Assembly (NCBI RefSeq): GCF_003231495.1
Contig: NZ_PQWO01000002.1
Location: 390,001 to 422,000, forward strand
DNA: 32,000 nucleotides
Direction of reading: 5' to 3'
From: Acaryochloris thomasi RCC1774
Lineage (GTDB): Bacteria > Cyanobacteriota > Cyanobacteriia > Thermosynechococcales > Thermosynechococcaceae
Notes under the pieces: model-generated
Databases searched by the model: none
Seen by the model: the letters and a program-made list of their open reading frames with translations, nothing else
What the model was told of the DNA's origin: nothing
In this document: one piece after another, positions 1 through 32,000 of the stretch
How positions within the stretch are numbered: the first letter of the stretch is position 1
How the letters are laid out: every line of letters begins with the position of its first letter
Translations under genes and position numbers: made by a program

Positions 1-183
1 GCGCTTCACTTCTTCGGCTTTGCGGAATTCGATTTGCTTGAGGACACCCTTGGTGACACGAACCCCCATCCCCTGAGGAATCAGGTAGTTGCGGGCATAA
101 CCGGGGGCTACCTCGACCAGTTGACCGGATGTGCCAAGTTTTTTGACATCTTGATTGAGGAGGAGCTGTATTCGTTTTGCCAT
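1..183 (-). CDS. rplI: 50S ribosomal protein L9, N-terminal part (CDS runs off the left edge of the window)
   Basis: Absent from the ORF track because there is no stop in the window. My reverse-strand translation from the ATG at 183..181 gives [61 protein letters not shown]. The [11 protein letters not shown] block is the classic L9 N-terminal domain signature. Confidence 0.85.
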
Positions 184-275
184 GGCTGTAGGGGTGGGAA
201 TTATTTTGCAGTAACGATCCATATTACCCAAGAGTCTTTACCCTTTGCAATAATTGTGACGGATTTAGTTGTTAG

Positions 276-851
276 TTAAAAGATTCGCTGTAGCTTTAGA
301 ACAAAGCCGTGCAGGATATTCTCTCCGTCAAGCTGATGTGGCGAAGACAGCACTTCTTTCTGTTGCCCCTGTCTAAAAATCTCTACTTGTCGATCTTGAG
401 GGTTGAGGAGCCAGCCGAGGCGGGTGCCGTTATCGATATATTCCTGCATTTTGTCTTGCAGGGGGCGGAGTGTGTCGCTAGGTGATCTCAGTTCAATAAC
501 AAAGTCTGGGCATAGGGGCGGGAAGGTTCTGCGTTCTTCAAGTGTCAGGACATTCCACTTTGCCAGTGGAATCCAGGCGGCATCAGGTGAACGAAAGGCT
601 CCATTGGGCAAACGAAACATAGTGCTGGAATCGAAGGACTCCCCGGTGCCGTCTTGGTCAGTCCAGTTGCCGAGCTGCTGAGTTAGTCTGCGATTGCGAT
701 GTCCGCTTTCTCCGCCTGTGGGTGGCATAACAACTAATTCACCACTGGCAGTGCGTTCAAGTTTGGCGTCTGGATTGGCATGACAAAGCTTGAGGAATTG
801 TTGGTCAGTCAGTTGGACAAGTGGTTCTAGGGTCAGTGTGACTGTGTTCAT
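276..851 (-). CDS. Uma2 family (DUF820) PD-(D/E)XK-type endonuclease
   Basis: 191-aa ORF. The core PDFVIELRSPSD, together with the upstream GGESG and DAAW segments, matches the pattern of the Uma2/DUF820 putative restriction endonuclease family, which is highly expanded in cyanobacteria. Confidence 0.8.
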   Translation of the reverse strand: MNTVTLTLEPLVQLTDQQFLKLCHANPDAKLERTASGELVVMPPTGGESGHRNRRLTQQLGNWTDQDGTGESFDSSTMFRLPNGAFRSPDAAWIPLAKWNVLTLEERRTFPPLCPDFVIELRSPSDTLRPLQDKMQEYIDNGTRLGWLLNPQDRQVEIFRQGQQKEVLSSPHQLDGENILHGFVLKLQRIF

Positions 852-1007
852 TATGCTGCACCTCTAATGTCGAAATTGGGGCATTAGAACATTTTCTCTA
901 GTCTAGTCGCTATGGTCTCTGATATTTGTTGCCTGGACTTTGATGAGATCGCAACCCTGCACAATACTGTTTATTCTCATCACAAATTTTGCTGGCAAAA
1001 CAAGATG

Positions 1008-1244
1008 CTAAAGATAGCGCCGCTGAAATTGTGGGTCGATGCGATCGCATTTCTTACGGTTGCAGCGCTGACAAAGCGTATGCAGATTGCTGATATCGTT
1101 GGGGCCACCCTTCGCCAACGGAATGATGTGATCCACTTCTAAGGGAACGTGTGATTGGCTGCAGCTCTGACATTGGTGACCATCTCTAGCCAGGACATAA
1201 CTTCTGACACCTACAGGGATAGGAATGCGAGGTGTTTTATCCAT
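1008..1244 (-). CDS. minimal HNH endonuclease (78 aa)
   Basis: CQSC...EVDHIIPLAKGGPNDISNLHTLCQRCNRKK gives paired CxxC zinc ligands, the catalytic DH, and the N...H of the HNH beta-beta-alpha-metal fold. Its ATG lies 2 nt after the stop of the upstream gene. Confidence 0.85.
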   Translation of the reverse strand: MDKTPRIPIPVGVRSYVLARDGHQCQSCSQSHVPLEVDHIIPLAKGGPNDISNLHTLCQRCNRKKCDRIDPQFQRRYL

Positions 1245-1246
1245 GT

Positions 1247-1594
1247 CTACCCGTGACCATTTACTTGAGTCGTTTCTTGCCTCAGTGCATCTAAAGGAGA
1301 TTCTGTGCTTGATGCTTGTTCCGCAGCTGGTTCGTCAGTTGCCTCTTCTGGTGAATCTGGACAAAACTCGATGACAACCCGAAATTTGCCAGTTTGCCAA
1401 CCTTCACCATTTGGTCTTAATACATGACAGCTAAATCCTTCGCTGAATACTAGCTTCTCTTGATTACTTCTGGCCCATCCATCTTTCAAGTCAATCAATA
1501 GTTCCTTCGCTTTAAAGGTGTAAGGTAGACTCTTTGTTTCTCCGATGGGCGAAATTACATCACAGCTAGAAAGAATGACAGAATTTTTTTGCAT
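1247..1594 (-). CDS. divergent KGK-domain-like protein (unknown function)
   Basis: 115-aa ORF. EGWQTGKFRVVIEFCPDSPEE aligns with QGWQKGKVRFKVTLEFYPDEPE of the neighbouring paralogue. It has an acidic, low-complexity C-terminal tail. Confidence 0.6.
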   Translation of the reverse strand: MQKNSVILSSCDVISPIGETKSLPYTFKAKELLIDLKDGWARSNQEKLVFSEGFSCHVLRPNGEGWQTGKFRVVIEFCPDSPEEATDEPAAEQASSTESPLDALRQETTQVNGHG

Positions 1595-1613
1595 GGTATA
1601 CCTCGAAGGAAAA

Positions 1614-1988
1614 TTACTGGTTCTGATAGCTGCTAGGTTCTCTAAGAGCGTCTAGTCCTGATTCATTCATTTCTGGCTCGTCTGGATAAAACTCAAGCGT
1701 AACTTTGAATCTCACCTTGCCTTTCTGCCAGCCCTGAGAACTCGGTTCAAGAATTTCGCAGTCTAAACCATCGGTAAACCATGCTTCACGATAATTTTCT
1801 GGTTTGTCAATCGGGAACTTGCCACGGCCCTCATCCCAGATCATTTTGCCTAGTTGATTCAATCCGTGGTCTTGGAAAGCCGTTAACGCATATTGCATTA
1901 GCTCTTTTTGCTTGAACATATTAGAGCTAATCGAAACGGCTGTACCCTCGTCATTAAAGGGTTTAAATTTTGGATTGGAGTAGTTCAT
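1614..1988 (-). CDS. KGK domain protein (cyanobacteria-restricted domain of unknown function)
   Basis: The ORF track gives 1614..2051. I prefer the internal ATG at 1988 (MNYSNPKFKPF...), which aligns with the start of the upstream paralogue (MNNSDIQFESL...). It contains the eponymous GWQKGKVRF motif followed by LEFYPDEPE. Confidence 0.7.
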   Translation of the reverse strand: MNYSNPKFKPFNDEGTAVSISSNMFKQKELMQYALTAFQDHGLNQLGKMIWDEGRGKFPIDKPENYREAWFTDGLDCEILEPSSQGWQKGKVRFKVTLEFYPDEPEMNESGLDALREPSSYQNQ

Positions 1989-2077
1989 CGTTAATATTTT
2001 CAGTATGAGCAGTGGTTGATTCGATTTTGGGGGCCAAGATGCGGCTGCCAAGAGCAGCTGAAATTACCAAGATCTTC

Positions 2078-2418
2078 TTATCTCAGGGCATCTAGCTCTG
2101 ATTCATTCATTTCTGGCTTGTCTGGACAAAAGTCAAGAATGACTCTGAATCTCACCTTCCCTTTTGCTAGCCCTGAGAGTTAGCGCTTAGAAGCTCGCAC
2201 TCAAGACCTTTCTCAAACCAAGTCTTACCTGCATTAGCGGGAAATTTTCCCTGCCCTCTTTCTTCAACAATTTGCCCTAATCTTTCCAGCCCTTTAGTTC
2301 TAAAAGCTTCTAGGGTAAATTCCTTGAGTTCTGTCGGTTTCAACAGATTTGATTGCATCGAGATAACGGTTGTATCGCTATCGTTTAGGGATTCAAATTG
2401 AATGTCTGAGTTGTTCAT
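2078..2418 (-). pseudogene. KGK domain paralogue disrupted by a nonsense change plus a 1-nt deletion
   Basis: The track ORF 2167..2418 ends ...SANSQG*. Sense strand here reads cag ggc TAG ca- aaa ggg aag gtg aga ttc. The paralogue reads cag ggc TGG cag aaa ggc aag gtg aga ttc. After the frameshift the reading continues KGKVRFRVILDFCPDKPEMNESELDALR* to the TAA at 2078..2080. Confidence 0.65.
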
Positions 2419-2457
2419 TGCCGATGTTGTTGAAGTGAGCTGTGGTGGAATCTAGTG

Positions 2458-4977
2458 CTATCTTGAGTTCTGCCAGCCGTTTTGTCCCGTAGTCACCAAC
2501 TCTGAAATGACAGCCGGTGAGGCTTCTACGCCATTGAGTGATAGTTCCGGCTCGATGTCACCTAAAGAAGCAGTCATTGCAGGAACTAACGCTAAATCTG
2601 ACTCCTGAATTTCGGGCAGCTTTTGGCTTTGTTCTCCGAGCGGCATGATTCCCAGAGACTGTTTAACGCTGGTGATGGACTGGTTGTAGACCTCAATCTT
2701 TTGACGGACCGCCTCTTGCCTCCGCTGATTTTCTTTGAGTGTTTCTTCAGCTTCTGCCGCCAACGTTTTTGCCAAATAAAGACGGGCCTTTTGTTGCTGC
2801 TGCAGAATACTATCGGCCAGTTCCTGAGCAACTGGTAACAGATGATTGATCAAGGTCGTATTCACCGTTGGCCGAAAAGCGGTCATCACTGTTTTTTGTA
2901 CCTTTTGCTCAAAATCTAGCTTCAGTAGTTGTCGAATGGCAGGCTCAGCATCTACCATGCTTTGGTAGTCATAGCCACCGCAGGCTTGCTGCAGGGTTTG
3001 CCGAAGCTGCCAAACTGAAACGGTACCCTCAGCATAGAAATCGGGCTGTTCACGGACATAGCGATCGCACTCCACCTTCGCTTCATTGCGAATGGCATGG
3101 CAGGCTTGTTCCTGCAGTTTTGTGAGTTGTTGCTCAATGCCGCTATCGCTGCCTAGCACTCTTAGCAGTTCACTGTAATAGTCCTGCTGCTGAATCTTTT
3201 CCTTCAGATGCTGGAAAAAACAGACGACCAGCTCTTGCGATGCATCAACTAAAGTTTCTTCTAGACCATCCGCTAGATAATAAAAGGCTTCTGCCAAGAT
3301 GCCCAGCAACGGCACCACAGCATGGCGCTTGTGGGTCGCTTGGGCCTGTTCATGAACACTGGCAACCAAAAAGCTGCTTAGTAACTCATCTAGCTGCTTC
3401 ACCATGCGGCTTTGAAGCTTGATGAAGCTGCCTTCAAAAGCCTGATTATTTTTGCTGGCTGCGATCTGGGTGAGTTCTTGCTCAAGATGCGTTTGCAGAG
3501 CATCGCCAATCTTTTTAAGGATTGGATTAATTTGACGGAGTTCTTTTTCTTGAATCGCTTCCACATTACGGGGCTGGCTATCGAAGTGCTGCCAAGTCTC
3601 GATATAGGTTTGGCGCAAACCTTGGCAAAGCGGTGAAAGATCATCAACCAGCGCTGCAAACAGTTGAGGTCGCTTCTCTTCCGTTAGATAGCGGGTGATC
3701 GCGCTGCGGAAGTTTTCGACGCCGCTGTCTTTAACCAATTGCTCAATCAGCGGGGTGCCGTTCTCTGTGAGAATCCGTACGTAATTTTCATTCGGGCGCT
3801 CGTAGCCTCTCGCTTCTGGCCGGAAGGGACTGCCGATCAGCTTGCCAGAAGTGGCACAGTAGTTATTGAATTCAGTGACGAACAGGGGCGCTTCCTCTTG
3901 AGCGCTACTTCCTTTAATCTCTTCTGCAAATAGCGTGTCGAGGCCAAAGCGATTGCTCCGATCTGTCTTTCTAATCTGGCTACCGTAAAATCCTAAGAGA
4001 CCACTGGTTTGATAAACGCGATCGCTATTCTGGAACTGTTTGTGCAGAATCGATTCTAGGCGCTGGCGCAGTTGAGGGTTGTACCAAGTCTTATCGATGC
4101 GGTTGAAGGTGTAGAAAACGCGATTGCGAATCCCAGGATTAGAGCGAACCGTTTCCAGTAGCTCTGTCTCTTCTGTGGTGAGTTCCCCTGTTTCAGCAGG
4201 CTTCAAGACACAGACTACAGCAGACGTATCTGGATCTCTGATCCTGTCATAGGTCAGTTCAGCATCTTTTTTGACCGGAGCATCAATTCCAGGCGTGTCA
4301 ATCAGAACGTTGCCGTCTTTCAGTAATTCGTCATGGCAGTAGTACTCAATTCGCTTAAGAACTGCACTGTTAGCTCCTCTACGGGCATAGCCAGCTGCCT
4401 CCTGAAGCGTTGAGAAACTGAAATGTTCCATCGGATAGGTCGCATTCGCTTCTGGCTGGATATAGTTTTCGTTATGCATATATCCCTCAATTAAGAGGTC
4501 TAAAGCAGAAGCGCGTTTCGCTCTGTCTGAACGACTTTCTCCGCCTTCTTCTTGAATGACTTGTTGGCAGGTTGCTTGTACGCTTTTGAGATCTCCTACA
4601 ACGGTGCCATCGATCATAAAGCCTAGACTCTGAATGAGGAGTCGAGCCTGTTCAAAGATTTCAACGTGACTCAGAAAAGTAAGGATTACTCGCTCTTGTC
4701 CCTGCTCAGCGTAGGCAATCTGGCATTCTGTCCCCGTTGCGTGCCCTTCCGCGCTGTAGAGCAACTTGCGCTCTAGCAAAGCGTTGATTAGCATTGACTT
4801 CCCAGCACTAAAAGCGCCTGCAAACACAATCTCAAAGGTGGGCGACACAGCTTTGCGGAGTGAGCTTTGAATTGCGGAAACATCCTGTGAGTGTAAATCT
4901 GGCTCTTGATAGGCTAGCTCTAAAAGCTGATGGACTTGATCTTGGAGGTTCAGATTCGTATCAACAGATTGAGTCAT
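2458..4977 (-). CDS. bacterial dynamin-like protein (dynamin-family large GTPase, 839 aa)
   Basis: G1 is FAGAFSAGKSMLINALL, G3 is LIDTPGIDAP, and G4-like is TFNRID. These are followed by about 500 aa of helical/coiled-coil stalk (for example QQQQKARLYLAKTLAAEAEETLKENQRRQEAVRQKIE). This is BDLP/DynA-type architecture. Confidence 0.85.
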   Translation of the reverse strand: MTQSVDTNLNLQDQVHQLLELAYQEPDLHSQDVSAIQSSLRKAVSPTFEIVFAGAFSAGKSMLINALLERKLLYSAEGHATGTECQIAYAEQGQERVILTFLSHVEIFEQARLLIQSLGFMIDGTVVGDLKSVQATCQQVIQEEGGESRSDRAKRASALDLLIEGYMHNENYIQPEANATYPMEHFSFSTLQEAAGYARRGANSAVLKRIEYYCHDELLKDGNVLIDTPGIDAPVKKDAELTYDRIRDPDTSAVVCVLKPAETGELTTEETELLETVRSNPGIRNRVFYTFNRIDKTWYNPQLRQRLESILHKQFQNSDRVYQTSGLLGFYGSQIRKTDRSNRFGLDTLFAEEIKGSSAQEEAPLFVTEFNNYCATSGKLIGSPFRPEARGYERPNENYVRILTENGTPLIEQLVKDSGVENFRSAITRYLTEEKRPQLFAALVDDLSPLCQGLRQTYIETWQHFDSQPRNVEAIQEKELRQINPILKKIGDALQTHLEQELTQIAASKNNQAFEGSFIKLQSRMVKQLDELLSSFLVASVHEQAQATHKRHAVVPLLGILAEAFYYLADGLEETLVDASQELVVCFFQHLKEKIQQQDYYSELLRVLGSDSGIEQQLTKLQEQACHAIRNEAKVECDRYVREQPDFYAEGTVSVWQLRQTLQQACGGYDYQSMVDAEPAIRQLLKLDFEQKVQKTVMTAFRPTVNTTLINHLLPVAQELADSILQQQQKARLYLAKTLAAEAEETLKENQRRQEAVRQKIEVYNQSITSVKQSLGIMPLGEQSQKLPEIQESDLALVPAMTASLGDIEPELSLNGVEASPAVISELVTTGQNGWQNSR

Positions 4978-5076
4978 AGGAATAGAGGCAAGAACGCGAG
5001 GAGGTCTAAGTTGCCTTTAGGGTGCCCCTACACTTCTGATAATCAGACAGTAATCTGTGCTGTATCCATTAGTCGT

Positions 5077-5095
5077 TATACTTGTCATACAAGTA
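5077..5095 (+). promoter_or_regulatory. putative -10 box (TATACT) overlapped by a perfect palindrome, TACTTGT-CAT-ACAAGTA; candidate antitoxin operator
   Basis: 7-bp inverted arms with a 3-bp spacer at 5079..5095. This sits 17 nt upstream of the RHH antitoxin ATG (5112). TATACT is at 5077..5082. Confidence 0.4.
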
Positions 5096-5111
5096 GTGCA
5101 AGGGGTGCTCT

Positions 5112-5369
5112 ATGCTTACGGTCAGACTCAATGAAGAAACTGAACGACAGCTTGCTGAGCTGTTAGCTCATGAGACGAATGCTAATCGCAGCGACCTGAT
5201 TAAACGGCTCATTCGTGAGCGCTGGCTGAGCTTGCAACTGGGTAAGACAATCGTGGAGCGGCGAGGTGGACATCCTCAGCATCTCTTAACGGATGCGTCG
5301 CCAGATCGCTCTGAACGCTCCAATCGAAAGCAAGCGATCGCAAACTATTTACAAAATCGCCATTCGTGA
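5112..5369 (+). CDS. ribbon-helix-helix (CopG/VapB-like) antitoxin
   Basis: The N-terminus MLTVRLNEETERQLAELLAHETNANRSDLIKRLIRERW shows the typical RHH beta-strand plus two-helix pattern. Its stop overlaps the start of the downstream PIN gene (GTGA overlap). Confidence 0.75.
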   Translation: MLTVRLNEETERQLAELLAHETNANRSDLIKRLIRERWLSLQLGKTIVERRGGHPQHLLTDASPDRSERSNRKQAIANYLQNRHS

Positions 5370-5797
5370 CCTATCACCCGGTCATCTTGATCGACAGCGG
5401 TATTTTGTTCGCGTACTATAGCGCCAGCGATCATCATCATGTGTCTGTGTGTACCTTTTTTGAGCAATGCACTAGCCGGTTACTGACAACGCCAAGCTAC
5501 ATCACTGAAGTGATGTGGCTGCTGAGTGCCCAGTGGCAAACCCAGAATGAATTCTTGCTCGATGTTGCGAAGGAAATTTATGAGTGTGCAACGCTACTCC
5601 CCCAGGACTTCTGTCGGATTGCGGAGCTGAATGCTCAGTATGCAGATCTACCGGGTGACTTTGCAGATTTAACTCTCGTTGCACTTTCTGAGCGCCTAGA
5701 TATCTCTGCCATTGCAACGCTAGATAGCGATTTTAATCTGTACCGACGGTATCGAAAGCAGCCCTTCGATCGCGTATTTTTGCCAGAGTACTCATAG
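5366..5797 (+). CDS. PIN-domain (VapC-like) toxin ribonuclease
   Basis: 143 aa. The conserved acidic positions are in the expected order: ILIDSG (D), ITEVMW (E), DLTLVAL (D), TLDSDF (D). It is translationally coupled to the RHH gene. Confidence 0.8.
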   Translation: MTYHPVILIDSGILFAYYSASDHHHVSVCTFFEQCTSRLLTTPSYITEVMWLLSAQWQTQNEFLLDVAKEIYECATLLPQDFCRIAELNAQYADLPGDFADLTLVALSERLDISAIATLDSDFNLYRRYRKQPFDRVFLPEYS

Positions 5798-6005
5798 ATG
5801 CATCTGGAACCCACGCATTCATTTCACACTCACTACGACAATTCCAGTCACCACAACGAACCTGCTATGAAGCGGTTTGATCGATTACGGAGCGATAGAG
5901 AGGGGCAAGTACAGCCTTTGTTTGAGATTATTACCCTACAAAGTTTAGAACATCCATCTCAACACACTTTGGGAATACTGGAGTCAACACTGATTCTGCG
6001 AAGGC

Positions 6006-6236
6006 ATGGCAATACTGCTACTGGTAGGAATTTGGATGATTGTCCTTGCAACCGTCGGGCTGCGAGAGCTGATGCTCTCGATTCAGTCAGGCGTTTTGAA
6101 AGGTAAGCATAACTTCAGAACCTATCGAGCGACAGCGCCCGGCAGCTTCTGGTATGGCATTTGCATCCTGGGGGTGGTGATTTTTGTGATGTATTATTTT
6201 GGTCTCTGCTTCTTACGCTCGGCACTGATGCCTTAG
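6006..6236 (+). CDS. small hypothetical membrane protein (two predicted TM helices)
   Basis: 76-aa ORF with two hydrophobic stretches, AILLLVGIWMIVLATVGL and FWYGICILGVVIFVMYYFGLCFL. I recognise no family, and it is weakly supported. Confidence 0.35.
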   Translation: MAILLLVGIWMIVLATVGLRELMLSIQSGVLKGKHNFRTYRATAPGSFWYGICILGVVIFVMYYFGLCFLRSALMP

Positions 6237-6291
6237 CACAATGTCACTCTCCACACTTTGCCCCTTTATTTAATGGCTGAAATAGGTTTTA

Positions 6292-8547
6292 GTGGAGGCG
6301 ATCGCAACTCTCAAAACCCCTATGGTCGCCCAAACATCCAAAAACACCGGCTTTGACCAGCTCCACGAACAGGTTCAGCGCTGGATTTATGCCCAAGGCT
6401 GGCCGGGACTTCGACCGATCCAAGACGCCGCCGTCTCCCCGATTCTATCTCGCAAATCTGATGTAATCATCACCGCCGCTACCGCAGGGGGTAAAACTGA
6501 AGCCGCTTTTCTACCCGTCTTTTCTCAACTCGTCACCCATCCCGGTAAAAGTATCCAGGTCATTGGCCTAAGTCCCCTCAAGGCCCTCATCAACGACCAG
6601 CATCGACGGCTGGCAGAAATCGGAGAAGGCTTAAGGATTCCAGTCAACGCTTGGCATGGTGACATCGCCTCTGGGAAAAAGAAGCGCGTCCTAGAAAACC
6701 CTGCTGGAGTGGTTCTGATTACCCCTGAATCGTTAGAAGCTCTATTTGTACTCAGAGGCACGCAGCTTGCCGAGCTATTTAAAGATCTGCAGTACATCGT
6801 CATTGATGAAATGCATTCCTTCATTGGCTCTGAGCGAGGCCGACAGATGCAGTCCTTGATGCATCGGGTGGAGCTTGTTGTGGGTAAGCGGGTCATGCGC
6901 GTGGGCCTGAGTGCAACGCTGGGCGATATGTCCCTGGCTGCTGAGTTCTTACGGCCCGGTCATGGTGATGGCGTACAGCTCATTCAGTCAGGCGGCAAAG
7001 ATCAGGACATCAAGCTACAGATCCGAGGGTATGTAAAGCCTGCGTTTGAAGATGACGACGATGTAGATGAAGTACCCAAGGATGAAATGGATCTGCAGCC
7101 TTCTGCGGATGCGATCGCAATTGCGGGTGATTTGTTCAAAGCTTTGCGGGGCGATAAAAACCTGATCTTCATCAACAGCCGTCGTCAGGTGGAGCGGTAT
7201 GCCGATCTGCTGCGATATATGTCCATTGAGCGGCGGGTGCCCAATGAGTTTTTGCCCCACCACGGCAGTCTTGCTAAGGAGCTACGCCAAGAAGCGGAAG
7301 ATGCCCTCAAAGCAGAAGATCGACCGTCCAATGTCATTTGTACAATGACGCTGGAAATGGGCATTGATGTGGGTTCGGTGAAGTCTATTGCTCAGGTGGG
7401 TCCGCCTAGCTCAGTGGCGAGTACCTGTCAGCGCTTGGGACGCTCAGGCCGACGGGCGGGGGAGTCTGCCATTATGCGGGTGTACATTTCAGAACCGGAG
7501 GTAACGCCCAGTACGCCGATTACGAACAGCCTGTATTTTGATTTGGTGCAGGCGATCGCAATCTTCACACTTTTGCTAGAAGGCTGGTTCGAGCCCCCCA
7601 TCATCGGACGCCTGCAGCTCTCGACCCTCATTCAGCAGCTTCTGTCTTTGATTGCTCAGCAAAGCGGCGTCAGACCGGACCAGGCTTGGGACTTCCTCTG
7701 TCGTACAGGCCCCTTTGCCGCCGTCGATCAAGATATCTTTATGGAGCTGCTGCGGACCCTCGGCCACCACGATCTGATCCAGCAAAGTCAGGATGGCTTG
7801 CTTCTACTCGGTATAAAAGGCGAAAAACAGGTTAATCACTATACGTTTTATACAGCGTTCGCCACCCAAGACGAATACCACCTAGTCTCAGATGGCCGAA
7901 CTCTAGGTTCCTTGCCGGTTCGGTCGCCTTTGGTCGAGGGAATGTTTCTGATTTTTGCCGGTCGCCGTTGGGAAGTGATGAGCGTCGATGAACACCGAGG
8001 CAAAGTTGAAGTGATCGGAGCCTCCTCCGGTAAAGCCCCAGATTTTGGAGGTTCTAGCGGTTTTGTACATGATAGATTGCGTCAAACCATGTATAAAATC
8101 TATCTCTCGGATCAGATTCCAGGGTTTCTAGATGAAACGGCCCGTGATTTGCTGCAGACGGCGCGGCAGCAGTTTCGCGACCAGGGCCTGCATCAGACTC
8201 AGGCCCTGGAAGATGGCCGTAGTACTTTGCTATTCCCTTGGCGGGGGAGCGTGATTACGAACACGTTGTTTGTACAGCTATTGGATCGAGGATTGAAGGT
8301 GCAGAACCAAGGGGTGACGCTGAAGGTAAATGGTCTGGATGGGGAAGGGTTGCGATCTCATCTCTTAGAGCTCCTCAACCAAGGCCCCGCTGATCCAGTG
8401 GAGCTAGCGGCAGCCGTCAAAAACAAACGCAACGATAAGTACGACCGCTTTCTCAGTGACGACCTGCTCTGTCGCAACTACGCCGCCAGCCACCTCGATG
8501 CCCAAGGGGCCTGGAGTGTGCTAGAGGAATTATTGGAATCGATCTAA
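6292..8547 (+). CDS. Lhr-like DEAD/DEAH-box (DExH) superfamily 2 helicase
   Basis: Motif I is TAATAGGKTEAAFLP, followed by SPLKALINDQ. Motif II is VIDEMH and motif III is SATLG. Then HHGSLAKELRQEAE, TLEMGIDVG, and motif VI QRLGRSGRR. A ~320-aa C-terminal region follows the core. The start is either GTG 6292 or ATG 6322. Confidence 0.85.
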   Translation: MEAIATLKTPMVAQTSKNTGFDQLHEQVQRWIYAQGWPGLRPIQDAAVSPILSRKSDVIITAATAGGKTEAAFLPVFSQLVTHPGKSIQVIGLSPLKALINDQHRRLAEIGEGLRIPVNAWHGDIASGKKKRVLENPAGVVLITPESLEALFVLRGTQLAELFKDLQYIVIDEMHSFIGSERGRQMQSLMHRVELVVGKRVMRVGLSATLGDMSLAAEFLRPGHGDGVQLIQSGGKDQDIKLQIRGYVKPAFEDDDDVDEVPKDEMDLQPSADAIAIAGDLFKALRGDKNLIFINSRRQVERYADLLRYMSIERRVPNEFLPHHGSLAKELRQEAEDALKAEDRPSNVICTMTLEMGIDVGSVKSIAQVGPPSSVASTCQRLGRSGRRAGESAIMRVYISEPEVTPSTPITNSLYFDLVQAIAIFTLLLEGWFEPPIIGRLQLSTLIQQLLSLIAQQSGVRPDQAWDFLCRTGPFAAVDQDIFMELLRTLGHHDLIQQSQDGLLLLGIKGEKQVNHYTFYTAFATQDEYHLVSDGRTLGSLPVRSPLVEGMFLIFAGRRWEVMSVDEHRGKVEVIGASSGKAPDFGGSSGFVHDRLRQTMYKIYLSDQIPGFLDETARDLLQTARQQFRDQGLHQTQALEDGRSTLLFPWRGSVITNTLFVQLLDRGLKVQNQGVTLKVNGLDGEGLRSHLLELLNQGPADPVELAAAVKNKRNDKYDRFLSDDLLCRNYAASHLDAQGAWSVLEELLESI

Positions 8548-9374
8548 CGCTTTTGAGCAATGTGGAAAGCAGACAGATGTGATAGTGGCAAGCGGCCATC
8601 CAAATGCCTTTCTATGTAGCCTCGCAATTCTTGGAATAAGGCGTCCCGCCGCTGCGACTCTAACTTGAGGTAAGGCGAATAGGTTTGCAAGAGCGTTAAA
8701 TATTGTTCGGCTGTATGGATTACAGAAACTTCGACATACCCAGGACTTATCTTGTCAAAGTGGCCTGAATCAAGTGCGATTTGTCCCAAGTTGTCTAAAA
8801 TTTTGAGCTGCGTGGGTTTATCCTCGTAACGATCGAGCTCTGGCGCATGAGCTGCGTAGATTCTAGAGAAGTGTTGGTGGACAGCTTGACTGGGCTGAAG
8901 TTCCTTATTCCACAGCAGAATCAGAGAGCCACCGGGTTTGAGGGCCTGGGCCGCCTTCTGATAACCCACCTCTGCCGGAATCCAGTGAAAGGAGCTAGCG
9001 GCCACAACCGCGTCGAACTGCTCTGCTTGTAAATCCCATTCCTCAAATGATGTGTTCTGAAGCTCGATTTGCGAATAGTTCTGGCAGTTATTGACTGCCA
9101 GCCGATAGAAGTCAGGATTCGGCTCCAAGCAGAGCATCGGACATTTCAGGGCTGCAAAACTCAACGTGGCGGTGCCGGGGCCACAGCCTACTTCTAGAAG
9201 CTTAGACTCTCTAGACAACTGGGCGATCTCAATGACCTGCTCAATTACAGCCTGCGGATAGCTGGGCCTTGCTTGGTTATAAGCCTCTGCCGCCGGAGAA
9301 TACCAGCTCTTTCGCTGCTCTAATTCTCTACCCGAGTAGCTGCTGATCAGGCCCATCAGTTTTTCTTTATCCAT
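8544..9374 (-). CDS. class I SAM-dependent methyltransferase (small-molecule type)
   Basis: Motif I is LLEVGCGPGTATL, and the later FDAVVAASSFHWIP and LKPGGSLILLWN are typical of the Methyltransf_11/25 fold. Its 3' end overlaps the helicase stop by 4 nt (convergent). Confidence 0.8.
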   Translation of the reverse strand: MDKEKLMGLISSYSGRELEQRKSWYSPAAEAYNQARPSYPQAVIEQVIEIAQLSRESKLLEVGCGPGTATLSFAALKCPMLCLEPNPDFYRLAVNNCQNYSQIELQNTSFEEWDLQAEQFDAVVAASSFHWIPAEVGYQKAAQALKPGGSLILLWNKELQPSQAVHQHFSRIYAAHAPELDRYEDKPTQLKILDNLGQIALDSGHFDKISPGYVEVSVIHTAEQYLTLLQTYSPYLKLESQRRDALFQELRGYIERHLDGRLPLSHLSAFHIAQKR

Positions 9375-9706
9375 ACTGATGGCTCTGAGTAGAAACGCGC
9401 TGTGGTCTAGTGCCAGAGAATCTTTTGGATAACTTTTCGCCTGCTATACATCCGCTTATAGCAGTACCCGGCTGAGTTGGGACAGCCCTTCTTTCGCATA
9501 GATGGGGGTCAGCCATTTTTATATCCTAATCAATACGTGTAATGCTGTATTTCAATGTTTCAAGTGCAGATACGACAAGCGACAAGAAAACAGATATTGC
9601 ACCTTATAAATTAAGGAAAGTTTTTCTCAGACTCATTTCATATTTCTTTTAGAACGGGTCTCTAGTATATGAAATACCGATACCTCACATACCACAACAT
9701 GATCAA

Positions 9707-9736
9707 GCCCAGGGGTAATTTTCCCTGGGCTTTTTT
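9707..9736 (+). terminator. Rho-independent terminator (repeat unit 1)
   Basis: GCCCAGGG gtaatttt CCCTGGGC followed by TTTTTT. Confidence 0.65.
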
Positions 9737-9863
9737 GCTTCTAAAGTCTTTCCCTCTTATTTCTAGAGAAATTTGTGCAGCTCTCATATGCCGTTCATGT
9801 CGTCCTCAGGAGCTGCCCCTAATCTATAAGGTACCGATACCTCACATACCACAACATGATCAA

Positions 9864-9894
9864 GCCCAGGGAAACTCACCCCTGGGCTTTTTTT
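9864..9894 (+). terminator. Rho-independent terminator (repeat unit 2)
   Basis: GCCCAGGG aaactcac CCCTGGGC followed by TTTTTTT. Confidence 0.65.
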
Positions 9895-10023
9895 GTCTGC
9901 TACAGTCTCCCCTTTTTTGTTTTTGGAGAAATTCGTGCAGCTCTCATGTGTCGTTCATGTCGTCCTCAGGAGCTGCCCCTAATCTATAAGGTACCGATAC
10001 CTCACATACCACAACATGATCAA

Positions 10024-10054
10024 GCCCAGGGAAACTCACCCCTGGGCTTTTTTT
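10024..10054 (+). terminator. Rho-independent terminator (repeat unit 3)
   Basis: GCCCAGGG aaactcac CCCTGGGC followed by TTTTTTT. Confidence 0.65.
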
Positions 10055-10080
10055 CCGCAAGCTGGGGCGGCAGGCCAAAC

Positions 10081-11403
10081 CTAAACGGCCTTTAGAACCA
10101 TCGGCAGCCCATTTTGGGGACGGGTATTGAAATTGAAAATAGGCTTAAACACGTAATCTGACGGCAGGCTCAGGCGATAGCGCTGCAAAATCATGGCTAA
10201 GTTAATTCGCATCTGCATCATGGCGAAGCCTTGACCAATGCAGGCTCTTGGCCCACCTGAGAAGGGTAAATAAGCTGATTTAGAGATGTTGCCGTCAGCA
10301 AAGCGGTCAGGGTTGAACGTCAATGGCTCTGGGTAAATATCAGCACGGCGATGCAGTGTCCAAGGTGCGACAACGATCATACTTCTGCTCGGCAGGTGGT
10401 GTCCCTGAATAGTCACAGGTTCAATGGATTGACGGCCTACAAACGCGATTACTGGAAGCAAGCGCATTGATTCTTGTAGCACTTGCTCCAGATAAGGCAT
10501 CTGCTCTAAATCTTCTGCAGTAATTTCGCGTGTACCCAGGACGCGAGCAATTTCGTCACGTAGACGTGCCTCTATATCTGGGTGTTGAGCCAGTAGATAG
10601 AGCGTAAACGCTAGGCTGTAGGCCGTGACTTCATACCCCGCTGCAAATAGATTGCTGACTTCGTTACACACCTGCATGTCGGTGATGTATCCCGTTGTGT
10701 CAGCCTTCTGGCCCTGAACTAACATTGAGAGAATATCGCCTTTGTCTTCACCTGAGGTGCGGCGCTCTTCGATGATGGGCAGGAAAAAATCGTTTCTATC
10801 TTTGAGCAACTTCTTCAGCTCTCGGTTGCTAGGTATAGGAACCCAGGCAGGGGTTGGAACGGAGCTAATCCGCTTGAAAAAAAGTTCAATAAAGCGGAGC
10901 AGGTTTTCTCCCGACTTGCTGCTGTAGAGGTCCATGCCGAAGAAACACTGGGTTGTGGTGCGAAGCGTTAGCTCCATCATGTTGTCGGTGATTTCTACTG
11001 TTTCACCCGGTTGCCAGCGATCTACGATCTGTCGGGTGTAGCCAATTGCTGTTTTGGCGTAGTTCTGGAGACGTGGAACGCTAAAACCAGGCTGAAGGGT
11101 CGATCTCAATATTTTCCAGAGTTCACCGTCGCTGGTGAATAGATTGTCGCCAAAGAGCTGATTGGCTGTGTATTTAATGCCGAAGGGTTTATGAAAGCTG
11201 CGGGACTGTTTGACCATCACCTCCTGAATCAGATCAGGATGGTTGACGAAATAGGTGGGTACTAGGGGGAACGGAATTTTCAGGAAATCGCCCTGGCCTG
11301 CGATGTATTCGATGTATCCCAAAGCGTCTTGGCGGAGCGCCTTCGTATGGTTCCGTTGAGGGTAGCCGCTGGGAGCGATGGCGGCGGGGAGTGTTGAAGG
11401 CAT
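10081..11403 (-). CDS. cytochrome P450
   Basis: The heme-binding Cys loop is FSGGPRACIGQGFAMMQM (FxxGxRxCxG). ESMRL is the K-helix ExxR, and AGYEVTA is the I-helix (A/G)GxxT. Confidence 0.9.
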   Translation of the reverse strand: MPSTLPAAIAPSGYPQRNHTKALRQDALGYIEYIAGQGDFLKIPFPLVPTYFVNHPDLIQEVMVKQSRSFHKPFGIKYTANQLFGDNLFTSDGELWKILRSTLQPGFSVPRLQNYAKTAIGYTRQIVDRWQPGETVEITDNMMELTLRTTTQCFFGMDLYSSKSGENLLRFIELFFKRISSVPTPAWVPIPSNRELKKLLKDRNDFFLPIIEERRTSGEDKGDILSMLVQGQKADTTGYITDMQVCNEVSNLFAAGYEVTAYSLAFTLYLLAQHPDIEARLRDEIARVLGTREITAEDLEQMPYLEQVLQESMRLLPVIAFVGRQSIEPVTIQGHHLPSRSMIVVAPWTLHRRADIYPEPLTFNPDRFADGNISKSAYLPFSGGPRACIGQGFAMMQMRINLAMILQRYRLSLPSDYVFKPIFNFNTRPQNGLPMVLKAV

Positions 11404-11654
11404 AGATTAAACGCCCGGTAAGGATGGATTCAGTGTATCGAAGTCTAGAGCGATCGCTCAAAAGATCGATAGGCTGCACTGGGGGAGTTAACGATGTTAG
11501 ACTGTTTGGTGACTCGGACCCATGCGATCGCAACGCCTCAATCTTGTCAGGACCGGAAGGTAGCAGCAATACGGGATGCTTGTGATAGGCGTGGACTCCG
11601 GGTCACCTTGGTTTAAGGTCCGTTCTCACCACATCGCCACATAGAGTTTTGAGC

Positions 11655-12011
11655 ATGGCTGACTTTCAAGATCTTGTTAAAAAAGCATTCTATCTGGGCG
11701 TTGGAGCTATCTCCTATGCCGGAGAGCAGGCCACCGATCAGATCTCGGACCTGCAGAAGCGGGCGCAAGAACTTGCTGACGAAATGATCCGTCGGGGTGA
11801 AATGACCACCGAAGAATCACGGCAGTGGCTCGATAGTCTGACAAATCAAGGCCAAGGTGGCTCTTCTAGTGCGCCAAAAGATACCTATTCAGGCAAGCCC
11901 CAGGTCATTGATGTTCAGGTCGAAGATGAGCCAGAGCAGAATGTAAATGATCTGCATCAGCAAGTGCAAAATCTAGAAGACGAATTCCGCCGCCTGCAGG
12001 ACGATAAATAG
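11655..12011 (+). CDS. phasin-like / COG3937-type small helical protein (function unknown)
   Basis: MADFQDLVKKAFYLGVGAISYAGEQATDQISDLQKRAQELADEMIRRGEMTTEE resembles the N-terminal pattern of COG3937 'phasin family' proteins, as I recall it. The track start is TTG 11649, but I prefer ATG 11655. Confidence 0.5.
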   Translation: MADFQDLVKKAFYLGVGAISYAGEQATDQISDLQKRAQELADEMIRRGEMTTEESRQWLDSLTNQGQGGSSSAPKDTYSGKPQVIDVQVEDEPEQNVNDLHQQVQNLEDEFRRLQDDK

Positions 12012-12047
12012 TAATTCTTCCAGGGTTGATATTCGAGAGGGATGGCT

Positions 12048-13481
12048 TTATACCAGCGCATCCAAAAGCGTATGGAGCTTGAGCTGGATTTCGGCTAGTT
12101 CTCGCTGCGGATCAGAGCCGGCAACAATCCCCGCACCTGCGTAGAGTCGGGTTAAACAGCCGTCAATGAGCGCGGACCGAATCCCCACCGTGAATTCTCC
12201 GTTCCCCTGGTGATCGACCCAGCCAATGGGGGCCGCATAGAGATGGCGCTCAAAGGTCTCATGCTTGCGGATTTGCTGCTGGGCAATTTTCTGGGGTGCG
12301 CCTGCCACGGCTGGGGTGGGATGCAGCGCCTCTAAAATCTCTAGCAGGTGCAAATTCTGCGGGATTTTGGCCGTGACCAATGTGCGTAAGTGCTGGATGT
12401 TGGGGAGCTGTAGCAAATGGGGCGGAGAAGAGACCTGCGACTGAATGCCCAATTCCCAAAGGCAGTTTTGGATAAAGTCAAGAACCACCTGATGCTCATG
12501 ATTATCTTTAGGGTTGCCCAGCAGTTGAGTGCCTAAGTGCGTATCTTCTGTTAGATTTTGGCCGCGCGGGGCGGATCCGGCGAGGGCGTCGGTGACTAAG
12601 TTGCGATCGCAAAGTTCAATCAACCGCTCAGGACTAGCCCCCATAAACGCCTGCCCCTTGCCGTTGCTCACCGAGAACACATAGCAGTCGGGGTAGCGAT
12701 CGCGCAGAGTCGCTAGAGCATGACCCAACGGCGGTGGTTCAGGAACCGTCACATCTAGAGTGTGGGCCAGGACTAGCTTTTGCAAACCCTGCGCTTCAAT
12801 ATCCTGCAAGATGTTTTTCACAGCAGTCGTAAACCGCTCGGTCTCGGTCAGGACTGGATAATCTGCAGCTACAGGCGAACTTAACTTTGCAGACTGCAGC
12901 GTCCCTCTTCCGTTGGTTTGAGGAGAGCGCAACTGCTGCCACTGTCGCCAAACTTCGTCTGTTAGCTGCACCAGATTGGTTTGAGCGTCCACCAAAAGAT
13001 TGGCAACCAATACCGCCTGGTCCCGGACCCGTGCCACCTGCCAACGGGGCAAAAACACCGTCGCCGCCGGAAATAGCCGCGTCTCTCGCTGCGTCTCGTC
13101 AAAAAAAGTAAAGCTACAGAAAAAGTGCGGACCCGCACAGGGCAAATCCAAAGCTCCTGCTGTGACCGTATCCACTAATGATGTACAAATAAACCGCTGT
13201 GCCTGCGTAAACCGCTGCGGGCCGTCTATCTGTAGTTGCAGAACCGGTTCCGTTGCGGCGATGGCGATTTGTTGCGATCGCTGCTCCCAGTAAAAGTGCA
13301 GATGCTCTGGCTGCCGCAATCGTTCCAGGACCGCCAGTGGGTCAACCGCAGGAATGGCTAGAGACAAGCTAACAACCTGGGCATGTTCCTTGCGCCGAGC
13401 CGTCGCTTGACAGGCTACAAACAGCTCATGCAGTGACTTGCGGTCCTGAAGCAGCTTTGCCGGAAACGGGGTAACGGTCAT
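12048..13481 (-). CDS. menF: isochorismate synthase (phylloquinone/menaquinone pathway)
   Basis: 477 aa with a chorismate-utilising-enzyme C-terminus: HPTPAVAG, YAAPIGW, and LYAGAGIVAGSDPQRELAEIQLKL. It is divergently paired with menC. Confidence 0.85.
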   Translation of the reverse strand: MTVTPFPAKLLQDRKSLHELFVACQATARRKEHAQVVSLSLAIPAVDPLAVLERLRQPEHLHFYWEQRSQQIAIAATEPVLQLQIDGPQRFTQAQRFICTSLVDTVTAGALDLPCAGPHFFCSFTFFDETQRETRLFPAATVFLPRWQVARVRDQAVLVANLLVDAQTNLVQLTDEVWRQWQQLRSPQTNGRGTLQSAKLSSPVAADYPVLTETERFTTAVKNILQDIEAQGLQKLVLAHTLDVTVPEPPPLGHALATLRDRYPDCYVFSVSNGKGQAFMGASPERLIELCDRNLVTDALAGSAPRGQNLTEDTHLGTQLLGNPKDNHEHQVVLDFIQNCLWELGIQSQVSSPPHLLQLPNIQHLRTLVTAKIPQNLHLLEILEALHPTPAVAGAPQKIAQQQIRKHETFERHLYAAPIGWVDHQGNGEFTVGIRSALIDGCLTRLYAGAGIVAGSDPQRELAEIQLKLHTLLDALV

Positions 13482-13700
13482 GAAAGAGAGCTTGACAACG
13501 GTTTGTTAAAACAGCGGGATCAAGAGGATGCTCGTACAGGTTGCTGAACAATATCCGAGACCGACCTGTAACGGCCACAGTCTAACCCCAGGGAAATATA
13601 CTTACTCTATCCATCTAACCATTGAAAGGGGCATCCCCGCATGGCAGCGGGCGGATGGCATACATAACGCCACAATCACGACTCAATCTCAGCACCGATT

Positions 13701-14621
13701 ATGTTTCGGCTTTCCTTCCAACCCTATCAAAGACGTTTTAAGCAGGCCCTACGGACCCACCATGGCCTTTGGTCTCAGCGAGACGGAATCCTGCTGCAGC
13801 TTGAAGATGAGCGAGGACGTATGGGAAAAGGGGAGATTGCGCCCCTGCCCTGGTTTGGTTCAGAGACTTTGGAAGAAGCCCTGTATTTCTGTCGTCACCT
13901 CCCGGCTCGCTTTTCCCTGCATGAACTAGAGGCTATCTCCGAAGCGTTACCGGCCTGCCAATTTGGCTTTGGTTCAGCCCTGGAGTCCCTCAGTCATCGG
14001 CCAGCAGCATCTGAGAACAAAGAGGCTTTACTCCACAGCGCTCTCCTGCCGACAGGAAAAGCTGCACTAACGGCTTGGCCTGCTTTGTGGAAGCGGGGCT
14101 ATCGCACCTACAAGTTGAAAATTGGCGTTAGCAGCCTTGCAACCGAACAAGATCTATGCCGAACTTTGCTATCAGAACTCCCTCCGTCTGCTCAGCTTCG
14201 CCTAGATGCCAACGGAGGATTAGATGCTCAAACCGCACAACAGTGGTTAGAGATATGTGACGGTTCCCGACCCACTTCTGATATTGAGTACCTAGAGCAG
14301 CCCCTGCCGGTTAACCAGTTTGAAGATATGCTCCGGTTGAGCAAGCAGTACACCACTCCCATTGCTTTAGATGAGTCCGTTGCCACCCTACCGCAGCTCA
14401 TCCACTGCTATGAAAAAGGCTGGCCGGGGATTTTTGTAATTAAGCCTGCGATCTCAGGATATCCACAGCAACTGCGGCAGTTTTGCCAAACCCACGCCAT
14501 TGATGCCGTTTTTTCTTCAGTTTTTGAAACGGAAATCGGTCGTCACGCTTGTCTCCAGTTAGCTGCGACCCTCTCAACCCGAGCGGTCGGCTTTGGTCTT
14601 GACCACTGGTTCGCAGATTAA
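13701..14621 (+). CDS. menC: o-succinylbenzoate synthase (enolase superfamily)
   Basis: GEIAPLPWFGSE, YKLKIG, LRLDANGG, EYLEQP and IALDES are the enolase-superfamily metal-ligand and catalytic-Lys blocks, in OSBS order. It lies next to menF. Confidence 0.8.
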   Translation: MFRLSFQPYQRRFKQALRTHHGLWSQRDGILLQLEDERGRMGKGEIAPLPWFGSETLEEALYFCRHLPARFSLHELEAISEALPACQFGFGSALESLSHRPAASENKEALLHSALLPTGKAALTAWPALWKRGYRTYKLKIGVSSLATEQDLCRTLLSELPPSAQLRLDANGGLDAQTAQQWLEICDGSRPTSDIEYLEQPLPVNQFEDMLRLSKQYTTPIALDESVATLPQLIHCYEKGWPGIFVIKPAISGYPQQLRQFCQTHAIDAVFSSVFETEIGRHACLQLAATLSTRAVGFGLDHWFAD

Positions 14622-14703
14622 CGGCTCTGATACGCCTGAAGTTTTGACCGCCTGCAACGTTCCAAAGTCTTTTACAATCCAAGAAAGATTTGCAGAGTAT
14701 TCC

Positions 14704-15102
14704 ATGAACTATCGAGCATTGCTGGCGTTAACCCTGTTTCCGTTGCTGTTGGGTTCAGTGGCCCAAGCTGAGAATCCTGATCATGTGAAAAAGCTTCTGA
14801 AATCGGGACGTTGCTCAAAGTGCGATCTAACGGGTGCTGATTTAGCTGCTGCGAATTTAAGGAAGGCTAATTTGCAGGGAGCCGATCTTACGAATGCTAA
14901 TCTCAATTTGGCTGATTTAACGGGTGCTAATCTCTCTGATGCTAATCTCACGGGTGCCAGTTTAGTCTTTGTTGATTTTACAGGTGCTACTTTGAATGGC
15001 GCTCAGCTTACCGATGCAGTGATTGAAGGTGGCGATCAGTTTGGTCGTGCTGGGAGTTTTGACAAGGCAACGCTCCCGAATGGAATTGAGGCACGCCCCT
15101 AG
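14704..15102 (+). CDS. secreted pentapeptide-repeat protein
   Basis: Signal peptide MNYRALLALTLFPLLLGSVAQA, then tandem A(D/N)LxG pentapeptides (ADLAAANLRKANLQGADLTNANLNLADLTGANLSDANLTGASL). The track ORF starts upstream at 14593, but the ATG at 14704 gives the signal peptide. Confidence 0.85.
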   Translation: MNYRALLALTLFPLLLGSVAQAENPDHVKKLLKSGRCSKCDLTGADLAAANLRKANLQGADLTNANLNLADLTGANLSDANLTGASLVFVDFTGATLNGAQLTDAVIEGGDQFGRAGSFDKATLPNGIEARP

Positions 15103-15244
15103 CATAAACCCTGGTTGCTTGTCATCCCTTTCAGTCAAGATATGTTGAGCAAAGTTGCATGAACGAGGCCCCTGCGGAATATTGAAGGCATCTGTTCAAG
15201 TTCTTTGACAGTCAGCAATCTTTAGGTTGTGGGGAGGCAAAATT

Positions 15245-15655
15245 ATGAAACCGTTTTATCTGCTGGGGCTATTGGGCCTATTGCTGCCGCTGGCGATCCA
15301 GCCTGCCGAAGCTAAGAGCTGCAGTCCCTACCGTATTAACTATGAAGGAGCGATTACGCAGGGCATTATCCGGCGACCTTCACTCGTGAGCAATGCGAAT
15401 CAATCTTGGCGCTTGTTCCATGTGGCAATGGATCGCAACGACCGTATGGAAGCGGCATCACGAGCGGCCCAATATCTGGTTATTGTTTCTGAACGCAATG
15501 GTACAGCTCAAGCCCATCGAGCACGGCAGCTTGTGGAGTCAGAGTTTACCCGCCGTTACGATCAGCCAGTTGAAGTAGCAATGCCTATCTTTGAGATCAT
15601 TCTCGCCAATAGCGAGGTTGACTGCGAGACTAATTTGGCGCGCCGGATTCGATAG
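15245..15655 (+). CDS. hypothetical secreted protein
   Basis: The ATG at 15245 gives signal peptide MKPFYLLGLLGLLLPLAIQPAEA. I recognise no family. Its 3' end overlaps the convergent GTPase gene by 26 nt. Confidence 0.55.
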   Translation: MKPFYLLGLLGLLLPLAIQPAEAKSCSPYRINYEGAITQGIIRRPSLVSNANQSWRLFHVAMDRNDRMEAASRAAQYLVIVSERNGTAQAHRARQLVESEFTRRYDQPVEVAMPIFEIILANSEVDCETNLARRIR

Positions 15656-16982
15656 GGAGCGGCGTCAAGTTCTGCCGCAGTCGGTAGAGAAGCATGTCTG
15701 GCTTGAGGGCTTGGAGCATCTGATAAATGATTGTGCTGGGTCCGATAGGCCCCCAGGTTGCACCTTGGATTAGGTAGGTTTGAGTTGCCTGCCCGATTTT
15801 TTGAGCGCCGTAGGCGGCGACGCCAGCCTGGGCAATCGCACCGCTCACGAGCGGCAGTAGGTTTCCTGCATTATCTATAATGGCGGCATCGCCCCCGAGG
15901 CCAAAAAGAATGCCGCTCACTATTTCTATGAGTAGAATACTGCCTATATTTGAGAAGAGTCGTTGCCAAATCTGATCGACGCGATAGCGACTGGTGGGTA
16001 GGCCGTAGTGCCTTACTAATGCACCCACTAGTAAGAGATCAAAGAGGCCGCATCCGAGTAGGTCGAGAAAGAGGAAGGGGAGAAGTGCGATCGCAACTCC
16101 CTTAACCACCAAAAATTTTCCAATCAGCGCCTCAGCCGACTTAGAATAATTCTCCGCAAGCCGCTGAGAAATCTCCTGCTCAATACCTTCTGCCTGGAGT
16201 AGGGCGTTCACCGTCAGCAATCCACGTCCTTCTTGATTGAGCAGTTTCAACAAACGCTGGCGCAGAGATTCCACATTGGGGGGCGGCACCTCCCAGTCTT
16301 CTTTAGAGCGACCATCGGGCCATTCTGAACGTACTGGAACGGGGGCTGGGGCTGCTGCTGTGAGCAGAATTTCGTTGGACGTTAGCACCTGCTGTAGGTT
16401 CGCCAGTTTTTCGTAGATTGTCTCTGGCTGCAGATTCGGGTACAGATCAGCCTTATTGACCACCATTAATATGGGCCGCTGAACCTGTCGAAGTTCTCCG
16501 AGCGCCGCTAATTCCTCTGGGGTGGGTGCTCCGGCCACGATAAACAGAATCAAATCAGCAGTACTGGCAATATCACGGGCCATCTGCGCTCGGCCCTGGC
16601 CTTCGATTTCATCAAGGCCGGGGGTATCGATTAGCTCAATCTGGAGGCTGGCATTCTCTATCTCAGCCAGGGTTGGGGACCAGCGCACCGAGCGAGGCCA
16701 CTGAGTTTCGCCATTAAGTGGTCCGACCGGGAAGATAGGTTCGGCAAAGAGGGCATTGAGGACAGCGGATTTCCCGCGACTGACAAAGCCAAAGGCCGCA
16801 ATTTGGATTAGATTTTGACTGAGCTTGTTCTGTAGACCTGTGAGTACCCCAAGCTGATTTTGCAGCTCTGACTGTAGCTCTAGTGGCAGTTGCCCATGAT
16901 CTTGAATCATCTGCTGGAGGCTTTGTGTCGCGCGATCTTGCAGGGCTGTTTGCCAGTCTGTAGCTTGATTGGCGATTGGCAT
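15630..16982 (-). CDS. GTP-binding protein with C-terminal DUF697-type membrane domain
   Basis: G1 is AFGFVSRGKSAVLNAL, G3 is LIDTPGLDE, and G4 is VVNKADL. The C-terminal third is glycine-rich and hydrophobic (GVAIALLPFLFLDLLGCGLFDLLLVGALV ... SGAIAQAGVAAYGA). Confidence 0.75.
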   Translation of the reverse strand: MPIANQATDWQTALQDRATQSLQQMIQDHGQLPLELQSELQNQLGVLTGLQNKLSQNLIQIAAFGFVSRGKSAVLNALFAEPIFPVGPLNGETQWPRSVRWSPTLAEIENASLQIELIDTPGLDEIEGQGRAQMARDIASTADLILFIVAGAPTPEELAALGELRQVQRPILMVVNKADLYPNLQPETIYEKLANLQQVLTSNEILLTAAAPAPVPVRSEWPDGRSKEDWEVPPPNVESLRQRLLKLLNQEGRGLLTVNALLQAEGIEQEISQRLAENYSKSAEALIGKFLVVKGVAIALLPFLFLDLLGCGLFDLLLVGALVRHYGLPTSRYRVDQIWQRLFSNIGSILLIEIVSGILFGLGGDAAIIDNAGNLLPLVSGAIAQAGVAAYGAQKIGQATQTYLIQGATWGPIGPSTIIYQMLQALKPDMLLYRLRQNLTPLPIESGAPN

Positions 16983-17128
16983 TGATTTGGATCAGTTAGA
17001 GGCTAGCTTGATGGTCTTATTCTGCAGACTGTTGACGTTGAGCTGATGATCTACACTGTGATTGAGTTCAGTCGTTGTGGTCATGGTAGAGCATAGACGA
17101 TCTGACACTTTCCATTATTTAGAATGTT

Positions 17129-18040
17129 ATGTCTAATTACTGGCCGAGTCTGACCCTGGATGCTTGGCAAGCGACCTACGCTACCTTGCACATGTGGACT
17201 CAGATTGTGGGCAAAGTCCGATTGGTACAGACCCCTTGGATTAATCACTCCTGGCATGTACCGCTATATCTTACGGCGCGGGGGCTAACCACTGGCACGA
17301 TTCCCTATGGTAGCCGTGTCTTTCAGATAGACTTTGACTTTATCGATCACCAGCTACAAATAGCAACTATCGAGGGGCAGACGCAGAGCCTTGAGCTGCG
17401 ACCTTGCTCGGTCGCAGATTTTTATCAAGCCCTGATGGCGAGCCTTGCGGCTCTTGATATCAACATCAAGATTAATACGACTCCCAACGAAGTTGCCGAC
17501 CCCATTCCTTTTGAGCAGGATGATACCCACAGCGCCTATGATGCCGAATATGCTAATCGGTGCTGGCGAGTACTGCTCCAGAGTGAGCGGGTCTTTCGTG
17601 AATTCCGCTCCTACTTCAGTGGCAAGGTCAGTCCAGTGCATTTTTTCTGGGGCAGCTTTGACCTTGCGGTGACGCGGTTCTCAGGAAAATCAGCGCCAGA
17701 ACATCCCGGCGGCGTTCCTAATCTGCCTGATGCGGTTGCTAAAGAAGCCTATTCGCAAGAGGTGAGCAGCGCTGGTTTCTGGCCGGGGCTGGGGTTAGGC
17801 TATCCTGCCTTTTATTCCTATGCTTATCCCACTCCAGAAGGTTTCGGTGAGGTCTCGGTTCAGCCTAAAGCAGCCTTCTTCCATGAATCCCTAGGAGAGT
17901 TCATTCTTCCCTATGATTCGGTGTGTGAGGCGGAAGAACCCGAGCAGATGTTGCTAGCGTTTCTCCAGAGCACCTATGAGGCAGCAGCGAGTCTAGCGAA
18001 CTGGGATCAGACAGCCTTACGGCAAACTTGCTTTAAGTAG
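17129..18040 (+). CDS. conserved hypothetical protein (resembles the DUF5996 family as I recall it)
   Basis: 303-aa ORF with N-terminus WQATYATLHMWTQIVGKVRL. The family name is from memory. The coding call rests on ORF length and the lack of competing ORFs. Confidence 0.55.
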   Translation: MSNYWPSLTLDAWQATYATLHMWTQIVGKVRLVQTPWINHSWHVPLYLTARGLTTGTIPYGSRVFQIDFDFIDHQLQIATIEGQTQSLELRPCSVADFYQALMASLAALDINIKINTTPNEVADPIPFEQDDTHSAYDAEYANRCWRVLLQSERVFREFRSYFSGKVSPVHFFWGSFDLAVTRFSGKSAPEHPGGVPNLPDAVAKEAYSQEVSSAGFWPGLGLGYPAFYSYAYPTPEGFGEVSVQPKAAFFHESLGEFILPYDSVCEAEEPEQMLLAFLQSTYEAAASLANWDQTALRQTCFK

Positions 18041-18072
18041 ACAGAGGTTCCATACGTAAAGTTTGGACGCGC

Positions 18073-18420
18073 TTAGGCTAAGTCAAACAGCAAAACTTCC
18101 GCTCCAATCTGAGTCTGAATCTCCAAAGATTTGCTGGCTGTCAGTTGAAGGCCAGCGCCCTCTCGAAGTTCCTCCCCGTTAAGAGAAATAATGCCTCGTA
18201 CAACTTGCACCCAGGCATACCGCTCGGGAGAAATTTGGTAGCCAATTCTGTCTTCTGGTTCGAGTATGGCGGTGTATAGATCGACATCCTGAGAAATTTT
18301 GACGGCGCCGTGGCGGCCATCGTGAGCACCAATGAGGCGAAGTTGACCGTACTTCTCGCCAATCGGGACTTCTTTTTGATCATAAAGCCTCCCAAGTCTT
18401 TGATAGGAGGCTCAATAAGC
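18073..18420 (-). pseudogene. pirin (YhhW-type) C-terminal half only; 5'-truncated remnant with no start codon
   Basis: Not in the ORF track. My reverse-strand translation gives *ASYQRLGRLYDQKEVPIGEKYGQLRLIGAHDGRHGAVKISQDVDLYTAILEPEDRIGYQISPERYAWVQVVRGIISLNGEELREGAGLQLTASKSLEIQTQIGAEVLLFDLA*. This aligns colinearly with the C-terminal ~105 aa of E. coli YhhW (...LSPDARDGSLKVHQDMELY...RVWIQVVKGNVTINGV...SEVLLFDLP). The frame opens only at a TGA about 30 nt below the upstream gene's stop. Confidence 0.7.
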
Positions 18421-18450
18421 TGATGGATTGGGCTAGATATGTTCGCTGGA

Positions 18451-19905
18451 TTATGTTGCCGATTCTAATAACCCACCCTGACGGCGGAATCTTCCAATTG
18501 CCTTCTGGGAGAAATCTTTGAGTCCCTCAAGCTGCTGTTGCGCGACAAATACTCTTTCCATCGTTTTCTTCAGCTTCTCTGGCTGCCAGTTGCTCTCTGG
18601 TGATACTAATTCCAGCGCATTTAGCTCCTGAAAATGCTCTGTTAGGCTGAGACCCGCTACGTGGGTTAAATGAGCTGCACTAACGCCCTGGAGCAAGCCG
18701 CCCGCGACGAAGGTGAAGGCATGTCCCTTTAGTAAAGCGCTCAATGCTTGGGTTGAAATTTCTACTAAACCGAGCTTCAGCATGGCGCTAGCCATTGTGC
18801 TGGCGATCGCTTGGGCCTGATTGACCGAAAACTTGAGCCGGTAAAGACTACCTAAATCCATTACCATTTTGCCGGAGATAGCAGCAGCGGCTAACAGATC
18901 CAATGTCGGAACGGGGTTGGCAAAGGCGGTAGCTCCCGTAATCCACTGGTAGCGCTCAATGATTGGCTGCGCTAATTCGTGACGAGTTTGGTTGAGCTGA
19001 ACTTGAATTTCAGATTGGAGGCTCAGGGTCTGCTGGTATGTTTGCTGCAGAATGAGCTGTTCGGTATCTTCAGCGATGATCTGATTGAGTCGCTGCGTTA
19101 GAGCTTTGATATCTGGCTCGGGAGCTTCCAGGATTTCGTGATAGGAACCGTCTTCTTGGTAGCGGCGGACTTTTATGGGGTTGGGCTGGGATGCGATCGC
19201 AACCACATCAACAACAGATTCTTCACCCTGCAACTGCTGCTTAATCTTTTCCTGTAAGACTGTCCGCTGAGCAGGCAAATACTGGTCCTGCTTATTGAAC
19301 AACACCAGCATCTGCTTTTGGTATGCGTCTAAAGCCTGCAAACATTGGAACTCTGACTGTGTCAGATCGCCCTGAGTCACAAACAGGACCACGTCCGCCG
19401 TTGAGAGGGGCTGCGGAAGCTGCTTAAACGTTCCCAATGTTTCTAGAGCATTGGCAGGGGGCACTGCTTCAGTCAGTAACTGGCTGCTTTCGCTAAAGCC
19501 ACAATTGAACTGCCCTTTAAGCAGATCCAAAACAGTGGATTTGCCCACACCGCTGTTGCCCATCACCGTGAGCTGGAGCGTCTCGCGTTCCAGACCTGTC
19601 TTTACCTCTGTCAACTGTGGCTTCCAGGATTCTGCTGCTTCACCCACCATCTCTTCTAGATGATCAATCAGCGTCTCAGTCTTGGCAAACGTTTTCTGGA
19701 CCGTCTGACGCGTTACCGCCGCCGTCTCCAGAGGCGCAATCTCTTTGCGACCGACCTTCAGCCACACCGCCAGAATGCCCAGCCCCAAGACAAGGCCCGT
19801 GACCATAAAGTCAGAGAAGCCGCGCTCATCTGGTATTAAGAAGTACAGGGCAAAGATAATGGCCCCCGCTCCCCACATCAGACGCTGTTTTGTTTGGGCA
19901 GACAT
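18451..19905 (-). CDS. GTPase-like protein with N-terminal TM segments and a C-terminal DUF697-type membrane domain; switch II is divergent
   Basis: G1 is VMGNSGVGKSTVLDLL and G4 is LFNKQD. The position equivalent to DTPG reads ETLG. The track ORF runs to 20043 but would overlap the tRNA and its terminator, so the likely start is ATG 19905 (MSAQTKQ...) or ATG 19944. Confidence 0.7.
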   Translation of the reverse strand: MSAQTKQRLMWGAGAIIFALYFLIPDERGFSDFMVTGLVLGLGILAVWLKVGRKEIAPLETAAVTRQTVQKTFAKTETLIDHLEEMVGEAAESWKPQLTEVKTGLERETLQLTVMGNSGVGKSTVLDLLKGQFNCGFSESSQLLTEAVPPANALETLGTFKQLPQPLSTADVVLFVTQGDLTQSEFQCLQALDAYQKQMLVLFNKQDQYLPAQRTVLQEKIKQQLQGEESVVDVVAIASQPNPIKVRRYQEDGSYHEILEAPEPDIKALTQRLNQIIAEDTEQLILQQTYQQTLSLQSEIQVQLNQTRHELAQPIIERYQWITGATAFANPVPTLDLLAAAAISGKMVMDLGSLYRLKFSVNQAQAIASTMASAMLKLGLVEISTQALSALLKGHAFTFVAGGLLQGVSAAHLTHVAGLSLTEHFQELNALELVSPESNWQPEKLKKTMERVFVAQQQLEGLKDFSQKAIGRFRRQGGLLESAT

Positions 19906-19980
19906 ACCTGGACCCCTCTCGTATGGGTATATTCTCATCGCCATTCTCGCAGAAATTAGCCCGAAATCGCAGGGTTTGTC

Positions 19981-20021
19981 ACAAAAGAACAGCCCCAGGA
20001 AAGTTAGCTTTCCTGGGGCTG
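19981..20021 (-). terminator. Rho-independent terminator downstream of tRNA-fMet
   Basis: On the minus strand: cagccccaggaaag-ctaa-ctttcctggggctg, a perfect 14-bp stem, followed by ttcttttgt. Confidence 0.6.
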
Positions 20022-20029
20022 TTCGTGCT

Positions 20030-20106
<77 letters not shown>

Positions 20107-20607
20107 TCGTCGCTTAAACAGTATAGCCACAAAGTTGCAAATTTGCCCACTTGTTTTTTTGTGCCTATCTGAATATCAGGAACCCTAAGAATTTTCTAGC
20201 GTTCCGAGCCGCCCGTAGATTTCTTCAATCTGACCATTCTGCAACCCCAGGGCTTCTGTCACCAGTGACAGCCGCTGCCCTTGAATAGTCATGAGCTGAA
20301 CCAATTGCATAATTTGTCCATTCGTTTGAACACTGACGTTCTTTGAGCGCCTCTATTTGCTCAGCTCGTCTGAGATCTGATTCTTGCAAGCTGCGCTGCA
20401 CAGCTGCACGGATAGCATTTGCTCTATCTGTCGCTGAAATTCTTCTTTGGTCATTGCTCTTTCGCCCTGTTCGAAAAGGGACCGGGATGATCGTACCTAA
20501 ATTATAGAAACAGTAGGCCACCTATCCTTTCCTTGCTGAGCAGGCAGGATGCCGAAGACAAGTTCCTCTTGAGGAAGATGCAAAAGCGCAAAAGCGAGTG
20601 AGCTTTC

Positions 20608-21852
20608 CTATCCCGGCCAACGGAGAACAACAACTTCTTCACGCATGTGCTGCTCTGTTCTACTGGAGCGGCGGGTACGAAAGAGATCAATGCTTTCCAC
20701 TTGGTAGCCCAAACCTTCTGCGACCTCTGCAAGGAGCTGGCCTGTACGAATCATGATTTGTAAAAAGGAGGCTTGATCACCGACCACGTAACCCAGCCTC
20801 GCTCCCGGTTTTAGATAAGGCCGTAGTGAAGCAAGGTGGCGCGCCATGCCGCCAAAATAGAGCCGAGTTACCTGCGGATATTTTTTTTCAAATCCTGAGG
20901 TTTTGCCGAGCTCAATGCGACGAGCTTCAATGCGGTCGGCCAGCTCAAGAATGCTGGGATGATTTTGAATCCACACATCATCTTGATCTTCTTTATAGAC
21001 ATTGCGGCTGTTGGATCGCAGCAACCCCTTTTTTAGGTTTCTGAGATCCTCTCCATCCTTAATGAAGCCGAGCAGAACCGTTTCTAGACGAGTCGTGCGG
21101 GTGTAGTCCTTTTCATTGGGATAGGGCGGTGAGGTGAAGACTGCATCAATCGATTGGGGCTGCAAATATTGAGCAACGTCCCGAGCATCGGCGTGATAGA
21201 CAGTCGTTTGAGCGTTTGATTCAGGTGCCATTTGTAGATTCTCTGAGATCGCGGCGACCTCAGCTAGCCAGTGCTTGATCACGGGTGCATCTTCGCGCTT
21301 TTTGCGTTTGACGCCCACCTCTGGCCCGAAATGAAGATTACTGCAGTGCTTGACAATGGCTTTGGCAAACGCAACTCGCCAGTGATCAAAATATGGACTC
21401 TCGACCTGCTGTTCGAGACTTCCTAGCAGCACCAGCGCCCGGTGGAGTGGTCGAGGGCTAATAGAGTTATTCAGCAGCAGCTTTAGGGTCTCAGCAGGCA
21501 GTGTACGCAGCGCCGTCTCTGATTGGTACACTGGCGTTTCCGCCGTCATCATTGCGACTTGCTGGGCTTGAACCATGAGCTGATGCGGGTCAATATCCCA
21601 GGTTGTTTTGACAACGCTCGCTAGATGGGCGACAGGATTGGCCTCAATGCCTACCCCACTAATGCCTCTGAGTTTTGCTTCGACAATTGTTGTTCCGGTA
21701 CCGCAAAACGGATCTAGAAGGATGCTTTGGGACTCTAAACCAAACTTTTCTAGATACTCATTTACTAGATGGGGCGGAAAGGACAGCACAAACCGATACC
21801 AAGCGTGAAACGCGCGGTCTTCGGCAGCAACCATGTTGGCGATTTTACTCAA
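20608..21852 (-). CDS. site-specific DNA methyltransferase (amino-MTase, N6-A or N4-C; SPPY type)
   Basis: The AdoMet motif I is LLDPFCGTGTT, near the N-terminus. The catalytic motif IV is FTSPPYPNEKDY, about 190 aa later, giving an I-TRD-IV (alpha-like) order. The start is TTG 21852 or ATG 21834. Confidence 0.85.
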   Translation of the reverse strand: MSKIANMVAAEDRAFHAWYRFVLSFPPHLVNEYLEKFGLESQSILLDPFCGTGTTIVEAKLRGISGVGIEANPVAHLASVVKTTWDIDPHQLMVQAQQVAMMTAETPVYQSETALRTLPAETLKLLLNNSISPRPLHRALVLLGSLEQQVESPYFDHWRVAFAKAIVKHCSNLHFGPEVGVKRKKREDAPVIKHWLAEVAAISENLQMAPESNAQTTVYHADARDVAQYLQPQSIDAVFTSPPYPNEKDYTRTTRLETVLLGFIKDGEDLRNLKKGLLRSNSRNVYKEDQDDVWIQNHPSILELADRIEARRIELGKTSGFEKKYPQVTRLYFGGMARHLASLRPYLKPGARLGYVVGDQASFLQIMIRTGQLLAEVAEGLGYQVESIDLFRTRRSSRTEQHMREEVVVLRWPG

Positions 21853-22101
21853 GGGTTATTTCAGGTGACGATTGTGGAATCTATTGGCTGTCTCTGTGGC
21901 ATATAAAAAGCGTTGGACCGTGACTATAGCAGAGCGGCTTTCAACGGCTGGGTGCTGGTAGCCTCTGTGAAAAGTTATCTGCAATAGCTCTGGTGACGCC
22001 CCGCTGTGGGCCTATCGCAGACAGAGACTCCGGGTGGGTGACTGTTGCCAAAGCCCGCAAAGAAAGTTTACGTTGTACCGGTTAAATGATAATTTGGATA
22101 G

Positions 22102-23628
<1,527 letters not shown>

Positions 23629-23638
23629 GAGAAAGCGA

Positions 23639-24055
23639 ATGACACTTACTGTCCGGGTTGTTTCACCCGATAAAACCGTTTGGGATTCTTCCGCCGAGGA
23701 AGTGATTCTCCCCAGTACAACGGGTCAGCTAGGCATTCTCTCGGGTCACGCACCGCTGCTATCGGCGCTAGAGATTGGCGTCATGCGGGTGCGACCGGGG
23801 AAAGATTGGGTTGCGATCGCACTCATGGGCGGCTTTGCTGAAGTTGAAAATAACGAGGTCACCATCCTCGTTAACGGAGCAGAGCGTGGCGATACTATTG
23901 ACCGCGACGATGCTCGCAAGGCCATGTCAGAGGCAGATGCGCGTCTGAAAAAGTCTGAGCAAGGCGAAGATCGTCAAGAGCAGTTCAACGCTAAGCAGGC
24001 ATTCAAGCGTGCCCGTGCCCGTCTGCAAGCTTCAGGAGAAGTTGTACAAATCTAG
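23639..24055 (+). CDS. atpC: F0F1 ATP synthase subunit epsilon (atpE in cyanobacterial nomenclature)
   Basis: [51 protein letters not shown] is the canonical epsilon N-terminal beta-sandwich sequence. It starts 10 nt after the beta-subunit stop. Confidence 0.95.
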
Positions 24056-24083
24056 TTAGGTTTGAGAACTGGTCTCATTTTAT

Positions 24084-24109
24084 AGCCCCGCCAATGGCGG
24101 GGCTTTTTG
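24084..24109 (+). terminator. Rho-independent terminator of the atpB-atpE operon
   Basis: agccccgcc-aat-ggcggggct followed by ttttt. Confidence 0.7.
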
Positions 24110-24145
24110 TGAAATGTTGCCTTCCACTGTTTACAGCATGATGCT

Positions 24146-24925
24146 TCACGACTGTGCTGATTCTCCTGAGTAAGCAGGAGAATTTAAGACGTACTGATTG
24201 AGGCTGTCGGGCACAAAAGAAGTCGCCAATGCCCCGACGTATCCTGCCGTTGGCTTGAGGTCCTGGAGGATCAGCGCTTTGGGCAGGTTCCCACCCTCTG
24301 TAGTGGGGACTGTATTGCGGGTCTGATCTAAGCCCATCGATACATCAAATTGCTCTAAGCCCTGTGCAATGCTGCCTCCCAACGCCTTGATGCAGGCTTC
24401 TTTGCGGGTCCAGAGCTGAAAAAAAACTGCGCATCGTTCTGTCTCTGGTCGATTGAAGAGGGCCTTTTGCTCTCCACAAGTCAAAAATCGCTGCGTAATC
24501 CCTTCGAAGTCTATCCGAGTGCTGATCTGTTCGAGATCAACCCCAATTTCCTGGCCGACCGTCACTGCAATCAACGCTATCCCATGAGAATGAGAAAGAT
24601 TGAATCTGAGATCTAGGGCTTGTCTGCTGTCCGCTGCGAGTCTTGGTTTACCCTTGTCGCCATAACTGAACTGCACGGCGGCGGGCTCAATCTCCAGATG
24701 CTTTGCCAGCAGCCAGCGAAGCTGTCCTCGTACCACCACGAATCCCTGTTGATCGTGGACGTGGATAAATCGTTTGGCTCGCTCTTGCTCGTCTAGGGAA
24801 AGGGTTGACCATAGCTCAGCGCGCTTTGATGCAGAGGTCTCTAATGACAGCTTCCAGACTTGAACTTCCTGGGCTTTTAGTGGGGGAACACCCGTCGTGA
24901 GTTGCCATTCCTGTCTCTGCACCAT
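24146..24925 (-). CDS. 4'-phosphopantetheinyl transferase, Sfp/HetI type
   Basis: KGKP...FNLSHS, GVDLEQI and FFQLWTRKEACIKALG are the three Sfp-type PPTase blocks (the last is the W/F-x-x-K-E-A-x-x-K motif). Confidence 0.85.
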   Translation of the reverse strand: MVQRQEWQLTTGVPPLKAQEVQVWKLSLETSASKRAELWSTLSLDEQERAKRFIHVHDQQGFVVVRGQLRWLLAKHLEIEPAAVQFSYGDKGKPRLAADSRQALDLRFNLSHSHGIALIAVTVGQEIGVDLEQISTRIDFEGITQRFLTCGEQKALFNRPETERCAVFFQLWTRKEACIKALGGSIAQGLEQFDVSMGLDQTRNTVPTTEGGNLPKALILQDLKPTAGYVGALATSFVPDSLNQYVLNSPAYSGESAQS

Positions 24926-25069
24926 GATTCTCCTGACCGCGCCCCTTGGTTATCTTTTATCGTCCGCAGCCTGATGGGGCGCTATATTCCCAAAAAATCA
25001 TCGCAGCCAGTTCCAGAATAGCCCCCATCTTGGGAAAACTAAACACAGTTGTCCCCCAATCTCTGTGCT

Positions 25070-26332
25070 ATGGCATCAGCTCCTTTGCGAGAAAGCCGAT
25101 TAGGTCAAACCCTGACGCGAATCTTTTATCGGTATATTATTCTCATTCTGCTGGGCTGTCTGTGCCTGGGGGCCAGCATTGCTTTAGCCGGAACTGCCTA
25201 TCTTTCGACCCAGCTTATTGAGTCACAGGCGATGCTGCAGGCTCAAGCGACGATCCAGACTGTGCAGCAGGCAGAACAACTCGTGCGCACCTCAAAGCTT
25301 CAATCTGCTCAAGAAGGTGAGTTGGCAGGCATCACGTCCCTCTCGACCTCGCAAAGTAATCGTCCGCGGCTATTCTCCTACTGGAATAAATTGGAGCAGC
25401 AGTCACGGGGGCAGAGCGGTCGCTTCTTTCTCACCTATAGCCCCCAAATCGTCCGCGATTCTCAGAGGGATCAACCCCGAGATCGCTTTGGTACAGAAGC
25501 CCAAAAGTTTCTGCAGACAAATCCTCAGCAGGCTTATTATCGCCAAGATAAGGTGGGCGACCGGCGCTATTTTCGCTACGCTACAACGGTGCAAAATGCC
25601 GATAGCTCACCGCAGATTTTAGAAGTTAATCAGTCCATCGAATCATTGCTGCAGACCAGACAGCAAGGGCTGTTGTGGATGGGGCTAGGCTTGATGGGGG
25701 TTTCAAGCCTCATTCTCGGCAGCATCACTTTTCTGCTGCGGGGGCTGCGCCAGCTTAACCAAACGCTGAGGCTGCGGGTCAATGAGCAAGCCCAGGAGCA
25801 CAGCAAGCTGGCAATAGTGGATGGGCTAACCAAACTGGCAACCCGGCGCCAGTTTGATAAAAGCCTAGAGGCTGAATGGCGGCGGATGCAGCGTCGTACG
25901 CAGGATTTATCGTTGATTCTTTGCAATATTGACTTTTTTGAAGAATTTCAAGAGAACTATGGTCAAGAGGCTGGAGAGATTTGCTTGCGGGTGGTGGCGC
26001 AATCTATTCAAGGCAATATTCACCGCGTGGGTGATTTAGTGGCTCGCTATGATCAATCGTCGTTTGCTATTTTGCTGCCCCATACCAATGAGGTGCAGGC
26101 GGTGCAGATCGTGGCTAAGATTTCTGACGCGGTTTACGGTCTGAAGATTAAGCATTTGCCTTCTCCAGTGAATGCGCGGGTGACGGTGAGTTTAGGGGTT
26201 GCAACGCTGATTCCCAGTGCCCACCGTCAGCCAGAACAGTTGCTGAAGATGGCTAAGATGGCGCTGGTTGCAGCAGAGAAGAAGGGCCACAACTGTTTTG
26301 TGGTGCATACGCCTTCATCAACTCAGGCCTAG
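25070..26332 (+). CDS. membrane-anchored sensor protein with a degenerate GGDEF domain (active site DQSSF; RxxD I-site retained)
   Basis: There are two TM segments flanking a ~190-aa periplasmic region, then a GGDEF fold: DGLTKLATRR, NIDFFEEFQENYGQEAGE, HRVGDLVARYDQSSFAILLP, VSLGVA. The start is ATG 25070 (or TTG 25049). Confidence 0.8.
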   Translation: MASAPLRESRLGQTLTRIFYRYIILILLGCLCLGASIALAGTAYLSTQLIESQAMLQAQATIQTVQQAEQLVRTSKLQSAQEGELAGITSLSTSQSNRPRLFSYWNKLEQQSRGQSGRFFLTYSPQIVRDSQRDQPRDRFGTEAQKFLQTNPQQAYYRQDKVGDRRYFRYATTVQNADSSPQILEVNQSIESLLQTRQQGLLWMGLGLMGVSSLILGSITFLLRGLRQLNQTLRLRVNEQAQEHSKLAIVDGLTKLATRRQFDKSLEAEWRRMQRRTQDLSLILCNIDFFEEFQENYGQEAGEICLRVVAQSIQGNIHRVGDLVARYDQSSFAILLPHTNEVQAVQIVAKISDAVYGLKIKHLPSPVNARVTVSLGVATLIPSAHRQPEQLLKMAKMALVAAEKKGHNCFVVHTPSSTQA

Positions 26333-26940
26333 CTTGCGGCTTCAGACTCTGGGTCGTCGTCTAGAGATTGGGGGGTGATGGCAACCGTGAGGCGGTGGAG
26401 GGCGGCAATATTTGCGATCGCACCGACCAAAATCAGCAGCGGCAATATCTGCCCAGTGAGTAAGCCCAAAATCACCAAAACCATCCGCACGGCTCGACTG
26501 CCAATACTGGCGACCGAGCTTTTGCCCGCCGCTTCGCTTCTGGCCCGAATATAGGGCACCATGGCTGTCCCCAAGAGCGCGAGTAAACCTGCGGCCAAAT
26601 GAGCACGTGGCGAGATCCAGATCAGGGCTGCGAGGATCAAGAAATCGACGTACCGATCTAAAACGCTGTCTAGGATTGCCCCCTCCGTGGAGGTTGTTCC
26701 CCGCTCGCGAGCCAGATCGCCATCAAGGCCATCTAAAAGACCGCTGATAATCACGGCCAGCGCTGCCCACCGAAGCTGTCCTTGAAGAATTAAGCCTCCG
26801 GCCAGCACCCCCCCCACCGCGGCAGAGAACCAGGTGATTCGATTCGGAGTAATCCAGGCCCAGCCTGCAAGCAGGCGGGCCAGTCTGATCGTTAGGATTT
26901 GAACGGTTTGGTCCAGCCATGAAGTCGGAGCGGTGGGCAT
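26329..26940 (-). CDS. CDP-alcohol phosphatidyltransferase family protein
   Basis: DGLDGDLARERGTTSTEGAILDSVLDRYVD matches DG(x)2AR(x)8G(x)3D(x)3D. The protein has multiple TM helices. Confidence 0.85.
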   Translation of the reverse strand: MPTAPTSWLDQTVQILTIRLARLLAGWAWITPNRITWFSAAVGGVLAGGLILQGQLRWAALAVIISGLLDGLDGDLARERGTTSTEGAILDSVLDRYVDFLILAALIWISPRAHLAAGLLALLGTAMVPYIRARSEAAGKSSVASIGSRAVRMVLVILGLLTGQILPLLILVGAIANIAALHRLTVAITPQSLDDDPESEAAS

Positions 26941-26977
26941 GGGGCAGACCTTCTCAATGGATGATCTATCCTATCGC

Positions 26978-27166
26978 CTAGAACCGGAACTTCCTTCTCT
27001 TCTGCCGATGCTTCGCTAACATTTTTCGCTTCCGTTTCTCGATCGGTGTTTCAAAGTGACGATGCTTCCGCATATCCGGGAAAATCCCTGCTTTGGAAAC
27101 CTCTCGTTTAAATCGACGCAAGGCTGATTCGATGCCTTCGCCTTCGCCAGGAGTAATCTGGGCCAT
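26978..27166 (-). CDS. rpsU: 30S ribosomal protein S21
   Basis: [37 protein letters not shown] is the canonical S21 sequence. Confidence 0.95.
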
Positions 27167-27219
27167 CGAATCTCCTCACTCATGGAACAGCATGTGCAAT
27201 GGCTATTTCTAACCTTCCC

Positions 27220-27254
27220 AAAAAACAATAGAGGCGGCAGACACCGCCTCTATT
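27220..27254 (-). terminator. Rho-independent terminator/attenuator between rbp and rpsU
   Basis: On the minus strand: aatagaggcgg-tgtctg-ccgcctctatt followed by gttttttgg. Confidence 0.55.
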
Positions 27255-27290
27255 ATTGGGTTTATTTGATTTGGCGCAAGAAGATATTGT

Positions 27291-27536
27291 CTACTGGCGA
27301 GGCTTAGCCTTGTTAACTCTCAGATCGCGTCCCATCCACTCAGCGCCGTCGAGGGCATCGATGGCGGCGGTCTCTTCCGCCTCAGAACTCATCTCTACAA
27401 AACCAAACCCACGAACCCGGCCTGTTTCACGATCGGTGGGAAGCTTAACGCTTTTGACGGTTCCGTACTCTGCAAAAGCAGTGGTTAGATCTGCGTCTGT
27501 AACGTCATAGGACAGGTTGCCTACATAGATTGACAT
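27291..27536 (-). CDS. RRM-type RNA-binding protein (cyanobacterial Rbp, short form without a Gly-rich tail)
   Basis: RNP2 is IYVGNL and RNP1 is RGFGFVEM. The protein is 81 aa. Confidence 0.95.
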   Translation of the reverse strand: MSIYVGNLSYDVTDADLTTAFAEYGTVKSVKLPTDRETGRVRGFGFVEMSSEAEETAAIDALDGAEWMGRDLRVNKAKPRQ

Positions 27537-27823
27537 TGTTTATCTCCAAAAGTTAGGGGTTGTGGAGAGTGAAAATTCGGAGAGAAGTCTGTCAATCGAA
27601 AAACGTGAAGACCCGTTGATACTAGAAACAAATGCTACACCGATATTTAATTCTCTGCGGTTACTTTAGCACTTTGCTAAAGCTTTGGGCCTGGAAAGGA
27701 GATAAAAGCAATAATCACTCAGGCGACTGTGAACGGTTCAATGTCTTTCTGTGTTGTTGCTACTATATGTATAGAGAACAGGCTTTTGAATAGGCCCGTT
27801 GTCTGTAACTAGGGAGAACCCCT

Positions 27824-28297
27824 ATGGTGACTCAAAATCAAGACGTCAGTATGCAAAGGGCTTATCTCCTTTGCGGTCTGGGCGTATTTGGCCTATGTGG
27901 CCTGCATCGTTTCTATTTGGGTAAGCCCGTCAGCGGTGCCGTTTGGCTTCTCACCTTCGGCCTGTTCGGCATGGGGCAATGGGTTGATTTAGCGTTGATT
28001 CCGTCGATTACAAGTGAGCGACGGCGGACCCTCGGTCCACGGTCTGAAACAGACTACAGTGGGCTGCTGCAAAAGGTATGGCAGCAGGTCAGCCAGAAGA
28101 AAGTCGACCCTATGCAGGCATTGCTGAATGTTGCGATCGCAAACAACAACGAACTCTCCCTCGGCAGGGCTATCTTGGAAACGGGTCTGACCGCTGATGA
28201 AGCTGAAGCACTGTTGCTAGAAGCAGCCCGTCGTGGTCTCGCCCACGTGGGAAACGATCCTGATTCCGGCGCGGTCCGCTACTATTTTGACCTCTAA
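27824..28297 (+). CDS. TM2 domain-containing membrane protein
   Basis: AYLLCGLGVFGLCGLHRFYLGKPVSGAVWLLTFGLFGMGQWVDL shows the TM2 two-helix pattern with the GxHRFYxG turn. Confidence 0.75.
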   Translation: MVTQNQDVSMQRAYLLCGLGVFGLCGLHRFYLGKPVSGAVWLLTFGLFGMGQWVDLALIPSITSERRRTLGPRSETDYSGLLQKVWQQVSQKKVDPMQALLNVAIANNNELSLGRAILETGLTADEAEALLLEAARRGLAHVGNDPDSGAVRYYFDL

Positions 28298-28364
28298 ATA
28301 ATCCATCCTGAGTCAGAGTCGATTGGTGGTACAGTTGCTGCTGATCCCTACCCTAGGCTGACTC

Positions 28365-29195
28365 TTGCGTAAGTGGCGACTCTCTGTGATTAGTGTATGC
28401 CTGCTTGCATTCCTGACCGGCTGCGGCCTGCTGACCGGGGCTTTGAGTCCTCGCATTGATCATCTCGCGTTGGGGAACCCCAGCAATGCGACACCAACAG
28501 GTCTGACGCCCAATAATTATTTGATGACTAAGCCGCAGTTTGCGCTCTCCTATAACCGGAAGCGAGGCATTCCTAACTGGGTGAGTTGGCAACTCGATTC
28601 AGGCTGGTTAGGAGATGTGGAGCGCCAAAATGATTTTCGCCCCGATTCGGCGCTGCCAGAACAGTGGGAACGGGTAACGCCAACGGATTACCGCCGCAGT
28701 GGTTACGATCGCGGTCACTTGGCGCCATCGGGAGATCGCACTAATACTCAGGTCAATAACTCTGCGACGTTTTTAATGACCAATATTATCCCGCAGGCGG
28801 CGGATATCAATCGGGGGCCGTGGGTTGATTTGGAGCAGTATTGTCGCTATCTCGTAGATCGAGGCAAGGAGCTTTACATTGTGGCCGGTGGGTATGGAAA
28901 AAGGGATGCCATTGCAACCGGCAAAATCATCCCCCCCAATCGCGTCTGGAAAGTTGTGGTTGTTCTCGATGCTCCGGGGCAGGGGCCTGAGGGCATCAGC
29001 CCTCAGACCCGAGTGATCGCCGTGGATATGCCCAATCAAAATGGTGACTCTGACGCGCCCTGGACTGCCTTCACCGTCTCTGTTGACAGCTTAGAGCACC
29101 AAACTGGCTATGACTTCCTGCGCAAGGTTCCTAAGTCAGTGCAAGACAGCATCGAAGTTCGAGTTGACCGAGGCAAGCAAAAGATTCGGCGGTAG
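28365..29195 (+). CDS. DNA/RNA non-specific endonuclease (NucA/Serratia nuclease family), predicted lipoprotein
   Basis: The active-site block is YDRGHLAPSGDR, with NIIPQ and N...E downstream. The lipobox LLAFLTGC follows a basic n-region. The start is TTG 28365, and there is no in-frame ATG before the signal peptide. Confidence 0.9.
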   Translation: MRKWRLSVISVCLLAFLTGCGLLTGALSPRIDHLALGNPSNATPTGLTPNNYLMTKPQFALSYNRKRGIPNWVSWQLDSGWLGDVERQNDFRPDSALPEQWERVTPTDYRRSGYDRGHLAPSGDRTNTQVNNSATFLMTNIIPQAADINRGPWVDLEQYCRYLVDRGKELYIVAGGYGKRDAIATGKIIPPNRVWKVVVVLDAPGQGPEGISPQTRVIAVDMPNQNGDSDAPWTAFTVSVDSLEHQTGYDFLRKVPKSVQDSIEVRVDRGKQKIRR

Positions 29196-29319
29196 CGACG
29201 TGAGATATCAGGCTGGTGAATAGAAGTTGCGCCTATCAGAGCAAGGTCTGTTTGCACAGACGAAATACCAAGACTTGCGACAATCTGCATCGACAGATTT
29301 AACGTTGGATTAAACTCCG

Positions 29320-30045
29320 CTACTGATTCGGTACTGAAGAGGGTAAATATCCCGTGAGCCATAGGGCACCATCCTCTAAATAAGCGAGGTAACTGTCTTC
29401 GGTGGGGAACCACACAGAAGGCTTCCAGCTTGCCGGATCGGCCTCCTGCTGGGGGCGAATGATGCGTCTGTTGCTGATCTTCTCCAAGCCCGCTTGAGCT
29501 AGTAAATCTACCCATTGAGTGGCTGAAAGGCTAGTAATCTCAAATCCTAAACCCTCTGGCCACGATGACGTTCCGCTAGAGTCTTGATAATAATCAATGA
29601 CCAAATCAAAGCGCCCACCTGTCTTTAAAACCCTGGCGACTTCTTTAAGAGCCGCCAACGGTTCAGGGCAATAGTAAATGGCCTCCATCGTGGTCACATT
29701 GTCGAAACTCGCCGCAGGCCACGGCAGATGTGCAAAATTGCCAACCTGTAGCTCTGCCTCCGGCGCAGTGTTTTGAGCGGTCTCAACCATTTTGGGAGAG
29801 GCATCAATGCCGCAGGTCCGAGAGAACCCTGAAGCTGCTGCCTGCGCCAAAAACGACCCAGTCCCGCAGCCCAAATCCAAGAGAGCCGACTTGTTCGTTT
29901 CTCCCGCTAGCTCTGCTAACAAAGCCGTCATCAGAGGCTGATGTCCGGTAGCCATCCGCTGAGCACGGTCAGTACTCGCCCACTGATCAAAAAGGCTGCT
30001 GACCTGGGCCGTGGGCAATGATGAAGTTTTTTGACTCGATTCCAT
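29320..30045 (-). CDS. class I SAM-dependent methyltransferase
   Basis: Motif I is LLDLGCGTGSF. The post-I residue is in GIDASPKM. FDNVTTMEAIYY and LKTGGRF follow. Confidence 0.8.
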   Translation of the reverse strand: MESSQKTSSLPTAQVSSLFDQWASTDRAQRMATGHQPLMTALLAELAGETNKSALLDLGCGTGSFLAQAAASGFSRTCGIDASPKMVETAQNTAPEAELQVGNFAHLPWPAASFDNVTTMEAIYYCPEPLAALKEVARVLKTGGRFDLVIDYYQDSSGTSSWPEGLGFEITSLSATQWVDLLAQAGLEKISNRRIIRPQQEADPASWKPSVWFPTEDSYLAYLEDGALWLTGYLPSSVPNQ

Positions 30046-30196
30046 AAGAATTAATGCCGAAGTGTAAGTTGCTGAAGTTGCCTAGCAGAGCACCAGTCTG
30101 AGATACATGACGGATTTGGGGGGACCCTGATACCTTGCATACAGTTCATGCCGATCTATAACTTAACTAGAGAATTAACAGTGCTCAAAGAAAAAC

Positions 30197-30718
30197 ATGA
30201 TTAGTCTGCGAGACTATACCAGCACCGATGTCGAACGGCTGCTAGAGCTAGCCAATAATAAACGAGTGTCACAATATTTGGTTGACACCTTTCCTTATCC
30301 CCGTGCTGACGCAGCCTGGTGGATCAATATCGGCTGTAGAGAGAAAAGCACCATTACGAAAGTAATTGAATATAAGGGCGAGTTTGTGGGCAGCATTGGC
30401 CTGACGTCGCAGACTGGCTGGCGACAGCATCTGGCTGAAATGGGTTACTGGCTTGGTGAAGCTTACTGGGGTCAGGGAATTGCCACGGCGGCGCTGCAAG
30501 AAATGACAGATACTGCATTTACACTCGGCTACCGAAAGCTCTATGCGCCAGTCTTGGCAACCAATACCGCATCAATGCGTGTGTTAGAGAAGTGTTCTTA
30601 TCGGCTGGAAGGCATTCTCAAAAGTGAAGTCTTGAAAAATGATCAATACTTTGACATCCATCACTATGCGAGATGCTGCTCAGGGCTAATAGGCTGCGTT
30701 TCTGAGACTGGTCCTTAG
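30197..30718 (+). CDS. GNAT family N-acetyltransferase (RimJ/RimL-like)
   Basis: The acetyl-CoA binding motif A is GYWLGEAYWGQGIATAAL (Q/RxxGxG/A), and the size is typical at ~170 aa. Confidence 0.85.
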   Translation: MISLRDYTSTDVERLLELANNKRVSQYLVDTFPYPRADAAWWINIGCREKSTITKVIEYKGEFVGSIGLTSQTGWRQHLAEMGYWLGEAYWGQGIATAALQEMTDTAFTLGYRKLYAPVLATNTASMRVLEKCSYRLEGILKSEVLKNDQYFDIHHYARCCSGLIGCVSETGP

Positions 30719-30850
30719 GATGTCTGTCTGAGTAAGATGTAATCGGTGATACGATTCTTGGCGATGACCGTTGGCACGGCTCATCAATTATGTTGGCGGT
30801 CAACCGCGACTTCTCTCAATCCGTACGATGACGTCAAAGATAACGCTCTT

Positions 30851-32000
30851 ATGATTCAGCAACCTGTACAGCGCCTTGCTATTGTTCTTGGAGCCTTGCT
30901 GGTGGGTGCCTGTGCACCAAGTTCGGATGTGTCTGATGGTGGCTCCTCCGGGCGAGGGTTTCCGGTCAAGATGCTGTTGGGGAGTGCGTTGGGTGAATTC
31001 TGTGATCAGGCGGCGACCCAGTTCAATCAGACGCAGCCAAAGTTGAGCAACGGTGAAGCGTTCCATTTAGCTTGTGAAGCTCAGGGAAGCGGTGATGTCG
31101 TTAATACACTTGTGACTCAGGCTGCTCAATTTCAGTCAGGAGCTTTGCCTGCAGAAGCCCCTGAGTTCCCGACGCTGGTATCGGTTGACGGTGAGATTTA
31201 CCACAGTCAGCTTATTTATCAGATAGAGCAGCTTTTCCCAGGGCAAAACTATATCCCTGCGATTACTGACGCGCCACTATTGGCTTCAAGTCCGATGGTG
31301 TTTATGACCTCTGAAGATCTGGCCCCTGGCTTGCAGAAAACGGACGACTTGTTTAAGGCGCTCGTGACGGCGACCACCCATCGAGATTTAGACGCGGCCA
31401 GTTCACCGCAGACCATTAACTATGTCCATACGGCTCCGACGCGCTCGAATTCTGGCCTGCAGACATTGGTGTCTCAGTTTGCCTCCGTTTCAGGAAAGGC
31501 GCCTCAAGATTTATCGGCGGCTGATGTGACGGCGAATCAAGCCCAAATTCAGAAGATTCAGCAGAAGATTACGCGCTATGGGGTTTCTACTAGCTCTTTA
31601 TCTGAGGCGATGGTGCAAAATGGTTTGTTTTGGGCTTCGATTGGCTCAGTCTATGAATCGTCAGTCATTGCGGCCAATAGCAATCAGCAAGCGAATCAGT
31701 CTAAGTACGTTGCGGTTTATCCTAAGGCGACCTTTACTTCGAGCATGCGCGGGATTTTGCCGACGGCTCCCTGGGTCAGTGCGGAAGAGAAAGAAGCAGC
31801 GACGCAGGTACTTGAGTATTTGCAGTCAACTGAGGCTCAAAAGCTGGCGACAAATTTAGGACTGCGGCCTGGAACGCCGGGAGTTCCGCTCGGACCTAAA
31901 TTTACGGCTCAATACGGTGTCAATCCGCAGGCGAAGTATGATTCACTTCGACCCCCGCAGCCGCAGGTGGTGGAGGCGATGCTCAAGGTTTGGGCAACCG
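30851..32000 (+). CDS. lipoprotein with a periplasmic solute-binding-protein-like domain (partial; continues beyond the right edge, possibly the N-terminal part of a substrate-binding + vWA protein)
   Basis: Absent from the ORF track because there is no stop in the window. My translation from ATG 30851 gives MIQQPVQRLAIVLGALLVGAC (lipobox), then PSSDVSDGGSSGRGFPVKMLLGSALGEFCDQAATQFNQ...HTAPTRSNSGLQTLV...GLFWASIGSVYESSV... It stays open to position 32000. The antisense and off-frame track ORFs 30800..31066 and 31578..31859 are shadows of this gene. Confidence 0.6.
   Translation, partial: MIQQPVQRLAIVLGALLVGACAPSSDVSDGGSSGRGFPVKMLLGSALGEFCDQAATQFNQTQPKLSNGEAFHLACEAQGSGDVVNTLVTQAAQFQSGALPAEAPEFPTLVSVDGEIYHSQLIYQIEQLFPGQNYIPAITDAPLLASSPMVFMTSEDLAPGLQKTDDLFKALVTATTHRDLDAASSPQTINYVHTAPTRSNSGLQTLVSQFASVSGKAPQDLSAADVTANQAQIQKIQQKITRYGVSTSSLSEAMVQNGLFWASIGSVYESSVIAANSNQQANQSKYVAVYPKATFTSSMRGILPTAPWVSAEEKEAATQVLEYLQSTEAQKLATNLGLRPGTPGVPLGPKFTAQYGVNPQAKYDSLRPPQPQVVEAMLKVWAT

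Follow-up and report, generated by a model that had tools for sequence, protein, structure and literature searches.

Directly behind a gene for a dynamin-like GTPase, Acaryochloris thomasi RCC1774 carries KGK-domain genes and a very small HNH nuclease gene. This raises the question of which system the cluster represents and whether the nuclease belongs to it. The stretch of DNA that was analysed, here called the window, comprises 32,000 nt. We regard the cluster as very probably the A. thomasi copy of the KGK-clade dynamin-like-protein operon, made up of a SynDLP orthologue, two intact KGK genes and a dead one, and an HNH gene.

Composition of the gene cluster

2458-4977, minus strand: dynamin-like GTPase, 839 aa
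2078-2418, minus strand: KGK-a, decayed; ORF 2167-2418 (83 aa) with an out-of-frame remnant to 2078
1614-2051, minus strand: KGK-b, intact; mechanical ORF with a TTG start, the ATG at 1988 being likelier (124 aa from the ATG)
1247-1594, minus strand: KGK-c, intact, 115 aa, with GWQTGK
1008-1244, minus strand: minimal stand-alone HNH (His-Me finger) nuclease, 78 aa

The ORF list, the sequence and Pfam bore out the five minus-strand ORFs of the initial annotation with their coordinates, gaps and domains. From the GTPase to the HNH gene the gaps, recomputed from the sequence, are 39, 89 (or 26), 19 and 2 nt, the last one separating the stop of KGK-c from the HNH start, and no terminator-like site was found on the minus strand within 1008-4977. 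The Pfam scores of GTPase, KGK and HNH all exceed the curated cut-offs.

The GTPase matches Dynamin_N (56 bits, Pfam) and aligns in phmmer with SynDLP of Synechocystis sp. PCC 6803 (Slr0869, PDB 7zw6; Jilly et al. 2018, PMC5827413; Gewehr et al. 2023, PMC10104851) at 920 bits, the match spanning residues 9-802 in each. They agree in their G-domain motifs, the extended P-loop among them (GAFSAGKSMLINALL at 54, DTPG at 227 and NRID at 292 in A. thomasi), and homologues with 57-85% identity occur across cyanobacteria. By this comparison the protein is a full-length orthologue of SynDLP/Slr0869, a KGK-clade cyanobacterial BDLP. The BSE disulfide cysteines of SynDLP are said to be conserved across the clade; neither is present in the A. 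thomasi GTPase, where they are replaced by N8 and S774, and both are replaced in its closest relative (P0001) as well.

Among the small genes, KGK-b and KGK-c score 82.9 and 56.5 bits in Pfam, and KGK-a 30.5 bits over profile positions 2-77 of 119 only. Relative to KGK-b, KGK-a carries a TGG to TAG change at the W of GWQKGK and a 1-nt deletion six bases further. Apart from these lesions its 3' part is close to KGK-b, the remainder of the domain running out of frame to 2078. KGK-a is a pseudogene. With the TAG and the missing base, the three tandem KGK genes described initially are present as three copies, but only two of them are intact. KGK-b is 100% identical to P0168 (Acaryochloris thomasi RCC1774 C1752_00942, 124 aa), and its AlphaFold2 model (mean pLDDT 80) found no match among PDB folds (best Foldseek E = 1). 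Moreover, KGK was always a stand-alone small protein in the best 150 of 1512 clusters.

The HNH protein, 100% identical to P0121 of A. thomasi, scores 61.5 bits against HNH_5 and 53.8 bits against HNH in Pfam. Its catalytic and zinc residues are intact and invariant (C25, C28, D38, H39, N53, C58, C61 and N62 across the 45 HNH sequences of the loci that were fetched). The model resembles McrA, the Gme HNH nickase, the GVE2 phage HNH and the HNH domains of Cas9 and Cap5. With EcoKMcrA, the Geobacter Gme HNH nickase (4h9d), the phage GVE2 HNH (5h0m) and the IscB/Cas9 HNH it has in common the beta-beta-alpha-metal fold and the signature CxxC...DH...N...CxxCN. It differs from these solved nucleases in its length of only 78 aa, the lack of a DNA-recognition domain and its own KTPRIPIP and DPRF-type end motifs. 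These end motifs are common to the closest HNH relatives, all KGK/GTPase-linked where the context was fetched, and absent from three more distant relatives in the alignment. The relatives of at least 62% identity with fetched context are KGK/GTPase-linked (L009, L016); those at 48-53% are surrounded by many small same-strand ORFs and have a phage-like look.

The HNH gene in related loci

Whether the nuclease gene recurs was examined in a census of 98 related loci, which gave 55 clusters at 90% identity and 42 evaluable loci; it took the GTPase as its anchor, sampled metagenome contigs and a few genomes, and does not amount to a full phylogenetically weighted survey. The initial annotation had staked its proposal on the synteny of GTPase homologues with KGK or HNH genes, and this synteny is found: a same-strand HNH gene lies downstream in 31 of the 42 evaluable loci, and KGK likewise in 31. 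Co-occurrence of the three families is also above chance. Within 3 kb of the GTPase in the 55 non-redundant loci, KGK genes were counted 74 times downstream and never upstream; for HNH genes the corresponding counts are 30 and 1 (binomial p = 3.5e-8). The presence of KGK is associated with that of HNH (odds ratio 6.2, p = 0.02), and in 17 of the 26 loci with both genes the last KGK stop is followed by the HNH start at a distance of -8 to +9 nt. HNH and KGK are each missing in 11 of the 42 loci, both of them in 6, so the GTPase does not require either of them. In five loci HNH is present and KGK is not, the HNH gene then standing directly behind the GTPase; five others have KGK but no HNH.

The components differ in their rate of change. 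Compared over identical locus pairs, the GTPase has a median identity of 60.3% and HNH one of 62.5%, against 35.6% for the best KGK, so that KGK evolves much faster than its partners, at about twice their rate. KGK copies range from 0 to 5 per locus without positional orthology between loci, and a solitary KGK was found elsewhere (L101). The tandem amplification and decay of the small genes, suspected from this locus, is seen lineage by lineage, with KGK-a as the local example. The pairwise identities of GTPase and HNH are correlated (r = 0.70, Mantel 0/2000), as is expected of any two vertically inherited genes in the same genomes. Such co-divergence excludes repeated independent insertion and is compatible with functional independence of the two genes. 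Judged from these sequence comparisons, HNH is no accident of the A. thomasi genome; very probably it is the regular third member of the module and is inherited along with the GTPase.

Prior descriptions and related systems

The cluster had been taken for an undescribed system, which holds only in part: the linkage of GTPase and KGK is already defined and SynDLP structures are known (PMC5827413, PMC10104851). Jilly et al. used the downstream KGK gene to delimit a "KGK clade" among cyanobacterial dynamin-like proteins, present in some but not all of their 56 species; in their supplementary table "HNH nuclease" is the downstream gene in 3 of 19 KGK-clade rows (Jilly et al. 2018, PMC5827413). In the papers searched, an HNH gene beside the GTPase appears in these supplementary rows only and is not discussed in the text. 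The GTPase-KGK cluster is thus known, and the HNH partner is under-described. As in the SynDLP locus, KGK follows immediately downstream on the same strand, but A. thomasi differs in having three KGK genes, two intact and one dead, together with the HNH nuclease. The gene downstream of the Synechocystis GTPase is marked KGK in the same table (PMC5827413), and from the order of locus tags only we take it to be slr0870. In a lexA mutant of Synechocystis, slr0868, slr0869 (SynDLP), slr0870 and slr0871, the last annotated as "unknown protein", were derepressed together 6-16 fold (PMC4759255 Table 1), which speaks for co-expression of the genes.

Other systems resemble the cluster in part. Bacillus subtilis DynA is likewise a membrane-acting bacterial dynamin-like GTPase, and for each of the two a function following membrane damage or phage infection has been suggested. 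DynA, however, is two-headed, with two dynamin-like units fused into one protein, and works without a nuclease, whereas the A. thomasi GTPase has a single G domain and scores 42 bits against the NCBIfam DynA model with its cut-off of 1600; assignment to DynA was rejected. So was assignment to Eleos, which also contains dynamin-family GTPases, as the PADLOC matches are weak and partial (LeoA 28.7 bits over residues 25-70, LeoBC 25.1 bits). Eleos is a set of LeoA and LeoBC without KGK or HNH, and the A. thomasi cluster has one GTPase gene. Septu (PtuA ATPase and PtuB HNH) similarly places a large NTPase with long helical arms beside a small HNH as would-be output, and Zorya and MksBEFG, more loosely, join an NTPase or membrane machine to a nuclease. 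In A. thomasi the NTPase is a dynamin-like GTPase and not an ABC/SMC-type ATPase, KGK is a third, family-specific small protein, and PtuB profiles match the HNH weakly (20 bits, PADLOC). The likeness to Septu is one of design rather than membership.

Genomic context and possible function

The neighbourhood had been described as defence-like, and the following genes flank the cluster.

276-851: Uma2 (157 bits, Pfam)
5112-5369: RHH, weak (19.5 bits, slightly below the cut-off of 20.5)
5366-5797: PIN
6292-8547: DEAD/Helicase_C/WH_Lhr helicase

Uma2, PIN and the Lhr helicase are present and RHH is weak, but this setting is specific to A. thomasi and not a property of the module. The remainder of the window is housekeeping, as are the flanking genes that recur in other lineages (PCC domain, GH57/DUF3536, SppA, RsmB/F, GST). 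No GTPase homologue was found among 72,556 plasmids and no KGK among 50,697 phage records. Few of the 150 nearest neighbours matched PADLOC defence models, the commonest family with only 5 matches, and a mobile defence island was rejected on these grounds. The module is chromosomal and vertically inherited.

Our best guess for its function, offered tentatively, is a GTPase scaffold with KGK adaptors and an HNH output; to the explanation as a whole, identity and mechanism together, we give a probability of roughly 0.5. In this model, where the contacts between the proteins, the control of the nuclease and the trigger are our inference, the GTPase would be sensor and scaffold, oligomerising, hydrolysing GTP and binding and remodelling negatively charged membranes; these activities are assumed from orthology with SynDLP, for which they were shown in vitro. 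The acidic, fast-evolving KGK proteins may be adaptors or regulators; in each of them a folded core bears the invariant GWQKGK turn, and the acidic tail, which is disordered, bears a conserved SPLDxxR peptide. Since the KGK fold has no solved match, the term adaptor is drawn from charge, size and gene order. Opposite pI of KGK and HNH, stand-alone KGK and variable copy number are in line with it. The basic HNH, made together with KGK, would be restrained, either inactive or tethered, and would nick or cut DNA at a perturbed membrane once the GTPase has assembled there. Membrane damage, phage entry or lysis included, may be the trigger, and the purpose could be either immunity or, under stress, the care of the cell's own DNA and membranes.

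A dedicated anti-phage system, in which the GTPase senses infection at the membrane, KGK proteins serve as sensors or specificity factors and HNH degrades phage or host DNA (abortive infection), would suit the doubled rate, the 0-5 copies, the lineage-specific duplication and the fresh pseudogene of KGK. Small nucleases whose active site is intact are typical effectors, and the closest folds of this HNH include McrA and the CBASS Cap5 HNH. About a quarter of the loci have lost accessory genes, the clade is patchy among species (PMC5827413), basal expression in Synechocystis is low and under a repressor (PMC4759255), B. subtilis DynA provides a dynamin precedent in phage resistance (cited in PMC10104851) and the SynDLP authors themselves suggest repair following phage infection (PMC10104851). 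Nevertheless, we consider this reading rather unlikely. PADLOC systems gave nothing beyond weak P-loop or generic HNH matches to the components, and the plasmid and phage records, the recurrent flanks and the nearest neighbours speak against it. Moreover, GTPase and HNH keep about 60% identity from one cyanobacterial order to another and diverge in step, which fits slow vertical descent and not defence-gene turnover.

The housekeeping context would agree with membrane remodelling only, the GTPase, perhaps tuned by KGK, repairing or fusing thylakoid or cytoplasmic membranes and HNH being a passenger with an unrelated DNA-housekeeping role or none. SynDLP needs no partner in vitro to oligomerise, to hydrolyse GTP, to bind thylakoid lipids or to fuse membranes (PMC10104851, PMC9950537), and a quarter of the loci lack HNH. 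For a passenger, however, it is unexpected that position, start/stop coupling to KGK, catalytic residues and terminal motifs are kept across orders, that HNH stays directly behind the GTPase in KGK-less loci and that it diverges in step with the GTPase; this explanation is improbable. The tight translational coupling of KGK and HNH and their opposite charges (pI about 5 for KGK, 4.8 in KGK-b and 4.7 in KGK-c, and about 9.5 for HNH, 9.2 in this cluster) also recall a toxin-antitoxin or immunity pair, with KGK as acidic inhibitor ahead of a basic DNase, like colicin DNase and Im protein, merely lodged behind the GTPase. Its small partner is fast-evolving and multi-copy like immunity-gene arrays. 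But the pairing is not obligatory, either gene occurring without the other and KGK even in isolation, KGK accompanies the GTPase too consistently for a lodged cassette, plasmids and phages lack the pair as far as tested, and HNH has no delivery domain, all of which makes such a pair very improbable.

We therefore retain the GTPase scaffold with KGK adaptors and an HNH output as the preferred reading. SynDLP is a KGK-clade member with cryo-EM structures (PMC10104851), and the papers characterising it account for its activities in vitro without a partner and nowhere mention a nuclease. The HNH gene downstream in about three quarters of the clusters hints that the GTPase is wired to a nuclease, and a membrane GTPase of the SynDLP type may thus be functionally tied to an HNH nuclease.

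The GTPase-KGK cluster and its family

All five minus-strand open reading frames proposed in the initial annotation were reproduced, together with their coordinates, their Pfam domains and the intergenic gaps of 39, 89 (or 26), 19 and 2 nt, which were read from the sequence.

Genes of the cluster in the window (KGK is PF08872, Pfam cut-off 25.6 bits)
2458-4977, minus: GTPase, 839 aa; Pfam Dynamin_N, above the curated cut-off
2167-2418, minus: KGK-a, 83-aa ORF with a remnant out of frame to 2078; Pfam KGK 30.5 bits; pseudogene
1614-2051, minus: KGK-b, 145 aa from a TTG start, with an ATG at 1988; Pfam KGK 82.9 bits; GWQKGK
1247-1594, minus: KGK-c, 115 aa; Pfam KGK 56.5 bits; GWQTGK
1008-1244, minus: HNH, 78 aa; HNH_5 61.5 bits, HNH 53.8 bits

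Three tandem KGK genes had been claimed and three KGK matches above the cut-off are indeed present, but one of them is not intact. Where KGK-b has the tryptophan codon of GWQKGK, KGK-a has TAG, and one base is lost just beyond it; with this stop codon and the frameshift KGK-a is a pseudogene. Translation of KGK-b probably begins at the ATG at 1988, which yields a product of 124 aa. Acaryochloris thomasi RCC1774 has a database protein of exactly this sequence, and the HNH protein is likewise identical to a database protein of A. thomasi.

In a phmmer search of the PDB the GTPase matched SynDLP (Slr0869 of Synechocystis sp. PCC 6803; 7zw6_A) with E = 8e-276 and 920 bits, residues 9-802 aligning to 9-802. 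It carries the extended P-loop GAFSAGKSMLINALL at residues 54-68, and the G3 and G4 motifs DTPG at 227 and NRID at 292; Jilly et al. 2018 (PMC5827413) give the extended P-loop of cyanobacterial bacterial dynamin-like proteins (BDLPs) as GxxxxGKS/TxL/INALL/I. In the same paper 121 cyanobacterial BDLPs are divided into clades, among them a KGK clade defined by a downstream KGK gene, and according to Gewehr et al. 2023 (PMC10104851) SynDLP belongs to this clade and the structure of its oligomer has been solved. Therefore, the earlier claim that BDLPs had not been described together with KGK proteins was wrong. In the window a PF08872 gene lies directly downstream of the GTPase, with three same-strand matches, and the cluster is securely placed in the known SynDLP/KGK operon family, whose GTPase homologues across cyanobacteria showed 57-85% identity. 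A disulfide of the BSE domain, formed by two cysteines in SynDLP, is stated to be conserved across the clade in PMC10104851. These cysteines are not present in the window GTPase, which has N8 and S774; its closest relative (P0001) has H and S at the two sites, and two other close relatives lack the first cysteine only. Among 22 aligned homologues, Cys was found at the first site in 18 and at the second in 19. The clade is said to have these cysteines but is not defined by them.

The HNH nuclease as a regular partner

We assembled 98 loci with relatives of the GTPase from a genome scan, a metagenome scan and individual homologue look-ups, and searched their ORFs with iteratively built profiles for KGK, HNH, Uma2 and the GTPase. 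At 90% GTPase identity the loci formed 55 clusters, 42 of which had at least 2.4 kb of downstream sequence.

Genes downstream of the GTPase
KGK and HNH: 26/42 loci
HNH only: 5/42 loci
KGK only: 5/42 loci
neither KGK nor HNH: 6/42 loci

Thus, a same-strand HNH gene followed the GTPase in 31 of the 42 loci, equally often as KGK (31/42). Within 3 kb of the GTPase, HNH was found 30 times downstream and once upstream (p = 3.5e-8), which bears out the proposed linkage of BDLP, KGK and HNH beyond chance; for KGK the numbers were 74 and 0. Of the 26 loci that carry both genes, 17 had a distance of between -8 and +9 nt from the last KGK stop to the HNH start (2 nt in the window), and in the HNH-only loci the nuclease gene lies directly behind the GTPase. 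Over the same locus pairs the median identity was 60.3% for the GTPase and 62.5% for HNH, whereas the best KGK pair reached only 35.6%. Pairwise identities of GTPase and HNH were correlated with r = 0.70, a value that none of 2000 label permutations attained. In the closest relative (85% identity) the order GTPase-KGK-KGK-HNH-Uma2 recurs, surrounded by genes for SecDF, a transketolase-family protein (pyrimidine-binding and C-terminal domain), HemN and RNase HII. We consider it secure that the SynDLP/KGK operon family normally has an HNH nuclease. HNH is absent from the accessible text of the two SynDLP/KGK papers (PMC5827413, PMC10104851), and "HNH nuclease" occurs only as a downstream gene in 3 of the 19 KGK-clade rows of the supplementary table of Jilly et al. 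(PMC5827413); a search for literature combining KGK, HNH, dynamin and defence found nothing relevant. The GTPase-KGK part is already described, and its nuclease partner is under-described.

The HNH protein has the features of its family (PF01844, PF14279), namely the catalytic D-H...N...N, two CxxC zinc pairs and the beta-beta-alpha-metal fold. The active-site and zinc residues C25, C28, D38, H39, N53, C58, C61 and N62 were invariant in 45 HNH sequences, and in Foldseek the model, which has the usual HNH fold, matched most closely McrA, the Gme HNH nickase and the GVE2 phage HNH, each with a probability of 1.00. A homologue search with the 78-aa protein gave 11 candidates, which are a sample only of its occurrence away from the GTPase. 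Relatives of at least 62% identity with fetched context adjoin KGK or the GTPase (loci L009 and L016), and those at 48-53% are surrounded by numerous small ORFs on the same strand, which gives a phage-like look. The end motifs KTPRIPIP and DPRF-type are common to the closest relatives; three more distant ones do not have them.

The KGK proteins vary far more, with 0 to 5 copies per locus. We tried to separate positional subtypes, proximal to the GTPase or to HNH, but the best cross-locus match came from the same position in 41-45%, which is about chance. Copies therefore show no positional orthology between loci and the duplications are lineage-specific; with KGK-a as a decaying duplicate, this agrees with the amplification and decay of small genes described earlier. 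At 50% identity the family comprises 1512 clusters. The best 150 of these and all 70 database matches were stand-alone or double KGK proteins, with no domain fusion hinting at a partner. In the AlphaFold2 model (pLDDT 80) a beta hairpin and a long helix are followed by a second hairpin, whose turn holds GWQKGK. Foldseek found no solved relative of this model in the PDB (best E = 1, TM 0.18). The acidic, low-confidence tail, present at the end of every KGK protein, carries a conserved SPLDxxR peptide. As part of PDEPE...SPLDxxR this peptide is near-invariant in two alignments (A2 and A3; about residues 100-116 of KGK-b, and KGK-c), and it resembles a short docking motif. Further variants of the module were a single 240-aa double-KGK protein instead of two genes, with HNH still downstream of it, and a conserved 80-aa ORF (...FPWLYE[IV]KTKAGI...H[AT]G...F[RK]CEWL) that in three clusters comes close behind the module or a bare GTPase.

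Variants of the module in fetched loci (L-numbers)
L047 7854-8576; L099 5001-5723: double-KGK protein
L054 9017-9259; L066 7935-8180; L086 7805-8071: conserved 80-aa ORF

Genomic surroundings and expression

Neighbouring features in the window and in fetched loci
276-851, minus: Uma2
5080-5094: perfect palindrome ACTTGTCATACAAGT, 18 nt before the RHH start
5112-5797, plus: RHH-PIN pair, divergent from the GTPase
6292-8547, plus: helicase, 751 aa; PADLOC SngC (Shango) end to end, 883 bits; BrxHI 417 bits
15630-16982 and 18451-20043, minus: two DUF697-domain GTPase genes, 10-15 kb from the SynDLP orthologue
L009 9268-9680; L007 1495-1740: RHH/PIN region in relatives
L009 13675-14244; L011 12882-13544; L008 10837-11460; L046 7496-8095; L045 547-1122; L027 3059-3655: Uma2 beside the module
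L004 6288-6689; L103 835-1248; L064 4473-4871; L056 4479-4874, minus: PCC-domain gene

The neighbourhood had been called defence-like, and its members are present as described (in Pfam Uma2, a weak RHH match, PIN and a DEAD/Helicase_C/WH_Lhr helicase). However, this setting is local to the window, while the flanks recurring across GTPase clusters are of a housekeeping kind: PCC-domain, GH57/DUF3536, GDYXXLXY, DUF2157, SppA, RsmB/F, GST and Na/Ca exchanger genes, joined by Uma2 in a few clusters. When the 150 nearest neighbours were compared with PADLOC, descriptively and without a matched control set, the commonest family had 5 matches and the Uma2 type 2; on this descriptive basis the module does not sit in a defence island or a mobile system. 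We found no GTPase homologue on 72,556 plasmids and, by tblastn, no KGK homologue in 50,697 phage records. Otherwise the window carries genes for MenF, MenC, a P450, an ATP synthase alpha/beta-family subunit and the two DUF697 GTPases, one of which has additional matches to MMR_HSR1 and to the Dynamin_N P-loop.

Uma2 genes are highly abundant in cyanobacteria, and those beside the module, in about 8 of the 55 clusters, may therefore be opportunistic insertions. In Synechococcus PCC 6312 a Uma2 gene lies between the two KGK genes. In at least 8 clusters the GTPase is closely preceded by an opposite-strand gene of about 135 aa with a PCC domain (PF03479), and RsmB/F is often found farther out; this gene is missing from the window, where the RHH-PIN pair takes its place. 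The palindrome is probably the RHH operator. In a relative at 85% identity RHH is kept and PIN is only a 52-residue fragment, and a relative at 94% also has RHH. For the helicase we considered Shango owing to the strong SngC match and rejected it, as its neighbours are RHH, PIN and a methyltransferase gene on the opposite strand, with no SngA or SngB partner seen among them; the helicase is an orphan of the Lhr/SngC-like type or else belongs to an unrecognised system.

Within the cluster there was no minus-strand terminator-like site, and internal promoter-like sites were not above chance. In a lexA-disrupted Synechocystis strain slr0868, slr0869 (SynDLP), slr0870 and slr0871, the last named only "unknown protein", increased together by 6-16 fold (PMC4759255, Table 1). 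For this reason we searched upstream of the GTPase for a LexA box (Anabaena-type RGTACNNNDGTWCB or GTAC-N-GTAC) and found none in 89 loci. For slr0869 dependence on SigC or SigE and a higher abundance in a dacA mutant have also been reported.

Possible function of the module

Neither PADLOC nor NCBIfam assigned a known system to the GTPase, KGK or HNH. In Eleos, LeoA and LeoBC are encoded together, whereas the cluster has one dynamin-family gene only, and the matches were limited to 28.7 bits over 46 residues of the 559-position LeoA profile and 25.1 bits for LeoBC. The window GTPase also differs from B. subtilis DynA, which consists of two fused dynamin-like units: it has a single Dynamin_N match and scored 42.2 bits with NF052648 (cut-off 1600). 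As for Septu, the PtuB profiles matched HNH weakly (20.3 bits, E = 1e-4) and no cluster protein matched PtuA in PADLOC.

We favour a scaffold-adaptor-effector arrangement, to which we give a probability of about 0.4, in which a membrane-binding, oligomerising GTPase would control the nuclease via the KGK proteins. Oligomerisation, GTPase activity and binding of negatively charged membranes have been shown for SynDLP only. The median pI is 9.5 for the HNH proteins, which are basic, and 5.0 for the acidic KGK proteins. A type II toxin-antitoxin or nuclease-immunity pair of KGK and HNH would co-occur obligatorily; this reading fails on the ten loci with one gene without the other (5 + 5, against 26 with both), and KGK is also found away from the GTPase, solitary in locus L101. 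We rejected a selfish or homing HNH because the gene holds a fixed position, diverges together with the GTPase and has conserved end motifs of its own, and a pure passenger fails on fixed position, coupling and co-divergence.

The purpose of such a module is a separate matter. Immunity would suit the fast-evolving, variable KGK proteins, a nuclease as effector, the loss in some lineages and the repressed basal expression, but vertical descent, the slow evolution of GTPase and HNH, synteny with housekeeping genes and the absence from mobile elements (plasmids for the GTPase, phage records for KGK) argue against it, and we regard it as unlikely. The module may instead handle membrane or DNA stress. 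It is equally doubtful whether the full proposal holds, namely a cyanobacteria-wide, chromosomally fixed, three-part "dynamin-gated nuclease" in which the GTPase would gate a DNA nuclease through fast-evolving KGK adaptors in immunity or a damage response.

SynDLP is the best-studied cyanobacterial dynamin-like protein, and according to its authors its physiological role is unknown. The HNH protein, which looks active and is as regular a partner of the GTPase as KGK, gives a lead here and directs experiments to DNA besides membranes. If true, the dynamin-gated nuclease would be the first role for KGK, whose more than 1500 sequence clusters make up a family without a known fold or function, and would provide a physiological output for SynDLP. 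The nuclease partner is thus a useful and testable lead for the function of both SynDLP and KGK.

Follow-up and report, generated by a model that had tools for sequence, protein, structure and literature searches.

Tandem candidate small RNA genes in a clade of Acaryochloris-related cyanobacteria, with predicted promoters that resemble response-regulator targets

The window analyzed here, a stretch of 32 kb of DNA from Acaryochloris thomasi RCC1774, contains an intergenic region bounded by a methyltransferase gene and a cytochrome P450 gene (Table 1). According to gene calls and Pfam, both genes lie on the minus strand, as stated in the first-pass annotation. Between them, at 9600-10054, three units follow each other head-to-tail, with start-to-start distances of 157 and 160 bp. 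Each unit contains the same 32-nt block, TACCGATACCTCACATACCACAACATGATCAA, found at 9675, 9832, and 9992 with 0 mismatches, always on the plus strand. The rest of the window has no copy, and none is to be expected from 100 shuffles; these three exact copies had been reported before. Directly 3′ of every block stands the palindrome AAGCCCAGGG-N8-CCCTGGGCTT, followed on the plus strand by a T run, a combination unique within the window and not expected by chance. The hairpins and their T6-7 tails had been described with a stem of 8 bp, a length that counts GCCCAGGG alone; the GC-rich terminator stem has 10 bp. The loop of unit 1 differs from the one shared by units 2 and 3, as claimed. Because both flanking genes are on the minus strand, these plus-strand terminators serve neither of them. 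Tandem Repeats Finder returns a period of 160 with 2.4 copies and 90% matches, and a repeat search returns a 138-nt family at 9600, 9757, and 9917 (identity 66, 100, and 96%).

Table 1. Features of the locus and its surroundings, in window coordinates (promoters and transcripts are predictions)
Feature	Position	Strand	Details
Class I SAM-dependent methyltransferase	8544..9374	-	Pfam Methyltransf_25/11/12; divergent upstream neighbor
Predicted promoter, copy 1 (type 1)	9625..9668	+	TCTCAG 9625-9630; TTCATA 9637-9642; degenerate TTAGA 9649-9653; -10 TAGTAT 9663-9668
Candidate sRNA, copy 1 (61 nt)	9676..9736	+	29-nt unstructured 5′ segment, hairpin 9705-9732 (loop GTAATTTT), T6; MFE -21 kcal/mol, z = -5.1, 5′ 29 nt unpaired; covariance model 84 bits
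Predicted promoter, copy 2 (type 2)	9782..9825	+	TCTCAT 9782-9787; TTCATG 9794-9799; TCAGG 9806-9810; -10 TAATCT 9820-9825
Candidate sRNA, copy 2 (62 nt)	9833..9894	+	5′ 29 nt as copy 1, hairpin 9862-9889 (loop AAACTCAC), T7; MFE -19.9 kcal/mol, z = -5.1; covariance model 93 bits
Predicted promoter, copy 3 (type 2)	9942..9985	+	TCTCAT 9942-9947; TTCATG 9954-9959; TCAGG 9966-9970; -10 TAATCT 9980-9985
Candidate sRNA, copy 3 (62 nt)	9993..10054	+	RNA exactly as copy 2 (loop AAACTCAC); hairpin 10022-10049; covariance model 93.7 bits
Cytochrome P450	10081..11403	-	Pfam p450, E = 6e-82; between array and ffs
ffs (SRP RNA)	11511..11607	+	Rfam RF00169, 59.4 bits; context, not part of the sRNA

Relatives of the units were collected from contigs encoding close homologs of the methyltransferase or the P450, and from one exact-core scan of species genomes. 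Fifteen units with 14 distinct RNAs occur in eight lineages of Acaryochloris-related cyanobacteria, with one to three copies per genome: three in the window and in L001 (= L002 = L017), two in L005 and L020, at least two in L003 (where the contig ends), and one in L014, L019, and L022 (= L023). The best named matches of the P450 and the methyltransferase are in marine cyanobacterial MAGs; the AtpB protein of the window is 97-98% identical to that of “Thermosynechococcaceae” MAGs and 93% identical to that of Acaryochloris marina. In an ungapped comparison anchored on a conserved A and restricted to pairs from different lineages, positions +1 to +22 are 98-100% identical. Identity is 67-72% over the -10 box and discriminator region, 76-81% over a region of three boxes at -52 to -23, 41-48% from -80 to -53, and 27-35% in the 20 nt past the T run; the neighboring methyltransferase protein is 68-93% identical across the lineages that carry the unit. 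The edge of conservation is sharp: it sets in with the -10 box and with the A of ACCGAUACC. Conservation in eight lineages, the invariant 5′ 22 nt, the decayed flanks, and the fixed -10 box all support the proposal of the first-pass annotation that this is a multi-copy locus of terminator-capped small RNAs.

The 14 full-length upstream regions were aligned without gaps on the conserved A. A predicted -10 box, TAnTAT, stands 7 nt before that residue, with T-13, A-12, and T-8 kept in all 14 promoters. The -10 element had been placed at ctataa/tataag, 3-4 nt downstream of its proper position; L001, L020, and L022 do not have this sequence, and the conserved box of the window reads TAATCT or TAGTAT. 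None of the 14 promoters has a -35-like (TTGACA-like) hexamer 16-18 bp ahead of the -10 box. In its place, three direct repeats with a TCA core follow each other in exact 11-bp phase, with cores TCTCA(T/G) at -51 to -46, TTCA(T/G)G at -39 to -34, and TCAGG at -27 to -23. Written as 8-bp boxes with 3-bp linkers, they occupy -52 to -45, -41 to -34, and -30 to -23 in 14 of the 15 units, so spaced that the array ends 9 bp before the -10 box at -13 to -8. The pattern TCA-N8-TCA-N8-TCA is found in 14/15 promoters and nowhere else on either strand of the roughly 135 kb formed by the window and the other loci; the sole exception is unit 1 of the window, with TTAGA as third box. The direct repeat TCATGT-N5-TCATGT with its 11-bp period, noted previously, is real but covers only boxes 1 and 2 of the three. 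The fixed-distance -10 box and the phased boxes conserved in 14/15 promoters bear out the idea that the units have promoters of their own with response-regulator-like direct repeats. A stem formed by GCAGCTC and GAGCTGC, also pointed out at first pass, is present in the window but is specific to its lineage; since it is not conserved in the aligned relatives, we reject it as a functional element flanking the promoters.

Sites of PhoB and SphR, built of direct 8-bp repeats that are separated by 3-bp linkers, lie about 10 bp ahead of the -10 box and replace the -35 element; the cyanobacterial Pho box has three such repeats with the consensus CTTAACCT and an essential TTAA core (PMC1906773, PMC11126600). 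The promoters described here share with it the three 8-bp repeats, the 11-bp period, and the location close upstream of -10. However, every box has CTCA or TTCA as its core, and TTAA never occurs, so that the boxes do not fit the cyanobacterial Pho box (SphR/PhoB); nor does any evidence link the locus to phosphate. Closer in appearance is the E. coli half-site CTGTCAT, to which the boxes of the window have 6/8, 6/8, and 4/8 matches. Because the geometry is PhoB/SphR-like and yet the TTAA core never occurs, the boxes suggest as activator a response regulator of the winged-helix OmpR/PhoB family, though not SphR; they could equally bind a repressor. The 32-kb window contains no response-regulator gene, and a literature search for cyanobacterial response regulators in connection with TTCAT direct repeats was without result.

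Two types of promoter can be distinguished. Type 1, with an A/T-rich upstream region (aatttttctcat), occurs in every lineage and is the sole type where a genome has one copy. Type 2 (gcagctctcatgtgtcgttcatgtcgtcctcagg) has orthologs in the window, L001, L003, L005, and L020, and its boxes are 80-93% identical across genomes, whereas types 1 and 2 of the same genome are only 53-73% identical. Because type 2 promoters are closer across genomes than the two types are within a genome, the first duplication predates the split of these lineages. The promoters of units 2 and 3 of the window are 93-100% identical, which points to a recent duplication; in L001, the boxes of units 2 and 3 are 97% identical and the rest of the core promoter 89-100%. 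Both pairs seem to stem from later duplications that took place independently.

Counted from the predicted start through the last T of the run, the products would measure 60-65 nt overall and 61, 62, and 62 nt in the window. The first-pass estimate of about 55-60 nt was thus slightly short, but the architecture it gave, an unstructured 5′ segment plus a terminator, is the one obtained on folding: the tested variants have 26-29 unpaired nucleotides at the 5′ end and a single terminator hairpin, with folding energies of -13 to -21 kcal/mol and z between -3.0 and -5.1. Across the alignment, 97% of the cells of the helix are paired. There is no double-sided covariation in the hairpin among the 14 RNAs, because the 3′ arm is invariant. 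Eight one-sided changes keep the pairing (A to G opposite U, C to U opposite G), all leading to G-U or U-G pairs; in an RNA from the opposite strand, the same eight changes would be A-C mismatches. The restriction to G-U changes, the one-sided T run, and the promoter fix the RNA on the plus strand. Covariation, named at the outset as a check on the hairpin, therefore gives no double-sided support, and the hairpin appears to draw its structural support from wobble-compatible changes and thermodynamics. The invariant segment, ACCGAUACCUCA(C/U)AUACCACAA, is G-poor. Positions +1 to +22 read ACCGAUACCUCAYAUACCACAA and contain GAUACCUC, which we take to resemble the anti-Shine-Dalgarno end of 16S rRNA, a resemblance that suggests pairing with ribosome-binding sites.

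Rfam 15 at gathering thresholds identifies only ffs and a tRNA in the whole window. At E ≤ 10, the interval 9380-10100 matches only VrrA, His_leader, and MicC, all sub-threshold and driven by the terminator, and no cyanobacterial sRNA family, a result that bears on Yfr1 only if Rfam 15 includes Yfr1. The best of these matches, VrrA, has 28 bits versus a gathering score of 50, and only the terminator aligns; no family reaches threshold in the interval. The family is thus uncatalogued in Rfam; the inventory of Acaryochloris sRNAs (PMC5295598) gives coordinates only. A search of the literature in full text with 13-mers of the RNA returned unrelated papers only. The units have the general marks of bacterial sRNA genes, namely a predicted promoter, a Rho-independent terminator, an intergenic location on a strand that serves no neighbor, conservation above that of the flanks, and no coding capacity.

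Yfr1 has a perfectly conserved unpaired undecamer, ACUCCUCACAC, between a 5′ helix of 6-10 bp and a 3′ terminator, and is found in most genomes in the order guaB-yfr1-trxA (PMC2190773). Yfr1 and Yfr10 resemble the present RNAs in size (54-69 nt), in a C-rich single-stranded motif before the terminator, and in the heptamer CCUCACA (PMC2190773), the overlap noticed at first pass. Beyond the heptamer, the likeness fails. The corresponding stretch of the window, AUACCUCACAU, invariant in 14/14 RNAs except for one C to U change, matches 8/11 positions of the motif, and ACCU replaces the UCCU needed for pairing in Yfr1 (PMC6778093). MFE and centroid folds of four variants have no 5′ stem-loop (nucleotides 1-26 or 1-29 are unpaired), and the neighbors are the methyltransferase, the P450, and ffs, not guaB and trxA. 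On motif, stem-loop, and synteny, membership in Yfr1/Yfr10 is rejected.

The tandem-array design is shared with NsiR1, which forms an array upstream of hetF in heterocyst formers and depends on NtcA and HetR (PMC6596454). The array described here differs in its neighbors, none of which is hetF; GTA-N8-TAC, the NtcA-type site, is absent from the 14 aligned promoters, and the Rfam search of 9380-10100 gave no match to NsiR1. Acaryochloris is, to our knowledge, not heterocyst-forming, and this kinship of the host, together with the neighbors and the lack of GTA-N8-TAC, rules out NsiR1. The closest analog by design is the pair OmrA/OmrB of Enterobacteriaceae, tandem sibling sRNAs of 82-88 nt that are activated by OmpR, are Hfq-dependent, have each their own promoter and terminator, and share a near-identical 5′ seed. 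Adjacent paralogs within one intergenic region, a separate (here predicted) promoter and terminator for each, a conserved 5′ end, and, if the present reading holds, dependence on an OmpR-family regulator are common to both. However, there is no sequence similarity, the phylum is another one, and the RNA of the window is shorter and without a central variable domain.

From the features of these sequences, the units are probably three tandem paralogous genes of a trans-acting sRNA of about 61 nt, forming a new family confined to a clade of marine relatives of Acaryochloris, with activation of the OmpR/PhoB type and pairing through a 5′ seed. Each unit would be an independent transcription unit, with a -35-less promoter, three boxes, and an intrinsic terminator. 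Transcription would begin at the conserved A of each unit (9676, 9833, 9993) and stop at the terminator with its 10-bp stem and U6-7 tail. A response regulator of the OmpR/PhoB family may activate it through the 11-bp-phased boxes. The 5′ invariant 22 nt, with the anti-Shine-Dalgarno-like GAUACCUC, would be the CCUC-containing seed, and its most likely action would be to base-pair with the ribosome-binding regions of mRNAs encoded elsewhere. Copy number (1-3) would change by local duplication, and the existence of two types of promoter may be a means of setting dosage or of integrating different inputs. An RNA duplex scan for targets, covering the 32-kb window only, gave no convincing candidate; the best non-self duplexes, of -22 to -24 kcal/mol, are located inside coding regions or are not conserved. 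The Shine-Dalgarno region of a 142-aa ORF at 15227 pairs partly with the RNA; its GAGG is not conserved in L001.

The RNA could also be made as described and yet bind or titrate a protein or another RNA, for example as a sponge for a Yfr2-like sRNA through GUGAGG. We consider this unlikely. The invariant stretch, 22-27 nt, is longer than a typical seed of 7-12 nt; however, multi-target sRNAs such as OmrA/B have long invariant 5′ ends too. A second CUCAC is present in the loop GAAACUCAC, conserved in 9/14 RNAs, but the loop is replaced in 4/14 copies without loss of the gene and has a single change in a fifth. Yfr1 and Yfr10, which bear CCUCACA, do pair with Yfr2 (PMC6778093); here, no partner has been identified.

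An action in cis, either as an antisense RNA or 3′-end structure for the P450 gene or as an insulator between the methyltransferase promoter and the P450, appears improbable. The P450 gene is convergent, and its stop codon lies 27 nt from the 3′ end of copy 3, so that a read-through 3′ UTR of the P450 mRNA would be perfectly complementary to unit 3, and the palindromic hairpin would fold in a minus-strand RNA too (reverse-strand covariance matches of 20-30 bits). However, the unit is conserved just as well in the two lineages without a P450, L014 and L019, and in L020, with its P450 remnant. On the minus strand, the hairpin is followed by UUGAUCAUG and not by a U run; the wobble changes fit only the plus strand, and the conserved -10 and boxes point to initiation on that strand. 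Orthologs of the methyltransferase flank the unit in 6/8 lineages; the contig of L003 ends before it, and in L019 it is about 2.7 kb away. Persisting without the P450 and at 2.7 kb from the methyltransferase, the sRNA is independent of both protein genes.

Non-transcribed repeat DNA, REP- or MITE-like or an array of protein-binding sites, with hairpins at the DNA level, would account for the tandem direct repetition, for the palindrome, and for a copy number that varies between genomes. The distribution makes this very unlikely. Among 185,579 species genomes, the exact core occurs in two cyanobacterial MAG species, as one stretch in each and at the sRNA locus only, and otherwise in about nine chance matches in unrelated phyla. 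A metagenome scan gave two matches, both by chance, inside coding sequence and without the hairpin; the plasmid and phage collections gave none. A covariance model derived from all 14 RNAs finds no further copy in the loci scanned, and run without filters on distant loci with 64-67% methyltransferase/P450 identity (L004, L006, L024, L025, and L028), where the neighbors differ, it finds no copy either. These genome, metagenome, plasmid, phage, and covariance-model scans indicate a single-locus, clade-restricted gene rather than the dispersed, MITE-like repeat that the first-pass annotation had named as the alternative. Terminal inverted repeats and target-site duplications are absent, only one of the strands has the T run, and the pattern of conservation is asymmetric, changing abruptly at the predicted +1 and including a -10 at fixed distance. 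That each unit encodes a small peptide can practically be dismissed: the only AUG of the transcript, at nucleotide 24, is conserved and is in frame with the hairpin in unit 2 of L001, and two mechanical ORFs, of 79 and 106 aa, run across the repeats, but a Shine-Dalgarno sequence is lacking, as is an in-frame stop ahead of the terminator. Differences in the length of the T run (6-10) and indels in the linker put the copies out of frame with one another, the AUG is lost in L019 (CCUAAU), and Pfam has no match to the two ORFs. The RNA is non-coding.

Apart from the protein genes, ffs recurs near the array. It lies on the same strand and downstream of the sRNA in 6-7 of the eight lineages (the window, L001, L003, L014, L019, and L020); the contig of L005 ends near the P450, before any ffs, and there is no ffs within the 8.8 kb examined in L022. 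The distance is 55 nt in L014, 141 nt in L019, 470 nt in L020 with the P450 remnant between, and about 1.5 kb in L001 and L003, with the P450 between, as well as in the window, where the intact P450 on the opposite strand intervenes. The linkage persists in L019, where the methyltransferase is remote, and also where a P450 has been inserted or has decayed in between. Because ffs has its own conserved block upstream, the sRNA is not an ffs leader. A conserved functional module of sRNA and ffs, in which an envelope- or stress-sensing response regulator would drive the anti-Shine-Dalgarno-like sRNA in step with SRP capacity, is a speculative idea to which we give little credence. If true, translation of membrane and secreted proteins would be tuned to SRP capacity, a cyanobacterial circuit previously undescribed.

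We know of few cyanobacterial sRNAs for which both regulator and targets are established, and of almost none from the lineage of Acaryochloris and Thermosynechococcaceae. Read as trans-acting sRNA genes, the units form a cleanly delimited candidate: the 22-nt seed is invariant, a start site can be predicted, and the promoters bear a distinctive signature of three boxes. [quoted passage not shown] The copy number of one to three and the two types of promoter would illustrate how families of sibling sRNAs arise by local duplication. As a regulator, the RNA would be of an ordinary bacterial kind and embodies no new principle; for this group of cyanobacteria, the locus provides a useful annotation and a testable lead.

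No other neighbouring gene accompanies the sRNA locus across lineages as constantly as ffs, the SRP RNA gene (see table). The block conserved upstream of it, gt[ct]aacgatgTTAGACTg, which looks like an extended −10 promoter, is also present in L014 and L019, two contigs of Acaryochloris-related cyanobacteria that carry the sRNA unit. In both of these, the P450 gene found between the sRNA array and ffs in the window is absent altogether, and in a third such contig, L020, only its 3′ end remains, between the sRNA pair and ffs. From these comparisons, the P450 has been gained or lost at the sRNA–ffs site within the clade.

Features in the window and in related contigs
Feature	Contig	Position	Strand	Remark
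Uma2-family endonuclease gene; two adjacent KGK-domain genes; PIN-domain gene, then small ORF	window	276-851, 1247-2051, 5366-6106		
Inverted repeat GCAGCTC...GAGCTGC	window	9777-9816 and 9937-9976		flanks promoter boxes, units 2 and 3
P450, intact	window	10081-11403	-	
ffs upstream block	window	11480-11510		
ffs	window	11511-11607	+	RF00169, 59 bits
Ribosome-binding region of 142-aa ORF	window	15221-15250	+	GGTTGTGGGGAGG
DUF697 ORF, 530 aa	window	18451-20043		mechanically called, GTG start at 20043
tRNA-Met (CAT)	window	20030-20106	-	overlaps that GTG start
P450 remnant	L020	~2300-2470	- (as displayed)	3′ end only
Diverged sRNA copy (U2)	L001	7526-7586	-	

Elsewhere in the window, the tRNA-Met gene overlaps the called start of the DUF697 ORF, whose true start must lie further downstream. 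The Uma2, KGK and PIN genes are accessory or toxin–antitoxin-like, typical of filamentous cyanobacteria, and have no relation to the sRNA finding.

The GCAGCTC...GAGCTGC stem that the first-pass annotation described before units 2 and 3 is indeed present; it occurs in the window lineage only (not conserved in L001, L003, L005 and L020), which argues that this inverted repeat is probably incidental.

Complementarity of the CCACAAC and CCUC segments of the sRNA to the ribosome-binding region of an ORF of 142 aa, for which Pfam gives no match, weakly suggests this ORF as a candidate target; in L001, the GUUGUGG part of that region is kept and the GAGG part is not.

The second sRNA copy of L001 has diverged, with G at the predicted start (+1), a 2-nt deletion 3′ of CCACAA and a differing loop (GGGAAUUCCA), and its promoter is ~97% identical over the three boxes to that of the adjoining copy. 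This copy may be a sub-functionalising or decaying paralogue.
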